From: Trypanosoma brucei
Lineage: Eukaryota
Reading direction: 5' to 3'
DNA: 64,000 nucleotides
NCBI GenBank assembly: GCA_000002445.1
Contig: CP000069.1
Location: 800,001 to 864,000 of the forward strand
Shown here: positions 1-64,000 of the stretch, one piece after another
Numbering within the stretch: position 1 is the first letter of the stretch
Layout of the letters: each line of letters opens with the position of its first letter
Translations under genes and position numbers: made by a program
Notes under the pieces: generated by a model
Seen by the model: the letters and a program-made list of their open reading frames with translations, nothing else
The model's database searches: none
What the model was told of the DNA's origin: nothing

Positions 1-2
1 TG

Positions 3-404
3 CGAGGATTAGACCTCGAGAACACAAATCGTACGATTGGGCTCTTTACCCGCATACTACTTCTCCGTCTCATTCTTCAGCTTCCTCCTTCAAGCCTGAC
101 TGAAGTATTTTTTGGTGGTAACGGTGTTTACGCACATGATGTGAAGATTGACACCAGTACTCTGCGGGAAAACTTAAAGAAGGTTTTTGAGCGGTATTTT
201 GTTAAGGAAGAGGATGCAGGTAAGTGGATTCCACACTTCTACGATGTGGCCGCCGTTGGGACACCTTTTGATGTACACAAGCAGATGGGCGCTGTTGCTG
301 CCAATGCTAGCGGAATGGAGTCGGTGGATGAGGAGGCGCAGCTCCAGTCATTTGTGCGGAGGATACGTGTGGTGTACAAAGCTTTGAAGGGTGGCATTTC
401 GTGA
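3..404 (+). CDS. 3' end of a hypothetical protein-coding gene (5'-partial; start lies upstream of the window)
   Basis: Frame 3 is open from nt 3 to the TGA at 402-404. The ORF-track entry 141..404 starts at a GTG, which is not a credible eukaryotic start, and the only in-frame ATG would give about 35 aa. The codon composition looks coding. No family recognised from the peptide ...HFYDVAAVGTPFDVHKQMGAVAANASGMESVDEEAQLQSFVRRIRVVYKALKGGIS. Confidence 0.35.
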   Translation, partial: RGLDLENTNRTIGLFTRILLLRLILQLPPSSLTEVFFGGNGVYAHDVKIDTSTLRENLKKVFERYFVKEEDAGKWIPHFYDVAAVGTPFDVHKQMGAVAANASGMESVDEEAQLQSFVRRIRVVYKALKGGIS

Positions 405-723
405 TGTCTCTCTGCTATTTTCTTAAAGTTGTCGCTTAAATAATTTGGTATGCTCTCGCCATTCGTTAAAATGAGCGGGTACACGAACATATAGGTGTGT
501 GTGTGTGTGCATACGAGTTCTTAATAAGGGAATAACTGCCCGTACTTGATCTAACCGATCATGGGGCGATAGGTGTCGGCACTGCCTTAATATCACTTCG
601 CCCCCTTATGTGCATCTGTTCACGTTCCTTTTTACCAACAACATCTATCTCTGTTTTATTCCCGTATCTCGCAGCGACATTAGACACCACGGTGAGGGGA
701 ATCCATAAGCAGAGGAAATAGTT

Positions 724-3700
724 ATGGGTGAAACAGTGAGAAGGTGTTGCCCACACAGCGCCTCTGCGGAACTCACAGGTCATTTGATATCGAGTAGTGG
801 TGATATTTTCATCAGCTCGACCATTACACTGGACTTCACCAACGCAGTTTCTAGGGAGGTAGCTAATGCTTCAAAGGAACTGGCTACACCTCCTGTTGTT
901 ATGCGACGTGTGGCAGAGGGTCACCCCATGCTACTCCTTACATTATCTCCCCTTCACAGAATCCGCCAGGCTCGTGTATTGATTTCAAAGGTGTGTGAAG
1001 GGAGTGATACACCTGGTGCAAACGCTACATGTGATAGTGACATAGTGAGCGAGTGGCATGAATTGCAACTAAACGAGCAAACACTATACGCTACAGATCG
1101 AGTCAGTGCTGAGAGCAAACACCATGTCGCGCAACCTTCTTGGACACCACTTTCTACAGAAGAATACCCCATGGGAGGTGAATTGGAACTCGATATTGGT
1201 GGTGATAGCGACGATACTGTTGAGCCTGAGTGTGACGATAAGTTTGAAAAATTGTTTATTCTTGAGTTGGTTCATAGCGCAGTGTCTGGAATGAGCGCAG
1301 AAGATTCATCTACATTTTGCGTTTTGAAGTTGTGCGTGGATATTGTCGTGGAATCTCTTGAGCGTCTGCAGAATGTTTCTTACCCGCGGTTCACAGTTAC
1401 GTCGAAACCTACTGTAGGGCAACGTATTGCAAATGCCTGTTTTGCCGAAAGAGGTGACGGTACGCAAGATGAGAGCGACGACAACTACATTTTGCTGGTT
1501 GGCCAACACCAGTACGAGTATTACATTTGCCCGAGGATAGAATACGCGAATGGGCATGATACTGGCTCGGGTTTTGCTGCGGTCGATGTGAATGTAGTGA
1601 GTATTAGTCCTTTGCAGGAAGGCGACGACAGCGGTTGGGAAGTAGTATTGCTTTCCCCCTTACCTTCGCAGCCAGCAGACCTTCTTTGTGCTTTTGTGCG
1701 GTCGGTGGGAGAAGATACCGCTCAACCTTCTGTGGAGGTTTATAATGGGGCAAAGTGGCTGGTACAACAATACCCCGCTTACACCCATATGAAGGCTGAA
1801 GAAGATGCGGGTCATCTTAGCGAGTCTTTGGCTTCTAGCATATATTTCTTTCACTGTGACCATGCAATATACCAAAACCTGATGGGACTGTTACAGATTG
1901 CTGACTTTGCGTGGACAGCGGCGGTTAATCGGGCAACCGCGTCCACTTCCAACACATGGGTAATAGCCCGCAGCGACGGTAAGAATGCGCTTCTTAGCTT
2001 ACGTAGAGGATTTCTTTGTACGCGGCATGCTGTGTTGCTCTCAGATGAGACACTGTACGGAACTGTTGGGGGAAACCCCGCTGTGTCCCCGGCCGTTGCG
2101 CTACGTGGTAAAACTGCTGTGATCAGTGCCGCCTTGGAACTCAAATGGAACGCCACTCACAAGGACAATGCTAGTTTCCCTGAATTGCTCAGGGCTAATA
2201 AAGAAACATCTTTTCTTTCTGTGGTTTCTGCGCTTCTACGTACCTGGTCGATGTGCTTGCTTTCTGATGTGCCCGGATGGACTGAATTCCTTCATCAAGA
2301 GCGACAGATAGCCCTATACAGCTTGTGTGTGATGCCCTTACCACCTAACTCGTGGTGCTTACCACAACAATATGTGCGAGAGGTGTACGTGTCGCTACTG
2401 CTGTTGTCATCAGCATTTGTGGTAACTGTCCTTCGTCAGAACCTCTGCGGCCCCTGGGAACTGCTTCGGAAGGGCGTATCGTCGTCGTTTATGCGCAGTA
2501 TTGGTGTGACTGATATTTTACCGACTACCGGAATGCATCTTGATCTCGTGCGACTTCTCATACTTCGTGACGGTTGGGAAAAATGTCGTTTGTTTGATGC
2601 AACGTCTTTATCTTCTGTTTGTTTCGTAGGTACTCTCAGTTATGAGGAAAAGCTGCGGCAGGGGAAGTCAACAAAAGATGAGGGCAGCTCCTACCACGAT
2701 ATACATCTACATATAACAGTTCCACCCACAAAAAGGGATGTACAAGTTTCACACATCCTCGACCAGCAGCTAGCAGAGGATGCAATGTGGCTCGTTGATT
2801 TGCCATTCACTGTTCTCTACTTCGTGGCGGAGTATAGGGCACAGACTTATTCAACACCTAGCGGTTTCAATGCCGAAGCGCCATCATCACGTTGTCGAGT
2901 AGCGCATATGTTGCCCTGCTACTGGCGCGTGTCGGCGCTTGATTGGGCCCGGGGACTATCTCAACACGCATCCTTCACTTTACTAAGACCTTCGGGAGAT
3001 GATGGAGTTGGTACGACAGAGGGGAGCATCTCTGCGGAGGGCTGTGGAGACAAGGAGGGTAATAGCGAAGGGCAAGATGGGGTTCCTCCTCTACTAATCC
3101 CGTTTTTAGTTCTGAATCCCAAGGTTGTACCGCAAGCGCTGTTTCTTCATGTGGACCACAGTCAGTTCTTTACAGATCTCTCTGAAAAGACTGGGTTTAT
3201 TATGCGACAGTCCGTCTTGCAGAACATAATGGAGGAGTCAGTGCGTGAGGGAGAGGAGGATGCTGGGGAAGTCGATATGGTTTTTACTCCTTTACTTAAT
3301 CAACTGCTGCTAAGTATTCTGGACGCTACGCCGTCTCATTCCCCCGTTGCTACAGCGGAGCTTCTACCAATTCAGCTGTTTGAGGAATCACTTGAAGCGG
3401 TAAGCGGGGGAGCCGAGGCGGTTTGGGGAAGGGTGTACGCTGACACTCGCGTGCGTCTTATGCGCCGCGTAGGGTATCACAGAAAAGACGGCGTGAACAG
3501 CCACTCATTAAAACGTTCGAGGGATAACGGCACTGCAGGTTACGGTGGCGGCTGCCACGAGTCTTTGCGGCTGCTGGGGAATATTCAAACTCATATCCAA
3601 ACCATAGCCAAGTATCAATCCACCCTGCTGCAGTTGCAGTTAAGGTCGCAGAGGAGGAGGCCTTTAGTTCTCAGATTGTATAGGGAGCGTACAGGCAGCT

Positions 3701-4050
3701 CTGTGGGTGTGCAACCTAAAGGAAAGGAGCAGCATGAAAGCAACATACCACGCAGCGTTAGCGATTTGGCGCAGCTCGTTTCTCGTGTTATGTGCGCAAG
3801 CACAACACGTTTAGAAGAGGGGGAATCAACAACGGCGAGACGAGCTGTGGACTCCCTTTTATTCCCCTTGTGGTTGTTGCTTCTGGATCTCCGAGAGTGT
3901 GGTGTAACGACATGTGGTGGGCAAGTCGGAACTGAAGTCGTACGGAGGATCTGTGAGGTTTCTTTTAAAGGTCTCACAACAAACGGTGTTGTTTTACCTG
4001 TTGATACTTTTCTGCTGGAGGCGTACCAGTTTCTCATGCAGGATGCCTAG
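724..4050 (+). CDS. hypothetical protein, 1108 aa, no recognisable domain (lineage-restricted large ORF)
   Basis: Uninterrupted 3.3-kb ORF beginning at ATG 724. Acidic patches (DIGGDSDDTVEPECDD; GDGTQDESDDNY). A poly(Y) tract lies upstream at about 600-680. No conserved catalytic or binding motif identified by eye. Confidence 0.7.
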   Translation: MGETVRRCCPHSASAELTGHLISSSGDIFISSTITLDFTNAVSREVANASKELATPPVVMRRVAEGHPMLLLTLSPLHRIRQARVLISKVCEGSDTPGANATCDSDIVSEWHELQLNEQTLYATDRVSAESKHHVAQPSWTPLSTEEYPMGGELELDIGGDSDDTVEPECDDKFEKLFILELVHSAVSGMSAEDSSTFCVLKLCVDIVVESLERLQNVSYPRFTVTSKPTVGQRIANACFAERGDGTQDESDDNYILLVGQHQYEYYICPRIEYANGHDTGSGFAAVDVNVVSISPLQEGDDSGWEVVLLSPLPSQPADLLCAFVRSVGEDTAQPSVEVYNGAKWLVQQYPAYTHMKAEEDAGHLSESLASSIYFFHCDHAIYQNLMGLLQIADFAWTAAVNRATASTSNTWVIARSDGKNALLSLRRGFLCTRHAVLLSDETLYGTVGGNPAVSPAVALRGKTAVISAALELKWNATHKDNASFPELLRANKETSFLSVVSALLRTWSMCLLSDVPGWTEFLHQERQIALYSLCVMPLPPNSWCLPQQYVREVYVSLLLLSSAFVVTVLRQNLCGPWELLRKGVSSSFMRSIGVTDILPTTGMHLDLVRLLILRDGWEKCRLFDATSLSSVCFVGTLSYEEKLRQGKSTKDEGSSYHDIHLHITVPPTKRDVQVSHILDQQLAEDAMWLVDLPFTVLYFVAEYRAQTYSTPSGFNAEAPSSRCRVAHMLPCYWRVSALDWARGLSQHASFTLLRPSGDDGVGTTEGSISAEGCGDKEGNSEGQDGVPPLLIPFLVLNPKVVPQALFLHVDHSQFFTDLSEKTGFIMRQSVLQNIMEESVREGEEDAGEVDMVFTPLLNQLLLSILDATPSHSPVATAELLPIQLFEESLEAVSGGAEAVWGRVYADTRVRLMRRVGYHRKDGVNSHSLKRSRDNGTAGYGGGCHESLRLLGNIQTHIQTIAKYQSTLLQLQLRSQRRRPLVLRLYRERTGSSVGVQPKGKEQHESNIPRSVSDLAQLVSRVMCASTTRLEEGESTTARRAVDSLLFPLWLLLLDLRECGVTTCGGQVGTEVVRRICEVSFKGLTTNGVVLPVDTFLLEAYQFLMQDA

Positions 4051-4312
4051 TTGTGGCACGATGCTGTGCGTAGCGGCGCTGTGGTTGGGCTGCAAGCCGG
4101 TTGGTGGATCCTATCACTATCCCCTAAGAGGCTGTTTTTATCCGTTATATCTTACGATACCATGCTGTACCCTGTTTGTTCCTTTTATATTTTACACGGT
4201 CTCAATTATATACATTGTTCGGCGCGTACCCAGTTTTGAGTTCTGTAATAGCATTTTAGAAAAAAAAATTCACGTGCACACAAACTATCACGTTTATTTT
4301 TATAGTTAAAGA

Positions 4313-5197
4313 ATGCCAAACGAAACCGCGGGTAAGCCTCCTAAGGTTTTCCAAACTAATGGAAAATTACCACGTGGCAGTGACCCCACATGTGATGATG
4401 TGGAGTTCACCCATGAAGGCGAGGTGGTAGTGACTTCTTCCGACGGGAAGAAGTTTCGCCGTAGTGTTTGTGTCTTCATCATGAACGAAAACGGCCATTT
4501 CCTGGGATGTCGGCGGTACGATGATCGCAGCACAATACAGTGTGTTCAAGGTGGTGCGAAGAGGGGTGAAACGGTTCAACAAACTGCGACTCGTGAAGTA
4601 ATGGAAGAGATCGGGGTGCACTGCGACCAACTTCAGTTCATTAGTGAGATCACCTACTCGAAACCTGAGTGTGGCGAACCCCAGAACTGTGACGGACCAC
4701 GTTCTGCCTTTCGCTACAAATCTAAATCATGGAGACGTATCGGAATTGTGGGTCAGGAACTGTATCCCCTTCTCTATAGTATGCAGTCGTCTGTCATAAA
4801 CCATTTGAACTTCCATTCCGTTCCGGGCACCAGACGGGAATTCATCGGGGCAGAGTGGGTTCCACTTCATGTTTTGCGCAATAAATGCTCAAAGTCGAAG
4901 CAGGTGGCGGTATCCAATATGTGTGACGCTGTCGAAGAAATTTTGTGGGGGCAATCACGATCTCCACGCCGTGATTCACACTCTGCTGATGCCGGCAGGT
5001 TGAATGAGTTGAAGAAGGACATTGGAAGCAGCTCACAGCACGAACTTGGGGACACGATGAATGACATGGTAAATAGTTGTCAGCGGAAACGACGGCGTAA
5101 GAGAAAAGGGAAGAGTGGGAATAAGAATCAATTGTTACATGAGGAGGGAGGTTCCCTTCAGATGAATTTACTTGGAAACCCCACCTCCTGCGAGTGA
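4313..5197 (+). CDS. NUDIX hydrolase
   Basis: Canonical Nudix box Gx5Ex7REUxEExGU is present as GGAKRGETVQQTATREVMEEIGV. ATG start at 4313. The C-terminus carries a strongly basic KRRRKRKGKSGNK tail (NLS-like). No PTS1. Confidence 0.85.
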   Translation: MPNETAGKPPKVFQTNGKLPRGSDPTCDDVEFTHEGEVVVTSSDGKKFRRSVCVFIMNENGHFLGCRRYDDRSTIQCVQGGAKRGETVQQTATREVMEEIGVHCDQLQFISEITYSKPECGEPQNCDGPRSAFRYKSKSWRRIGIVGQELYPLLYSMQSSVINHLNFHSVPGTRREFIGAEWVPLHVLRNKCSKSKQVAVSNMCDAVEEILWGQSRSPRRDSHSADAGRLNELKKDIGSSSQHELGDTMNDMVNSCQRKRRRKRKGKSGNKNQLLHEEGGSLQMNLLGNPTSCE

Positions 5198-5536
5198 GAC
5201 GGGTGGGGGTTTTCGTAAAGAAAAACGACACCTCGTATAGCTCTCACAGTGGCATTGTCACATCGCATAAAAATAATGTTTAATATCCTCTTTGCATTTG
5301 GCTCCTCGCAGTGTACATCACTAATTATTCCTTTTCCTGTTACTACTTGTTACCACGTCTTACCATTTTGTTAGTGCCCATGTGTCGTGCACACGTTGGC
5401 GCTTTTCCTTTCGTTTTTTTTAAACCTCCTCACTTACTTCCTGAATAGTGCTAGTGATTTGTATTCACCAACCCTTAAGGTGCCATTGCCATACTTGAGG
5501 CCCTGAAGAGGTGTGCGCAGGGAACTTGGCGGGTAA

Positions 5537-6031
5537 ATGTACCGCACTCTCACACCGTCATGCAAAAAATTCAGCGGGTTTTACACGACTTTCCCCCGTC
5601 GATGTAACACCACTATTTTGATTCCCTTCCGAATCTTCTCCATATTACTGTACCTCACGGCACTCATTTGCGTGGCTGGATCAAGTGATGATTTTGTATT
5701 GATTGAGTCTCGGGATAATGAGGTATCTGGCGGTGGTGATCGTGTGGACCTTCGCCGATCTGTAAATGTTTATTTAGTTGTTAGCTTCATGTTGCTTTTC
5801 GTCACCTGCTGGGGTATTTTTACGGGACGTACGCTGCGAAGTGGTACCGTGAACTTTATGCACTGCTGCTCCCACACAACAGCTGCAATAGCTTTGATAG
5901 TGATATGGTGTCTGAAGTTACATTTACATCGAATGTGGCATGTATTTTACGCCTTCGGTGCCATTCCTACCGCAATGGAAGTGTGTGCGCTGTGTGCGTC
6001 GTATTATCGTGGTTTGGATAGTTATTTGTGA
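5537..6031 (+). CDS. possible small hydrophobic protein (164 aa), doubtful
   Basis: ATG-initiated ORF in the 2.5-kb gap between the NUDIX and USP genes. It has 3-4 hydrophobic segments (ILLYLTALICVAGS; VYLVVSFMLLFVTCWGIF; AAIALIVIWCL). No homolog recognised. It could be a chance ORF in the UTR. Confidence 0.2.
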   Translation: MYRTLTPSCKKFSGFYTTFPRRCNTTILIPFRIFSILLYLTALICVAGSSDDFVLIESRDNEVSGGGDRVDLRRSVNVYLVVSFMLLFVTCWGIFTGRTLRSGTVNFMHCCSHTTAAIALIVIWCLKLHLHRMWHVFYAFGAIPTAMEVCALCASYYRGLDSYL

Positions 6032-6679
6032 AAATTTGGTTTTGTGCTTTATTGCTGCAGTTGTTGTTTTGGTTAGTGCCTTGTTCTTCGACATCCTTGT
6101 CTGTTTTACCCAATTATTTTTGATTGGCGTGTGAGTTTTACAATAGTTTGTTGCCAATTCAAATTGTGTTTCTCCCCCATTTTTTTGTACTCACGCATAT
6201 AAGCTAGGTAGATGATATTATAAATTTATCTTTCGTTGTGCAGTGTTAGACGCAGGTTTATATGGTGCATCTAGATATATGGAGACTAAAGATATCGTCC
6301 TGGTATCTATTTCTTTTTTTTGTGTGTGTGTGTTGCCTTGTTGAGGGGGAGTGGAAAAATATTATCGGAAAGTAAATAACGTCACTGCAGGAGACTTTCG
6401 AGTGAGGGAAGAGAGATGGGGATGAAGAGTGTCTTCACCTTTCCTCCTTCCTCCAGGAGTGTGTTATTTTGCATCCGGTTGTGTAAATTAGTGAAAAGGC
6501 TGCGTATTGGTTTCTAGTTCTTTTTTTAAATTCGCATTGTGTTCCGCTTCCCGTTACTGCGATCACTTGTGAGCGTTTGTTTTCGTTCCCCTCGAATTAA
6601 ATATCATAGGTAATTGCATATTCTCGTATAAAAGATAGGGGTTTATATTCCTTACCCTATTCAACTCTCCCTCTTATTG

Positions 6680-6777
6680 TGGCTCGCTGATGAATTAATT
6701 TTTCTGAGTGTTTTCTTAGAGTTCCGTAACGGGCATGATAAGCACACAAATTATGAACCCTTTAACTCTGAGAGCCA
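6680..6777 (+). ncRNA. candidate C/D-box snoRNA (about 98 nt)
   Basis: 5'-UGGCUC-gc-UGAUGA (C box 6688-6693) ... CUGA (D' 6704-6707) ... UGAUAA (degenerate C' 6736-6741) ... CUGA (D 6768-6771)-GAGCCA-3'. The 6-nt flanks UGGCUC (6680-6685) and GAGCCA (6772-6777) are perfectly complementary, forming the canonical terminal stem that brings the C and D boxes together. It is intergenic. The overlapping track ORF 6677..6868 has a TTG start and is rejected as coding. Confidence 0.3.
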
Positions 6778-7700
6778 CATCGATTACCCCTCCTTTTTTT
6801 TTCATATTACTGGTTGGATAATAAAACAAAATGTGACAACGAAACACAGAAATCGTGATCCCTATTGATACACGTTTTTCAGCTGCGGATTATCAAAACT
6901 GTGTGAGATGAAGTATAAAAATTATCTACTACATTTGCGTACGATGTTAACAACGAGCTGTGAGGAAATTGTTTCCACGGCGAGTTTTTTTTTCCAATTT
7001 ATTTGTGTATACTGCAAGTAACCTTCTGCTTTTTTATTCTCCTTCTCCTCTTATTATCTGTGTTTTAACACTTCTTTATCGCTATTTTGCGTCTACTTTG
7101 GTTTTTTTTCTTTTCCACACGCATGTTTGAATAAATAACACATTCACCAGACCCGAATTACAAGGAAGAAGAAAATTTGACATAACACACGTCGTCGATG
7201 AGGCAAAGATAACAACAACGACAAAAAAAAGGTAAAAACATGTGCGATAAAGTTGACAAGAGAACGCGCGTAGACCATCAAGAGCTGCGTTTAGCACTAA
7301 TTCCTGCAGTCGCTTTATTATTAAGTAACTGTGGTGCGAAGGGGAAACCCAAATGGTAAAAAGGGGAGGAAATGTTGATGAGAGGAACTTGTAAGTTTGA
7401 TTCTTTCCTGAGGTAGTGTGTATTACGAAAATTAACTTGTGAGAAAGCATTCAAATGTTGTTTTGAAGGTCGACAGCACCGATATTAAGTAAGTTGAATT
7501 GTGAGTGTTTATGTTCCACTTATTCAAATTCGGGCATTCACAAAGTGCTGATGAGATTAATAATGGGGTGCACTTTCTTTTTTTCTTTTCCTTTTAATTT
7601 TCTTTCTCTCTCCTCTATTTCCTAAAAGGTTAGCTGTAGGGAAAGAAATATTGTGCTTTTCTTTACCAGGTGAAAGTGTGTAGCCACCGCAGGCCTTGCC

Positions 7701-9743
7701 ATGTCGAAAACAATTTGCAAATGTTGTGTGGTGTGGAAACCCAGCGAGTTTTTAGAAGCCGCTGCCAGGCGTTGTATGAAACCTCAAGATGTAGCATCGG
7801 ATCAAAAAAAGCTGTTCTGTGCGATGCGCAGCGTTGCCGATGGAATTGGTTATGCAGGGAGTGCTGAAGCTGCTGCGGATTTAGGAAGCATCAAATCATG
7901 TGATAATGATCCGCAACTTTGGATGTGTCTTCGCTGTGGGTTATATTGCTGTGGAGTGCACCGAAAGTCGCATTATGACAACTCGAGAATGTCTGGTGTT
8001 GGCACAGACGATAAAATAAATGGGGGCCACCGTATCTTTTTTGCCGTGAAACCGAGATGGGGGACGGATGTGAACTCACCTGCCGTTGGTGCACCGTTGC
8101 CGACAGTTACGATAAACTTGTGTCAAGTCGAATCACCTGAGAGGCGTACCGTAACGATGAATAACTTGAAGGTTTCAAAGGTTTCATTTGAAAAGGTAGG
8201 GACGTATGGCATTATATCGTGTGTGGAATGCCATGAAGACCCGATCAAGTTGCCTGTGCGGAACAGCTTACCATGTTTAGGGGTTGACTTGATAACTCTT
8301 TGCGAAAATGTAGCGAAGGTGTTACACTGCGTCGAGAGAAACATTTCTTTGGCTCCTGATTACGACGAAGGCTCGTTCGGGGCTCCCCGTGCTCGCGGCG
8401 TACTGGATTCAGGAATTGCAACAGACACGAGGCGTCAAAACAGCAACTATGAAACGTATTCTTATGTGGAGACGAATAAGCAGGCCAACTCACGTGCAGC
8501 AACCTCTTCTAACAGTCGTTGCGTGAGAGCACGGGCGGGCACACTAGTGGAGGCTTGTATCTCCGGCTTTGAAAATCGGCGCAACACATGTTATTTCAAC
8601 TCCGTTCTCCAATGTATTCTTCAATGCAATACCTTTATTGATTTTATGATCCGTCAAAAATTCACCGGTTCACACACGTTGGTGCATCATATGTCCGAAA
8701 TGATAGGGTTTATGAAGAGCGGCCCGTGCGCAGGTGATAGACAAGGTATCGTGGATGGCCTTGCCCGTGCTTTGATGGGCAGTTTATCTGAAATTGTTCC
8801 AATGTTTGGTGACGGGGATCAACAGGACAGTCAGGAACTCTTCATTACGCTGATCAATGGTATCGCTGATGAGTTAGATAAGGGTAAAAGTGAAGAAGAA
8901 AAGAAAGGGAGTCAACGTGTCCCTTTCGAAGGTATGCTCTGTACTACAGTAACATGCAGAGGGTGTAAAAACCAAGTCAAACGGGATGAAGTGTTCATGG
9001 CGCTTTCAATACCCGTTACGAACAGCGTTGAAGATAGCCTTGAAAAACTTTTCGAAAGATCGACACTTAACGGGGATTCTCAGTACGCCTGTGAAGTGTG
9101 CTTTAACAAACTATCTCCTGCGGAGCAAACGAAGAAAAACAACGATATTCGTGCGGAGAACGAGGCACGGAAGCTCAGGAAGAAAGCAAATGCGGAAGCA
9201 AAGAGTCTCAACTGTCTCTACCAAGACGCAGACGTGGAAACATCAATCGGGAGATTTAATGGATCACTCGCGTTACACTTACTACGGTTCAAGTGCGACG
9301 ACCGTGGCGTATACAAAGTTCCTGGCGCAGTTTCTTTCCCAAAAAGACTGAACCTTAGTAAGTATATAGTGGGCAGTGCGGCAAGCGGATGTGGGGACAC
9401 GAAAATGCCGCAAACGATCGTCCAAACAAATGTGAACACACATCGTAGTGTTTCCCGACCCAGCAATTCGCTGGTACATGTTTCCGGTGGCGATGGCTGT
9501 ACGAGTAGCGTGGAGGAGAGTACTGACAACCGACGGAGTCAGTTGGACTTGGAGCTCGTCGGCATAATCTCGCATGTTGGTTCACTTCACGGTGGGCATT
9601 ATGTTGCTCATGTACGGAGCCATACCAAACCATCCATGTGGTTCTACTGCGACGATGAAGAAATTTATACTGTGGATGAATCAAGTGTGTTTGAACGCGA
9701 GCAGGGTGTATATATGCTCTTCTACGACCAGCTTTACCATTAA
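7701..9743 (+). CDS. ubiquitin carboxyl-terminal hydrolase (USP/UBP family, peptidase C19) with N-terminal ZnF-UBP
   Basis: Cys box GFENRRNTCYFNSVLQCILQC and His box GGHYVAHVRSH...WFYCDDEEIYTV. N-terminal Cys/His-rich ZnF-UBP-like segment (CKCCVVWKP...WMCLRCGLYCCGVH). ATG at 7701 is preceded by a poly(Y) tract at 7560-7660. Confidence 0.9.
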   Translation: MSKTICKCCVVWKPSEFLEAAARRCMKPQDVASDQKKLFCAMRSVADGIGYAGSAEAAADLGSIKSCDNDPQLWMCLRCGLYCCGVHRKSHYDNSRMSGVGTDDKINGGHRIFFAVKPRWGTDVNSPAVGAPLPTVTINLCQVESPERRTVTMNNLKVSKVSFEKVGTYGIISCVECHEDPIKLPVRNSLPCLGVDLITLCENVAKVLHCVERNISLAPDYDEGSFGAPRARGVLDSGIATDTRRQNSNYETYSYVETNKQANSRAATSSNSRCVRARAGTLVEACISGFENRRNTCYFNSVLQCILQCNTFIDFMIRQKFTGSHTLVHHMSEMIGFMKSGPCAGDRQGIVDGLARALMGSLSEIVPMFGDGDQQDSQELFITLINGIADELDKGKSEEEKKGSQRVPFEGMLCTTVTCRGCKNQVKRDEVFMALSIPVTNSVEDSLEKLFERSTLNGDSQYACEVCFNKLSPAEQTKKNNDIRAENEARKLRKKANAEAKSLNCLYQDADVETSIGRFNGSLALHLLRFKCDDRGVYKVPGAVSFPKRLNLSKYIVGSAASGCGDTKMPQTIVQTNVNTHRSVSRPSNSLVHVSGGDGCTSSVEESTDNRRSQLDLELVGIISHVGSLHGGHYVAHVRSHTKPSMWFYCDDEEIYTVDESSVFEREQGVYMLFYDQLYH

Positions 9744-10837
9744 GTTTTGGATACGGAATAAACAGCGGGGGATAAAGTGTGAAATTGGTAAGTGTCGAAA
9801 AGGACAGTAAAGGTCGTAGAGGGGGAGATAAATCGTGCAGTAGCTAATTAATTATGCACTCACAGAGAGAGAAAAGGGATAAACGGCGTCGAAAATATAT
9901 GTTGAAGTGCTTATACATGTCTGCAAAAAAAGAAGAGAAAATATATCTGTGTACGCAAGGACGGAGATGGGTGCCAGTGGATGCATATGAAAATGGGACT
10001 ACATCTGTGGATATTTAAAAGAAAATAATAGTGACCTTTGGAGACGAAACTGCCCTGACGCGTTTGTTGGTTGTCCCTTAACCACGAAAGAGAATTGTCA
10101 CATGACAAATAGCTAGCGGGAAAGAAATCGGTAAACTGCTGTTTGGGCAGTGTTGGGAGAAATCAAATTCAAAGGGACAACATAAATTGTACAAATGTGT
10201 TGTTACTCGTTTCATGTTCTGCATATCCTCGTTGCATAGGATAACCATACAAAACTTTTAAAAAGGAAAAGGGGATGGCTAGGAGGGACAAAGAACTGGA
10301 AGGGGAGAGCAGAAGTAGTATGCCGGGAGAGGGGAACAAACAAAAAAAACAAAAAGAAAATTCAAATAAGTGAATTTACCCGTTCGCACAAGAAGAGAGA
10401 TAACCGCGAGTCACATCGTGTGTGGAGATTGATGTGGCAATCTCAGATAATGGAAGAAAGTATACTTATAGGAGAGAATAGGGAAATGATCAGTTAATAA
10501 AGGGGTTCGAATGAGGGAAAGGGGAGGTTTTGAGAGAAAACACGAAACTTCAACACTCCCTTCGCGTAACACCTGCGGTAAACATTAGGGAATTGTCTTT
10601 CGAAGTATACTTATGAGAAACAAGGAAAGACATGGGAAAAGGACCCCTTTCCACAGGCGTTCTTATTTTATTTTATTTTTGTGTGTCGTTGTTCTTGTCA
10701 TTGCCGTTTTTTTCAGCTTCCTGCACCGGAGTGATGTTGATCGCTTCATCTGCATATTCTCATGTCAGTTTGTTCCCACACTTTCCCTCTCCGTGCATCT
10801 TTTCCTGTTACCACGCTGTGCGTTTCACTTCAACCCT

Positions 10838-10935
10838 TACTTTTTAAATTTTATTTTGGTGGAGCTCATTACCTTGTACTTACAATTACTACTACACATC
10901 ATCTTCTTAGTCCACTTTCCTTTCCTACTTCAGCA
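10838..10935 (+). promoter_or_regulatory. polypyrimidine tract plus AG trans-splice acceptor region upstream of SmE
   Basis: About 100-nt pyrimidine-rich run (ctttttaaattttattttggtgg...cctttcctacttcag) ending in AG, about 140 nt upstream of ATG 11073. This is the typical kinetoplastid SL-addition signal. Confidence 0.4.
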
Positions 10936-11072
10936 CTAGCGACTGTTGTGAAGACTTAAAAGGGAAGAAAACACGAGAAGGGATATAAAGAGGAAAGAAG
11001 GAATCCACAAAAGGTTGTGGAAAGAAGTAAATAACAAGCGGGACTGGACGTAAAATAAATAAATAAGATAAA

Positions 11073-11333
11073 ATGAGCGTCACAACAAAGCAGATGGTTA
11101 AGCCGACTGTTGTCGTGCACCGTTACTTAAAAGAGAGTCAACGTGTGTGTGTGTGGCTTGTGCACGAAACTAAGATGAAGATCGAGGGCGTTTTGTTGGG
11201 TTACGATGAGTTTATGAATGTCGTGTTGGGCGACGCGACGGAGGTGCATCTCAAAACCGGAGAGGTTGTTCAATTAGGGAAGATCCTTCTTCGCAGTGAT
11301 AATGTGGGTGTCATTCACCCTATTGGCATATAG
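11073..11333 (+). CDS. SmE: small nuclear ribonucleoprotein Sm-E (Sm fold)
   Basis: 86 aa. Sm1/Sm2 motifs are present. It aligns along its length with metazoan SmE: [65 protein letters not shown] versus human [64 protein letters not shown]. Confidence 0.8.
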
Positions 11334-12580
11334 ACTCGCAGATATGTTATATCTTTTCACGCCACTGAAACCAATACACCAATAACCAAAGAGCGCGTGT
11401 CGTGAAAGGGGAATCTGGGTGCAACAAGGGATAAAATCTAATGAAAGTGCGACGGAGATTTCATATTGTGGTGGTGACGGTGTTTGGAGATAAGTTTGTT
11501 ATTTCACTTTCTGATCTCTAATTTGTCTCTTCCCCCGCTCTGCCCTCACATTTTCTCCTTTCCTTCGTTTTGCATCTGTGAGTGCGAAAGGGGATGGGGG
11601 CTTGCGAAGTCGCCTTTCTTTTATGATTTCTCTAGTTATGGTGCGGTAACTGAAATAATAATGCAACGAGATGCAAAAATGCTTCAGTCACGCTAATGAT
11701 TTTTCTGCTGATGAAAAAATTTTTACACTGCGGTGCACCTTTTTTTTAAAAAAAGAAAAGAATCTTTTTCTGTCACCACAAGCTATGAAGGAAGCAAGAG
11801 GCGGGTAGAGAAGTACCTTCCTTTAGTTGCGGTGTGGGGTAGATTTGTGAGCGCAACTTTTTACTTGCGTGTTTTTTGTTATGCGGTGTTTATTCGTTTT
11901 CGTGTATGGTTTTCTCTATATGCCGCTCCCACTTTGATTGAATTTTTTAATTCTTTTTGTATTCATCCCTCTTGTTTGTGCGCGTGTGGTGCCCTGTTAA
12001 GAAAAAAAGACAGATAAGAAGAATATTTTGTTCTGCTCATGCCGGTGGTTGTCACTTCCGAGAATTAAAACAATATATTAATATATTATAGTAATAACAA
12101 TAATGTTAATAATAAAAATGCATTTCTTCTTTTTCCTTGTTTTCTCTTTGTGCCAGGTATTTAGTTGGTAACATCATGCTCAGTTTATACTTATACGCGC
12201 AATATTTTGTTTAATGCATGCATAAGAATGTACTGTGAATCATTGTGCATCTCTTTTTCCATGGTAGAGGCAGTGGGTGGAGTTGAGCCAGCATGCGCCA
12301 GAAGCGCAATTCCCTTACATCCACAGAACAGGAAACACAATGTTAAATGGAGCAGTTCGGAAGAGTTCATGCGAGTTCAAGGAAGGCCCAGTTGTGTATT
12401 TGACTATGGGTTTAAAATTAAAAAAAAAAGAAATGTGGAAGGGAAAAAATATATGATATGACGGGTTTCTCCTAAATATACGTGCTTGTTCAGCCAATAA
12501 CGTTTATGTGTACGTGTATGCATTTATGTTTTTTTGTTCTACATTAGCTGTGTGCATTTGTTTCATTCACAATAGTACGG

Positions 12581-12650
12581 CTTCCCAACTTTCTCCGATT
12601 TTTTCAGTTACTTTCACTCGGTTTTTCCTCTTCACTTCTTTTTTTTCCTA
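12581..12650 (+). promoter_or_regulatory. polypyrimidine tract / putative trans-splice signal upstream of the RING-C2H2 gene
   Basis: ctttctccgattttttcagttactttcactcggtttttcctcttcacttcttttttttcc. It is followed by several AG dinucleotides before ATG 12991. Confidence 0.35.
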
Positions 12651-12990
12651 ATGATTATATATTGTCTATGTTTTCACGTTTGCTAACCACACAGTAGGCT
12701 TGTAGTAGGAGGGATTGGGGAAGGTTGAAAATTTACCCACAAAATTGAGAAAGAACAAATACATTTGTGACTTGTCTTCGCCGATTTCCGTTCTGTAACC
12801 GGTGTGTTGTTTGGATTATTTTGCGTTTGTGCGCTCCTTCTTGATTTGTTTGGTTGAGTGTTGAACAGCAGTTTAGTGGGAAGGGGCGGGCTGAGCAGTG
12901 CAATAACAGCGGCACGAATAAGGAATCATAATACTAATAATTACAATACTGATAACATTAATCACAGTAAACGAGGTGCAGTGATCTGAG

Positions 12991-15276
12991 ATGTCAGTTA
13001 CCGTTGAAGGTGCTCATGTGGAATGCCTGATATGTGCCTCACCATGTGAAGCGTTGGTGTTGTTTCAGTGCGGCCATTACGTCTGTTATATTTGTGGTCT
13101 GCACATTCACTCACTGGATAACGGCGGTTGCCCAATGTGCAGGGAATGCGGACCCGTTCTTGTCACACGCGATATCCCCGGTGGACTTAACCCCGGTCAA
13201 GATAAGGTGAGTGCGGAGGTTATCCGTCAGTTGACCGACGAATCGATAGTTGATAGTGTCCTTCAGTGCAAAGTGCATGGTAGGGTGTTAGCGCAAGAGT
13301 TGAAAAAGTTATACGAGTTTGTCTGCCCTGTTCCCAAGTGTTGGCGCAGAGGTGAACAGGAACCTTTTTGCGAACAACATCATTTACATGCGCACTTGAA
13401 ATATGACCATGAAGTAAGCTATTGCCCTATTTGCCTCCAACATCGCTCTGTATTCCTTGCTGAGCAGATGGTTTACTCCCCCGAGGCACTTTGTTTACAC
13501 ATGGTGGGGGAATACGAACACGATCCGGCATCATTTCTTGGTCACCCGCCTTGCCGCTTTTGCAAAGGCATGCATATGTACGATGAGGACCATTTACTAA
13601 AACACATGCGGGAAAGACACTTCACGTGTGATATTTGTAACCGTGGAGAATTTCGCTTTACTTATTACGAGAACCGTGGAAAGCTGCTGATGCACTTTAA
13701 GCAAGCGCACAAAATATGCGATCATAAGCAGTGCTCCGAACTTGACCCAATGATGCGGGTGTTTGCCTCAGATTTGGACCTCGCTGTGCATAAGCAGCGC
13801 GTGCATGGAATTCGCTCGCGCCTTACCATGTCTCCTGGCGCAGGTCCGGATAGTGTCCCAGTAAATCCTGCGGTTCCGGCAACTGGAACTAACGCAAATG
13901 CTGTTCACATTATTTTTGACCACATAAATAGGCAAGAAACCTTGACGTTGGTCCCATCTAGGGAAGAGGAAAGTAAAAATCAGAGGCGGTCTTTCGGTGG
14001 CAGTGGTAAAAACAAGAAGGGCAGGAAAATTTTTGTTGATATTGCTCCACATAACGTTACAGGGCTTCCTCAACACTTTAGGTCAAAAAATATTCTTGCA
14101 CCGATTCTATACAGGGGTACGGAGGGGACATCTTCAGATGAACAACGTGAAACATCTGTGAGTGGCCAAGTGACGCAGTTGCTGACAAGAGCATTCGGTG
14201 TCACGGAGAGTGAAGAAACGTACAACAACAAAAACAATGTACCGTTAAATCCTGAGGAGCAGAAGCGTAAACTTACCGATGCCATTCAGGAAGAATTGAA
14301 AGACCAGCGTCGGATAACGCAGCTTCACTGCTGCACCGCTGACTTCATCGATGGGAAAATGCTCACAACGGAGTATTACAACCAACTTCGGACTCAATTC
14401 TTTATAACAGATGAGTCCTTTAAGGCCGTATTTCCACTCCTGGTCGCAACAATGCCGGTAACTGACAAGCGGGATGCGTTGATTCACGTCGATAAGATGC
14501 GAAATGCTCCCGAAATGAGGCAGGCTCGTCGGGCCCGAGAAGAGATGAAGAAAGAGGAAACGGAGGAAGAGCAAGTGAATAAGCAGAAAAATATAGGGCG
14601 CAACAATCAACAGTGGCCCAACCGTCCTGGCAACAAGAACAATAACAACAATAGGAATAAAAAGGGGCCGCCGAACGTATGGATGGAGAGGGCCAAGCGA
14701 GCTGAGGCTGACGCGCAGAATAACAGGTCTCTAGCGGCTAGTAGCGCTGCCGCACTTGTTTCCGGTGTCGGTAATGCAAGTAACAACAACAACAATAATA
14801 ATAATAATAACAATAATGATACTTCTATTACTTCTTCTTCTCAAGAGGTCGTTTCTCTCATTGCGGGGTCAACGTGGGGAGCTGCTCGTCAGCAGCGAGG
14901 TGGGGCCCCGGGGCGTCAGGCGACTGAAGCGCCCGCTCGACCATCATCAGGAGGTGCCTTCATTAATGCCGAGGATTTTCCGGCACTTCCTACAGTAGCG
15001 ACCCGCAGGGTTCCCCCAAGTGTGCGAACAAAGCGGAGCAACCAGCTGAATGCGTGGCACCTCCCGATCGTAGAGAAGTGCGGTGCAGTTTCCATCGCTT
15101 TTCCCTTTTTCTCTTTTTTCCCCCTTTTTACTATCGTGCACATGTTGAGCAACTACGGGTATTTTGGAAAGGAGTTACTGTGGTTTGCAGAGGGCTCGAA
15201 AACCGTGCTACTGTTCATTTGTCTTTGGTCCTCTTTTTACGCACTTTCAGTCAATTGTTTGTTGCTTTCAGCATGA
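12991..15276 (+). CDS. ZNF598/Hel2-like E3 ubiquitin ligase (N-terminal C3HC4 RING followed by C2H2-type zinc fingers), with Asn-rich low-complexity C-terminal half
   Basis: RING: CLICASPCEALVLFQCGHYVCYICGLHIHSLDNGGCPMCR. Multiple C2H2-like units follow (CPVPKCWRR...HHLHAHLKYDH; CPICLQH; CRFCKGMHMYDEDHLLKHMRERH; FTCDICNRGEF...HFKQAH; CDHKQC...HKQRVH). This is the same architecture as ZNF598/Hel2. Poly-N runs encoded by (AAC/AAT)n. Confidence 0.7.
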   Translation: MSVTVEGAHVECLICASPCEALVLFQCGHYVCYICGLHIHSLDNGGCPMCRECGPVLVTRDIPGGLNPGQDKVSAEVIRQLTDESIVDSVLQCKVHGRVLAQELKKLYEFVCPVPKCWRRGEQEPFCEQHHLHAHLKYDHEVSYCPICLQHRSVFLAEQMVYSPEALCLHMVGEYEHDPASFLGHPPCRFCKGMHMYDEDHLLKHMRERHFTCDICNRGEFRFTYYENRGKLLMHFKQAHKICDHKQCSELDPMMRVFASDLDLAVHKQRVHGIRSRLTMSPGAGPDSVPVNPAVPATGTNANAVHIIFDHINRQETLTLVPSREEESKNQRRSFGGSGKNKKGRKIFVDIAPHNVTGLPQHFRSKNILAPILYRGTEGTSSDEQRETSVSGQVTQLLTRAFGVTESEETYNNKNNVPLNPEEQKRKLTDAIQEELKDQRRITQLHCCTADFIDGKMLTTEYYNQLRTQFFITDESFKAVFPLLVATMPVTDKRDALIHVDKMRNAPEMRQARRAREEMKKEETEEEQVNKQKNIGRNNQQWPNRPGNKNNNNNRNKKGPPNVWMERAKRAEADAQNNRSLAASSAAALVSGVGNASNNNNNNNNNNNNDTSITSSSQEVVSLIAGSTWGAARQQRGGAPGRQATEAPARPSSGGAFINAEDFPALPTVATRRVPPSVRTKRSNQLNAWHLPIVEKCGAVSIAFPFFSFFPLFTIVHMLSNYGYFGKELLWFAEGSKTVLLFICLWSSFYALSVNCLLLSA
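14782..14818 (+). repeat. in-frame (AAC/AAT)n microsatellite encoding poly-Asn (N12+) inside the RING-C2H2 gene
   Basis: aacaacaacaacaataataataataataacaataat, translated NNNNNNNNNNNN. A second shorter N-run lies at about 14637-14665. Confidence 0.9.
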
Positions 15277-15952
15277 CTTGAGGGAAATGGGACGAGAAGC
15301 GGATTACGTCGTAGCATGAGGAAGAAATAGATGTGGATGGGAGTGTTATGAAAGGAATCAGTAAGGAAAACAAAAGCAGAACAACAACAAATAGGGTAAA
15401 AAGAGATGATGAAAACGAGGAAATGGATGCATGCGAGTGAGTGAATGCGCGTCCGCGTGCCGAAGGGAAAGTACTTCTTTAGAGGGAAGTTCTCTCTTCG
15501 GTTTAATCTTCATTTTGCCTCGACATTGGTTTACGTGCACATTATGGGAAGCCTTTGCATATACCCTGGACAGTGTTCCCCACTCCGCACACAATCTGAT
15601 TTTCTACTGCTGCTACAGCTTCTTCTTATGTTCAGTAGTGCACCCCCTGATTTTTTTTTATGCATGTCACCTTTTCTTTGTTCGCCAACTGGAGGGTATA
15701 TTGTTCCCAACACCTGCTGTGAAGTTTCTATTTCTCTTTCGAAAACACACCTCTTTATTTATTTTTAACTGTTACCACCATTGTGTTAATGCTGCTTCTA
15801 CATGTTTGACTTACCTTTCGGTTTCTCCTCTGCTTATTCTTTATTTGTATGCGAACCTCATAAAAGGGAACGGTGGCGCCGGGAAGCTGCGGCACAAACA
15901 AAACATCGAATAGCTAAAAATAAAAACAAGCGACGAGTTTAGAGAATTAAAT

Positions 15953-17032
15953 ATGCCGCACTCCATGGACACCACACTCTTCAGCGATGAAAATCGCATT
16001 GATCGCGGTGATTCCCTTCTTTTCCATTGCGTGCAGCTCTCGCAGGGTGGGACGGACTCACATCGCTATTTCTTTGGGTGTTATTTCCCGCGCTGGCGTG
16101 GCTTCTACATGGATGAGGCGCGTGAACTTCCTGGCCCGCTTGGTTATAATGTCACGCGGCACTTCCCCGCTTTCCCTTTTGATGTGTATTTGAAGGATGA
16201 TGGGGAACACTTTCTCACTGATGACTTCCAGATAGGCTCCATCTTTACTCTTGGTGGTCCCTTAAATCAGCGTGATGATGGGCAGAAACGCTACAAAGTG
16301 GTGCACTGCGATGACAGCCAATTACGCACACGCACTGGGAAGACACTTGCATTCATTGGAAATAATGTATCAGGTTTACTCCAACAGACACACCGAGTGT
16401 CAGGGGAGGCGATTGATGCGTTGAAACGCATCAGAGAGGCGTATATTTTCAATGTCGGAAACGGGATCCCAGAGGTAGGCATTAAAGCTATGGGAAGGCA
16501 CTTCCGTAAGGTGGGAAGTGATGGAAGGCGGTGGATGTCATATGAAGGTATTGTGAGGTTCGTAAAGGATTCACGTAATTTCAATGCAACACTTTCTTTT
16601 TCTGATACACAGCGAACGGAAGAGGATGTAAATACCGTTGCAACATGTATTTATAACGCATTCCCCAAAAACGAAGAAGAATGTATTGACTATGACTTCT
16701 TTATGGATTACGTTCGCGGTCCAATGAGCCAGGAGCGGAAAGATGCTGTGTGGAATATATTCCGTCGGATGGACTATGACAGGGACGGAAACTTAAACAT
16801 CATAGACATCCAAGCCTGCTACAATACGCAGGACCATCCGACTTGTTCCGTAGATCATCTGTTTCAGTCAGATAAAATGCTGAAGGGGTTTCTGACTATC
16901 TGGGATGAAAATGAGCGATGCGGTTTGGTTCCTTATGCAGAGTTTTTAGACTACTACAACGGTGTGAGTGCTGTACTCGAGGACGATAAAGTTTTTTTCG
17001 ACGTTCTCAATAATCAATGGAAACTTTTGTAA
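15953..17032 (+). CDS. EF-hand calcium-binding protein, calcyphosine-like
   Basis: EF-hand loop DYDRDGNLNIID. The C-terminal AEFLDYYNGVSAVLEDDKVFFDVLNNQWK matches the calcyphosine C-terminal signature (..FQDYYSGVSASM..DEEFVAMM.SAW). Further degenerate EF-hand pairs lie upstream. ATG at 15953. Confidence 0.75.
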   Translation: MPHSMDTTLFSDENRIDRGDSLLFHCVQLSQGGTDSHRYFFGCYFPRWRGFYMDEARELPGPLGYNVTRHFPAFPFDVYLKDDGEHFLTDDFQIGSIFTLGGPLNQRDDGQKRYKVVHCDDSQLRTRTGKTLAFIGNNVSGLLQQTHRVSGEAIDALKRIREAYIFNVGNGIPEVGIKAMGRHFRKVGSDGRRWMSYEGIVRFVKDSRNFNATLSFSDTQRTEEDVNTVATCIYNAFPKNEEECIDYDFFMDYVRGPMSQERKDAVWNIFRRMDYDRDGNLNIIDIQACYNTQDHPTCSVDHLFQSDKMLKGFLTIWDENERCGLVPYAEFLDYYNGVSAVLEDDKVFFDVLNNQWKLL

Positions 17033-17623
17033 GGTGACATTTTGAGAAGAGAAGAGAAGAAGTGATGCATGCAGGTGTGTGCGTTTCAAATTGCCCATGT
17101 TGTTCCCTTCTTTTTCCTTACACAAGATTCCTCTCTTGCACATGCATTTGTGTACACGTCGGGTGTTATGTACAAGAGGATTGTGCGGCCTGTTAGGAGT
17201 AGCCTCATATAAATGTTATTGTTGAATCTTATGGTCGTTTTACTTCATCTTTACTCCCTTTTCCCCTCTTTTTCCCTCCTTACTTTCTTTCGAATTGTGA
17301 TTTTCATCCCTTTGATCTTTCTTTTTTTTTTCCCCCTCCTTTGTAAACGAAAAATGGTTAAGGTGTATGGAAAGGTGTCCAATGCGAGGGGTTGTGACAA
17401 CGAAGAAAGGAAAACAACACATGAGGGAGGGAATATCATCATTTTGGAGGTGAAGGCACTTGTGCTCTTCTTGTTACGTTTAGATAGTAAATTTTGCAGC
17501 TCCAACATTTTGGTTTTTCTTATTTATGTGAAATGATGTGTTACCGGTCTCTACAAAAAGTTTTCACATTCATTTTCTTCCACTGGTTTCTGTTTAATAC
17601 CGAAGCTTCCCCCCTCCGTGCTT

Positions 17624-17643
17624 TATATATATATATATATATA
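17624..17643. repeat. (TA)10 microsatellite in the 5' intergenic/UTR region of the giant ORF
   Basis: tatatatatatatatatata. It is read through by the track's TTG-initiated ORF 17494, giving an implausible YIYIYIDIY peptide. It is taken as non-coding. Confidence 0.9.
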
Positions 17644-17709
17644 GATATTTATTCAACCGCACGTGACGCTGACGTTCACCTCATAGTACATAGTTTAGAT
17701 CTGATCATT

Positions 17710-20700
17710 ATGGCAGGGCGGCTCTTCACTGCTGTCCCTCGTCACACAGCAGATCCCACTAACAGTGATTGGCTGCAAGCTTGCTATTTCGTTGTTCTTG
17801 AGCACCCCCTCGTTTGCATTGATGCTACATTACGAGGTAGAATCACTCCATTAACAGAGCAATTTCTGCGGAGCGCGGAGGGGGTGTCGGAACCCTCCGA
17901 CGATGCCACCAATCTAAAAGAAGAGCACGTCAATGGAACAGGTGGAAGCAGTGTAAAGGAAATGCGATTTGTAGTTATAACGGTAGATAACGTATCGGGG
18001 CAACTCCTCCACACAGGCGTTCCGGGAAAGGACTTGTTTATGTCGATGCGGGAGGCGGTTAGTGCGATTCCTGCACTTTGTCCGAGCACGCCGGAACAGT
18101 ATGAGGTGTTTACTATCCTTGAATTTGTTGCTTTTGCGGGGGCGTGTTTGACAGAGGATAGGTTATACATGCTGTTCGTTGAAACCGGACGTTTGCTAAC
18201 TGATGATAAGTCGTGCATTGTTACAGATTCGGGAAGCAAACCGCAACGAGTTTTGCCCGTTATTTCTGTCGAGAGAGCACGATGGTACACTGTTCCTCTA
18301 AGGGTGGCAGTTCCCGCACTTCAGCAACCGCTGGGAGGCGAGGATTTGCAATCGTGGGTATTGGGGCCTTCTGGAGGTCTAAGAGATGACTCTGCGATGG
18401 CCATGTCGTCTTCATTCAGGCAGTCATACTTATTCTTTACCCCGGGTATTGATGTTTCACACTGTAGCATATTTGAAGAGGCAACGCGTGTTTGTGGTGC
18501 CTGTAGCGATGAAGAAAATGGTGACGTTGGTAATAGTTCTCCGAACGTTTGCCCGGGGGGTCTGGATGGCTCGACTGACAGTTCTGCTTTAGCCGCCAGG
18601 GTTATGAGTTTCCTTCCATTGCCACCTCCCAGTACGGGTCGGGAGGCGCTTGGGCGCTGCGATTGCCTGTGGAACGAGGAACTGATCGCCTTCTGCGATA
18701 TCTTTGGGCTCGCCGATTGTTGCTGCCGCCTAGCTCTTGGATCTTTTAACGCCTCCACATTAGTGGTTCCGCAAACAGCTCCACATGTGGCTCTCCTTCT
18801 TGTGCGGTTGAGCAGACTTGCGCTACCTGGTTGCTTCAATGATTGTTCTGGTAAATCCGCTAAAACTGCTTTCCAAATGCGGGAGTACACTTCAGCACAT
18901 GAAGCAGAGTTTCAGTTGCTGTTACTACCAGATATGAAGTTGCATGACTCCAAAGTTGATGATAATCTTGTTAATTCTCTTCCCTCATTGATATGGCGAC
19001 GTGGTGGTGACTTTGCTGGTCACGAGGATATTATTCAACAAAAACAACGCATTGATTTCTGTACGGCGAGGGGAATGGATCCTCTCCCCATAGGGGAAGA
19101 CTATGTTGCCGCCATTTTCTCCAGTTATCAGCAACGCTACGGGATGGGGACGAAAATTGCCCTAATGCATGCAGGGTGTTGGGCATTGATAGGGTCGGCC
19201 CCTCCACACAATACAACCAAGGGTGGTGCTGCCGTAAATACAAGCGTGAACGGCTCGCGTGAGTCATCGAAACGACGGACCGACAGTCAAAGGGGGTTAA
19301 CACCAGCATCATGCTATAGCGTTTACGCGTCCGAAACACATCACTGTGATGCGATAACCAACGAGTTGCAAGGAAGATTACAGTCACTAGCTTCGCACAT
19401 CAAATCCCATAGCCTTCGTCCTGCCGTTTTCGTTGGCGCGATCAATTCGTGGGCTACTTGTCTTCATTGTGTGCCTGAAAAAGGTAGTGCTGTTGATGCT
19501 CTGTGGAGCAGAGAGTGTATTCGTAGTTACAATGGTATTTCCTGTGGAGGGACGACAGCGGGGTCTTCGGGAGTACCGGGACCCATTATACCACGTATTT
19601 GTGTGAGCAATAGTGGTGAAGTTAGTGCAGCGGCATCTGCCGTTGTTTCACTGATCCTAGTTACTGTGTGGTTGTTCAATCAGTTTTTTGAAAGTCAACC
19701 AAATGCGAAATTGCTTCAGAGACACAAATTATTGACAAGAAAAATCATGGATTTAGTGGTCAATTCAGCCGCTGGCTTGAAGCAAGTGGGGGATTCGTGT
19801 GGCCACGAGGAAATGATTACTTTATTACGCGAATGTCTTTTTCAGGTTGTTGGCGCGGTACCTGTGTCGTGTACTCTTACTATTTGGGAGACAGCGCGGA
19901 ACATGGTTTTTCTCTACCGCGCGAATGGAGACCGTAGTTCTCCCAGCGATTTTACTAGCACAAAGAAGGGAATATTTCGTCCTTCAGTTGTTTCGCGTAG
20001 AGTAATACTAAACAATCCCTTTCACTCGTTTATCATGAACTTATTTCCTCCTGCCGGTGGGTTCTATCAGCGTGAATTCGCCAGACACCGGACGCGCCTC
20101 TTGACACACGTGGCAGGACAATCCTACATTATCGGTGCCCAGTTCATGTTTCACACAGCTGAGTCAGACACTTCCTCTAGAGTAGTCAGTGAAGCGAACG
20201 CGGACTGGGGTGGAAATGAGCGCACTACTTTTGCTTCAAGGCAGCGATACTTGTCTAATCCGCCACTATCTGATGATGATGAAGCAACTAGCAGTTACTC
20301 TACAAATACTGGCGGAGTACCTACGCCAACCTTACGTATGCTTCAAGGTCTTGTTCATCCTTTATCGCAACCTCTACTAGTACCGTTGCGTATTGCAGCT
20401 GTGGAACTCACCATCGCATTACCGACGGTATCATACATTACGCATGTGGCGATTCGAGTCGCAGATGCTTTGCAGCGGGAACCTTTTGCAGGGGCGTTGA
20501 CACTATCCCTGCATTCCTCCTGTTATGTTGGACAGGAGCACGAACGCCTCGTCTTGGACGATGTTCCACTCCCGTTGTGCAGGGGTAGTAATGCCTCAGC
20601 GCACGCAGGACCTCATCTGATTTTCTATGAACTACCTCGTCCGAGCTGTGAATCAGTGCCCTTCTCCGTGCTGAATGAGGCTCGCGTAGTTGCGGATGGA

Positions 20701-23067
20701 GCTACGAGTACGTTCAGTCCCATTGTACCTGTTGTAGCACGGTTTTTGCGTTACACCCTTCGCGGGTCGGGCAGAAATGCTCTAGCGGTGTTCCCGCTCT
20801 TAGTTTTTGGTGAGCCCTTGTGCGACATTCCTCCGCTGGAGCGGAAGACAATTGTTGGTCGGAGTTGTTTGAAGCAGTGTTCGCTCCTCCGGGAGTTATC
20901 CACAGCAAAACTACACACAGATTCGAATGAGTCATCTCTGTTTCAGATGCCATTAGATGGTGCGGCTGAGAATTGTTCCTTTAGGAGTGAGGAAAGTATT
21001 AACGGCAAAACCAACATTGATGAAACTACTAATACAGTAGTCACTCCCATCAAGGGGAATAAGTCATCTACCGCCTCGCACCATGACATCTTGATAACGG
21101 AACAGACCCTTCGAGAGTTGTATGTACGTAAACTTCGCAGTGCTTGTCCGCGAGGAGTTTTCGCACTGAACCTCCCGCTTTTATTTCACATGGAGTCGAA
21201 GCGCCTTCAGTGTAAACAAAAGCGTTTCTTCCGCGATTTTTGCTTTCAAAAGCTGGGACTACCGCTATGGGTAATGAAACCCTCCTCTCAAATATTTCCA
21301 CACTCTTCCGTGTGCCCGTCCCGTGTTCCCGAGTCATTTGAAGATCTTTCCCGTGTGCATTTGCTGCAGCAATCTGGAACGTGCCAACCACCGCGAAACG
21401 ACCGACCCATAAGGGGGGCCAATGCGACACAAAGGAAGAATGTAACTTGTGCAGGTTGTGACCAGCGTTTTCTGTTCGGGTTTGGTTTGGAAGTGTGCGA
21501 CCGATGCAAGCGGCATATATGCGGTGAATGTCGTTCAAAGGAACCTGTGCGCCTGTTAGATGTTGGTATTTCTTCCACTATATCCTCAGTATGTCGCAGA
21601 TGTTTGGACCGTGTGGACAAATTAGAGAATGCTCTTGTTGCTTACAACGTGACTACGAAAGAGTGTGAGGAGGTGGACAGTGACACTGAACGGGGTGCTG
21701 CTTTCGAGTTTTACATCCCTGTTACGCCACCGTCTCCAGCTGAGTTCCCAATTCCGTACAGCAATTACAGTTTTTACGCCTTACGTGGTTCAACCTACCA
21801 GTTGACGGCGCTGCCCTTCACTCGCGTCGTCAGCGCACCTATTACGGAGGACAAATCCGCGTCTCTTTTTGAGGAAGTGCTTAGTTTCCCTGCAGATGTA
21901 AGTGACTCTCTCGGGGGATGGCGTTGCGTTTCCAACGATATGCCAGGAGAAACACAAAAATATGTAAATGAAAATGTTGTTATTCTACTTCCATATCGAT
22001 GCGTTGTTTCACACGGCCTTCTATACTATACACTGGCGGGGGAAATACGGGGGAGCATTGACTTACAAATGCACGTGGGGGAAACAGTTCAAACAGTGTC
22101 TCTTCCAGACGCTGCTAAGTCTAGCGAAGGAACTGCGTGTGCACGTATATCAGACTGTATGAGCGGCGAGATTGGCGTAGCGGAACTACGATTTAGGCAC
22201 GCAGCATCCGACGTGGAAAGTGCCTCTGATGGTTCAAGTTATTCACTAACGGTGCGAAATCCCGTAGGTATACTCGTTTCTCTTTTTTTTGCTGGATCAT
22301 CTTCTGACCTTGCGCTACTGCATGTGAAACATTTCTCTGTTTGGGGTTGCTTCGACTCATGTACGCGGAATGTGCGTTCTCTTTTCTACAATTGTCCACC
22401 TGATGTATGTCGTTACGAAAGTCTTAAGCTCACGAGTTTGAAGGGTGTTTGTGCCCCACCAGCCGCCGCATGTCTTCCTTTAACAATCCCCGAAAAGCAT
22501 CTTATCAAACCTGGGAACATTATTCATCGTCTACACACAGATCACCTACTGGTGGAGTATGTTTTTAGCAACCCTGTAAGTGTGTGTGGTTTTACGGTTG
22601 AGGGACAACACCCGGCGTCGGTAAGTATCTCGCGTGGTGCTCTGCCCACCGCCTTACGTCTTATTGGTGTATTGGAGAATGGTTTTCGTGGTAATATAGG
22701 ATACTTTTCGTTGCCGTGGCCACCACTGGCTCAGCGTGTGGGGAGGTGCGCTGAGCGGGAAGTGTTTGGTTATTCATATGCTCTTTCATCTACGGTCCAC
22801 GGTCTCGTTTCACTTCTCGTTGAGGTGGCAGAGTGGCGTCTGGCTAAGGGTCGAGTTAGGCAAGAAGCGGGAAGGGGAGTGTTTTGCAACTTGAGTCCAT
22901 TCTATGATGAATGTGAGAGCACTAACAAGGAGGCTGAGATGTCTCCACAACAACCGGAGATGCATTTGGGGAAAATGGTATTTTGGACGAGCTTGAACCC
23001 TGAGGCACGGCACGCAGTGAGCAGTAATGCGTATAACTCTATTTTCTCGCGTGCTATCGGGTTGTAA
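17710..23067 (+). CDS. hypothetical giant protein (about 1785 aa) with an internal FYVE-like cross-brace zinc finger
   Basis: Start re-set to ATG 17710 (MAGRLFTAVPRH...). The track start 17494 is TTG, and the upstream region contains poly(Y), (TA)n and AG acceptors. Eight-Cys cluster CAGCDQRFLFGFGLEVCDRCKRHICGECRSKEPVRLLDVGISSTISSVCRRC at about 21447-21603. No other domain recognised. Confidence 0.7.
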   Translation: MAGRLFTAVPRHTADPTNSDWLQACYFVVLEHPLVCIDATLRGRITPLTEQFLRSAEGVSEPSDDATNLKEEHVNGTGGSSVKEMRFVVITVDNVSGQLLHTGVPGKDLFMSMREAVSAIPALCPSTPEQYEVFTILEFVAFAGACLTEDRLYMLFVETGRLLTDDKSCIVTDSGSKPQRVLPVISVERARWYTVPLRVAVPALQQPLGGEDLQSWVLGPSGGLRDDSAMAMSSSFRQSYLFFTPGIDVSHCSIFEEATRVCGACSDEENGDVGNSSPNVCPGGLDGSTDSSALAARVMSFLPLPPPSTGREALGRCDCLWNEELIAFCDIFGLADCCCRLALGSFNASTLVVPQTAPHVALLLVRLSRLALPGCFNDCSGKSAKTAFQMREYTSAHEAEFQLLLLPDMKLHDSKVDDNLVNSLPSLIWRRGGDFAGHEDIIQQKQRIDFCTARGMDPLPIGEDYVAAIFSSYQQRYGMGTKIALMHAGCWALIGSAPPHNTTKGGAAVNTSVNGSRESSKRRTDSQRGLTPASCYSVYASETHHCDAITNELQGRLQSLASHIKSHSLRPAVFVGAINSWATCLHCVPEKGSAVDALWSRECIRSYNGISCGGTTAGSSGVPGPIIPRICVSNSGEVSAAASAVVSLILVTVWLFNQFFESQPNAKLLQRHKLLTRKIMDLVVNSAAGLKQVGDSCGHEEMITLLRECLFQVVGAVPVSCTLTIWETARNMVFLYRANGDRSSPSDFTSTKKGIFRPSVVSRRVILNNPFHSFIMNLFPPAGGFYQREFARHRTRLLTHVAGQSYIIGAQFMFHTAESDTSSRVVSEANADWGGNERTTFASRQRYLSNPPLSDDDEATSSYSTNTGGVPTPTLRMLQGLVHPLSQPLLVPLRIAAVELTIALPTVSYITHVAIRVADALQREPFAGALTLSLHSSCYVGQEHERLVLDDVPLPLCRGSNASAHAGPHLIFYELPRPSCESVPFSVLNEARVVADGATSTFSPIVPVVARFLRYTLRGSGRNALAVFPLLVFGEPLCDIPPLERKTIVGRSCLKQCSLLRELSTAKLHTDSNESSLFQMPLDGAAENCSFRSEESINGKTNIDETTNTVVTPIKGNKSSTASHHDILITEQTLRELYVRKLRSACPRGVFALNLPLLFHMESKRLQCKQKRFFRDFCFQKLGLPLWVMKPSSQIFPHSSVCPSRVPESFEDLSRVHLLQQSGTCQPPRNDRPIRGANATQRKNVTCAGCDQRFLFGFGLEVCDRCKRHICGECRSKEPVRLLDVGISSTISSVCRRCLDRVDKLENALVAYNVTTKECEEVDSDTERGAAFEFYIPVTPPSPAEFPIPYSNYSFYALRGSTYQLTALPFTRVVSAPITEDKSASLFEEVLSFPADVSDSLGGWRCVSNDMPGETQKYVNENVVILLPYRCVVSHGLLYYTLAGEIRGSIDLQMHVGETVQTVSLPDAAKSSEGTACARISDCMSGEIGVAELRFRHAASDVESASDGSSYSLTVRNPVGILVSLFFAGSSSDLALLHVKHFSVWGCFDSCTRNVRSLFYNCPPDVCRYESLKLTSLKGVCAPPAAACLPLTIPEKHLIKPGNIIHRLHTDHLLVEYVFSNPVSVCGFTVEGQHPASVSISRGALPTALRLIGVLENGFRGNIGYFSLPWPPLAQRVGRCAEREVFGYSYALSSTVHGLVSLLVEVAEWRLAKGRVRQEAGRGVFCNLSPFYDECESTNKEAEMSPQQPEMHLGKMVFWTSLNPEARHAVSSNAYNSIFSRAIGL

Positions 23068-23410
23068 GCTCGGTTCCCTTATTTCTGTGTATTTATTTGC
23101 TGTTTTTTCATTTACAGGGAACCGATTTAGCGTTTCTATTGCGATTTCGTTGTAGTTACTCAGTTGTTGGCTTCTTTCTTTTTATATATATTCATGGTGG
23201 TATACGGAGTAACTAGTCGTCTCCAACCACTTAGCAACTCTAACCATCACCTTTTCAGTATTCGGTGACACTTCTATTGTTGTGAATACTGTGAACGGTG
23301 GAACAGGGGGTTAACACTTTTCTTCGTTCTCCTCAGTTATTTGTTCAGTTGTATTTCCCGTATACTGCTTTATTTCGATTTTATATTGTTGTCCCTGATT
23401 GTGTCGCCAC

Positions 23411-23480
23411 GCTTTTTTTTTCTATTGGAAAACAAATAACCTATTATCATTATTATTTTTACCCCCCTATATTGTACGTG
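23411..23480 (+). promoter_or_regulatory. polypyrimidine tract / trans-splice signal upstream of pyridoxal kinase
   Basis: gctttttttttctattgg...ttattatcattattatttttacccccctatattgtacgtgtctaag, ending in AG, about 130 nt upstream of ATG 23608. Confidence 0.4.
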
Positions 23481-23607
23481 TCTAAGAAGAACATTTTATA
23501 ATAAATAGACTAAAAAAGGAGTATTGAACCAGAGTATTATACAAGCCTTCTATTATTACACACATTTCGTGCGAAGGGGGGAGAGAAGTGAAAAACAAGG
23601 ACACATA

Positions 23608-24510
23608 ATGTCAGAGAAGACGGTTTTATCGATTCAATCATTTGTTACGCATGGCTACGTCGGGAATAAGGCTGCTACGTTTCCTCTGCAGCTGCATGGT
23701 TTCGATGTGGACGGTATTAACACCGTTTGTCTCTCAAACCACAGTGGGTACCCAGTTATTAGGGGCCACAGAATGAGCTTACAGGAATACGACGAACTAA
23801 TGGAAGGCGTCCGAGCGAATAACTTCCTCAGCAACTATCGCTACATTCTGACCGGATATATAAATAATGTTGACATTATTGGGAGAATACGCGACACATT
23901 AAAGGAAGTGCGGGAGCTCCGAGAAAAGGAAGACAAGAAGTTAACCTTCATTTGTGACCCCGTCATGGGCGATGATGGTATCATGTACTGCAAGAAAGAA
24001 GTATTGGATGCGTATCGGGAGCTGGTCCCTTTGGCGGATATCGTCACACCAAATTACTTCGAGGCTTCGTTGTTGAGTGGCGTCACCGTCAATGATCTCA
24101 GTAGTGCTATACTGGCTGCTGACTGGTTCCACAACTGTGGTGTTGCTCATGTTATCATCAAGTCGTTTCGTGAGCAGGAAAATCCAACTCACCTGCGGTT
24201 TCTGTACTCCGTGAAGGAGGGATCAGAAGCTGCGGTGCGGCGATTTTCAGGAGTGGTACCATATCATGAAGGTCGCTACACCGGAACGGGCGACGTTTTT
24301 GCCGCGTGCCTTCTTGCCTTCTCTCATTCTCATCCAATGGATGTGGCGATTGGCAAATCGATGGCTGTATTGCAGGAACTCATCATCGCAACCCGAAAGG
24401 AGGGAGGTGACGGTAAAAGTTCATTGAAAAGTAGGGAACTGCGTGTCGTTGCATCACCGCAAGTGGTGCTACAACCAAGCACAGTTGTTGACGTTAAACC
24501 AATTTCATGA
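23608..24510 (+). CDS. PdxK: pyridoxal kinase
   Basis: The N-terminus MSEKTVLSIQSFVTHGYVGNKAATFPLQLHGFDVDGINTVCLSNHSGY closely matches human PDXK [41 protein letters not shown]. The ribokinase-family C-terminal GTGDVFAA motif is present. Start moved from the track's 23524 to the in-frame ATG at 23608. About 300 aa, as expected. Confidence 0.9.
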   Translation: MSEKTVLSIQSFVTHGYVGNKAATFPLQLHGFDVDGINTVCLSNHSGYPVIRGHRMSLQEYDELMEGVRANNFLSNYRYILTGYINNVDIIGRIRDTLKEVRELREKEDKKLTFICDPVMGDDGIMYCKKEVLDAYRELVPLADIVTPNYFEASLLSGVTVNDLSSAILAADWFHNCGVAHVIIKSFREQENPTHLRFLYSVKEGSEAAVRRFSGVVPYHEGRYTGTGDVFAACLLAFSHSHPMDVAIGKSMAVLQELIIATRKEGGDGKSSLKSRELRVVASPQVVLQPSTVVDVKPIS

Positions 24511-25104
24511 GAATTAAATGCAGTCTGTCAAGTCCACCCTTTTTTCTCTCTGTTCTCTAAAGATAAATAATTCAGTTTTACGAGTTTGTCATGCTACGTG
24601 TTCTTCAGGTGTATTACGATATTGTGTTTGATTTAAGAGAAGGATTTACTTTTATCAATATATGGTAGGGTAAATCGCATACAAAACGAAGAAAAAGAAG
24701 AGGAATTCAGGTGCAAATGTGGACGCTTTTCTTTCTTGTTTTTGTGTTTTAAACGCTATCCAATAAGGTTTTCTTCGGTATTATTACTTTTCCTTGATTT
24801 TTGTTATCTTTATTACTAACACTTTTATTTTTCTTTTTGATCGTTGGTGAATGACTGGTAACATGAAATATTTGCTAACCTCTATTTGAAGCGTTTGTTT
24901 GTTTTCGTTTTGGTGCTGTTCAAATGCAATTGTTCTTTTTCTCACCACATATTTTTAAAGTTTTTCATTTCCCTCTCGGTCTTTCATTAGGAACTGGATA
25001 TTCAGATCTGGATTTGTCAACTGCATGGACTGTTAAGTGAAGCTGCCACCTCCCCCTCCCTGCTTGAAATTATTGCAGTGCGAAAAAAGAAAAGGAGGGT
25101 GAAA

Positions 25105-25839
25105 ATGGGCGAGACTTTAGGCAGCAGTTGTGTTGTTACAGACGGTTCCAAAGAACCATGCACTATTGTGTTTCACGATGTGGAAAAGACTGAAATCAGA
25201 AGCGGTTACGCCGCCGTTACTGATGTCTTGTGTGATGTCGATTACTTTCCGTACCCTCCGCAAACACATGAACAGCTGGAGAAGGCACATCTGTACGTAT
25301 TGGCGTGTTGTATATCCTCCTCGGAACCAACATTTCCACTTGATTCACATCTAGGAGAGGAGGAGGTAATGAAAAAAGATGTGGGTACTGTTTTGGTTGG
25401 TGCCGTTGGTGTGGTGTGGGTTCCCTTCTCATCAGGTGCAATGGTTGAGGGATATATACATGTAGTTTGGGTAAGGCCGGACTATCGAAGGCACCGTGTT
25501 GCTTACCGGCTACTGGAACGCACTTTAGCCATGACACAAGTCGGAAATCCACCCAATAAGATTTTACGTTGGCGCTTACACACAATGTGCACATCCTTGA
25601 ACACACGCGAGTATCTTAGTAGGTTTCTACATGAAAGGAAATCTAGTTCCGCAACGGCAAGCGATGATGATGACGTTCATCTACTACTAAAAGAAACAGA
25701 AACACTGATTACGGCTGTACCACGCATGTACGAGCGGCTAGGTTTCTGTGTGAGACGGAATGTCTTTAAGTACTACGATGGAAAGGCTGACGGTGTGGAA
25801 ATGATAAAGGTTGTCCCCGGTGCAGGGAAACGACGTTGA
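25105..25839 (+). CDS. putative GNAT-family N-acetyltransferase
   Basis: Motif-A-like HVVWVRPDYRRHRVAYRLLERTL (acetyl-CoA binding, R/Q-x-x-G-x-G/A variant). C-terminal MYERLGFCVRRNVFKYYDGKADGVEMIKV is typical of the GNAT beta6-beta7 region. Start re-set from GTG 25078 to ATG 25105. Confidence 0.5.
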   Translation: MGETLGSSCVVTDGSKEPCTIVFHDVEKTEIRSGYAAVTDVLCDVDYFPYPPQTHEQLEKAHLYVLACCISSSEPTFPLDSHLGEEEVMKKDVGTVLVGAVGVVWVPFSSGAMVEGYIHVVWVRPDYRRHRVAYRLLERTLAMTQVGNPPNKILRWRLHTMCTSLNTREYLSRFLHERKSSSATASDDDDVHLLLKETETLITAVPRMYERLGFCVRRNVFKYYDGKADGVEMIKVVPGAGKRR

Positions 25840-26199
25840 TGCGGAAATGAAGAAATAAATGCGGCAGTGGAACCGTGCGTTTCGGTTAGATTGGAGTGGT
25901 GCTAGCTGCGTTTTCACTCATCGGCGCTCATTATTATTATTGTATTTTTAATTTGAACGGATGCACTCTTCCTGTACTCTTTATTTGTGCGCATCAGCAT
26001 AATCTGTCGATGGGTCTGATATTCGGTTTATTTTTTTTTAAAATGTAAAATAATGTTGTAAGCGGGAATGTTTTGCTATATTGATGTCCGAAGTTGTGTA
26101 ACTACCAATATTCGAATGATAATTACTACCTTTTCCCCGCCTTTCTTTTAATCTTTGTTTCTTTTCGAACAGTCATATATTATATTACCTTCTTCTATA

Positions 26200-29100
26200 A
26201 TGCCCGCTCCACTGGCGACATTTACCAAAACCAAATGGTTGACGTTCTTTGCTGAGCTTACCGCAAAGATTACGCACCACAACTTACTTGTTGTACTAGA
26301 GGGATGTGAATTAGTAAAACGGCTTCTTGTTTCCCGCGTCTCTGTTGCGGCATTCCTTGAGGAGGGAAACTTCTTGTTGTTATTGGTTGACTCACTGGTT
26401 GGTAATATGCTTAATAATGAACCTTTCGAAGTGAATGTTCCGATAGGGACAAATGAAAAGCTAATATTCACTCAACTTGAAACACTGTCCCTATTTGTCG
26501 ATATGATGGTTGCACTCCACGCAGACAGTGACCCTTATTACTGCCTTCTAGTGCAGGCGCGCGCGGGTGTTCTGTTGGGAACTCTCGTTAGTCTTCTTCG
26601 GCGACAACAATCTAATTTCTTTGGCATCATTGCGATAATGGTGAAGGCACTACTTGACATACCTTTGGGACGAGCGGTGACGCAGTCACAAACATGTGGG
26701 GCTCCTTCCGTTGCGCTTGCGTGTCATCTACAACAACTACAGACATCAATCGAGGGGCACATGGAAATTCTTCAAGAGTCTTCGGAAATTCTGAAGGGGC
26801 TTAGTACGACCCCGAATCTCGTTATGCGTCACTGTGCTCAGCTTCTGTTTAACCTGGTATCCAAACAACTTAAGCGCATACGACGAATAGAAGGGGGAAA
26901 AGTTTTTGCTGAAGGCAATACAGGAACAGATGGTGATAGCCGCTTGGGATGTGGTGCACATGTTCGTGATGAAACGGTTGTGGAAAGTCCTTTCACGGGT
27001 CACTGTGCGCAAACCACTGCCAATTACGGCTCAGCGTTCGACCCTAGCGGATCTGCTCCTTCTCCCGGTATTTCTGCAGATGGCACCAAACTGTCAATTA
27101 GCAGAGAAGATACTGAAGAAACAATTGTCACTGAGGAAGCCGACGTTTGTGTACCATCTGAGGAGTATACTGAATGCTTTGAGCAACTAGCGAGAAGCCG
27201 TTCACATGGCGAATATTTGTGTGGGATGAATTCCTTGTGGTGCCTGACTGTTGTTGGGGGGACTGAGCTGCAGCGTCACTTCACAACTGCATGCTTTGAG
27301 AAAGCTTTCAGGCGTTTCCTTCAAACAATGCCAGCAAACAACCAGGACCACATTGTATTTTCATCTATTTTGCTCTGGCTGTCGCACATGATGTCAAATC
27401 ACCACATTTGTGACGAAACGCGTGAGTGCATCTTTTCCCTTGCCTGCCCGGCGCTCATCGAACTTGTGCTAGAGGATATTCGTTCCGACGAACCACCAGG
27501 AGAACGAGAAGATAACAGTACTGTGACCAATTCATTTCCTCACACATCAACAGACAACATAGATGTTTCATCCTTTTTATCTGCGGGATCATTTATGCGG
27601 TATTCGTCAATCCACTCGGCACCGTCTACTGTTAGGGCATCCTGCACCAAACTAGCAGAGCGCCCATCCGCGTCATTTCTTATTCTATCATTTCTTCTTA
27701 TCACTGAACGCAGTTGTGGCCAGCGGGTTTTGGAGCGTTGGGTGCGTCATGTTGGGTTGTTTGCTATGATTGAAAAACTTATTCGACGAGTGGCGCATGT
27801 AAAGTCGGTACTCGTTGACACCCCTACAACAACGGATGGTGTTCTATCTGATGAAGTTTACCTTTCTTGTGCTATGAACACATCGCGAACAGAACACGTT
27901 GCATTAGGTGCACTTGCTTGCAAACTATTATCGTCGATTGCATGGAATCATGGACCCGTTATAGGTAAACAACTTGCTTCGGAGACTTCCCGTATGCTGC
28001 AGACAATTATACCGCTGCTTCTGCAAATTGCCGTACACAATCCGACACTGACATCTGCTGTGGAGAACGTTTCAGGATCTGCTTTACACTACCTGCCTAC
28101 CAGCCAACGCTCAGCCCGCTATACTTCTCTTGGTGAATGCAGTCTCGTTGCACTGGATGCTTGTTTCTGGGTTATGGAAACTGCACAGCTGAGTGCAGTG
28201 TCGTTAGAAAGTGTTATTCCCAATCTACAGGCCCTCTCTAGGGCAACTGGCAATAGTATTCATCCAGCACTTCGTGCCGCTCCATACCGAGCCGTAGCCC
28301 GACTGTGCCAATCAACGGACGATGTATTGCTGGTGGCGAGTGAAATGCCTTCACTTCTCAAAGCTGCTGTGAATAGTGTTCTGGAATATAGTGTAAAGGT
28401 GCCGCAGTGGGAAGCGGCCGCAGCGGCCGAAGGACTTATACATATTGTTAACAAAACCTCCAGCGATATTAATGTCGAGAAGAAGTTCAGTTTTAGTCGG
28501 TCCGCGCTCCCCGTAAAGCTATTGGAACTTGCGGCTTTAAATGGCATAACGTACGCGACGGGAACCTTTCTTTCTCTGATGGTCGTGTTGTTTGCGCAAC
28601 AGAAACGTTTGGCTGAGCATGCTGATGAGGAACCACTAAGCTGCGTTCTTCTCCCGTGTGGGAGGGCGTCGCTAGAGTACTGGTCGAAGCTTATTAATAT
28701 AGCAACATGGAGCGGTGAGAGGCTGTTGGTTGCACACAAGAAGGTTATTCCTGCTTCGCCGGTAACAAAGGATGCACAATCGCGTGCTCTAGGTAGCATT
28801 GAGGGAATAGCTGTTCAGTTTTACTTTGTATCAGCGCTATCGCGCGCACTACAGTTTCTTCTCGGTGCATATCCCGAATACAGGAGCCATTTTTCAGAGG
28901 ACGTTGTGTGGCTTTTTTTTACCAGCACCTTTGCTCTCCCGTCGCCGAGAGAGGTGTTTCAAATGCTATTTGTGCGATTCGGTGTTAAAGTGAGCCATCA
29001 CAACTCTATCGAGCGTGCGTACGAGTGTATGCTGCAGTGGACGATTGAACTCTTTTTGTTTTGGGTTGGGGACGTAGGAATCGGTGTCGGCACCAACAGC

Positions 29101-30705
29101 AAAAGAAAGTCACAAAAACTTGCTTCACTACCATCGAAGCTCTTTGACTCTCTATGTGGCATTATGCAAAACGCCAAGGTATCCCAACAAACACGTGCTA
29201 ACGTGTGTGGTCTTGTATCCGCCATCATAATCCGTACGGGCAGTGGAGATGCGGCCTCCACAACTGGTTCTTCGTCAGCATGCGCGTCGTTAGCAATATT
29301 AAGGGAGACTCTCTACAAAACCCTGGATGCTTTCAGTGCCAAACTGTTTAGTGCCTCAATTAACCTTGGAACTTCCTCCTGCGTCAGTGGCATGCAGTGC
29401 CGTTTGGTCAGCCTCTTTGCAGGAGCCAACGAGCGGGCTCGGCAATGTGGGTGGTTCGAGGAAAGGTTGGCGGAGCTCAACAAGAGAATGAGGGAGCTCA
29501 AGGAGAAGCACGGTGTACTCAGCGCTCATGAACTCGACTCACTGCTGGTTTTGTTTTCGTCTGTTTTTAGTGTTATCGCCTATCCAAAATGCCCGGCATT
29601 ATCCCAGAAGTTACAGCAACAACTGTGTTTGTCGCTACATGGTGCGGTGGGGTACGGAACTACGCGGCGCGCTGCTTTTCAAACGGCACTGGCTCTCACT
29701 CGAAGCGAAGAAGGCCGACGCTTTCTTCTACAGGAAGTAACGGCCTGTGGGGATCCCCTTGTGCGTACCTGCTTTGGTCGTCTTTTGATGGTTACACTGG
29801 ATCTCGCGGATGACATCGAGCCATCATACAGGAGGAAGCACTATGGTAGCAAAAACAAAGCACAGAATGCCACTATCATTGAGAGAGAAGCTAATAGAAC
29901 ACTGGTCAAAACACTAGGTTTCGAGGTATGCGCAACTGCCTGTGCTGAAGGTTGTGAGGCTTTCACAAATGGAGTTTTAAAATCAAAGGGGGTCGAGCGT
30001 GTGGAAGGCCTTTTCTTGAAGTGTGAACAGGAGCGCATAGAAGTTCCTCTGAGCGTTCACCGTCTTATTGCGGCTATATCCTTTCACGCGGATGCTCAGT
30101 TAGCCATTATCCGAAGGAAAGAATTGATGACACTGCTCGTAGAATGGGCTGGTGAACTTAGCGTGGCGGGAACCCTTGCGTTATTGACGCTCCGTAACTT
30201 ATGCTTCAATCCGTCGTTGAAGGCACAACTATGCCAAAACGATCGCATTCTTCAACTTTTCAAGCAGTTCGTCTGTATGCCAGTAGCTCCACAGCCTCTT
30301 CAAGCACTGCAACCGGACAATAACAGTAGTGAGTTTGATGCCCATCACACGGATATTGCTTCGCGGAGTCAGCAAAACTCTGGCACTGGAGGAACACGAT
30401 TAGAACGGCACAAAAAGGGAGGGATCGTCTCAACGACAACAGCAACGGCGTCTTGTCAGGCAGATAATTTGTCTATCTTGAGGTGTAAAGAACTGGCAGT
30501 AACAGGTTATTGGGCTCTCATGTATGACAATCAGCGAGGTAAGTCTCATGTGCGCAACGTTCTTAGCCAAGCTCCTGCAGTAAAAATCAACAGCGTCGTG
30601 GCGGCGCTGGACCAGTTATGTGTGGAGCCGAGCGAGCGTGCCTGTGTTGAACATGTTATGGAGGCCGTTGGTAACATGAAGGCGTTAGGAAGGAGTGTAT
30701 CATAG
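26200..30705 (+). CDS. hypothetical protein, about 1501 aa, Leu-rich, probably alpha-helical repeat (ARM/HEAT-like), no catalytic motif
   Basis: 4.5-kb uninterrupted ORF. The track start 26155 is TTG, and the first ATG is at 26200 (MPAPLATFTK...). Long amphipathic Leu-rich segments and a short coiled-coil (RLAELNKRMRELKEKHGVL). No family recognisable by eye. Confidence 0.7.
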   Translation: MPAPLATFTKTKWLTFFAELTAKITHHNLLVVLEGCELVKRLLVSRVSVAAFLEEGNFLLLLVDSLVGNMLNNEPFEVNVPIGTNEKLIFTQLETLSLFVDMMVALHADSDPYYCLLVQARAGVLLGTLVSLLRRQQSNFFGIIAIMVKALLDIPLGRAVTQSQTCGAPSVALACHLQQLQTSIEGHMEILQESSEILKGLSTTPNLVMRHCAQLLFNLVSKQLKRIRRIEGGKVFAEGNTGTDGDSRLGCGAHVRDETVVESPFTGHCAQTTANYGSAFDPSGSAPSPGISADGTKLSISREDTEETIVTEEADVCVPSEEYTECFEQLARSRSHGEYLCGMNSLWCLTVVGGTELQRHFTTACFEKAFRRFLQTMPANNQDHIVFSSILLWLSHMMSNHHICDETRECIFSLACPALIELVLEDIRSDEPPGEREDNSTVTNSFPHTSTDNIDVSSFLSAGSFMRYSSIHSAPSTVRASCTKLAERPSASFLILSFLLITERSCGQRVLERWVRHVGLFAMIEKLIRRVAHVKSVLVDTPTTTDGVLSDEVYLSCAMNTSRTEHVALGALACKLLSSIAWNHGPVIGKQLASETSRMLQTIIPLLLQIAVHNPTLTSAVENVSGSALHYLPTSQRSARYTSLGECSLVALDACFWVMETAQLSAVSLESVIPNLQALSRATGNSIHPALRAAPYRAVARLCQSTDDVLLVASEMPSLLKAAVNSVLEYSVKVPQWEAAAAAEGLIHIVNKTSSDINVEKKFSFSRSALPVKLLELAALNGITYATGTFLSLMVVLFAQQKRLAEHADEEPLSCVLLPCGRASLEYWSKLINIATWSGERLLVAHKKVIPASPVTKDAQSRALGSIEGIAVQFYFVSALSRALQFLLGAYPEYRSHFSEDVVWLFFTSTFALPSPREVFQMLFVRFGVKVSHHNSIERAYECMLQWTIELFLFWVGDVGIGVGTNSKRKSQKLASLPSKLFDSLCGIMQNAKVSQQTRANVCGLVSAIIIRTGSGDAASTTGSSSACASLAILRETLYKTLDAFSAKLFSASINLGTSSCVSGMQCRLVSLFAGANERARQCGWFEERLAELNKRMRELKEKHGVLSAHELDSLLVLFSSVFSVIAYPKCPALSQKLQQQLCLSLHGAVGYGTTRRAAFQTALALTRSEEGRRFLLQEVTACGDPLVRTCFGRLLMVTLDLADDIEPSYRRKHYGSKNKAQNATIIEREANRTLVKTLGFEVCATACAEGCEAFTNGVLKSKGVERVEGLFLKCEQERIEVPLSVHRLIAAISFHADAQLAIIRRKELMTLLVEWAGELSVAGTLALLTLRNLCFNPSLKAQLCQNDRILQLFKQFVCMPVAPQPLQALQPDNNSSEFDAHHTDIASRSQQNSGTGGTRLERHKKGGIVSTTTATASCQADNLSILRCKELAVTGYWALMYDNQRGKSHVRNVLSQAPAVKINSVVAALDQLCVEPSERACVEHVMEAVGNMKALGRSVS

Positions 30706-31189
30706 AAGCAAGTGTCGATGTCACCATGAGCGCATGTTCAAAATGGAGAAACACTCATTTAAGTTGGCACATCTGAAGATGTAATAAAGAACCTGAATGA
30801 AAATGAAATTTCATAGATGAAAAGATGAAATACGATATATATGTGACCATAGAATATGATTGTGTACATTAAAAAAAAAAATTAACCCCTCTCAAAACAC
30901 AAAAAAAAAACATAGAGATCCTGGGATAACTACGTGTGCTTTTCCCTTTGTCGTTTCACAGTGGTTTCCTCAAACTTTTTACCATCGTCCATACAAGTTG
31001 TCGCGTTCGGTGTCGTTTGTATTTATTGATGTATTTTTGCTCAACATTTTCGTTCCGGTGGTTCTTTGTGATGGGCTTGTGTGATGCTTCGCTAGTTTTG
31101 TTCACTTGTGCGATGGTGGACAGGGGTGGTGGAAAAGTTGCAATATTGTGTACCGGAACGCCTTCCCACTTTTTATGCAGGTTTGCGTT

Positions 31190-31247
31190 TGCTACTTCCT
31201 AGTTTTCTTTTTGTCGCCCCCTTTTTTCCCCCCTTTACCACAATTTA
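31190..31247 (+). promoter_or_regulatory. polypyrimidine tract plus AG acceptor immediately upstream of VPS41
   Basis: gctacttcctagttttctttttgtcgcccccttttttccccccctttaccacaatttag. The AG lies 5 nt before ATG 31252. Confidence 0.45.
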
Positions 31248-31251
31248 GTCA

Positions 31252-34200
31252 ATGAGTATAGCGCGGTTGGAGCCATCTGTAAACGATGAGACCCAACGGG
31301 GAAATTTAGCACGAGAGGAGGAGGATGAGGAAGTTCAACAGGAAGGATCGGAGCGGGAAGTCCCTTACAGTCACGTCTCCGACGGCACCGATAATGAGGA
31401 TTATACGGGGGACGTGACAGGTGGTGAGGAGAGCGATTACGAAGAGGGATCTGAGGTGGAGCAAGAAAACCTTCTGTCATTCTCTGCATTCCCCTTGGAG
31501 GCTATTGGTGGTCAACACGTCATGGTTATAACGGCATTCCGCCGCTTTGTTGCTGTAGGCACTAGTCGTGGCGACGTGGTGCTGCTGGAAGCCACGAGTG
31601 GCGTAGTGTTTCGATTGCTTCACGCTCATACCAACCCTATTAGTGATATCACTTGTGACACCAGTGAAAAGTACATTGGTTCTTCAGATATGTCAGGGTT
31701 GGTCACCATACACAATCTTACTGGTGGTACGGAGTCCTACAGGAAGGATTTTGGTCGCTCGATCAAGTCGTTATCTATTCATCCCTTTTATGGTCGCAGG
31801 GACGAACGGCCTGCTGTTGTTTCTAGTTCTGACGATGTTATGCTCATCACCAAAACTATGTTTCTTGGCCGAAATGTTTCGGTTATACACCAAAAGCACG
31901 GAAAGGTGTTTTGTGTGAAGTGGTGCGGTGCCGACATTATTGCATGGGCAAGTGAGACTGGTGTTGTATTATACAGTTATTCAGGAAAGGAGGTACTGCA
32001 GTCTATTCCACGACCTGAAAATTCTTTACATCTTGAGTTGTATAATTGCTCGCTCATCTGGGAGCCTCCACGCACGCTTACATGTGGATGGGGTAACTGG
32101 ATTCAGGAGGTTGTGTTGCGTGTAAGCGGTCGTGAGTCCGGATCCCGCAACCAAAGGGTTATTGTTCATCCCCCTGTTCTAACGGATACGCTGAGGGACC
32201 CATTTCGTGTTTGCGGTATGGCGGCTTTTGGTGCAGATCGGTACGCTGTACTCGCTGCGACAGTTGAACAGGAAGGTTGTGTGGGAGAATTGGGCGTGCG
32301 CATCGTGGACCGCGCAACATTCGATCCCGTTTACTGCGCAAGAATAGCTACAAGCCACAAGCACACTTTGCAGTTTTGTTTGGCTTTCACACAAGCTAGT
32401 TGTGAGAGTGCCTTTGAGGCACCAAAACTCACCATGAACAACACCCCTCAGCATGATCCCGCACTCCCAACAAAAGGGTCCATGTACTTTGTTGGATGCG
32501 GCGACGTTATCATTAGGGCAGCACCTGCCGACGAAGATGATCACGTTCAGTATCTTCTGGGTGTGGGTCAAGTTCCGGAGGCTTATGAGTACGCACAAAA
32601 ATATGCTCTTACAAGGTACGATTTGAAGGGTATCGGTTGGCGGATGCTTCAACATCTTTTAGCGGTTGGAAAACATGAGGAAGCTGCTTTTCATCTCCCC
32701 CGCATAATTCAGTATGATTGTACCGAGTGGGAAACCTGGATAGTGAAGTTTGATCAGCGGGGGTTATCTCACTTGTTAGCAGATGTGGTTCCCACCAAGT
32801 TGCCCGGGAACGGCAGTCAGAGTGGTTGCGCTGGAGAGACAGGCAATCGTTCCGAAAGGATAGGAGAGGAATATTATGAACTTCTTCTTCAACGTTGTCT
32901 AGAGAAAGATGTGGCGCGATTCAGGAAGGCGGTGCGGCGCCTCTCCGGTCTTTACAAGTTGGAAGTTATCTGCCGCGCAGCAGAAGTACGATACAACGAT
33001 TGGCGTTTGCAAGTGCATCGTGGTAGTAATGTTCCTGAAGAAGAGATGCGGGACCTTGGTGATGCTTATGGTATGCTTTTGAAACTTAATGGACAATACA
33101 ACGAGGCATTGCGGGTTCTGTCGCGTGTTGCTCACAGTAATGAACTGTTTGAACTTGTCCAGGAAAGGCATCTCTTTAGTGAGGCATTGGAACTTCTTCC
33201 TGAGCTGTTTGCCACAAACGAAGGCAAGACTGTGGAGCTTTTGCTGACACCGGCCCCAATTAGCAGCAGCACCACCACTTCATCCAACGCCCCTGCAACT
33301 TTGACAGAGGACGAGAATGACATCGATGACCACTGCTTGGGTCCTCCTTTGCTTTTCCCCCCTGCGTCTGTGGTTCAGCGTCTAGAGTTTGCACACCGTG
33401 GATATTTGTGGTCATACCTGAAGGCACTGAAAATGCACGATAAGGCTGCATACAAGGAAATACTGAGGGTGTATGTTCAACTTGTAGCCACACTTTTCAT
33501 CGAAAACGAACCTTCCGGCATGTTACAGTTCCTCCGTGAGAATTACTCCATGCTGCCCAAGTTAAAGGAGATATATGCACTTTGCAAAAAAGAGCAAATG
33601 CTTGACGAAATGGTTTTTCTATTGTTGCGAATGGGTAAGGAAGAGGAGGGTCTTTACGTTATCGTACACGAAATGAAGAACATGAGAAAAGCGGTACAAT
33701 TTGTTGCCGATGTACCTAACAAAGAGGACCAAACTAGTCTCTATAAGAAGTTAATACACATGGTGTTAGAGGCTAACGCCGGTTTTCCCAGCCGTAACGG
33801 TCAAAAATACATTGAACATGAAATGAAAGCAGATGAAACACTGTCGAGCATCGCAAGGAGGTATGGTGTTGACGAAAGTGATCTGCGCGCGGCAAACCCC
33901 GTTCTGGACGCAGAGGGAGGAGGGGGTTGTAGTGGCAACGTATCTGATTTAGGTGATGTGGTTCCCCAACGCCGTACTTGCATTGTGCCTTTGGATTTGA
34001 CGAAGGAACTTATCGAAGCTGTTGTCGATATGTCGGTCGCACATTTGGTAACACTAGACCCCTCACTCATTATCGAACTACTTCCTGATGAGGAACCAAT
34101 GCCCCACGTAGGAAATTGTTTAGCCACTGTCGCGCGTAGCAAAGCCAACAGTGTGGCCCTCATGGAAGCTGTCGTGTGTGTGGCCACGAGTGACTTATTA

Positions 34201-34530
34201 ACTTGCTTCGAGTCATTTTACAAGCGCGAGCTATCCTGTATTCGTGTAACTCACGATGGTGCAGTGTGTCCCCTTTGTCGACGCCCAACGTCAGAGGGTG
34301 TTGTTGTTTTTAGGTGCTTACACGCTCATCATTTGCGATGTGTGGTGAATTACTTCTCTGGAGATAACACACTATTCGATTCATTGAGCAATGACGAAGT
34401 CGAACGAATCCTCAAAGACCCTGATGGATTCATCAACTCAACGCAGTGGTCTGGACCGATAAGTTGTTGTTTTTGTAACCAGTTGACCAGAGTGGCAGAA
34501 TTAGTTGAGGTTGAAATGCAGAGCGCATAG
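31252..34530 (+). CDS. VPS41: vacuolar protein sorting-associated protein 41 (HOPS subunit)
   Basis: N-terminal beta-propeller region aligns with human VPS41: FVAVGTSRGDVVLLEATSG...VKWCGADIIAWASETGVVLYS versus FLALGTHYGKVYLLDVQGN...VKWRGHLIAWANNMGVKIFD. Central CHCR-like helical region. C-terminal RING-H2 (CPLCRRPTSEGVVVFRCLHAHHLRCV...CCFCNQ). Acidic about 70-aa N-terminal extension. Confidence 0.85.
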   Translation: MSIARLEPSVNDETQRGNLAREEEDEEVQQEGSEREVPYSHVSDGTDNEDYTGDVTGGEESDYEEGSEVEQENLLSFSAFPLEAIGGQHVMVITAFRRFVAVGTSRGDVVLLEATSGVVFRLLHAHTNPISDITCDTSEKYIGSSDMSGLVTIHNLTGGTESYRKDFGRSIKSLSIHPFYGRRDERPAVVSSSDDVMLITKTMFLGRNVSVIHQKHGKVFCVKWCGADIIAWASETGVVLYSYSGKEVLQSIPRPENSLHLELYNCSLIWEPPRTLTCGWGNWIQEVVLRVSGRESGSRNQRVIVHPPVLTDTLRDPFRVCGMAAFGADRYAVLAATVEQEGCVGELGVRIVDRATFDPVYCARIATSHKHTLQFCLAFTQASCESAFEAPKLTMNNTPQHDPALPTKGSMYFVGCGDVIIRAAPADEDDHVQYLLGVGQVPEAYEYAQKYALTRYDLKGIGWRMLQHLLAVGKHEEAAFHLPRIIQYDCTEWETWIVKFDQRGLSHLLADVVPTKLPGNGSQSGCAGETGNRSERIGEEYYELLLQRCLEKDVARFRKAVRRLSGLYKLEVICRAAEVRYNDWRLQVHRGSNVPEEEMRDLGDAYGMLLKLNGQYNEALRVLSRVAHSNELFELVQERHLFSEALELLPELFATNEGKTVELLLTPAPISSSTTTSSNAPATLTEDENDIDDHCLGPPLLFPPASVVQRLEFAHRGYLWSYLKALKMHDKAAYKEILRVYVQLVATLFIENEPSGMLQFLRENYSMLPKLKEIYALCKKEQMLDEMVFLLLRMGKEEEGLYVIVHEMKNMRKAVQFVADVPNKEDQTSLYKKLIHMVLEANAGFPSRNGQKYIEHEMKADETLSSIARRYGVDESDLRAANPVLDAEGGGGCSGNVSDLGDVVPQRRTCIVPLDLTKELIEAVVDMSVAHLVTLDPSLIIELLPDEEPMPHVGNCLATVARSKANSVALMEAVVCVATSDLLTCFESFYKRELSCIRVTHDGAVCPLCRRPTSEGVVVFRCLHAHHLRCVVNYFSGDNTLFDSLSNDEVERILKDPDGFINSTQWSGPISCCFCNQLTRVAELVEVEMQSA

Positions 34531-34952
34531 GAGTGGGTGAAAGGTGTATAGTTTTGCTTCGCTATATAGGTGAAACATCAACGCATATCACTTCTTGTTC
34601 CTTTTTTTTTCTGTTTTTAAAAGAATATTTACTCAACACAAACATTCAGGTTGTTTCTTTTATACGTGTGTTTGCGCGAACAATGTATCATGGAGCACAA
34701 ATATCTGTTACATTTGGGAAGCTTCCTACACCCGCTCTTTTGTGCTGTATTTCACCATTAACCCGGTGATGCGTCCCGGTAGACGCACTTTTAATATGTT
34801 TTTGTGTATGCATCATTTGTTGTGTGTTCTGTTGATGCTTTATTCCCTCTTCTGTCGGAGGGTTGTCATATTTTTTACTTTCTTCCACACCATTTTTAAT
34901 CGCGCAGTAATAGGACACACGATATAAGCATCGTAGCGCGCAGCCACATCCA

Positions 34953-35816
34953 ATGCGACGTAGCGTTATTCGGCAGCGTAAGGAGTTTTTAGAGAGGAGA
35001 CAGAATGAACATGTACACGCGGCGATATATACAAAGAAGGAGCAGTTCCGTGATGCCATTCAAAACGCCACCCCCCTTCCTGGTCATCTGCGCAAGGATG
35101 CTCTTGCCCTAAAGAAATTCTCTGAATTAGATGATGACCAAACAAAAGTACTGCAGACGACTGTTGACGACGAGTACGCCAAAGCTGGAGTGGAGGATCC
35201 GCATGTACTCGTAACAACATCACGTGAACCTTCCCAGAAACTGTTGGAGTTCGCTAAGGAAGTGCGTCTCATTATTCCCAATGCGGTGCGCTTAAACAGG
35301 GGTAACCTCAACATTCGGCAACTTATGGAGGCAGCAAGACGTGATCAGTACAGCGATGTAGTGGTTTTGCAGGAATCTCAGGGCGTCCCTGACAGTCTAA
35401 CCATCTCTCATTTACCTCTAGGACCCACAGTAGTCTTCACAATACACAACCTTGTGACACGACATGACATTGAAGATGTCGGTACAATGTCAGAGCAGTA
35501 TCCACACCTAATTTTCGAAAACTTCACAACGAAGTTGGGTTGTCGCATACGGGATGTGCTCAAGTACCTTTTTCCCGTACCCAAACCAGAGGCCACACGT
35601 GTGCTGACATTTGACAACCAGAATGACTTTATAAGTTTTCGTCACCATACCTTTAAGATGGTTAAGAAAAGCAACGTGCAGCTAACGGAAGTGGGCCCAC
35701 GCATGGAATTGTCACCCTGCCGAATAATGTTGGGGACTCTCGAGATGGATGATGCAGAGACGGAATGGGTTCTGCAACCGTACATGAACACAGCGAAGAA
35801 GCGGAGACTGATGTAA
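34953..35816 (+). CDS. IMP4: U3 snoRNP protein IMP4 (Brix domain)
   Basis: Near-colinear identity to human IMP4: DDEYAKAGVEDPHVLVTTSREPSQKLLEFAKEVRLIIPNAVRLNRG...ISHLPLGPTVVFTIHNLVTRHDIEDVGTMSEQYPHLIF...LKYLFPVPKPEATRVLTFDNQNDFISFRHH...LTEVGPRMEL...NTAKKRRL. Confidence 0.9.
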   Translation: MRRSVIRQRKEFLERRQNEHVHAAIYTKKEQFRDAIQNATPLPGHLRKDALALKKFSELDDDQTKVLQTTVDDEYAKAGVEDPHVLVTTSREPSQKLLEFAKEVRLIIPNAVRLNRGNLNIRQLMEAARRDQYSDVVVLQESQGVPDSLTISHLPLGPTVVFTIHNLVTRHDIEDVGTMSEQYPHLIFENFTTKLGCRIRDVLKYLFPVPKPEATRVLTFDNQNDFISFRHHTFKMVKKSNVQLTEVGPRMELSPCRIMLGTLEMDDAETEWVLQPYMNTAKKRRLM

Positions 35817-36180
35817 GGGAGATGCGCGCCGAGATTAAGCAATCCTTTTTCTTCTCCGTAGTTTCGCAATGAAAAATGTTAGCCGTTGTCATTTGAGGGT
35901 ATTATGGTTACTTGAAGCGACATGTTAGCTTTATACCCTAATCCCCATTTCATTATTTTAAACCTTCGTTTAAAATTGTAAGCAACGACAAGGAGTATGA
36001 GATTTAATAATAACGGTGACTTTGGGCGGTTCCGTGCCGAGTGAAACCTCCTGCGCTTTCCTTAATTTGCACGTATTCTTGAGGGTGGTGGAGACGGCTT
36101 TAAATCGTTCTAAAGTTTGTGTCGCGGGAACATCTCCATATAGATGTATGGGTTTATTTATTTAGAATATTGGTTTTTCG

Positions 36181-36240
36181 TATTCTTTTCGAATTAACTT
36201 TTGTGTTTCTTTTCCTCTAACTTTTCTTACTAAAAGATTT
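36181..36240 (+). promoter_or_regulatory. polypyrimidine tract / trans-splice signal upstream of TDH
   Basis: tattcttttcgaattaacttttgtgtttcttttcctctaacttttcttactaaaag. It lies about 120 nt upstream of ATG 36359. Confidence 0.4.
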
Positions 36241-36358
36241 AAGCGATCACTTATTCCGTTTATCACAAACAAAGCAACACCGACGATAGCAGCAGCAAGA
36301 AAGACAAACAAGAACAGGTAAAGCAACAGAGTTTTTTTTTCTGTTTTAAAAAGTTCAT

Positions 36359-37357
36359 ATGTTTTGTTTTTCTCGTTTCGCTCTCTGTGCTGCGGCGCCT
36401 CGTGTGCTTGTAACTGGAGCTCTGGGTCAAATCGGAACTGATCTTAGCCTTGCATTGCGAGACAAGTTTGGTGCAGACTCCGTCCTGGTGAGTGATGTGG
36501 TTGAGCCAGGTGCAAAGCACCCACTTGCCGGTTTAAAGGGCGTTGAGAAGCTCGACTGCCTCGACAGCAACGGTTTTGAGAAGTTGGTGAAGGAGTTTAA
36601 ACCAACATGGATGTATCACCTCCCGGCTATTATGTCCGTCCGTGGTGAAGCGGAACCTGATCTTGCGATGGATATCAACGTTAACACCACACGTTATGCA
36701 CTTGAGCTTGCTCGGAAGTACAATATACGTATTTTCATTCCAAGCACCATCGCCGCCTTTGGTGACAAGTGTGGGAAGACTATGACGAAGGATGATACCA
36801 TCATGAACCCCTCCACGGTGTACGGTGTGACGAAAGTTTACACGGAATTGCTCGGCACGTGGTACCGTCAAAAGTACGGTGTGGATTTCCGCAGTGTGCG
36901 TCTACCTGGTATTATATCTGCTGCAACGCTCCCTGGTGGAGGTGCCACAGACTACGCCATTCACATGTACCATTCTGCACTTCTGCAGAAGAAATGTGTG
37001 TGTCCTGTTCTCCCTTACGAGTCACTCCCTATGATGTACATGCCCGACACACTGAACAGTTTGGTAAAAATCATGGAGGCGCCCCTTGAGAAGTTGACTC
37101 GCACGGTGTACAACATAACTGGTTTTAGTTTTTCCCCATCGGAACTGAGGTTCAGCATTGAGAGGTGTACTGACCGCACCATTGAGGTGGAATATGTGGA
37201 GGGTCCTGCTCAAAAGATTGCAAACTCGTGGCCAGACAGTCTCGATGACAGCAACGCACGCAATGACTGGGGACACCAGGTGAAATATGATATTGATATG
37301 ATGAGCGAAGATATGTTGCGGCAGATACCAATCCTTCATGGACTTCCATCCTTGTGA
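36359..37357 (+). CDS. TDH: L-threonine 3-dehydrogenase, mitochondrial (NAD-dependent epimerase/dehydratase fold)
   Basis: Rossmann motif VLVTGALGQIGTDL. Extended identity to mammalian TDH (FIPSTIAAFGDK..., YGVTKVYTELLGTWYRQKYGVDFRSVRLPGIISA..LPGGGATDYA, LPMMYMPD, MEAPLEKL, YNITGFSFSPSEL, ANSWPDSLDDSNARNDWG). The N-terminal MFCFSRFALCAAAPR resembles a mitochondrial presequence. Confidence 0.92.
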   Translation: MFCFSRFALCAAAPRVLVTGALGQIGTDLSLALRDKFGADSVLVSDVVEPGAKHPLAGLKGVEKLDCLDSNGFEKLVKEFKPTWMYHLPAIMSVRGEAEPDLAMDINVNTTRYALELARKYNIRIFIPSTIAAFGDKCGKTMTKDDTIMNPSTVYGVTKVYTELLGTWYRQKYGVDFRSVRLPGIISAATLPGGGATDYAIHMYHSALLQKKCVCPVLPYESLPMMYMPDTLNSLVKIMEAPLEKLTRTVYNITGFSFSPSELRFSIERCTDRTIEVEYVEGPAQKIANSWPDSLDDSNARNDWGHQVKYDIDMMSEDMLRQIPILHGLPSL

Positions 37358-39085
37358 GTATGAAAGAAAAAAACAAAAATAAATAAACGAAGGAGCGAAG
37401 CGGCGGAAACGCATGGTTGCATGCGCATATTCGGGTTTCTGCAAAGGTATGTGTATGGTTGTTGAAGATGGGAAACTAATAAAAGAAAGGGAAAGAGAAA
37501 TGATGCCGCTCGTCAAGACGAAAATACCCACGAAGGAAAATAAACAGTAGGAACTTGAAAACATCCTGCAGTCGATGGTGGAAACTCATTAATTTTTTTG
37601 TTCGACTTAGCGTACGTAATCCCTCCTTTTTACGTCCTCCTTGTTTCTTTTCGAACTAATCTTCGTTTTACTTTTTCTGATACACTCTATCACTGCATGG
37701 GGGTTGTTAAGTATCTTTTTACTGTCTTTGATCGTTGAAGGTTCTTGTAATTCCTTCTTGGGTAAAAGGGAAGAAACGAAAGAAGAATTGTATTGTGTTT
37801 TCGTTAACGGGATAATTCTTATCGTTTCGCATTCCTTTTTTTTCTTTTCATTCTTTATATTTTTGTGATCAACGCCTTTATCTTTTTTCTTTTATTCGCT
37901 TGTTGTTTTTAATAGTGCTATTGGGAAGGGGGAGGTGAAGCGTAAATTCGCTTGCGCAGGGCGTGAAGAGGAAATAATAGGAAGATATTGCCTGTAGTGT
38001 TGGAGAGATTGCGTCAAGTAAGGAAAGAAAAGACAAAAAAAATACTGAAATACCAGCAGCAACAATTGTTACGCATTACTCCAGAAACTTTTTTTCTTCC
38101 CGCCCAACCTCTTTCCGCTTCTTCTTATGCCGCAGATATTTTACAATTTTGACGTTACTCGTGTCGTTAGTTTTTTTTTCCGTCGGGTTGCAATGCGGTA
38201 ATGGGCCTTTAGCGTTCATCATATTTTTCAATTTATTTGTGCCATTTCTGTGTGTTCCTCAGCTTCTCCCTCGCTTCATTTTACTGTTGTTGTGTCGCCT
38301 TGTAATTATTTCATTATCTTTCCTTATGTTTTATTCAATGTACGCATCAATGCCATTCACACAAAGTTTTGACCTCCACTAAGCGAATGGGGGAGGAAGA
38401 AAATTTGAATTTAAAAAGCAATTTTTTTTTTTTACTTTGTTACCTTATGGAGTCGTTGTTGCTCTCGTTGTGAACAACACATTCGCACATTCACACACAT
38501 ATACGCATATATAAAGCGGGTGCTTCTCGCTTCCGTACAATCATCATCGTCATGTACCACATGGACTGAAAAGAACGTAACTCTCAGTTTCTGCGGAAGG
38601 AGACAATTAACCGTAATACCGAATGGTGTTGTTTTCGTATCGTCCTATATTTTTCTGTTGTACCGATTGCTGATATTGTCGCAACCTCTCTTTCCACTCT
38701 GGATATGGTGGGAATGAAATGTCATCGGTGAATGAATGAAAGCGGAAGTATTTGAAAGAACACGCACAATGGGAGAGCATGTGAACGGTTCCTGTCGTTA
38801 CTATCATTATTGTGTGTTGGATAATTTTTATTCATATTATTTATAGCTTTCCCCTTGCACTGCGGTCCTATCTCGTCACTTTTCCACAGGGGGAAGTGCT
38901 ATAAAACTTGATGTTTCGATAACATCTTTCGAATGGTTTTATTCCTCTAATTTTTTAAATGTTTTTTTTTACATATGTTCTCTCCTTTCCTTTCTTTGTT
39001 ATTTTTCTCTTTTCTTCTCGTTGTTGCTTTTACTACTCAAGTTCTCTGGTATACTATTTTTGTTGCCGAGTAAAAATATCATTTG

Positions 39086-39107
39086 ATATATATATATATA
39101 TATATAT
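39086..39107. repeat. (AT)11 microsatellite
   Basis: atatatatatatatatatatat, about 75 nt upstream of ATG 39182. Confidence 0.9.
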
Positions 39108-39181
39108 TGGGAAGTGAAAAGCTTTATCTGGCCAAGTTGTTGAGAATATTTCACTACGGGAGGGGATAGAATTTAAACCGT

Positions 39182-41824
39182 ATGTCAGCCCGAAACAAAA
39201 TGGGACTTGAGCAGGCCGGAAGTGCCGTGCCGAGTTCCACATCAGGGTATGTTTCCACCAGCCGACATTCAAAAACTTCGGAAAGTCGCAGATCCGGTGA
39301 CCGGCAAGTAGTGCGTGGAATGGATTCCGTACGTTCGTTTTTTTCCAGAAACTGTAAACCAGCGGAGGTGAACAAACCGTCGAGTTGCCGGAGAAGGGCG
39401 TTGCAGACGTCACTCCCGGTGGAAGGGGGTAACACTACACGAGGGGAAATAGTTGCGAAGTCATTAGACTCTTGGATTACGAAGAGACCAGCGAGCGCTT
39501 CCGCATCGCATGAAGTACCAGCGAAGGTTCCCGATAAGAGAAGATTTATACGGCTGTCGCAGTCGTCGCTTTCCTCCATCATGACTGATCAAAGTTTAGT
39601 CACGCAACCACTTCTCGATACACCAGAAGGGTATGATCACACTGCAGGGTTAAGGGTGGAAAGTGAATCGGGGGATTTGGTGTCGGCGTGTACTCAACGT
39701 CCGGTTAAAAACAGTCACTGTGTTTCCCCTTCCCTTCGCTGTTCCAACGTCGGGGAACCCCATTTATCCATCTCGAAACAACTGACAGATGACAAATGCC
39801 GTATCGGTAAGCACAATGGATCAACAAAATATATGAATAATGTCGTTTCGTCTTTGCCCATCTCCATTTATTCCTCACCGGAAACATTCAGTTGCAGTAA
39901 CGAAGCCACTCAGCAATCGAATGGGAAGGAGGGAAAAGTGAAGGCGGAGAAGAGGCCTCGGCCGCAAATGTCACCGGGGCAACACACATCAATGTGCAGT
40001 GCGGATCAAAACCAGATGGCGGTGTCGAACGATAGGGAAATGGATGAGCGAGAGCGATTAGGAACTGAGCCTTCTAACAAACTAGAGCTGCCTCGGGGAG
40101 TGCTGGGAATCGAAGGAATTTTGTCGTTTGAAGAGAATCCGGCACTTGCAAGGGCTGATTTTAATGTTGGCTTGCGTGTGTTGGTGCAGCGGGAAGGAGA
40201 GTGGCTTTTTGCCACTGTCGTGTCGCGGGAGGAAAATGGTTACGTGGATGTTTGTCTGGAGGGTAACGGAACCACGATTCGGTCGACAACGAGTAACCTC
40301 CGAGTAGATGAAGCGAAAACTGGCAGCAGTACAGAAAGGAAGATAAGCAGCGGGAAAGACGAGAAGTGTGCTCCGTTAGTGTCGTCTCCGAAACAAACCA
40401 ATTTGGAAGTGATTGGGATGAGCGAGGCGACTTCTCCCAACCTGACAGCACCGGAAAAGACACAAACAGGGCCTTGTGAAGAAGTAAGTAGTAAGCGGGT
40501 ACATCCCTCGGTAATTTTGATGTATGTTTCTCCCACGGTAGGAGAACGTCTAGGTAAAGATGCGCTACATGTGCTACGAAATTTAACGAAATCGGGGACA
40601 ACACTTGTGGATTCACCCCAAAAGCTGCAGGGAGCATCGCAAAGGATAATGTCAGCAAAAGAACAATATGGAGTTCCACAGCAGTGCGGAAAACATTTGT
40701 GGGGTATTTGCTTCGTTCTTGTTTCTGGTACCGCCGAGCATTATGCAAGGGAGGTTAGAATTATTGATGAGGCGCATGCTGTTGGTATATCTGCAGTATC
40801 TCTAAAGTGGTTGGAGCGATTACACAATGAAGGTTCGTGGAATGCATCTAGTGTGTCGCTGCCGTATCCGGAGGAGTTGATGGATCAGAATGACGGAGGC
40901 GTCTTTCGATGTTCGCTACTGCGTGAGGCTGAGCGAACTCTGCGTCAACATTTGGTGTACATCCCCATAGCTGACCCCGATATAGAAAATCTCATAGAGC
41001 TTAGTGGTGGAAAGGTGACGAGAACACTTCCGCCGAATAAGCAGAACTGTCCAGGGCCTTCAGATCCTCACTGGATATATGTCAAAGACGGGAATCAAAA
41101 TCCACTTCGTACAAGTCATCCAAGCATCAAAACACTTAGTCTCGAAAGGTTACGAAAGCGCATACACAGTTATTTCGCGACTCTTCCATCATCGTTCAGT
41201 GGCCAGGATGATTGTACGTGCTTCGACGTTAAGGCTGATGGTACGCTGGTGGATAAGTGCCTGAAGACGCAAGATGATGAAAATACCGCGTCTGATGGCG
41301 AAACAGCAGCGACAAAAATGGGCGGGGAGGAGCATGATTTCACATTATTTGCTCGACCGTGCGACTACCCGACCCGCGAAGAGCCTAAGATATTACCAGG
41401 AGAAGACTATTACTTTCGTCTTCCACGTGGGGACGACCGGGAGGGCCAAATAAATCAAGCGTTCCCCGTGGCAATGGGTCGCGTTTTGAATGTTAACGGA
41501 TCCAGTGCCCATGGTCGCACAGTGACCATGCAGCTTTACCGCATTACCCGTGTGTACCATGTGCAAGACCCACAAACGGGAAGTATCACCAGCCGTCAGT
41601 GTGTCTGCTTGGGACCCGAAACCGTGAGCGTCATGGAGTCTGATCTCATATTCGACACAGGTCCCTTTGTTTTCCCCCTGGAAGCCATGCAACACCTTTA
41701 CATTTTGGAACAGCAGCAGGACTGCCGCGATGGGGCGTCCGCCGGGCCACCTGCATCTCCTTGGAACTCGCAGTTTTCAACGATGGCACCGCGTCCCACT
41801 CAGTTCCGCCACCGATATTCATAA
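39182..41824 (+). CDS. hypothetical Ser-rich protein (880 aa) with Tudor-like barrel and BRCT-like segments
   Basis: ATG 39182. N-terminal third is Ser/Thr/Pro-rich and probably disordered. Tudor/Agenet-like VGLRVLVQREGEWLFATVVSREENGYVDVCLEGNGTTIRSTTSNLRV. BRCT-like HLWGICFVLVSGTAEHYAREVRIIDEAHAVGISAVSLKWL and HLVYIPIADPDIENLIELSGGKVTRTLPPNK...HWIYVKDG. These are assignments by eye only. Confidence 0.6.
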   Translation: MSARNKMGLEQAGSAVPSSTSGYVSTSRHSKTSESRRSGDRQVVRGMDSVRSFFSRNCKPAEVNKPSSCRRRALQTSLPVEGGNTTRGEIVAKSLDSWITKRPASASASHEVPAKVPDKRRFIRLSQSSLSSIMTDQSLVTQPLLDTPEGYDHTAGLRVESESGDLVSACTQRPVKNSHCVSPSLRCSNVGEPHLSISKQLTDDKCRIGKHNGSTKYMNNVVSSLPISIYSSPETFSCSNEATQQSNGKEGKVKAEKRPRPQMSPGQHTSMCSADQNQMAVSNDREMDERERLGTEPSNKLELPRGVLGIEGILSFEENPALARADFNVGLRVLVQREGEWLFATVVSREENGYVDVCLEGNGTTIRSTTSNLRVDEAKTGSSTERKISSGKDEKCAPLVSSPKQTNLEVIGMSEATSPNLTAPEKTQTGPCEEVSSKRVHPSVILMYVSPTVGERLGKDALHVLRNLTKSGTTLVDSPQKLQGASQRIMSAKEQYGVPQQCGKHLWGICFVLVSGTAEHYAREVRIIDEAHAVGISAVSLKWLERLHNEGSWNASSVSLPYPEELMDQNDGGVFRCSLLREAERTLRQHLVYIPIADPDIENLIELSGGKVTRTLPPNKQNCPGPSDPHWIYVKDGNQNPLRTSHPSIKTLSLERLRKRIHSYFATLPSSFSGQDDCTCFDVKADGTLVDKCLKTQDDENTASDGETAATKMGGEEHDFTLFARPCDYPTREEPKILPGEDYYFRLPRGDDREGQINQAFPVAMGRVLNVNGSSAHGRTVTMQLYRITRVYHVQDPQTGSITSRQCVCLGPETVSVMESDLIFDTGPFVFPLEAMQHLYILEQQQDCRDGASAGPPASPWNSQFSTMAPRPTQFRHRYS

Positions 41825-42489
41825 CTGAGTGCACCTCATGGATCCTTTGTCACTTCTTTCACGTGGGAGACGCCGCACCAAGGTACGAATCTATTACGGC
41901 TTTTTTGCTTTGAGGTACCGCGGGGATTTTAAGGGCCAGGGGCAATGCGCTACTTGTAGTTGATGCAGTAGGCTATGCCACATGGAGATGGTATGGTTGT
42001 GAATTTGAGGACTGTTGCTATTGACACCGTTTAACTTCTGTATTATCGGTTGATTCGGTGTTTTTTTCTGTTTTTATTTTTATTATTGTTTAATAATCAC
42101 TTTGTATTATGGTCCAGTACCCAGTCAATGGGGGGCAGTGATATAGTAAATTTGTTAACAAACGGTACTCCTAGTCCGACAAGTTAGTGATTTTTTTTGC
42201 TTTTTATAACCCTCTTCTTTATGATCCCTTGGATCCCTTCTTATTTTCAGTGAGCTTAACATGCTTGCTTTTTTGGGTTTATTTATGCAGCCGTAGCTCC
42301 TGACGTGTGGACAAGTTTATTTTCGCACTGTGGGTGATCGAGTTAAGTTGCCTGCTTACCTCTATTTGTGTGCCAGTCCTTTGTCTCAAACAAATGTACG
42401 CAGTAATCTAAGAAGTGTCGGTTTCCCCTCTCCTTTTTTTTTTTTGGAACCAAGTGTACTGTTCCGCCTCTTGGCATTGATACTTTTAG

Positions 42490-44064
42490 ATGGCACTGTC
42501 ATTTACCGATCCGCTAGTAGAACTACAGTCCGTTTCATTCCAATATCCACCACATAATCTCACAGCGATACAAGGGGTCGTGGCCCAAGGAAGGATTTAT
42601 GATATAACTTTTCAACTTAATAGCGGCGATCGGGTACTGGTAGTTGGACACAATGGAAGTGGGAAATCAACACTTCTTTCTGTTGTCGGTGGACGTCGTA
42701 AGGCAGCACAAGGTAAGATTACGGTTCTTGGTACTGATGCATTTGAAGACACAAGAGTTCAACAACATGTCTCTCTTATCGCGGACCCATGGCCGCCAGA
42801 AGCTTTTTTTGGCACAACTGTCGACAAACTGGCTTCTCCTGCCCAGCAACAGGAGCGCAAGGAACGCATTGCCAGAATTCTACACCTTTCGTTGCAACGG
42901 TCTGTAGAGCATATGAGTACTGGGGAAAAGCGTCGGGTACAAATTCTACACGGCATGCTTGGGAAGAGTGCGGTGTATTTGCTTGATGAATGTAGCACTG
43001 ATGTCGATGTCGCGGAGAGGAAAGCGGTGCTTGATCTGATACAAGCGGAGTGTATTGCAGAAAGCAGCTGCTGCATGTATGCCACTCATATCTTTGATGG
43101 TGTTGGTGATTGGGCGACGCATATTATGCTTATGCGTAACGGCACCATCGTTGAATTCAAGAAAATATCTGAGGTCACAGAACCACTAGAGTCTTTCACG
43201 TATAAATTTTTATCGAGGTCGCATGGAAAGTCGCTGAGTTTAACATCGCTTCCAGGTGTCGAAGGCGAAACGAACGGAGCGAGCAATATGGCCAAGGCGG
43301 AAGAAGCCAAGGTCTATAACTCTGCTGCTTCGATTGAGACAAAAGAAGCCGTTATTGTTTGTGAGGGTCTTAAGTTCAGGGATTTGTTTGATGGCCTTTC
43401 ATTTAAAGTCTACCGCGGGGAGCGAATGTTGTTGTGTGGTTGCAATGGTGTTGGCAAAAGCACACTGCTCAATATGATGGGTGGTTCACAGTACTTTAAC
43501 AATACCGATGGGGCACTTCGAATCCTCGGTAAGGTCTGCTTTGAGGATATGTCACTAAATGCTTCCATCGCATTAGCTGGAAACTGGTGGGCATCTGCTC
43601 CCCCATGTGAAGTTTATGTGCGAGAAATGGTTGACCTTAATACGCCGCGTGCAAAGCATCTGTGCGAGCTGCTTGCTGTCAATTTAAATTGGGACGTGCG
43701 TTACCTTTCTGCTGGTGAGCTAAAACGGGTGCAGTTGCTTCTTCGCCTCCAGGAAGAGCGACCCATCGTTCTGCTTGATGAAGCAACATCCAACCTTGAC
43801 CTCGATATGCGCCACGCCCTGCTGTCATTTCTGTACAGTGAAAGTGTCAATCGCGGCGTTACAGTAATTTATGTTACGCACATCTTCGGTGGGCTTCAGG
43901 AATGGCCAACAGTTGTTATGATGTTGGACCGCAGTCGCCGTGGACTACATGCCACATGGGGAAGGAGCGGCGGTAACGTCGATAAATGTGGCGTCAGTAT
44001 GGACCGCATTGTAGAGGAACTTATAATGCTGAAATCAAAAGAGCACGTGAACGTAATCGTGTGA
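42490..44064 (+). CDS. soluble ABC-family ATPase with two tandem nucleotide-binding domains and no transmembrane domain
   Basis: NBD1 has Walker A GHNGSGKST, the signature variant MSTGEKRRV and Walker B VYLLDECSTDVD. NBD2 has Walker A GCNGVGKST, the signature LSAGELKRV and Walker B IVLLDEATSNLD. No hydrophobic helices. Only 524 aa. Confidence 0.85.
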   Translation: MALSFTDPLVELQSVSFQYPPHNLTAIQGVVAQGRIYDITFQLNSGDRVLVVGHNGSGKSTLLSVVGGRRKAAQGKITVLGTDAFEDTRVQQHVSLIADPWPPEAFFGTTVDKLASPAQQQERKERIARILHLSLQRSVEHMSTGEKRRVQILHGMLGKSAVYLLDECSTDVDVAERKAVLDLIQAECIAESSCCMYATHIFDGVGDWATHIMLMRNGTIVEFKKISEVTEPLESFTYKFLSRSHGKSLSLTSLPGVEGETNGASNMAKAEEAKVYNSAASIETKEAVIVCEGLKFRDLFDGLSFKVYRGERMLLCGCNGVGKSTLLNMMGGSQYFNNTDGALRILGKVCFEDMSLNASIALAGNWWASAPPCEVYVREMVDLNTPRAKHLCELLAVNLNWDVRYLSAGELKRVQLLLRLQEERPIVLLDEATSNLDLDMRHALLSFLYSESVNRGVTVIYVTHIFGGLQEWPTVVMMLDRSRRGLHATWGRSGGNVDKCGVSMDRIVEELIMLKSKEHVNVIV

Positions 44065-44492
44065 TGACAGTAGCGTAACAACAGGAAGTAACATAATCCC
44101 TCACATGTGGTTACCGCTCACTATGTTTGTGAGTTCTTTTTTACATTTCTTTAACGACATCATCTTTTCGGTTACCGACCGCGGTTTTGTTCTTCTTACA
44201 TTTCCTATGTTAATGTGACTGTGCTCGAACACTTTCGATGTGGCTTTATCATAAAATAACTATCTCTTTCTTTTTTTTTTTTGCGTGGTATCACGACTTA
44301 GATTAATATTTCCTTATTGCCTACCTTCTTCATCTTATGGAGTTGTTTAATGCCATAGTGGTTCGCTGTCGTACCACATAAGATTTGACCCCCTTTCTTT
44401 TTTCCTTTGTGCTTGCTGTTCAAAAAGGACCTTAGGCTGCAGATATAAACTCAGAGATTATTTATATATTTTGTGATTCTGAGCAACTGCGA

Positions 44493-45257
44493 ATGACTCA
44501 CAGGACGGCGGAAACGGGAGGCAAATCCAAACATCCACTGAGATCTTCAAATGGTGGTTACCTCTGTTCGCCCTTCACTTTGCAGCCTGCGTTTGAGACC
44601 ATGGCAGAGAAGTACACGGTACGCGATGGAAAAGGCAGCAGCGGCCGCCTCAATTCCGCGAGGGAGGTTGATGATGATGGTGGGCCTGGTCGCCCATGGA
44701 TGCGTGCGGGAGTAGGCGCCAAAACAATGAGTGCAAAGGAGCGCCGCCAACAGCAGCAGGAGGCGGAGCGTATTTATGGTCCCAGCTCTTATATCGCTGA
44801 TGGAGAGGATGAACTTCTTAACTCTTCAGGTAAAACAAGTAGTGCACCTGTGTTTGCTATAAGCTCGTGGGAGAAGGCTGCGTTGCAGAGTGTTATTCCG
44901 CGAGGAATGCGGCAGAGAAATGGTAAACAAGGAGAGAGAAATAATAGCGATTCGGCTGTCCTAACAAAAGAAGTTGAAGAAGATGAGAGAGTCCTAAAGG
45001 GAGCAGAGCAACAGTCTTCATTGATAGTTGAAAAGAAGAGAAGAAGCGACGAGAAGGATATTTTACCGGCGAGGGTTCGCCGTCGTAAAGAGTCAGCTGG
45101 AAGTGAGTGTCACGACGGTTGCAACGGGAGCTCAGCAAATGTTTTGGCTCTGCAGGCGAAGAAGCCAATAAATAAACTCCAAATGCTAGATCAGATGCGA
45201 GATGCCGCTCTATTTGGAAAGAAAAAGAAGGGCCTTCTAACTGGGCAGTTAGCATGA
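44493..45257 (+). CDS. hypothetical basic, low-complexity protein (254 aa)
   Basis: ATG ORF rich in K/R/E/Q/S (RRQQQQEAERIY; KKRRSDEKDILPARVRRRKES). Alternative start MAEKYTV at about 44601. No domain recognised. Confidence 0.4.
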   Translation: MTHRTAETGGKSKHPLRSSNGGYLCSPFTLQPAFETMAEKYTVRDGKGSSGRLNSAREVDDDGGPGRPWMRAGVGAKTMSAKERRQQQQEAERIYGPSSYIADGEDELLNSSGKTSSAPVFAISSWEKAALQSVIPRGMRQRNGKQGERNNSDSAVLTKEVEEDERVLKGAEQQSSLIVEKKRRSDEKDILPARVRRRKESAGSECHDGCNGSSANVLALQAKKPINKLQMLDQMRDAALFGKKKKGLLTGQLA

Positions 45258-45763
45258 GGACCTTTTGGTTACGCTAAAACCTTTGTCTTCCTAATTAATT
45301 GTATTTCTCCTTTTACTTGTACTTGTTCCCACCATGTGGATTACTTTAGCGGAATTTTTTTCCCTACCTCTGTTCCTATTCTTTTTTTATTTTTTATATA
45401 GTGAGTAGTAACGGTTGAATGTGCGGAGGAAAGAAGCTCTTTTCAATAATTAAATGATAAGGTTGAGCGCACATATAGCATAGTTTTGTGTTTATACGAG
45501 TTTACGCATGCAAAATTGTTTAATGTTATTCCGTGTTTATATTTTCTGTTTCGGGAAGACTGTTAATATCGTTGGAAGATACTGCCATCGGAAGTACTGA
45601 ATTATCAAAGGTGCGCAACGGCTTAGGTAAACAGTACTTACTCTGACTGAAAGATACATGCTTTTACTGTTGAGAAGGGGAGGCATATCAACTTTTCATT
45701 TATGTCGCGTTGTGTACGGTGGGAGCAGGTAGGAAAGTAAGAATTGAGAACAGTTGTGTATAA

Positions 45764-45818
45764 GTGTGTCTGTGTGTGTATAAATAAATAAATAAATATA
45801 TATATATATATATATATT
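45764..45818. repeat. compound microsatellite (TG)n-(AAAT)4-(AT)n
   Basis: tgtgtctgtgtgtgtataaataaataaataaatatatatatatatatatatat, in the intergenic region before the TBC gene. Confidence 0.9.
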
Positions 45819-46337
45819 TATGTGTTACGTGTCTGCATGGAAAAGTTGAAGTTTCGGGAGAGATGCAAGTGGTGTGCACCAGAGTAACTAATGGTGCTGC
45901 ATTGGGATGCCGGTGGAAAAGGGATGTTTCGTTTGCGGAGCCGGTGTGGCGGTGTTGAAAAATGACACGGTAAGTATCGTTTTTTTTCCCCCCCTCAGTA
46001 AATATCATGATTGGTCGAACCTTAATGCGATGGTTGGAGGTGCTTATCTATTACGTGAAGTTGCTGTTGGACAACCAGTTCTGTTGAACCTCCTTTTATT
46101 TGTATTTTCCCAAAGTACCTTCCCGGTTCATTGCGATTGTTTATGGTGTACTTGAACTACTATTCCCCATTAACTACCATTTTTTTTATTTCTCCATTTT
46201 TCTTTTTTTTTTTTTTAACTGGTGCTTACTTTTTTTTTCTTTTTTTTTTCTTAACACCAACGTTACGTACTCATACGCCCACAAAAATTTTATTATTCAT
46301 TTTCCGCACTATCAAGTCGTGGAATCAGTTACTGTAG

Positions 46338-47684
46338 ATGCTCCAACGCGGTTTGGAAGCGGTGCTGCGCCAGTTTACAGCTGCTGATGAACGAGGTGCA
46401 GACAACACAAAGAACAAAGTGAGTGTTGAATGTTTGCAGGCACGCAGCAGTGAGGTTCGTAACTGTGAGAGTACAACAGATACAGCAGAAAAGAAGTCAA
46501 AGGCGCATCACGAGGAGGAATCCAGATATGACGAGGAATTCGTGCGAGATATATTGTCACGTGACCCCGTCCCCATCGATGAACTGCGCGGTTTAAGTCG
46601 AAGTGGTTGTCCCGCTGGTTTTCGTTACGAGGTGTGGTGTTACTTGACTGGGCACCTTCAACCATCGAGCCTGAACCGTGCTGCAGTTCTTACGCGTAAG
46701 CGACAGGAATATGTGGGATACATGCAAAGCAGTTACGGGTCTACTGACTGGGATGCTGCTTTTGCAGCAGTGGGAGATTCGGTAGGTAATGCGCCTGGCG
46801 GGGAATCTGGCAGTGGTGGTTCATCTCTCTGGCCTTCCTTTCGCAGTGGGGCTTCCGGTTTCGGTTCTTCTTCCTTGAACACTCCCAGTGACTCGGAGCT
46901 TTCAATATTGAAACAAATTCGAAAGGATATTCCGCGTATGGCAGCTGGTTTGGCATTTCTTAGCAACAGGCGAGTAATGTTGTCTGTGGAACGCTGCTTG
47001 TACATATGGGCACTACGTCATCCCGCCTGCGGTTATGTGCAAGGAATGGATGATTTTACAATTCCGTTTATTAGTGTTGTACTGGCAAATAGGGTTTGTA
47101 GGACAAAGACAGTGGCAGATCTCTACACACTTGATCCCGAGGAGGTGGGTGCGCTACTTTCTGTGGAGGTGATTAGTGACGAGGAATGGGTGAGTACCAT
47201 TGAAGCGGATACATATTGGATGGTTTCCTACTTCCTAAGCGCTATTCAAGAGAACTATACGTACGACCAGCGCGGTTTGCATAGCATGGTGGAGAAACTG
47301 GAAGCTGTTGTTCGAGCAGTAAATGTGAAACTTTATAACCACCTCAGGAATGATCTGCAAATTGACTTTAAGCAGTTTTCATTTAGGTGGATGAATTGCC
47401 TACTTTTGCGTGAGCTTAATGCTACACAAGTACTACGCTTGTGGGATGCATATCTCGCTGATGAGGAAAAGGATTGGTGCACCACTCATGTTTACACATG
47501 CGCCGCATTTCTGCAATGGTGGTCAGCTGCGCTTCTACAGGAAAATGATTATTGCGTTGCAATAAAGTTTTTGCAAAATCTTCCTTCCAATGAACTGAGT
47601 GACCGCGATATCAGCGCAATTGTTTCGCAGGGAATAGTCATGCAAAAATTGTACAATAGCGCCCTTGCACATCTCGCGCAGTAG
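46338..47684 (+). CDS. TBC-domain Rab GTPase-activating protein
   Basis: Arginine finger IRKDIPRM (IxxDxxR) and glutamine finger GYVQGMDD (YxQ) with the intervening RRVMLSVERCLYIWALRHPACG. ATG at 46338. Confidence 0.85.
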   Translation: MLQRGLEAVLRQFTAADERGADNTKNKVSVECLQARSSEVRNCESTTDTAEKKSKAHHEEESRYDEEFVRDILSRDPVPIDELRGLSRSGCPAGFRYEVWCYLTGHLQPSSLNRAAVLTRKRQEYVGYMQSSYGSTDWDAAFAAVGDSVGNAPGGESGSGGSSLWPSFRSGASGFGSSSLNTPSDSELSILKQIRKDIPRMAAGLAFLSNRRVMLSVERCLYIWALRHPACGYVQGMDDFTIPFISVVLANRVCRTKTVADLYTLDPEEVGALLSVEVISDEEWVSTIEADTYWMVSYFLSAIQENYTYDQRGLHSMVEKLEAVVRAVNVKLYNHLRNDLQIDFKQFSFRWMNCLLLRELNATQVLRLWDAYLADEEKDWCTTHVYTCAAFLQWWSAALLQENDYCVAIKFLQNLPSNELSDRDISAIVSQGIVMQKLYNSALAHLAQ

Positions 47685-49223
47685 CAAATGAGTTGATTGT
47701 TTTAAAAATAAAAATAAAACAAAGCGAGGGATTTGAAAAGAGGAATGCTGAATTTACGGCTCATGATGAAATGAAATGAAACTGGGTGATTGAGTGTAAA
47801 ATGGCGAAAGTTAAGGGGGGACGAGGAGAATTTATATAGTGTTGTAACCTTTTCAATGCAATGCATTCAAGTAAGATGTTGGGTTTCCAACGACTACGAC
47901 GATGCGAAAGCCAGTAGATGGGGTGCATGAAATAGAAAAATTAATGAACCAACTTTTTGTTTCTATTTTCCTCTCCTCTCCTCTCTTGTTTCTTTTTTTT
48001 TTTGCTCTGCTGTTACCCTTATTTGAGGTATTTTCTTTTGATATCTTTTTGATTTTCCTTTCGTCCCTTTAATTTTATCCAGTTATTCCGAACTTGCGCA
48101 TCGTTTTGCTTCATTTCACTTAACCGTACTTTTTTCATCTACTTTTGTGGATGCATTTCTTTTTTTTGTTATTGTTGCAGTTCCACCACATCCCCGTCTC
48201 CCATTTCATCTATGTTTTTTTTCCATTTTTTTTTCTACCTTTTAACCCCGTCTGGTATTACACTCCAGATGCTACTATGCTCGATTGGTCATTATGATAT
48301 ATTGGCCCTTGTTGTTGCTACAGTTGCCGTTGTTTCTGTTTTTATTCATTGTGACCGGCAGCATCATCGAGTTTATGAAATGCAAATGTATCTTATGTGC
48401 TTTTACTCTTTGTTTGTTAGCGGTTCAGGTGCTTGTTCAAATACAAAAAAAATAAATAAGGAAAAATATATCTTTTATTCTATCAAGGGAAATTTGTCGT
48501 TCTCTTGAAGGTGTTTACGTCTGTTGCTCACATAAAAAGTTTTATGACTTGCTGTCGGATGGTGAAGGTCTTTGATTCAGTGGTCCTGTCGTGTGTTTTT
48601 TTTTTTTGCTTATCGTTGTTGCAACTGCTTATTCGTACTTTGTGGCGGTCAACGCGGTAAGGCGATCTGAAACCTCTTCAAAAGAAAAGGTAAAAGAAGG
48701 GGAAGATGTTAAGGGAAAGGGGGAAAGTTTTCCGCACGCACGTTTGTGATGTAATGTTTCATTTATTAATTTTTCTTTGTTATATATTTCCTCCTCTCTT
48801 TCTTTTTACTTCTTTGTGTTGGCACGACAGTGTGAGGATGATAATAACACCATTAGAGTTAACAATAATACGACTTTTGGGGTGCCTCTCCGATGTGTGT
48901 AATAATATTCATTCTTCATAATGTGCGTCAAATATGCTTTAGTGATATGTTGCTTTTCTATTTATACTTTTATTTCTCTTTACAATTGGACATAGACACA
49001 ATAATATTACCGAATTCCGTTACATTCCACAGTATAAGTGGTGACGGGGAGAGGTGGTGCAGTTGTGCTACACTTCGCTTGAGTGGATCTTTAAGAGTAA
49101 TATAGTAATAATAAGTAATAAAGTAATTTAATTTTTTTTTAAAATAAAAACAAAGGATAGGGAAAGAGTGACAGGAAATTTTTTGTGAAATTCACAGTTT
49201 AGGTACCGAAGGGGGAGGAAGGG

Positions 49224-50660
49224 ATGGTCAAACTTGACGTCTCACTCCTTCGCTTTCTTGAAAATGAGGATTTTCGAGTGCTTACGGCGCTTGAAATGAC
49301 TATGCGAAATCATGATGTGGCTCCTACTGCACTCATTGAGCGAATTGCGCAACTTCCACACGGCGGGTGCCGCAAACGACTACAGAACCTTCTTAAACAC
49401 AAAATGATTCACCACGAAAACACCATGTATGACGGGTTTGCCATGAAGTACACCGCATACGATTATTTGGCGCTTAGCACGTTGAGCAAACGTGGCACTG
49501 TTGCGGGTGTAGGCCACCGCATTGGTTGTGGGAAGGAATCTGATATTATCCTCGTTCAAGACGAAGCGGGTCGTGAGTGTGTGCTGAAGCTTCAACGCCT
49601 CGGCCGCTGTAGTTTTCGTACTGTCAGTCGTAACCGCGATTATAAAAATGGACGGCGTCGGCATGGTGAGAGTTGGTTTTATCTTTCACGTCTGGCGGCA
49701 GAGAAGGAGTATGCATTCATGCGAACTCTTTATGACGAAGGTTTCCCAGTGCCTAAACCAATTGATCAAAACAGACATGCTCTGCTAATGGAGTTAGTGG
49801 GCGGAACGACCCTTAACAACATTAACGTTTTGGGTGATGCCGAGTTGGTATATCGTCGTTGTCTTGATCTGATGGTAAAACTTGCTGAGCATGGCCTTAT
49901 CCATGGTGATTTTAACGAGTTTAACCTTATGGTAACCGAAGAATTACGAGTGATTGTTATAGACTTTCCGCAGATGGTGTCGACCAATCATCCCAACGCT
50001 AGTGATTTGTTTGATCGGGACGTTCATAATCTTGCCAATTTTTTTCATCGTCGTTTTAAAGTAAAAACGTTGTTTTACCCGACGCTTGAGAACGACGTTA
50101 TTCGTAAAGGAGATTTGGATCGTGTGGTGTTTGCAAGCGGATGCTTCAGCAGGAAACAGCAAAGTGAACTCGAACGACTACTGGAGGCCCAACAGGTAAT
50201 TGAAGCCGATGAAACCGAGAGTGAAAGCGGTGGCGAAGAGGACAATACAGAGGAGAAACGCGTAAAAGAACCGGTGGAAGTGGAAGGAAATGATTCTGCT
50301 GAAAGGGATGCAGGTGCAAAAATTTCTTATGCAGACCTCGAAGTTGTATGTGATGAGGCAAAAACAGGAGAGGATGATAGTGAAGTAGGGGATGAAGAAT
50401 CCGATAGCGATGCGCGCTCCATTGACAGTGCAATAAATGTGGCTGCTCAACAGCGTAGGCAGCAGCACTTGAATCCGAACTACCTCCCAGATGGTACTCT
50501 TAATGAATCGCACGTACGGTCGGAAGTTAGACGTCGCATTCGTCGAAAAGATAATCAACAGTTCGACAAGGGTCTCCACCGTAACGTGCAGAAAGGACGT
50601 CAAAAGCAGAAAATACGTAGGAAACTGAAGCATGCGGAAAATGAAGGACTCTTTGACTAA
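49224..50660 (+). CDS. RIO2: RIO-type serine/threonine kinase RIO2
   Basis: N-terminal winged-helix then RIO domain, colinear with human RIOK2 (FRVLTALEMTMRNHDVAP...YDYLALSTLSKRGTV..GVGHRIGCGKESDI...LKLQRLGRCSFR...FPVPKPIDQNRHALLMEL...LAEHGLIHGDFNEFNLMV...IDFPQMVSTNHPNA..FDRDV). Acidic then basic C-terminal extension. Confidence 0.9.
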   Translation: MVKLDVSLLRFLENEDFRVLTALEMTMRNHDVAPTALIERIAQLPHGGCRKRLQNLLKHKMIHHENTMYDGFAMKYTAYDYLALSTLSKRGTVAGVGHRIGCGKESDIILVQDEAGRECVLKLQRLGRCSFRTVSRNRDYKNGRRRHGESWFYLSRLAAEKEYAFMRTLYDEGFPVPKPIDQNRHALLMELVGGTTLNNINVLGDAELVYRRCLDLMVKLAEHGLIHGDFNEFNLMVTEELRVIVIDFPQMVSTNHPNASDLFDRDVHNLANFFHRRFKVKTLFYPTLENDVIRKGDLDRVVFASGCFSRKQQSELERLLEAQQVIEADETESESGGEEDNTEEKRVKEPVEVEGNDSAERDAGAKISYADLEVVCDEAKTGEDDSEVGDEESDSDARSIDSAINVAAQQRRQQHLNPNYLPDGTLNESHVRSEVRRRIRRKDNQQFDKGLHRNVQKGRQKQKIRRKLKHAENEGLFD

Positions 50661-51602
50661 TATTTGTTAGGGGATGGAAGGCATTTTTGTTTTTGGTTCC
50701 GTTAGGGAACCAACTATTTGTTCCCTTTTCCTCATCCCTTTTTTTTGTCTTCTGTCGACGCTGAGTCATACGCACACCCCACTGGAACTCAAAACGGTTA
50801 AAAGGTAAAATTAAACAGAAGTACGGTTGAACCTCTGGCACGCAGAGGAGAAAGGTGTGAGCAAGTATGTGATAGTACAAAGGAGTGTGCGGATGAAGGG
50901 GAATGTAAGTAAATAATTTAATTTATTTACGGACCTGTATTATGGGTATTTCCGTAACTTGTGGTAGTAACGAAGAAAGTTAACATCATTTTACCTATTG
51001 CTTCACATCACTTCACACCTGAATTAAAAAAACTGCTTGTATTTAGGAGTGTGGGTGCTCTTTCTACACATTCCTAATACTTCCCACTTTCTCAGACTGT
51101 TCCACATCTTGGAGTTTTGTACTTCATCCTTTTCTTCCTCTCTTCGATATATATATATTTTAAAAAAATTGTTTTGACTTGTAGTTATTTCGGCGATAAC
51201 GTTTCTAGATCTATAAAATAGCACTACACCTTTTTAGATTACAGTTTACATACACACACACACCTACTTTTTTTTTTTACGTTTTTAATTATTTATATAT
51301 TTTTTGGTTGGTTGATTTGAGTTTTCTTTTGTGCACGCAATCGCACGACGGAAGAAAACGTAAAAGCAAAACCGACTCTTTCATAAAACAAAAAAAAACA
51401 AAAAAATAATAACATTTTTTTTTCACTAGAAAACAGACCAAATCAGATACAAGGATAAAGAAAAAAGAGGGGGGAACGAAGAAGCAAGGGAACAGCTACA
51501 GTAAAGAAAGACACTCTCGTTCGCAGTTGCAAGTGAGGAGCCATATATAAAAATACTTTCTATAAATTAAAGCCAGAAACAAGGAAAGAAGTGAAAGAAA
51601 AA

Positions 51603-51630
51603 TAGCAATAGCAATAGCAATAGCAAGAAC
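51603..51630. repeat. (AATAGC)4 hexanucleotide tandem repeat about 40 nt upstream of the start codon
   Basis: aaatagcaatagcaatagcaatagcaag. Confidence 0.85.
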
Positions 51631-51666
51631 ACACAGAGACGCTACAAGTTTGTTTTTCCAATAGAA

Positions 51667-53349
51667 ATGTCCCACTTTCAGCCTTCGCCGTGTTTCAATA
51701 CTTTTTCTTCGTTTCTGCAGGAAATCACAAACATCGGCAGCAGCGGCATAGACACGGAGAATAAGGAGAACATCCCACCGGGATCTTTTGGTCGGTTGAA
51801 TGACGGTAAGGGAGGTTGCCGACGTAATAGCAGTCATACCTGCTTTCGTAAGCAGCAACAACACCAGGAACAGCATCAGCAGCAACAGTTTCATAATATT
51901 CCCCGAGTGAATGATTGTTGCACGCCTATGAAAGAGGTTACATATCAGCAACAACAATGCCATACAGGACTAACACCAGGAAATAAATATATGATGAACT
52001 CGGCAAACAGAGATTACCCCGTAGGCATGAATGGAATTGATTTCCTGCTTTTAGATGAGAGTGACGTCTTTGACGGAAGGGATAACGGCTTCTTCACTCC
52101 AAATGTGAAGCGTCAAGGGGGAGTAACGGGCAACCACGGAAAGGTCTCGGAACTGTTTCACGAAAGCATGGAAGCACCTAGGCTAGCACGTAACCTAAAT
52201 GATAGCATAGAGGGGGTTCCGCTTGTTGGCAACGTGCTGCAAGAGAGTGATGACGAGGATTGCCTTGATAGCTACCGCCCGACCGAAATGTCCTCGACGC
52301 AAATATTTAATCCACGGTTGCAGGGTCAAGAATCTCGGCACTGCCCGCAAGATCACTGCTCATATCAGAAGCAGGTACATCAACAACCAAGTGATCGATC
52401 ACATTTACTCGGTTCTGCCTGGTGCGAAACCGCTCCGCGTCCGAAACCCCAACCTGAGCGCAATCACACCGCCACGCGCGTTACTCACGGTACCACACCA
52501 TTGGTTGCAGTTGCTGGTAGGCGGGTACCTGTTGACAAACTACACCTTCTGCTTGGGGCTACCGCGCAGGATGGAGTGGATGGGCAGTCTGGTGCGCGAG
52601 ATGCTGTGAATACTGTGCCCCTTGTTCCTTCTTCCCGTCCTACACCTTCTGCTGCTCAAACATTTAAAGTTATTCCACTTGCGCGTCCCTCGGAACCGTC
52701 AGTATCGCCCTCACCGCTTGCAACAACGCCCCAGAATACTGTTGCTGGACCCACAACACGTCGTCTTGCATCGTCGTTATTCCATAAGGAAATGGTTGTT
52801 ATTGATTTCGGTAAAGGAAACATCATGCGGTTCAAACCTAACCCCGCTTTTCCACCTCCAGTACCGGGAAAGCGATACCTTGTTGCGGTACGCGCTAGCC
52901 GTAGTCCATACGATAATGTCGCATATAAGGATGCCGGATTGTGCTCTTATGTGCTTCGTCACCCAGCAGATGGTAGTGGATCTAATGGAACAAGTGCAAC
53001 AGCAAACATAACCATTACCAAATCATCGGGCGATGTGGAGCGCGGTATTTTCGATGGCAGCATTATTCGTTGTATGGACACCCCGGGGGATGCGGTGCAG
53101 CTTCAACTTCTTGCCGTAGAGCGTGAGGCCGCTATTGTGGAATGCCGAAAACACTTCAAATTCCTCAACCTTCCGTTTGAGCTTGTGGACGTGCACTACA
53201 CGTTCGATAGGACGATTTGTGTTGTGTATTACAACATACATCGCCAGGAGGGGACAAGCGGTCACCCCAACGTGTCTCGTCTCGTGAGGACGCTTCAATT
53301 CAGACTCAAATGCAAAGTACATTTAAAGGCGGACTTTTGCAGCGACTAA
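51667..53349 (+). CDS. Gln-rich protein with PSP1 C-terminal conserved domain
   Basis: The C-terminal ...YLVAVRASRSPYDNVAYKD...LVDVHYTFDRTICVVYYNIHRQEGTSGHPNVSRLVRTLQFRLKCKVHL resembles the PSP1-C consensus (..ve.qfDr.kltfyyta..riDFReLVr.L...rIwm). N-terminal poly-Q (QQQHQEQHQQQQ). Confidence 0.55.
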   Translation: MSHFQPSPCFNTFSSFLQEITNIGSSGIDTENKENIPPGSFGRLNDGKGGCRRNSSHTCFRKQQQHQEQHQQQQFHNIPRVNDCCTPMKEVTYQQQQCHTGLTPGNKYMMNSANRDYPVGMNGIDFLLLDESDVFDGRDNGFFTPNVKRQGGVTGNHGKVSELFHESMEAPRLARNLNDSIEGVPLVGNVLQESDDEDCLDSYRPTEMSSTQIFNPRLQGQESRHCPQDHCSYQKQVHQQPSDRSHLLGSAWCETAPRPKPQPERNHTATRVTHGTTPLVAVAGRRVPVDKLHLLLGATAQDGVDGQSGARDAVNTVPLVPSSRPTPSAAQTFKVIPLARPSEPSVSPSPLATTPQNTVAGPTTRRLASSLFHKEMVVIDFGKGNIMRFKPNPAFPPPVPGKRYLVAVRASRSPYDNVAYKDAGLCSYVLRHPADGSGSNGTSATANITITKSSGDVERGIFDGSIIRCMDTPGDAVQLQLLAVEREAAIVECRKHFKFLNLPFELVDVHYTFDRTICVVYYNIHRQEGTSGHPNVSRLVRTLQFRLKCKVHLKADFCSD

Positions 53350-53800
53350 TGTGCGGCGTCACTTCTTTTGCAGTTACGCATATTGGGAGGGAGAGGGAGA
53401 GGGAGAGGGAGAGAGAAGGTTTCAATGACTGCAAAAGTCCGTTAGTTTATAATTATTGTTGGTGGTGGTGGCTTTTTTTTTTTTTTTTTGCTGTTGTTGG
53501 TATTGTTGATGTTGCTTTTATTTTGGTTTGATAAAAATTTTTTTTTCTTTGAACGTCATAAACAGTACCCAGGACGAAGGAAGTAAATGCTTAGAAGGGA
53601 AATGAAAATAGATAACAATGAAGTGGAAGAGGCAATCACGAAATGAAAAATTGACGTTGAAGAAGATTCTAAAAAAAAAAAAGAGAAAAGGGGAAATGAA
53701 GGAGGTAAAATGTGAAAGAAAGAAGGAAGGACATTAAAATAAAAAAATAGCAGCGGCTCTGAAACTCACGATTTTGAAGTCGTTTTACCCTTGTGGAATG

Positions 53801-53822
53801 CACACACACACACACACACACA
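53801..53822. repeat. (CA)11 microsatellite
   Basis: cacacacacacacacacacaca. Confidence 0.9.
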
Positions 53823-54069
53823 GAAAATATTCCAGCAGGAACTCTGAGAGTTGTGAGAGGAATATGTTTATATTTGTTTATTTGTTTTTTTTTTGGAGGG
53901 GGGTTGGAGGCAGAAGAAAGGATGGAAGTTCTTAAATTGTTCTTCTCTTCTCTCTTGTACTTCCTCAATATATACATATGACTATCAGATTCTCACATGC
54001 ATATTAATGGAAGTCGTGAACACATTAGAAATTTAGCTTCATACTTCTTTATGCGCATTTTTTTTTTTT

Positions 54070-54087
54070 GGGGGGGGAGGGGAGGGG
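54070..54087 (+). repeat. G-quadruplex-capable G-run motif G8-A-G4-A-G4
   Basis: ggggggggaggggagggg, giving four or more G3+ tracts with 1-nt loops. It is flanked by T10. Confidence 0.6.
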
Positions 54088-56815
54088 CGTTGTTGTTTTA
54101 TTGGCGTGCACTGTAATAATTTAAATATAATCCAGTTACCGAAATGACAACCACTTTTTCTCCTTCTTTTCTGCTATTAGTTTGGTTCATCTTGGGTACA
54201 TTTTTTTTTTGTCCTGTTTTACTTATTTACTTTTTACTATTTCCGCTCTTCTTCTTTTTTTTTCTAAATCATTTCTCCTTGCTGCCATTTTCTTTGGACT
54301 TACCCGTCTGTCCATATTTATATTATTTATATATTTGTTTGTATTTGCACTTTAAAAAAATTTTAAATGTTTTTTCTCCCTGTGCAGCAGCACCTTTTCC
54401 TTTTATGATTTTTTTTCTTCCTTCTTTTTTTTTTTTAAAAATTTTTACCTGTTTGTGGTTGTCATAATTAACCATTAACGCCATAGAGCCGTCGCGGCGC
54501 TCATGAGATCTTTCGTTTTTCTCCCTTTTTTTTGTTTAAATGAAGTTTGTGGAGAGCTTTAAAAAAAAATTGTAGGGGATTTGAGCACCGCGGCAGGCCA
54601 AATTAAAAGGAGGGACAAGACAAAAAAGAAAAAAGAAAAAAACATAGAATTGTAATATTAAAAGAGTGACGGCGAGCCATGAATAAATAATAATAACTAA
54701 AAAGAAGGAGATGATTTTTTTTTTATTTAGAAAAAAAATGAAAACAAAAAAGATAAAACAAAACTTCTTTTTTACGACCAGCGGATACGAGGATTAATAC
54801 AAGTGAAGAAGGAAAGAGAAAGAAAACTGGGGAAAGAAGGTAAAATTACAAAGAAAGGGAAAAGGAAAGGGAAGACAGAAGAAGAAAAGAGAAGAAATGT
54901 GCTACAGCAAACATAAACAACCCTCCAGGTAATTCGAAATTTATATGCATATTTGTCTTTTCTTTAAGTTTTTCTTCATAAATTATTATTATTATTATTA
55001 TTTTTTTCATACACGAAGAGGAATTGTAATTGTTCTTATAGAGGGAAAACAACGCCACCACTTCCATGAAACTTAAGAAAAGATAAAAACAAGTAGCAAT
55101 TTTTTTTCTTTTTTTAAATTCTTCTTCCCACATTTTTTCTCCCTATATTCTTATTTTCTTTACACTGTTTTTATGAGGGAACTCGTAACTTGTCGCTGTG
55201 TTTAGTTGTTTTCATTTGTTTCGTTCTGTATTAAAAGTTGTTGATTTTTTTTTGTTTACTCTTCTCCTCTTGCAATTAGTGATGTTGTTATTTTTGATAG
55301 CCCCGTCTTTGTTTTGTTTTGTGTTTCTTTTTTTTTTTCCTCCTCTTTCGTGTTTCATTTTTGTATGACAACTCGCTCACATTCGCCGCGCCGCTCTTCA
55401 GAGAAACCTCTAGTGGTGGCATGTGCAATGTTAATGCCGAAGAAAATAATATATAAATATTATATATATTATTTATATATTTGTATATGTAAAAGGAAAA
55501 TTAAATATGTGAGATAAAATCAAAGATGAAAGACGAGGTGAAATTAAATAGGACAGAAGAAAAAAGGAAAAAAAAAGTGTCATCGTCGTGATCACAAGAA
55601 TCATCTTTGATTAATGAGTAAGTAAGCAAGTGCGTGTTAATTAAATTAAATTTTGTAACTAATATATAACAAGAAAATGAAAAGAGAATACTTGAGAGAT
55701 GCCAGTTCATTAGATTTCACACCATTTTTTTATTTTTATTTTTATTTTTTCATTAGATTTTTTTTTCATTTTAGATGCAAATGTGGAGAAAAGCGGAAGG
55801 AGTCGTACTGCCGAGTTGAAGGTTTTTTGTAGTACCTTTTTTCTTGTTTCGTTTTTATTTGAAAGTAAATTTGTGGTTCTTTCCTCTTATGCTCTTGTGC
55901 TCATTTACAAATCCTGTTACGGTATAAATTTTTTTTTTTAAAAAAAGAAAGTGAAAAAAGCAAACGGAGCAAATCAAATTGACGAATGAAAGAACGAATA
56001 AATGACAACGAAGAGAAGAAAAAATAAAAAGGAAATTCGTGAACATATGATAAAAAAAACTAAAAACAGGGGGACGAAAAGCAAAAAGAAAAAAACACGT
56101 CAACATAGACAAAAAATACATAGGCAAACATACACGTCGATATTATATAAATATAAATATATTTATTTATTTATTTATATTTATATTTATAGTATTGATG
56201 GTTGTATGTTTGTGTGCGTTGAAAGGGAGTGAGCGCCGATAAACTCCCTTTTGTGCGCCTTTTTGTTGTTGTTTTTTTTTTCCACATGTTTGTGTTTTCG
56301 TTCTCTCACAGTTCTGTTTTACCTATTACTCGTTATCAGTTCACTCCGTTAGATGTTATACCGCTTATTTATTAATATAAATTTATTTCCCTTGCATTTC
56401 CCTCATACCTCATTTCTTTTTTTCTTTTGAGCTCGGTCGCATGTGTGAGTTTATTTTTTTTTTGTCGGAGCTCAATGAATGAAAAGTGAGGAGGAAAAGG
56501 CAAAAAAAAACATATATATATATACTTATTTAATTTATATATGTTTTTTTCCCCTCTTCTGCTTGGGGGTATGTGAGGGAATTTCACCTTCCTGTTTCTG
56601 CAGGAAGTAAACCGCATTTAGATAAATTAAAAAGAAGGAAGAATAAATGTTTGAATCGGTGAATGAACGAAAGAGTGAAGAAATGGAGAAGTTATGGATA
56701 CGGAACAACACTGCGCATAGAAATTTTTTCAATAAAGAAAAACTTTTCCACCTCCCCACCCCTTTCCATCATTTATTTCCTCTTTACTTTTTCTTCTTCA
56801 ACGAAATTTGTTAAA

Positions 56816-57150
56816 TGTGTTATTGTTGATATTATTACTATTACTATTACTATTATTGTCATTATTGCTATTATTATTGTTGTTGTTATTACTGTTAATG
56901 CTGTTACCACTTATGTTGTCGTTATTATTATGTTTTTTTTTTTTCGTTTGACCGCTCATTTATTACTGTTGAGGTATTTCCACCTTATGTGAGCGAACGG
57001 CTTTGATAAAGTGGTGAAAGTGCCAAGAACTGTAATATAAGTTTTATTATGACAGTATTGACAATAATGATGACAACAACAACAACAATAATAATAATAA
57101 TTCATATGATAGTTGTAACAGCAATAATTTGTAACAACAGTTACAATATT
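56816..57150. repeat. imperfect inverted repeat of triplet-repeat DNA: (ATT/GTT)n arm (about 56816-56935) and (AAT/AAC)n arm (about 57040-57150) separated by about 100 nt
   Basis: Arm 1 reads ...attattactattactattactattattgtcattattgctattattattgttgttgttattactgttaatgctgttacc.... The reverse complement of arm 2 reads ...attattgctgttacaac...attattattattattgttgttgttgttgtcatcattattgtc.... Shared non-trivial words (attattgct, gctgttac, attattattgttgttgtt, gtcattattg) appear in inverted order. Confidence 0.5.
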
Positions 57151-58599
57151 GACAAATAAGTTGATTTCTTCCATGGGACACACACACACACACACCTCTG
57201 TTTTTTTTTCATTTATTTAGGCAATGAAGAGACTGGTGGTATGAAAAAAAACAAAGCTGGAAGGAATGAAGAAGGAGATAAAAGAAAAAGAAGAAATTAA
57301 ACTGGAAAAAAGGGGTTTAGATAATAAACAGTGAAAGTTCCACCTCCATAAACGCACCCACTTCCTTTTCGTATTTGTACGTTTCCTCCTCCCTCTCATT
57401 TTTTTGTTTTAAATGTTGTCGTCGGTTCTTTTCTTCTTCTTTTTTTTTCTCCCCCTTTTTTTTCCCCACTCCTATTCTCTTTCTTGTTTTTTTTTGTATA
57501 CTTCAACTTAAGCAAAGTAAACGAAAAGAAACATTTCTCCATTTTTACTTCCTCGTGAGTCGTCTTTTTTTTTTCTTTTGTGTTGTTTTATTCGAAACCT
57601 TTCTTCCTTCAATTCCAATGATTTCCTCACTTTAAAAGTGAAAGAACAAAAAAAAAAAGAGGAAAACGTTACCAAATTAAGCATGATCAAAACAAAAAAA
57701 GAAAAGATACCAAATATATAAACATATACGTATACGTTGAAATCATGCCTGCGTAAAGAAGAAAAGGAGGAGGAAGAAAGGGGAGAATAATTAAAGGGGG
57801 AAAAAAATAAGAAAAGAAAATAATAAATGGGGTGGAAAAAAAAATTAAAAAGAGACACATGCAGTTGAAGGAAACACAGAAATGTGAGCTGGAAAAAAGG
57901 AAAAAAAAAAGGAATCAAAAGAGAAAGAAAGAGAAAAAAAAAAGAATATGTAACGACCGTATAGAAGCACCGTGACGATGAAGATGATGACAATAATAAT
58001 ACACATCTTTGTCCCCCTACCACCCATACAAAACACTTTAAAACTTTTGCCAGAATTTTTTTACTTTTGTTTTTTTTTCTTACATTCATTTATCTATTCT
58101 GCAGAGAAGAATCTAACTATTTATTGAGTAGATGAATAAATTATAAGAAAAATGACAGAAATGATGGGAAGAAATTCGTTTAAAAAAAATTGGCGATTGT
58201 TTTTGTGTTTGTCTATTTACTTCTTTTTTCGTTATGTTGGTGGCGTTTTTGGTGCAATTTTTTTGTTTCATATAAATATGTTTTTTTTTGGTTACTGTCG
58301 TTGTTATTGTTGCAAAGGGTGTCGCGTGAGTCAGTATATATATATATATATATTTTCTTAGGGGTTCTCACTGTGCGCGCCTCGTATAAAATATAACGTA
58401 AAGTTAAAAAAAAAAAACTTAAACGTAACCAATAAATGTTGACATATATGCATATATATATATATATTAGCTTTACGCTAACGTGCTTCGCTTCTTGTTC
58501 CCTTGTCCATAAAGAAATGTCTATATATTTATCGTTTTGTTTATTCTGTTTCCCCAACACTTCCTCTTAGTGTTTTTACAAATGTGTGATACGCGATGC

Positions 58600-58660
58600 T
58601 TGCTTCTCTTCTTTTTTCTTTCTTTTTTTTTTTGCTGTCACACTCTTTTTTTTCTTTGAA
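58600..58660 (+). promoter_or_regulatory. polypyrimidine tract / trans-splice signal for the downstream WD40 gene
   Basis: cttgcttctcttcttttttctttctttttttttttgctgtcacactcttttttttctttg. Confidence 0.4.
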
Positions 58661-59091
58661 CAATAAATTAAAAATATATAAAATGAGGTAAATAGTGTAA
58701 CTCGACGTTGTTTACTTCAAAGCGCTGCAGTTATTTGTCTCAATAGTTTTTTTTCTTTGATTTCATTATAACATATATATATTCGGCTTATTGCGTCCGT
58801 GCTAAATCTGCATTTGGCTCAAGTGACGAAAATTATTGTTGCATAAATTTGCGAGTACTACAATTACCGCGAAATAAATAGAAGATATTTTAACCTATAG
58901 GTTATAAGGAGGAGTAGTGTTTGAAGAGGAAATTACGCAAAGAGGTAACATATAAAAAAAAGAAGAGAGGGAAGAAAAGAAAGTAGAAAGCAGCCTGCTA
59001 TCAGCAGTGAATACGTAAGTAACAAACTGAAAAACAAAAAAAAACACAAAAGGAAAGAGTCGGAATTGAAGTTAATATTTCATTTGTTCAA

Positions 59092-60459
59092 ATGCAACAG
59101 CGTTCCATCAGTCCTGGTCGTGGTCGCGTGGTACCGAGAGGACAATTAACGCGGTCAGCGAGGGGCAGTACAATTTCATGCAGCAGCCCTCAGAGACCGC
59201 AAGCAGTTGTGAATGAATTACACCGCCGTGATGGAACAAATCCCACTACTGACCGGGGCCGCCAAATTGCTGAAGAGGTGGATGAACTAATGAATGAAGT
59301 GTATGGAGGAACGGCCCATCAACCACCTCCCGAATCTCTGCAGCGGCATGCGGAGGGCGGCAACCTCTTGGCTCGCTATAAGACATCCATCCTTGCTTCT
59401 GCTTTACCAACTTCATGGCAGCGAGGACCTTCAGACCCCGCAGGTTTGTGCTTTGATGCCAGTGACCGTAACTTGTTGTGTATGGATGTTTATGAAAAGA
59501 GGGGTCTTTGTGTCGTGGGTTCCGCGGATCATGGACTCAAGGTATTTGACCTCGCCACTGGAGCAGAAAAGCGAAATCTGTACACAAAAAAGTACGGTCA
59601 CACCGAGTGGGTAACGTGTTGCAAATTTCTACCAGACAGCGGCAAGATTCTTTCGGGTGGGATGGATAGTAAACTCTGTTTATGGGAGGCTTCCGGTCCC
59701 GCTCGTTGTACTGATTTAACTGGTCATACTGGAAGCATCAGCCAGGTGGAAGTGTGTGGCAATAACGGATTTGCTCTGAGCAGTAGCTATGATCGGACGC
59801 TGCGACTGTGGGATTGTGGAGCTGGTGGGCGGTGTATTGCAACGTTTGCCGGTCACAAAGCCCCTGTGATGATGTTTTCGTGGTGCGGGACGCAATTACT
59901 TTCAGGTGATCGCCAAGGGACTGCTAAAATGTGGGATGTGGAGAGCGGCGAGTGCCTTGCGACAATGGCCACGAAGCGTGGGCAAATAGGTTCGCTATGG
60001 CATACACTTCACACGAGTGTGGGATTACTTTCTGCTATTGGGGATCAGGGTGGGGTTTTAACCGTCATGGATTTCCCCCGTACCGGCAGTCGGCCCATAT
60101 TCCAAGGTGAGCTTCACCCGGGTGGTGTAATAAGCAGCATTCGCTCGGTAGATGAAACTCCATATTTGATTACTGCCGGAGCGGATAAGGTCATCCTCAC
60201 GCTCGATCCGCGTGCTGGTTTTGCAGTGGTTCATAACTTCACTGATCACCGTGATTTCATTTACTCGATGGAGACATTTGGTCCGTTGGTATTATCTGGT
60301 GGTGGAAATGGTTGGTTGCTGGTACATAATGTGTTGGATGGTAAATGTTGCTATGGGCTGGGCGCTAATGGGGCAGCTGTGCGTGAAATACGTACAACAT
60401 CGGAGTATCTGGTGGCGGCAGGGGATGATGGCAAAGCTATGGTTTATAGGTTTAACTGA
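59092..60459 (+). CDS. WD40-repeat protein (455 aa)
   Basis: Multiple WD repeats ending in WD/WE dipeptides (GHTEWVTCCKF...LCLWE; GHTGSISQVEV...LRLWD; GHKAPVMMFSW...AKMWD). The N-terminal 90 aa is basic or disordered. Confidence 0.8.
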   Translation: MQQRSISPGRGRVVPRGQLTRSARGSTISCSSPQRPQAVVNELHRRDGTNPTTDRGRQIAEEVDELMNEVYGGTAHQPPPESLQRHAEGGNLLARYKTSILASALPTSWQRGPSDPAGLCFDASDRNLLCMDVYEKRGLCVVGSADHGLKVFDLATGAEKRNLYTKKYGHTEWVTCCKFLPDSGKILSGGMDSKLCLWEASGPARCTDLTGHTGSISQVEVCGNNGFALSSSYDRTLRLWDCGAGGRCIATFAGHKAPVMMFSWCGTQLLSGDRQGTAKMWDVESGECLATMATKRGQIGSLWHTLHTSVGLLSAIGDQGGVLTVMDFPRTGSRPIFQGELHPGGVISSIRSVDETPYLITAGADKVILTLDPRAGFAVVHNFTDHRDFIYSMETFGPLVLSGGGNGWLLVHNVLDGKCCYGLGANGAAVREIRTTSEYLVAAGDDGKAMVYRFN

Positions 60460-60549
60460 GTGTATAGCATCGCTCTCATATACGGTTCCTTGTTTTTCCT
60501 CTTATCTGCATGAATACGTCGGCTCTCATAAGAGCGCGCGCTTGCAAAC

Positions 60550-60561
60550 GGGGGGGGGGGG
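60550..60561 (+). repeat. G12 homopolymer run in the 3'UTR of the WD40 gene
   Basis: acggggggggggggaagg, about 90 nt after the stop codon. Confidence 0.85.
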
Positions 60562-61304
60562 AAGGCCAATAAATGTTTTTTGTTCGTTTTTTTTAATGTT
60601 GGGTTCGTTCATTATTATATCGTGTTTTCTTTTTTTTTTAAAGGTTCATGCTTTTCATTGTTACCATACCAACTTCGTGCGTTTTATTCACCTCCGTTTC
60701 CGTCATTGCACTGGCCCATAAAAGAGTAGAAAGGTATGTTGTATTTTTGTGTCAATGTAATTGAAACCGTGCAAATGACTGTTTCTCCCTTTTGTTTACG
60801 TCGTCTTGCCGCAGTTTCTCTTCCTATTTCTCCGTGCCACACTTGTTTGCCCGTTAATAATTATGATCATTTTATATGGGTGACATGTATATTTTTTTTA
60901 AAAATCCTTCTGATATCACAACAAGAGGTGAGGAAAGTGAACGAAGTAATGGTGAGAAAATCAATAAGTTGACGGCCGTTCTTTTTTTTTTTGTTGTTGT
61001 TCCCCTGTTTTGCCACTTGGGTGCTTTGCCCGTGAAAACTTATAATTACTCTGCTCGTTGTGAGATGTTACAATCAAAATTGCTAAAAATATTCCACATT
61101 CTTACATCATCCTTATTCTTCATTTTTTTTCCTGTGATGACAATTTACCATCTGCTGTCGGCAACAAACAATACAACTGCAACACGAAGGAATAAGAGAT
61201 AAGAATCGGTATATTTAAAACAGCCACACATATATATATTGTTAAAACTTGTGGTAGAAATAAAACGAAAAAGAAAAGAAAAAAATAAATTTTCTTTGCG
61301 AGTT

Positions 61305-62702
61305 ATGTATCGTTTTTCAATCAGTGGTAGTGCTCTACCTTCTTCTGTTGATTGGGCACTTCTCCGGCATTTGCCCACTTGGAGACTTAATAAATATACA
61401 ATGGATCCAGTAAAAGGAGTAGGGAAAGATATAGAGTGTACAGATGATGAACCATCACCATTTTGGGTATCAGGAAGAGAAATTCGGCTTCTCCGTATGA
61501 CAATGAGTCGCTCTTCAGCGTCGCCAGCGTGTGGTTCTTTTTCTTATGGCGAAAGGAAAAGTCGTATTGCTGACAAATCCAAACAATGCGGATGGGCGAA
61601 CCATTTTGTTAGGTGGAATAGAGCCATCAGCGTATTTGGTGTTCCATATCTCAACGCCGCGGACACGTCTTTTTGTTCTGTATTTGATTCTGTCACATGC
61701 ATAAACTTCGAAATTCCCTTGACAGAAGGTGGGGGAGTTGCATGGTTGCCAAATGGAGCTCCGTTATCAAGTCCATTGAGGTGTTTTGTTGAAGAAAATG
61801 TAACAAAGCGGGGAATTACATCCGCCTTCTCTTTTCACTCACCGTATTGGTTGGAAGTTGAGGGGTTTCAAAGCCGCTGGCCTGGCGTTGATATCGCTCC
61901 TGCTGCTTCTCCACTTTATGTCAAGGATATGCCGAAAGGGTTTATAAATGCGGAGCAGACAACAGACGCTTCACGCTTCGATTCCGTGTCGTGTGGTCCA
62001 CAAAGGCAACACGAATGCTTACTCATAAGTGGCGTGTATCATGTTTCGCTTAACTCGTCTCTAAAACTCGCAGATGCTCTTGCGAAAATGACAAAAGCTG
62101 AAGAAGGACAATTACTGCTTCCCCCTTCACTTCATGAAACATCTTTTTCAAGGAGCATGCCATTACAGGGGTCTCCGCAGTGCAATGAGATGGAAAAAAA
62201 TAATCCTTGTAATTTGTGGGTTGATGTGGAATTTATTGAAGCAGTTGGTTGGTCTGTGCACAGTGCGGCTGTGGGTGTGGAACTTCACAAAACACAGCTT
62301 CTTTTGAATCACCGACCATTTCCACTCCAACAAAGTGGGTCAGATAATTCGGTAACATTAATAAATGCTGTGTTTATTGTGGAGCGGGATGACTTACTGA
62401 ATTTCATAACGTATAAGCCTGACCTCATTGGCTTCACACAAAAAATTTTCATATACTCTTTCACAGTTATCAGATTGGCTTTTCAAGCGTACAAAATGAA
62501 ATATACTTCAACTACGTGGGTTGTTGCTTCTGCTCTGGAGGGGTTCAACATCCGTGTCCGTAAAACAGATGGGCTCGTGGGTGTTGAAGTTAAACTTTTC
62601 ATTCGTCAAGAGAACAAACATTTCACAACTGTTGTCGTCAATAGAGACGAGTTGAACATATCCGATGAAACCTTTATGGAGTTACAACAGCGCTGTGTAT
62701 AA
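61305..62702 (+). CDS. hypothetical protein (about 465 aa)
   Basis: ORF with in-frame ATG at 61305 (MYRFSISGSALPSS...). The track start 61239 lies in an A-rich stretch. Alternative ATG at about 61401 (MDPVKG). No domain recognised. Confidence 0.5.
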   Translation: MYRFSISGSALPSSVDWALLRHLPTWRLNKYTMDPVKGVGKDIECTDDEPSPFWVSGREIRLLRMTMSRSSASPACGSFSYGERKSRIADKSKQCGWANHFVRWNRAISVFGVPYLNAADTSFCSVFDSVTCINFEIPLTEGGGVAWLPNGAPLSSPLRCFVEENVTKRGITSAFSFHSPYWLEVEGFQSRWPGVDIAPAASPLYVKDMPKGFINAEQTTDASRFDSVSCGPQRQHECLLISGVYHVSLNSSLKLADALAKMTKAEEGQLLLPPSLHETSFSRSMPLQGSPQCNEMEKNNPCNLWVDVEFIEAVGWSVHSAAVGVELHKTQLLLNHRPFPLQQSGSDNSVTLINAVFIVERDDLLNFITYKPDLIGFTQKIFIYSFTVIRLAFQAYKMKYTSTTWVVASALEGFNIRVRKTDGLVGVEVKLFIRQENKHFTTVVVNRDELNISDETFMELQQRCV

Positions 62703-63802
62703 ATAACAGATAATATTTGCCGTGCGAGAATCATCACAATACCTCAAAGTTTTTATGAAGTTTTTTTTGTCTCCGTCAAGAGTCGTTTATATTTATTCGT
62801 GATTATACTGTTCCATTTTATTTTTTTTTTTAAAGGCCTCTACTGCTATTATTATTTTTTTTTTACAAGTTTCTGTGCATCTTTTTCTATTTCTTTTGTT
62901 GCTGCATGGTTACTTGCTAAATTTGTTGCATCGTCGTTGACCACGTCTCCTTTTTTTTCCCCTTTTGCTTGAACAAACTGTCTTTATGTGTATTTTATTT
63001 TTGATACAAAGTACTTATGTCTCTTTTGTTTTATTTTTGTTTTCTCACTGATGCGTTCTTTTCATTTATTTTCCCCTGCTTTCATTTCGTCATGTACTTC
63101 CAATATTTTCTTATTTTCCCCCTCTTGCCACACATAAATTCATATTTCCCTTGCATTGCGAATTGGTCTGCTAATATCTTTCACTACTGCAAGTTGTTAA
63201 CATATTCCACAAAAACATCTTTTTTTTCCCCTCCTTTTCTTTCATTTTCACTTTGTTGTTTTTTTTTTTACTTTTCATGCTTTAAAGCATTCAAGTAGGT
63301 GCAAACCAAAAAGGATTTAGAAAGAAAACCCTCAAAAGGCTTGTTTTTTTTTCTTTTTTCCTCTTTATAATATTTTTCATATTTTTCACCCACTACTCAC
63401 ACGAGTCTGTGGGTTCTTGAGTAACTCTGCTTGATCACGCGACCTGTTGTGGTTTCAACTTGTACGCGTGCGTTGTGAAGTTCCTATTTTGCTCTCTTTC
63501 GCCTTCTAATTTTTTAAACTTCACTTCCTTTGTTTTCTTTTTTGTTTGGTTTCTTCTACTCACTTTTTTGTCGTTTTTGGTAGTTTTTTATTTTGTTTTC
63601 CTTTTGCGACCAGTTGTTGTGTATTGTCTCTACCACTTTATAAATACATACACAGGCACAAACGCATATCAAAACTACCAACAAATACCGAAGCGGAGGA
63701 AGAGAAACGAAATACGCACCGACAGTGTCGTTTTAATTCTTTTCATTTTTTTAAATTTTGTTTTGTCCTTTCTCACATTTGTGTACCAAAAACTGTGGTT
63801 TC

Positions 63803-64000
63803 ATGAACGTGCGTGTTGCTACAGCAGTTCGTATCCTACCAGGAACTGCAATAGCAGACAAGCAATTCATTCTTTCTTCGGTCCACAAAGCCGTTGATGG
63901 GCAAACTGTTGTAGTGGACAGTTGTGGCGATGGGTCGCGGCCGATGATTGTACGGGTTGATGAGGTTTATGATGAAGAGGATAATCAAAGCTACTTTTAT
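63803..64000 (+). CDS. 5' end of a hypothetical protein-coding gene (3'-partial; runs off the window end)
   Basis: ATG at 63803 opens frame 2 with no stop to nt 64000 (MNVRVATAVRILPGTAIADKQFILSSVHKAVDGQTVVVDSCGDGSRPMIVRVDEVYDEEDNQSYFY). It is preceded by a T-rich tract. It is not in the ORF track because no stop lies in the window. Confidence 0.3.
   Translation, partial: MNVRVATAVRILPGTAIADKQFILSSVHKAVDGQTVVVDSCGDGSRPMIVRVDEVYDEEDNQSYFY

What the first reader, a model, noticed from the sequence alone, without database searches (positions are those of the whole stretch)
6680..6777. Candidate orphan C/D-box snoRNA in the NUDIX-USP intergenic region
Within about 98 nt the sequence shows, in correct order and spacing, a C box (cUGAUGA, 6688-6693), a D' box (CUGA, 6704-6707), a degenerate C' box (UGAUAA, 6736-6741) and a D box (CUGA, 6768-6771). 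The C box is preceded by UGGCUC and the D box is immediately followed by GAGCCA. These form a perfect 6-bp terminal stem, which is the hallmark that juxtaposes the C and D boxes into a kink-turn. I scanned the other TGATGA and TCATCA occurrences in non-coding parts of the window (for example 7549 and 47764, and 17447 and 38545 on the minus strand). None has a D box or terminal stem, so this is not a pattern that turns up everywhere. The putative guide regions are 5'-uuaugaacccuuuaacu-3' upstream of D and 5'-aauuaauuuuu-3' upstream of D'. Trypanosomatid snoRNAs usually occur in reiterated clusters, so a solitary gene here would be unusual and could mark an unannotated locus.
Basis: seen in the sequence. 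Interest (0 to 1): 0.6.

Follow-up and report, generated by a model that had tools for sequence, protein, structure and literature searches.

The report
Known trypanosome rRNA-methylation guide snoRNA
The flagged sequence is a real box C/D small nucleolar RNA, but it is almost certainly the already catalogued Trypanosoma brucei snoRNA TB6Cs2C1, which guides a conserved 2'-O-methylation of 18S rRNA (Am721) and sits next to its known H/ACA-like partner, so it is neither orphan, solitary nor new.

Summary
All four boxes are at the stated coordinates. The terminal stem is 8 bp (6678-6685 / 6772-6779), not 6. That motif combination occurs once in the window against about 0.003 expected by chance.

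- **Not orphan.** The guide upstream of box D (6749-6766) forms an 18-bp duplex with T. brucei 18S rRNA 718-735. This places nucleotide 6763, the 5th upstream of D, opposite A721. Published mass spectrometry and RiboMeth-seq report A721 as Am and assign it to snoRNA TB6Cs2C1.
- **Not solitary.** An H/ACA-like single-hairpin RNA with an AGA box lies 64 nt downstream (6844-6911). Its pocket predicts UUGAU-Psi-A-ACGAUU, which matches LSU-beta Psi1160, the published target of TB6Cs2H1.
- **Conserved.** The C/D plus H/ACA pair lies at the same syntenic site (TMEM107-like gene to ubiquitin hydrolase) in T. cruzi, T. rangeli, T. conorhini and T. grayi. In two of these species it is tandemly repeated.
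- **Ancient target.** The site matches yeast Am619 (snR47) and human Am668 (U36).
- **No second target.** The AU-only spacer upstream of D' has no identifiable target.

The window is T. b. brucei TREU927. Verdict: already known, low interest.

The parts
6678..6779 (+). Box C/D snoRNA including its terminal stem. Identified as T. brucei TB6Cs2C1. Mature ends were not determined here.
   Evidence: Boxes read. Weak full-length generic C/D hits in Rfam span 6678-6779. The motif is unique in the window. Orthologues found in 4 other Trypanosoma species.
6678..6685 (+). 5' strand of the 8-bp terminal stem (UGUGGCUC).
   Evidence: Perfect complement of 6772-6779. Not conserved in other species, which show only about 3 bp.
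6687..6693 (+). Box C (cUGAUGA).
   Evidence: UGAUGA is present in all orthologues.
6694..6703 (+). Spacer upstream of D' (AUUAAUUUUU). No target found, so probably a non-functional guide in T. brucei.
   Evidence: Replaced relative to the AACCGAU(G) of stercorarian orthologues. No consistent complement in 120 kinetoplastid-type rDNA contigs. The literature assigns TB6Cs2C1 a single site.
6704..6707 (+). Box D' (CUGA).
   Evidence: Conserved except in T. cruzi, which has GUAA.
6723..6733 (+). Short internal hairpin between D' and C' (UCCG-uaa-CGGG).
   Evidence: A hairpin sits at the same place in the orthologues with a different sequence, CUCC-nnnn-GGAG. The register differs by one nucleotide, so this is not strict column-wise covariation.
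6735..6741 (+). Box C' (aUGAUAA, degenerate).
   Evidence: The UGA core is conserved: UGAAAA, UGACAU and UGAUAU in the orthologues.
6749..6766 (+). Antisense guide element upstream of box D. It pairs with T. brucei 18S rRNA 718-735 (16 Watson-Crick + 2 G.U pairs). Nucleotide 6763 lies opposite A721.
   Evidence: T. brucei SSU 712-736 was read nucleotide by nucleotide from PMC10662448 supplement 13. GAACCCUUUAAC is invariant in all orthologues. A unique perfect match was found in 120 of 120 rDNA contigs.
6768..6771 (+). Box D (CUGA).
   Evidence: Invariant in all orthologues.
6772..6779 (+). 3' strand of the terminal stem (GAGCCACA).
6844..6911 (+). H/ACA-like single-hairpin snoRNA with an AGA box, identified as TB6Cs2H1. 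Lower stem 6844-6849/6899-6904. 5' pocket 6850-6856. Upper stem 6857-6861/6887-6891. 3' pocket 6892-6898. AGA box 6906-6908.
   Evidence: Second conserved block in alignment A1. Hairpin-pocket-AGA fold in T. brucei and 4 orthologues, with an A-U to G-C change in the lower stem of T. conorhini. The pocket predicts UUGAU-Psi-A-ACGAUU, which contains the mass-spectrometry fragment AU-Psi-AACG of LSU-beta Psi1160, guide TB6Cs2H1. The predicted target lies 217 nt upstream of the UmGmPsi motif in kinetoplastid-type LSU rDNA, and 1377 - 1160 = 217.

Best explanation
Window 6678-6779 (+) encodes a canonical box C/D snoRNA, almost certainly the catalogued Trypanosoma brucei snoRNA TB6Cs2C1.

Proposed mechanism:
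- The RNA is cut out of the polycistronic RNA polymerase II transcript that also carries the flanking TMEM107-like and ubiquitin-hydrolase genes. This step is inferred from known trypanosome snoRNA biogenesis.
- Boxes C and D are brought together by the terminal stem and assemble the SNU13/NOP56/NOP58/NOP1 (fibrillarin) snoRNP. This step is inferred from the family.
- The 18-nt element just upstream of box D pairs with 18S rRNA 718-735. The methyltransferase then 2'-O-methylates A721, the nucleotide paired to the 5th guide position upstream of D. The pairing geometry is shown here. The modification and its assignment are shown in the literature.
- The D'/C' half appears to be structural only in T. 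brucei.

Sixty-four nucleotides downstream, 6844-6911 encodes the partner H/ACA-like snoRNA TB6Cs2H1, which guides pseudouridine 1160 of LSU-beta rRNA. The two genes form the small cluster TB6Cs2.
For: 1. **Motif and stem beyond chance:** a single hit in the window against 0.003 expected.
2. **Phylogenetic conservation at the syntenic site** (NUDIX, TMEM107, snoRNAs, UCH) in T. cruzi, T. rangeli, T. conorhini and T. grayi. The snoRNA blocks are essentially the only part of the 1.7-kb spacer with detectable similarity.
3. **Target sequence:** published 18S primers give the sense sequence UGUUGCUGUUAAAGGGUUCGUAG. The per-nucleotide table of PMC10662448 gives T. brucei SSU 712-736 as GUUGCUGUU[Am721]AAGGGUUCGUAGUUG, with guide TB6Cs2C1 and mass-spectrometry fragments UU(Am)AAG and (Am)AAGGGU. 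The window guide places its 5th nucleotide (6763) opposite A721.
4. **Methylation data:** RiboMeth-seq gives SSU_721 a score of 0.80, falling to 0.72 on NOP1 silencing (p = 0.0089), with guide TB6Cs2C1.
5. **Expression:** TB6Cs2C1 and TB6Cs2H1 are both listed as expressed, at about 5,200 and 4,700 RPKM in two procyclic libraries.
6. **Partner RNA:** the neighbouring H/ACA-like RNA predicts exactly the context and spacing of LSU-beta Psi1160, the TB6Cs2H1 target.
7. **Organism:** the window's proteins are exact T. b. brucei TREU927 proteins on a 1,618,915-bp record. That length is what I recall for chromosome 6, which fits the 'TB6' name.
Against: - The published sequence and coordinates of TB6Cs2C1 (Liang et al. 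2005; Rajan et al. 2020) could not be read because the papers are not held. No paper in the searchable library prints the sequence. The identification therefore rests on chromosome, cluster composition and both targets, not on direct sequence identity.
- Rfam has no family for this RNA. Only sub-threshold generic C/D hits were found, about 20 bits against gathering scores of 41-55.
- TB6Cs2C1 had 0 RPKM in one FPLC-fraction library.
- The long terminal stem is not conserved outside the T. brucei group.
Confidence: 0.95

Rival explanations
1. It is a previously unannotated, orphan and solitary C/D snoRNA. On this view it is distinct from any catalogued T. brucei snoRNA.
For: - There is no Rfam hit at gathering threshold.
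- The unit is single-copy in the 64-kb window.
- I could not read the original TB6Cs2C1 sequence.
Against: - The guide matches a mapped Am site that is already assigned to a chromosome-6 snoRNA.
- The adjacent H/ACA-like RNA matches the target of that snoRNA's cluster partner.
- A second, uncatalogued chromosome-6 C/D plus H/ACA pair with the same two targets is very unlikely.
Confidence: 0.03
2. It is a chance occurrence of short box motifs in UTR or intergenic sequence, or part of the small ORF 6677-6868.
For: - The boxes are short.
- TGATGA occurs 46 times on the + strand of the window.
- A 63-codon TTG-initiated ORF overlaps the region.
Against: - The expected number of such motif-plus-stem combinations is 0.003 per window.
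- The boxes and a 12-nt guide core are invariant across five species while the flanks are unalignable.
- The cross-species alignment contains gaps that are not multiples of three, and conservation follows RNA elements rather than codons.
Confidence: 0.01
3. Besides guiding Am721, the RNA has a second function through its D' half. Possibilities are methylation of a non-rRNA target, or auxiliary pairing or chaperoning of pre-rRNA. This is not exclusive of the main explanation.
For: - Stercorarian orthologues keep an invariant AACCGAU upstream of D'.
- The T. conorhini version can pair with AGGCAUUGGU in the GAUUAGAGGCAUUGG region of kinetoplastid-type LSU rDNA.
- The U36/snR47 relatives in other eukaryotes are double guides for SSU plus LSU.
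Against: - In T. brucei the spacer is only 10 nt, is AU-only and has no rRNA match.
- The nucleotides nearest D' differ between species, and the T. cruzi D' box is degenerate (GUAA).
- Published tables give TB6Cs2C1 one site only.
Confidence: 0.07

Closest known systems
Trypanosoma brucei snoRNA TB6Cs2C1 (cluster TB6Cs2, with TB6Cs2H1; the Liang et al. 2005 / Michaeli laboratory catalogue)
   Same: - The window is T. b. brucei TREU927, and the record length fits chromosome 6.
- It is a C/D snoRNA with an H/ACA-like partner next to it.
- The predicted target is SSU Am721 in GUU[Am]AAGGGU.
- The partner's predicted target is LSU-beta Psi1160 in AU-Psi-AACG.
   Different: No difference was detected. 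Direct sequence comparison was not possible because the papers that print the sequence are not held.
Yeast snR47, human SNORD36 (U36A/B/C), Arabidopsis AtU36 and Dictyostelium CD25 (Rfam RF01203 / RF00049, clan CL00051)
   Same: They guide methylation of the homologous 18S adenosine. This is the first A of GUUAAA, 41 nt downstream of the 530-loop Um. The paired positions are yeast 578/619, human 627/668, Arabidopsis 580/621, Dictyostelium 571/612 and T. brucei 680/721.
   Different: - There was no detectable match to the Rfam SNORD36 or snR47 models at E <= 10.
- U36 and snR47 are double guides that also target LSU (yeast Am2218, human Am3703). The T. brucei RNA has no identifiable second guide.
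- The genomic context differs: a polycistronic intergenic cluster with an H/ACA-like partner rather than an intron or an independent gene.
Trypanosomatid H/ACA-like (AGA-box, single-hairpin) snoRNAs
   Same: Element 6844-6911 has one hairpin with a pseudouridylation pocket. An AGA box lies 3 nt from the predicted 3' end and 14 nt from the top of the pocket. It is co-clustered with a C/D snoRNA.
   Different: Nothing unusual was seen.

Membership tests
Box C/D snoRNA (2'-O-methylation guide) | Box C (RUGAUGA) near the 5' end and box D (CUGA) near the 3' end. | tested here: met
   cUGAUGA at 6687-6693 and CUGA at 6768-6771. UGAUGA and CUGA are present in all five species. The first position is C rather than the consensus purine in T. 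brucei.
Box C/D snoRNA (2'-O-methylation guide) | A terminal helix that brings C and D together (kink-turn context). | tested here: met
   An 8-bp perfect stem at 6678-6685/6772-6779. It is met in T. brucei only; other species show about 3 bp.
Box C/D snoRNA (2'-O-methylation guide) | Internal D' and C' boxes. | tested here: met
   CUGA at 6704-6707 and aUGAUAA at 6735-6741, with a short hairpin between them. C' is degenerate, and D' is degenerate in T. cruzi.
Box C/D snoRNA (2'-O-methylation guide) | An antisense element of >=10 nt ending next to box D, with a known Nm opposite the 5th nucleotide upstream of the box. | tested here: met
   6749-6766 pairs with SSU 718-735 (18 bp). Nucleotide 6763 lies opposite A721, which is Am by mass spectrometry and RiboMeth-seq.
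Box C/D snoRNA (2'-O-methylation guide) | A stable small RNA associated with fibrillarin/NOP1, NOP56/58 and SNU13. | not testable with these tools
   Literature only. TB6Cs2C1 has about 5,200 RPKM in two small-RNA libraries. Am721 drops slightly on NOP1 silencing.
TB6Cs2C1 (specific catalogued T. brucei snoRNA) | Guides SSU Am721. | tested here: met
TB6Cs2C1 (specific catalogued T. brucei snoRNA) | Belongs to a chromosome-6 cluster together with the H/ACA-like TB6Cs2H1, guide of LSU-beta Psi1160. | tested here: met
   An H/ACA-like RNA at 6844-6911 has a pocket that matches the Psi1160 context and spacing. The window is TREU927, on a record of 1,618,915 bp. That this record is chromosome 6 rests on my recollection of its length.
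TB6Cs2C1 (specific catalogued T. brucei snoRNA) | Sequence identity to the published TB6Cs2C1 sequence or coordinates. | not testable with these tools
   Liang 2005 (PMC1370750), Rajan 2020 (PMC7549662) and Liang 2007 (PMC1828925) are not held. The supplement of PMC3273796 is not held. A sequence-string search of the library was negative.
SNORD36 / snR47 family (Rfam RF00049, RF01203; clan CL00051) | Guides the conserved 18S Am (yeast A619, human A668). | tested here: met
   Same sequence context and the same 41-nt offset from the 530-loop Um.
SNORD36 / snR47 family (Rfam RF00049, RF01203; clan CL00051) | A significant match to the family covariance model. | tested here: not met
   No hit to RF00049 or RF01203, even at E <= 10. 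Only generic sub-threshold C/D hits were found (snoZ162, snoZ157, snoR27, SNORD87).
SNORD36 / snR47 family (Rfam RF00049, RF01203; clan CL00051) | A second guide for the LSU site (yeast Am2218, human Am3703). | tested here: inconclusive
   The D' spacer AUUAAUUUUU has no consistent complement in 120 kinetoplastid-type rDNA contigs.
Trypanosomatid H/ACA-like snoRNA | A single hairpin with an internal pseudouridylation pocket, an AGA box about 14-15 nt from the target position and 3 nt from the 3' end, and a bipartite guide matching a mapped Psi. | tested here: met

The most novel reading that the evidence does not exclude
The most novel reading still open concerns the D' half of this snoRNA.

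In stercorarian trypanosomes, the conserved AACCGAU element upstream of D' might guide a lineage-specific methylation. A candidate site is a Cm in the GAUUAGAGG-C-AUUGG region of LSU rRNA. T. brucei would then have lost this function when its spacer was replaced by AUUAAUUUUU.

Alternatively, the AU-rich T. brucei spacer might act on a non-rRNA target.
Probability: 0.06. Interest if true: 0.25.

Novelty: already known. Interest (0 to 1): 0.08.

Why it matters
This matters mainly as quality control. A reader with no tools correctly recognised a real C/D snoRNA from box order and a terminal stem, so that kind of reading can work. The claims that made the finding interesting (orphan, solitary, unannotated) do not hold.

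The locus is the known TB6Cs2 cluster. Its C/D member installs one of the few 18S ribose methylations shared by yeast, human, plant, amoeba and trypanosome ribosomes. No open question becomes newly testable.

Tried and rejected
- **Rfam:** at gathering threshold there was nothing in the whole window. At E <= 10 there were only generic sub-threshold C/D hits.
- **Original catalogue papers:** Liang 2005, Rajan 2020 and Liang 2007 are not held. The Michaeli 2012 supplement is not held. The Psiscan paper does not mention TB6Cs2.
- **Literal sequence search of the paper library:** the snoRNA strings gave no hits. The shorter guide core found only 18S PCR primers, which nevertheless confirmed the target sequence.
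- **T. brucei rRNA sequence:** cells in supplement 11 of PMC10662448 are truncated at about 500 nt. I used the per-nucleotide table in supplement 13 instead.
- **D' guide targets:** scanning 120 kinetoplastid-type rDNA contigs gave no consistent target for the T. brucei or stercorarian D' spacers. One partial match for T. conorhini in LSU was noted but not pursued.
- **Formal column-wise covariation counts:** MAFFT misregisters the C box, the internal hairpin and the H/ACA lower stem between T. brucei and the other species. I therefore folded each orthologue separately and report structural conservation rather than pair statistics.
- **TREU927 record name:** the look-up returned only the identical T. 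equiperdum OVI contig.
- **Leishmania:** I did not extend the synteny search there because it would not change the verdict.

Full report
**1. The observation**

- TGATGA at 6688-6693
- CTGA at 6704-6707
- TGATAA at 6736-6741
- CTGA at 6768-6771
- TGGCTC and GAGCCA flanking the outer boxes

The helix is longer than reported. TGTGGCTC (6678-6685) is the perfect reverse complement of GAGCCACA (6772-6779), giving 8 bp.

I scanned both strands of the window for TGATGA followed by CTGA with a flanking Watson-Crick stem. This locus was the only hit at every stem threshold from 4 to 8 bp. Second-order Markov simulations give 0.14, 0.04 and 0.003 expected hits per 64 kb for stems of >=5, >=6 and >=8 bp. 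The 102-nt RNA folds with z = -3.4 against shuffles.

**2. Where the window comes from and what surrounds the element**

Two ORFs translate to proteins identical to T. brucei brucei TREU927 entries on a 1,618,915-bp record:
- 5537-6031 matches XP_845389.1, a TMEM107-like protein (PF14995).
- 4313-5197 matches XP_845388.1, a NUDIX mRNA-decapping hydrolase.

The downstream ORF 7701-9743 is a UCH-type ubiquitin hydrolase. The element therefore lies between the TMEM107-like gene and the hydrolase, not directly after the NUDIX gene. All genes and the element are on the + strand.

**3. Conservation**

The gene order NUDIX, TMEM107, UCH is kept in T. cruzi, T. rangeli and T. grayi. The T. conorhini contig begins inside the spacer.

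Searching the syntenic spacers with the candidate found orthologues in all four species. Similarity between the T. brucei spacer and the others is essentially confined to about 250 nt of the 1.7-kb spacer (window 6661-6910).

In the C/D part:
- UGAUGA, CUGA (D) and the 12-nt core GAACCCUUUAAC are invariant.
- D' is CUGA everywhere except T. cruzi, which has GUAA.
- C' keeps a UGA core.
- A short hairpin sits between D' and C' in every species, with a different sequence: CUCC/GGAG in the others against UCCG/CGGG in T. brucei.

The long terminal stem is not conserved. The other species have about 3 bp, for example GUG/CAC and GCG/CGC. Rfam has no family for this RNA. Only generic sub-threshold C/D models align end to end over 6678-6779.

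**4. The target**

The complement of the conserved guide core turned up in the literature as trypanosome 18S rDNA reverse primers, CGAACCCTTTAACAGCAACA and CTACGAACCCTTTAACAGCA.

The per-nucleotide modification table of Rajan et al. 2023 (PMC10662448, supplement 13) gives T. brucei SSU 712-736 as GUUGCUGUU[Am721]AAGGGUUCGUAGUUG.

Window 6749-6766 pairs with SSU 718-735 over 18 bp (16 Watson-Crick and 2 G.U). Nucleotide 6763, the fifth nucleotide upstream of box D, lies opposite A721. This is exactly the geometry of C/D-guided methylation.

The same table reports A721 as Am, with mass-spectrometry fragments UU(Am)AAG and (Am)AAGGGU, and names the guide TB6Cs2C1. RiboMeth-seq in PMC9283944 gives SSU_721 a score of 0.80, falling to 0.72 on NOP1 silencing, again with TB6Cs2C1 as guide.

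In 120 kinetoplastid-type 18S contigs fetched from metagenomes, the guide has a single perfect match. In 119 of the 120, the target A lies 41 nt downstream of the 530-loop U. That matches:
- T. brucei 680/721
- yeast Um578/Am619 (snR47)
- human Um627/Am668 (U36)
- Arabidopsis 580/621
- Dictyostelium 571/612

The snoRNA is therefore not orphan. It installs one of the deeply conserved 18S methylations.

**5. The neighbour**

Alignment of the syntenic regions shows a second conserved block 64 nt downstream. It folds in T. brucei, T. grayi, T. conorhini, T. rangeli and T. cruzi as a single hairpin with an internal loop, followed by AGA three nucleotides from the end. This is the trypanosomatid H/ACA-like architecture.

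The T. brucei coordinates are:
- lower stem 6844-6849 / 6899-6904
- pockets 6850-6856 and 6892-6898
- upper stem 6857-6861 / 6887-6891
- AGA box 6906-6908

The lower stem shows an A-U to G-C exchange in T. conorhini.

The two pocket strands predict the target UUGAU-Psi-A-ACGAUU. The literature lists TB6Cs2H1 as guide of LSU-beta Psi1160 in the RNase T1 fragment AU-Psi-AACG. The predicted 13-mer occurs once in each of 11 long rDNA contigs, 217 nt upstream of the UmGmPsi motif. In T. brucei that motif is at LSU-beta 1377, and 1377 - 1160 = 217.

Chikne et al. list TB6Cs2H1 and TB6Cs2C1 side by side, both expressed at roughly 4,700 and 5,200 RPKM in two procyclic libraries. TB6Cs2H1 is credited to Liang et al. 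2005.

**6. Identification and remaining doubt**

Four things coincide with the published cluster TB6Cs2: the T. brucei chromosome implied by the 'TB6' name, the cluster composition (one C/D plus one H/ACA-like), and both modification targets.

I could not read the papers that print the sequences. No held paper contains the strings. Direct sequence identity is therefore the one untested point. I put the identification at about 0.95.

**7. What does not fit a full double guide**

The spacer between C and D' in T. brucei is 10 nt, made only of A and U, and has no consistent rRNA complement. Published tables give TB6Cs2C1 one site only.

The stercorarian orthologues carry an invariant AACCGAU there. 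However, the nucleotides closest to D' vary and the T. cruzi D' box is degenerate.

The T. conorhini version can pair with AGGCAUUGGU in the GAUUAGAGGCAUUGG region of kinetoplastid-type LSU rDNA. I could not test this against Trypanosoma LSU. It remains an open minor lead.

**8. Comparison with known families and verdict**

The element is a member of the box C/D snoRNA class; all sequence-testable features are met. Functionally it is the trypanosome counterpart of snR47/U36 at the 18S site. It is not detectably a sequence-level member of the Rfam SNORD36 or snR47 models, and it lacks their second (LSU) guide.

Solitary snoRNA genes have been known in T. brucei since 2011 (PMC3273796), and this one is not solitary in any case. 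In T. grayi the C/D plus H/ACA unit is duplicated with a 256-nt period. In T. rangeli an extra H/ACA copy precedes the C/D gene.

The finding is a correct recognition of a real but already catalogued snoRNA. Novelty: already known. Interest: low.

Noticed in passing
window 6844-6911 (+): An H/ACA-like single-hairpin snoRNA with an AGA box lies 64 nt downstream of the C/D snoRNA. Its pocket matches LSU-beta Psi1160, the published target of TB6Cs2H1.
   Followed up: yes
L009:898-985 and 1154-1241 (T. grayi); L008:5084-5170 and 5348-5434 (T. rangeli): The C/D plus H/ACA unit is tandemly reiterated in other species. T. grayi has two C/D copies 256 nt apart, and its second H/ACA copy is degenerate (AGA changed to AAA, lower stem broken). 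T. rangeli has H/ACA copies on both sides of the single C/D gene. T. brucei has one copy of each.
   Followed up: partly
window 6694-6703; orthologues in L006, L008, L009, L010: The spacer upstream of D' is AUUAAUUUUU in T. brucei. In the four stercorarian-type species it contains an invariant AACCGAU. The T. cruzi D' box is degenerate (GUAA). The T. conorhini spacer can pair with AGGCAUUGGU in the GAUUAGAGGCAUUGG region of kinetoplastid-type LSU rDNA. No consistent target was established.
   Followed up: partly
window 6696-6701 and 6748-6753: UAAUUU in the D' spacer is complementary to AAAUUA just 5' of, and overlapping, the D guide. At the corresponding places the other species have CGAU and AUCG. 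This could be a weak intramolecular pairing that co-varies, or it could be coincidence.
   Followed up: no
window 6726, 6870, 6873, 6886: The TREU927 window and T. equiperdum OVI (L132) are identical across both snoRNAs. T. b. gambiense DAL972, a T. b. equiperdum assembly and three Logan assemblies share 6726 G>C (internal hairpin of the C/D RNA) and 6870 A>G, 6873 C>T, 6886 C>T (upper part of the H/ACA hairpin). Boxes, guides and pockets are untouched.
   Followed up: yes
window 5537-6031 (+): The gene immediately upstream of the snoRNAs is a conserved 164-aa TMEM107-like protein (PF14995), not the NUDIX hydrolase. The NUDIX gene (4313-5197) is named 'RNA decapping enzyme / m7GpppN-mRNA hydrolase' by its sources.
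   Followed up: partly
The cross-species alignment has frame-breaking gaps, and conservation follows RNA elements. It is not a coding sequence.
   Followed up: partly

What the first reader, a model, noticed from the sequence alone, without database searches (positions are those of the whole stretch)
53350..59091. 5.7-kb ORF-free, AT-rich, low-complexity block between two co-directional genes
Gene gaps elsewhere in the window are 0.4-2.5 kb, but here 5.7 kb lacks any credible ORF on either strand. Every ORF above 60 aa translates to homopolymer-like F/L/K/I strings. The block is packed with A10+ and T10+ runs, (CA)n, (TA)n, (ATT)n, (GAGAGG)n and G-quadruplex-capable G-runs (53891-53900, 54070-54087). 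The next gene's poly(Y) tract lies only at 58600-58660, so most of this is probably an unusually long 3'UTR of the PSP1-C gene, or it harbours an unannotated non-coding transcript. Long 3'UTRs of this kind are the main carriers of developmental regulation in trypanosomes. The G4 motifs and unstable triplet tracts could also make this a replication-stress or recombination hotspot, or an assembly-collapse site.
Basis: seen in the sequence. Interest (0 to 1): 0.5.

Follow-up and report, generated by a model that had tools for sequence, protein, structure and literature searches.

The report
Long PIE8 mRNA 3' untranslated region

Summary
Window 53350-59091 is the largest gene gap in the window, 5742 nt against 1824 nt for the next largest once two small genes are counted. 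It also has the lowest GC (0.31), no coding potential on either strand, and 5-8 times more long A/T runs than a first-order Markov simulation gives.

The flanking genes are T. brucei PIE8 (ESAG8-associated, PSP1-C; Tb927.6.2850) and a WD40 gene (Tb927.6.2860). The start of the block is identical to the TREU927 reference.

Supplementary tables of Mugo & Clayton 2017 (PMC5568443) list PIE8 among RBP10-bound mRNAs. They give a manually curated 3'-UTR of about 5070 nt with 3 UA(U)6 motifs and the comment "annotated 3'-UTR too short". The database UTR is only 322 nt and stops at a genomic A12 run. I found exactly three UA(U)6 motifs, all inside the first 5070 nt. That length ends about 180 nt before the polypyrimidine tract at 58599-58657.

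Four other Trypanosoma species also have their largest local gap after the PIE8 orthologue (1.9-4.0 kb), with no conserved sequence or ORF in it.

Two claims are not: the 58.6-kb polypyrimidine tract is not the only one, and nothing supports an assembly artefact or a fragile-site role. The feature is already known and of low interest.

The parts
51667..53349 (+). Coding sequence of PIE8, the ESAG8-associated protein (Tb927.6.2850). It is 560 aa with a PSP1 C-terminal domain.
   Evidence: 99% identical to UniProt Q9XML1 'ESAG8 associated protein'. Pfam PSP1 hit at 1.4e-10. The CDS length of 1683 nt matches the tables in PMC4696300.
53350..58419 (+). PIE8 3'-UTR of about 5070 nt. The 3' end is approximate. 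It is AT-rich, low-complexity and non-coding.
   Evidence: [quoted passage not shown] No coding potential. No Rfam or tRNA hit.
53349..53670 (+). The 322-nt 3'-UTR as annotated in TriTrypDB for TREU927. It ends immediately before a genomic A12 run (53671-53682), so the annotated end is probably an internal-priming artefact or a minor poly(A) site.
   Evidence: The sequence printed in PMC5568443 S1 Text maps exactly to 53349-53670. The extended manual version continues identically to at least 53794.
53385..53413 (+). (GGGAGA)n tract 36 nt after the stop codon. It is a canonical G-quadruplex motif on the mRNA strand.
   Evidence: TRF repeat at 53387-53413. G4 regular-expression match at 53385.
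54070..54087 (+). G8AG4AG4 run preceded by T12. It is a canonical G-quadruplex motif on the mRNA strand.
   Evidence: Read directly from the sequence. Regular-expression match, with zero such motifs in 300 Markov simulations.
54999..55006 (+). UA(U)6 RBP10-binding motif, first of three.
   Evidence: The count of three equals the count in PMC5568443 S2 Table.
55743..55750 (+). UA(U)6 RBP10-binding motif, second of three.
56452..56459 (+). UA(U)6 RBP10-binding motif, third of three.
54154..54436 (+). Internal polypyrimidine-rich block (score 82) followed by an AG. It is a cryptic trans-splice and polyadenylation signal.
55100..55362 (+). Internal polypyrimidine-rich block (score 65).
56244..56428 (+). 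Internal polypyrimidine-rich block (score 47).
57357..57495 (+). Internal polypyrimidine-rich block (score 82), followed by a 300-nt purine-rich block at 57640-57950.
58406..58417 (+). A12 run at the inferred major poly(A) region. The stop codon plus about 5070 nt falls at about 58419.
   Evidence: The position is inferred by arithmetic, not from mapped reads.
58599..58657 (+). Polypyrimidine tract (score 44) that most likely directs trans-splicing of the WD40 mRNA and, coupled to that, PIE8 polyadenylation upstream. The first AG lies at 58686-58687.
   Evidence: and the sequence. The coupling rule (poly(A) sites about 140 nt upstream of the next splice site) is from PMC8982893.
58688..59091 (+). 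Inferred 5'-UTR of the WD40 gene, about 400 nt and purine-rich near the ATG.
   Evidence: Inference from the first AG after the tract and the purine profile. It has not been mapped.
59092..60459 (+). Coding sequence of a WD40-repeat protein (Tb927.6.2860).
   Evidence: Pfam WD40 hits. Named 'hypothetical protein, conserved, WD40 repeats' in the PMC4696300 tables. The same neighbour is present in T. vivax, T. cruzi, T. theileri and T. grayi.

Best explanation
The window is Trypanosoma brucei chromosome 6, inside one polycistronic transcription unit. About 5.07 kb of the block (roughly 53350-58420) is the 3'-untranslated region of the PIE8 mRNA (Tb927.6.2850), which encodes a PSP1-C-domain protein. 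The last 0.67 kb is the intergenic spacer, the polypyrimidine tract and splice acceptor, and the 5'-UTR of the downstream WD40 gene.

How it works. RNA polymerase II reads through the whole region. Trans-splicing of the WD40 mRNA at the tract and AG near 58.6-58.7 kb fixes PIE8 polyadenylation a few hundred nucleotides upstream. This yields an mRNA of roughly 7 kb.

The UTR is a long, low-complexity landing platform for RNA-binding proteins, with U-runs, A-runs, (AU)n, polypurine and polypyrimidine blocks and three UA(U)6 motifs. RBP10 binding is shown in the literature. RBP10 is the bloodstream-form repressor of procyclic-specific mRNAs. This fits PIE8 mRNA being flagged as procyclic-form specific, reduced in stumpy-like, blood and salivary-gland forms, and cell-cycle regulated.

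The many strong internal polypyrimidine tracts must normally be ignored by the splicing machinery. By analogy with other long T. brucei 3'-UTRs, this is probably through masking by proteins such as DRBD18.

Shown: gene identities, absence of coding potential, composition, motifs, the conserved long gap, and (from the literature) the length of about 5070 nt and RBP10 association. Inferred: the exact poly(A) and splice positions, masking of internal tracts, and any regulatory consequence of RBP10 binding for this particular mRNA.
For: 1. Gene identities come (99% to Q9XML1; Pfam PSP1, WD40, RIO2; PIE8 = Tb927.6.2850 with a 1683-nt CDS; Tb927.6.2860 = WD40).
2. PMC5568443 S2 Table shows PIE8 mRNA enriched 3.07x and 3.03x with RBP10, flagged 'Yes - PCF'. 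It lists a 3'-UTR of '~5070', '3' motifs and the comment 'annotated 3'-UTR too short'. [quoted passage not shown]
3. I independently count three UA(U)6 motifs, at 54999, 55743 and 56452. All lie within 5070 nt of the stop codon and none lies in the 322-nt database UTR. The bound mRNA therefore most plausibly includes the distal sequence.
4. The database UTR maps to 53349-53670 and ends at a genomic A12 run.
5. Stop plus 5070 nt is about 58419. This is about 180 nt upstream of the tract at 58599-58657 and 268 nt upstream of the first AG. That is compatible with the rule that polyadenylation occurs upstream of the next splice site (PMC8982893).
6. There is no coding potential and no Pfam, Rfam or tRNA hit. 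The same coding score recovered two small real genes in other gaps, which serves as a positive control.
7. The gap after the PIE8 orthologue is the largest local gap in T. vivax (3975 nt), T. cruzi (2738), T. theileri (2254) and T. grayi (1861). These gaps share no conserved nucleotide or translated segment.
8. The literature says 3'-UTRs of 5 kb or more exist in T. brucei, mostly on mRNAs for RNA-binding proteins and kinases, and are full of low-complexity sequence (PMC8982893; PMC10090614). DRBD18 prevents use of internal polypyrimidine tracts (PMC9380746).
9. PIE8 mRNA is reported to be regulated across the cell cycle and in development (PMC6907760; PMC4696300).
Against: I could not see column headers for the supplementary row. 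[quoted passage not shown]

No RNA-seq, spliced-leader or poly(A) reads were available here, so continuity of the transcript over 5 kb is taken from the paper's curation. The official database annotation gives only 322 nt.

Three UA(U)6 motifs are no more than chance gives in 5.7 kb of this composition (3.1 expected). Values in the same table row that may be RBP10-RNAi effects look non-significant, so control of PIE8 by RBP10 is not established.

Several internal polypyrimidine tracts are stronger than the terminal one, so shorter isoforms and UTR-derived RNAs may coexist. The 268-nt distance from the inferred poly(A) site to the AG is longer than the typical distance of about 140 nt.
Confidence: 0.87

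Rival explanations
1. The PIE8 3'-UTR is short, about 322 nt as in the database or about 0.6-0.8 kb ending before the 54.15-kb polypyrimidine block. Most of the block is then one or more separate spliced-leader-capped, polyadenylated long non-coding RNAs.
For: The database gene end is at 53670. Four or more internal polypyrimidine tracts with downstream AGs are as strong as genuine acceptors in the window. A total of 1428 mostly intergenic, AT-rich lncRNAs with normal processing signals have been reported in T. brucei (PMC9200285). UTR-derived trans-spliced RNAs appear when DRBD18 is depleted (PMC9380746).
Against: Curators who inspected RNA-seq and poly(A) tracks called the annotated UTR 'too short' and set it at about 5070 nt. 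The annotated end abuts a genomic A12 run, a classic source of false poly(A) sites. The short UTR carries no UA(U)6 motif, yet the mRNA is pulled down with RBP10. A long gap is conserved in four other species.
Confidence: 0.07
2. A mixture exists. The 5-kb UTR isoform coexists with substantial shorter PIE8 isoforms made at internal polypyrimidine tracts, and the choice between them is itself regulated across the cell cycle or life cycle.
For: Internal tracts are followed by purine-rich blocks and recur about eight times. Alternative processing of more than 200 long-UTR mRNAs is documented. The neighbouring gene Tb927.6.2830 is cited there as an example. The mapped end at 53670 may be a real minor site.
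Against: There is no direct evidence for this gene. PIE8 is not mentioned in the main text of the DRBD18 paper; full-text searches for PIE8 and Tb927.6.2850 found only other papers.
Confidence: 0.25
3. The block is an assembly artefact (a collapsed or mis-joined low-complexity region) or a fragile, recombination-prone locus driven by G4 motifs and triplet repeats.
For: Two canonical G4 motifs are present where none is expected, and there are many homopolymer and microsatellite tracts.
Against: There are no Ns, no large direct or inverted repeats and no tandem array longer than about 60 nt. The sequence is identical to the published TREU927 sequence where comparable. Synteny and a long gap are conserved in four independently assembled species. 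The G4 motifs lie within the first 740 nt only, and the triplet tracts are short ((ATT)7 and an imperfect (TAT)20).
Confidence: 0.02
4. The block hides a protein-coding gene, a decayed pseudogene, or a retroposon remnant.
For: A 193-aa ORF lies on the minus strand at 57508-58089, and several ORFs of 100 aa or more are present.
Against: All of these ORFs have negative codon log-odds and are antisense or in-frame readings of homopurine or homopyrimidine tracts. None has a Pfam hit. No translated similarity appears in the syntenic gaps of four species. No repeat family was found beyond low complexity.
Confidence: 0.02

Closest known systems
RBP10 mRNA 3'-UTR of T. brucei (Tb927.8.2780; 7.3 kb)
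   Same: Both are multi-kilobase 3'-UTRs on an mRNA for a regulatory or putative RNA-binding protein. Both are packed with low-complexity sequence, (AU)n repeats and many internal polypyrimidine tracts, and both sit inside a polycistronic unit. In the RBP10 case regulation is spread over several elements (PMC8982893; PMC9380746).
   Different: RBP10 mRNA is bloodstream-form specific. PIE8 mRNA is flagged procyclic-form specific and is itself bound by RBP10. The PIE8 UTR has not been dissected experimentally as far as I could find.
RBP10-target 3'-UTRs carrying UA(U)6 (for example ZC3H21, ZC3H22, EP procyclin)
   Same: PIE8 is in the published list of 260 mRNAs enriched at least 3-fold with RBP10, and it carries three UA(U)6 motifs.
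   Different: Motif density is low, at 0.6 per kb, and no higher than chance for this composition. A significant change in PIE8 mRNA after RBP10 RNAi is not evident from the row I could read.
Long low-complexity 3'-UTRs bound by ZC3H28 and DRBD18
   Same: Poly(AU), polypurine and polypyrimidine tracts are the motifs reported as enriched in ZC3H28-bound and DRBD18-bound long 3'-UTRs. This block has all three in excess.
   Different: Binding of PIE8 mRNA by ZC3H28 or DRBD18 could not be checked, because the supplementary tables were not held.
T. brucei intergenic lncRNAs (for example grumpy)
   Same: They are AT-rich, non-coding and lie between genes of a polycistronic unit, with spliced-leader and poly(A) processing signals available.
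   Different: grumpy hosts a snoRNA. No snoRNA or other Rfam family is detectable here. Published curation assigns the sequence to the PIE8 mRNA.

Membership tests
Trypanosome long regulatory 3'-UTR | Lies directly downstream of a CDS on the same strand within a polycistronic unit | tested here: met
   All 22 genes of the window are on the + strand. The block starts at the PIE8 stop codon.
Trypanosome long regulatory 3'-UTR | No protein-coding potential and no housekeeping RNA gene | tested here: met
   Codon log-odds are negative for all ORFs. No Pfam hit, no Rfam hit and no tRNA. No conserved translated segment across five species.
Trypanosome long regulatory 3'-UTR | The 3' end lies a short distance upstream of the polypyrimidine tract and AG used by the next gene | tested here: met
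   Stop plus about 5070 nt gives about 58419. The tract is at 58599-58657 and the AG at 58686. The positions are inferred, not read-mapped.
Trypanosome long regulatory 3'-UTR | Continuous transcript from the CDS to the distal poly(A) site (RNA-seq, Northern blot or long reads) | not testable with these tools
   This rests on the manual curation in PMC5568443, which used RNA-seq and poly(A) tracks.
RBP10 target mRNA | One or more UA(U)6 motifs in the 3'-UTR | tested here: met
   Three motifs, at 54999, 55743 and 56452. This matches the published count. The count is not above chance for this composition.
RBP10 target mRNA | Physical association with RBP10 and a response to RBP10 loss or gain | not testable with these tools
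   Association is published at 3.07x and 3.03x. The response columns could not be interpreted with certainty.
Spliced-leader-capped intergenic lncRNA | Own spliced-leader addition site and poly(A) site, giving a transcript separate from the neighbouring mRNAs | not testable with these tools
   The sequence prerequisites (internal polypyrimidine tract plus AG) are present. No transcript data were available, and the lncRNA tables were not held.
G-quadruplex-forming sequence | Four G-tracts of at least 3 G separated by loops of 1-7 nt | tested here: met
Two matches on the + strand, at 53385 and 54070, and none on the - strand. No match occurred in 300 simulations. Folding in vivo was not tested.
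snoRNA cluster or other structured ncRNA | Match to a curated covariance model, or folding significantly better than shuffled sequence | tested here: not met
   No Rfam hit reached the gathering score. The only hits at E<1 are microRNA models on an AT palindrome. Fold z-scores were -1.5 and -1.2.
Retroposon or dispersed-repeat remnant (ingi, RIME, SIDER-like) | Reverse transcriptase or endonuclease remnants, or copies elsewhere | tested here: inconclusive
   No Pfam domain and no repeat family beyond low complexity within the block. No T. brucei repeat library or genome was available to search.

The most novel reading that the evidence does not exclude
The block is organised as about eight successive modules, each a polypyrimidine block followed by an AG and a purine-rich block, with a period of roughly 700 nt. 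Each module resembles a genuine trans-splice acceptor region. The most novel reading not excluded is that these modules are conditionally unmasked, for example when DRBD18-like proteins fall, in particular cell-cycle phases or life-cycle stages. That would switch PIE8 between a repressed 7-kb mRNA and short-UTR isoforms, and would release spliced-leader-capped, polyadenylated UTR-derived non-coding RNAs with functions of their own.
Probability: 0.15. Interest if true: 0.4.

Novelty: already known. Interest (0 to 1): 0.12.

Why it matters
The block adds little new biology. It is a textbook example of the very long, low-complexity 3'-UTRs that T. brucei places on mRNAs for regulatory proteins, and it was recorded in 2017 as an RBP10-bound mRNA with a UTR of about 5 kb.

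The practical value is for annotation. According to that paper, the reference database models this UTR as 322 nt, ending at a genomic A12 run. Motif searches, RNA-seq counting and lncRNA calling that rely on the database model will therefore mis-assign about 4.7 kb of transcript.

The conserved position of a long gap after PIE8 orthologues in five Trypanosoma species suggests that heavy post-transcriptional control of this PSP1-C protein is ancient.

Tried and rejected
1. Exact-protein look-ups of the window's PIE8 and WD40 proteins, and of Q9XML1, found no T. brucei contig. No strain-to-strain comparison of block length was therefore possible.
2. Nucleotide and translated comparisons of the syntenic gaps of T. 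brucei, T. vivax, T. cruzi, T. theileri and T. grayi gave only low-complexity matches. No conserved element or ORF emerged.
3. RNA folding of two adjacent pyrimidine-block/purine-block pairs (57340-57960 and 54140-54900) gave long imperfect hairpins. Their z-scores were only -1.5 and -1.2 against dinucleotide shuffles, so I make no structural claim.
4. Rfam searches at the gathering score and at E<=1, ARAGORN, and Pfam on the ten longest ORFs found nothing meaningful.
5. Other motif counts were at or below chance: PUF9 UUGUACC (0), PUF UGUANAUA (0), and the cycling element (C/A)AUAGAA (3 against 1.6 expected).
6. Supplement searches did not give a UTR length or lncRNA annotation in PMC4285177, PMC2936537, PMC4845500, PMC5842037 and PMC4696300. 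No supplementary files were held for PMC9380746, PMC10090614 and PMC9200285.
7. I considered a retroposon remnant and found no evidence for it. It could not be excluded rigorously without a T. brucei repeat library.

Full report
WHAT THE WINDOW IS

All long ORFs lie on the + strand, as expected for a kinetoplastid polycistronic unit. The ORF ending at 53349 encodes a 560-aa protein with a PSP1 C-terminal domain. It is 99% identical to UniProt Q9XML1, 'ESAG8 associated protein' of Trypanosoma brucei brucei.

The literature names this gene PIE8, Tb927.6.2850, with a 1683-nt CDS, which is exactly the length of 51667-53349. The next ORF (59092-60459) is a WD40 protein listed as Tb927.6.2860. The preceding ORF is RIO2 kinase. 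The first 446 nt of the block (53349-53794) are identical to TREU927 sequence printed in a paper's supplement.

CHECKING THE OBSERVATION

The gap is 5742 nt. Two other apparently large gaps contain small genuine genes: an 86-aa LSM-domain ORF at 11073-11333 and a 164-aa TMEM107 ORF at 5537-6031. With these counted, the next largest gap in the window is 1824 nt. GC is 0.312, the lowest of any gap.

A codon log-odds score trained on the window's genes gives +0.23 to +0.35 bits per codon for real genes. It gives +25 and +28 total bits for the two small control genes. Every ORF of at least 50 aa in the block scores between -0.13 and -0.45 bits per codon, and the best ORF of at least 25 aa totals only +2.1 bits. 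The ten longest ORFs have no Pfam match. There are no tRNAs and no Rfam families at the gathering score. At E<=1 the only hits are two microRNA models on an AT palindrome.

Long homopolymers are far more frequent than in first-order Markov simulations:
- T10+ runs: 13 against 1.5.
- A10+ runs: 5 against 0.7.
- T8+ runs: 28 against 6.5.
- A8+ runs: 15 against 3.7.

Densities are also 2-5 times those of the window's other intergenic DNA.

The G-run at 54070-54087 is a canonical G4 motif. The (GGGAGA)n tract at 53385-53413 is a second canonical G4 motif.

One statement is wrong. The polypyrimidine tract at 58599-58657 is real, but at least four internal tracts are as strong or stronger.

WHAT THE BLOCK IS

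The decisive evidence is published. The supplementary S2 Table of Mugo & Clayton 2017 (PMC5568443) lists Tb927.6.2850 (PIE8) among mRNAs enriched at least 3-fold with the RNA-binding protein RBP10 (3.07x and 3.03x). The row is flagged 'Yes - PCF' and carries the entries '~5070', '3' and 'annotated 3'-UTR too short'.

[quoted passage not shown] The main text says the table reports the number of UA(U)6 motifs in manually annotated 3'-UTRs. [quoted passage not shown] I therefore read these columns as 3'-UTR length, motif count and annotation source.

Three checks of my own agree with this reading:
- The block contains exactly three UA(U)6 motifs on the + strand, at 54999, 55743 and 56452. All lie within 5070 nt of the stop codon. 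None lies in the 322-nt database UTR.
- The database UTR maps to 53349-53670 and stops immediately before a genomic A12 run. That is the typical signature of an internally primed or ambiguous poly(A) call.
- The stop codon plus 5070 nt is about 58419, beside another A12 run. This is about 180 nt upstream of the tract at 58599-58657 and 268 nt upstream of its first AG. It is compatible with the known coupling of polyadenylation to the downstream trans-splice site (PMC8982893).

The remaining 0.67 kb is spacer, splice signal and an inferred 5'-UTR of about 400 nt for the WD40 gene.

COMPARATIVE EVIDENCE

Gene order RIO2, PIE8, gap, WD40 is conserved in T. vivax, T. cruzi, T. theileri and T. grayi. 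In T. grayi the WD40 gene was not called, but tblastn finds it.

The gap after the PIE8 orthologue is 3975, 2738, 2254 and 1861 nt respectively, and it is the largest local gap in every species. These gaps share no nucleotide or translated similarity beyond low complexity.

A long non-coding spacer after PIE8 is therefore an old, conserved feature whose sequence is free to drift. It is longest in T. brucei. This argues against both an assembly artefact and a hidden gene.

HOW IT MOST LIKELY WORKS

Long T. brucei 3'-UTRs of 5 kb or more occur mainly on mRNAs for RNA-binding proteins and kinases. They carry multiple dispersed regulatory elements among abundant low-complexity sequence (PMC8982893). 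Poly(AU), polypurine and polypyrimidine tracts are the motifs enriched in long UTRs bound by ZC3H28 and DRBD18.

This block has all of these. It also shows a marked alternation of purine-rich and pyrimidine-rich segments. The standard deviation of purine fraction in 100-nt windows is 0.178, against 0.049 after shuffling and 0.10-0.14 in other gaps.

PIE8 mRNA is reported to be cell-cycle regulated (PMC6907760). It is also reported to be reduced in blood, stumpy-like and salivary-gland trypanosomes (PMC4696300). Its association with RBP10, the bloodstream-form repressor of procyclic mRNAs, offers one mechanism.

However, three motifs in 5 kb are no more than chance, and I could not confirm that RBP10 loss changes PIE8 mRNA. 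The strong internal polypyrimidine tracts must be ignored by the splicing machinery. DRBD18-type masking is the documented mechanism for other long UTRs, and I infer it here.

RIVALS

- A short UTR plus independent lncRNAs is not excluded by sequence. The published curation, the A12 at the database end and the motif positions all contradict it.
- Coexisting short isoforms are plausible but untested.
- A hidden gene, a retroposon remnant, an assembly collapse and a fragile site have no support.
- Folding of adjacent pyrimidine/purine blocks is no better than shuffled sequence.

VERDICT

The main residual value is to flag a truncated database UTR model. Interest is low.

Noticed in passing
window 53349-53682: The TriTrypDB/TREU927 gene model for Tb927.6.2850 ends at 53670, giving a 322-nt 3'-UTR. 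This is immediately before a genomic A12 run (53671-53682). Published curators call this end 'too short'. It is probably an internal-priming or ambiguous poly(A) call, and it would mis-assign about 4.7 kb of transcript.
   Followed up: yes
window 53350-59091: The block shows a checkerboard of purine-rich and pyrimidine-rich segments, each 100-400 nt long, in about eight alternations. The standard deviation of purine fraction is 0.178, against 0.049 after shuffling and 0.10-0.14 in other gaps. Overall the block is strand-symmetric (purine fraction 0.50), unlike the other gaps longer than 1 kb, four of which are pyrimidine-biased (0.45-0.46). Predicted pyrimidine/purine hairpins are not better than shuffled sequence.
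   Followed up: partly
window 11073-11333 (+): An 86-aa ORF with an LSM domain (Pfam 6.7e-18) and gene-like codon usage sits inside what looks like a 3.2-kb gap. It is a small Sm/LSm-like gene that ORF lists with a 200-aa cut-off miss.
   Followed up: partly
window 5537-6031 (+): A 164-aa ORF matches TMEM107 (Pfam 1e-32), a ciliary transition-zone membrane protein family. It sits inside the 2.5-kb gap.
   Followed up: partly
window 46338-49223: The RabGAP-TBC gene two genes upstream of PIE8 is Tb927.6.2830 if numbering is consecutive, which is an inference. That gene is cited in the DRBD18 paper (PMC9380746, Supplemental Fig. S7) as an example in its discussion of altered mRNA processing after DRBD18 depletion. 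Its downstream gap is 1.5 kb.
   Followed up: no
window 61239-62702 and 62703-64000: The ORF listed from a TTG at 61239 has a weak Tc-38 (p38) domain hit and a low codon score (0.10). This suggests the real ATG lies further downstream. The 1.3 kb after it, to the end of the window, is T-rich (AT skew -0.29) and has no credible ORF. It may be the start of another long 3'-UTR.
   Followed up: no
L003 11879-14132 (T. theileri): The syntenic gap in T. theileri has only 26% GC, against 45% in the adjacent CDS. This is even more AT-rich than the T. brucei block. The T. grayi gap has 49% GC. Base composition of this spacer therefore varies widely between species, while its large size relative to neighbouring gaps is kept.
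   Followed up: partly
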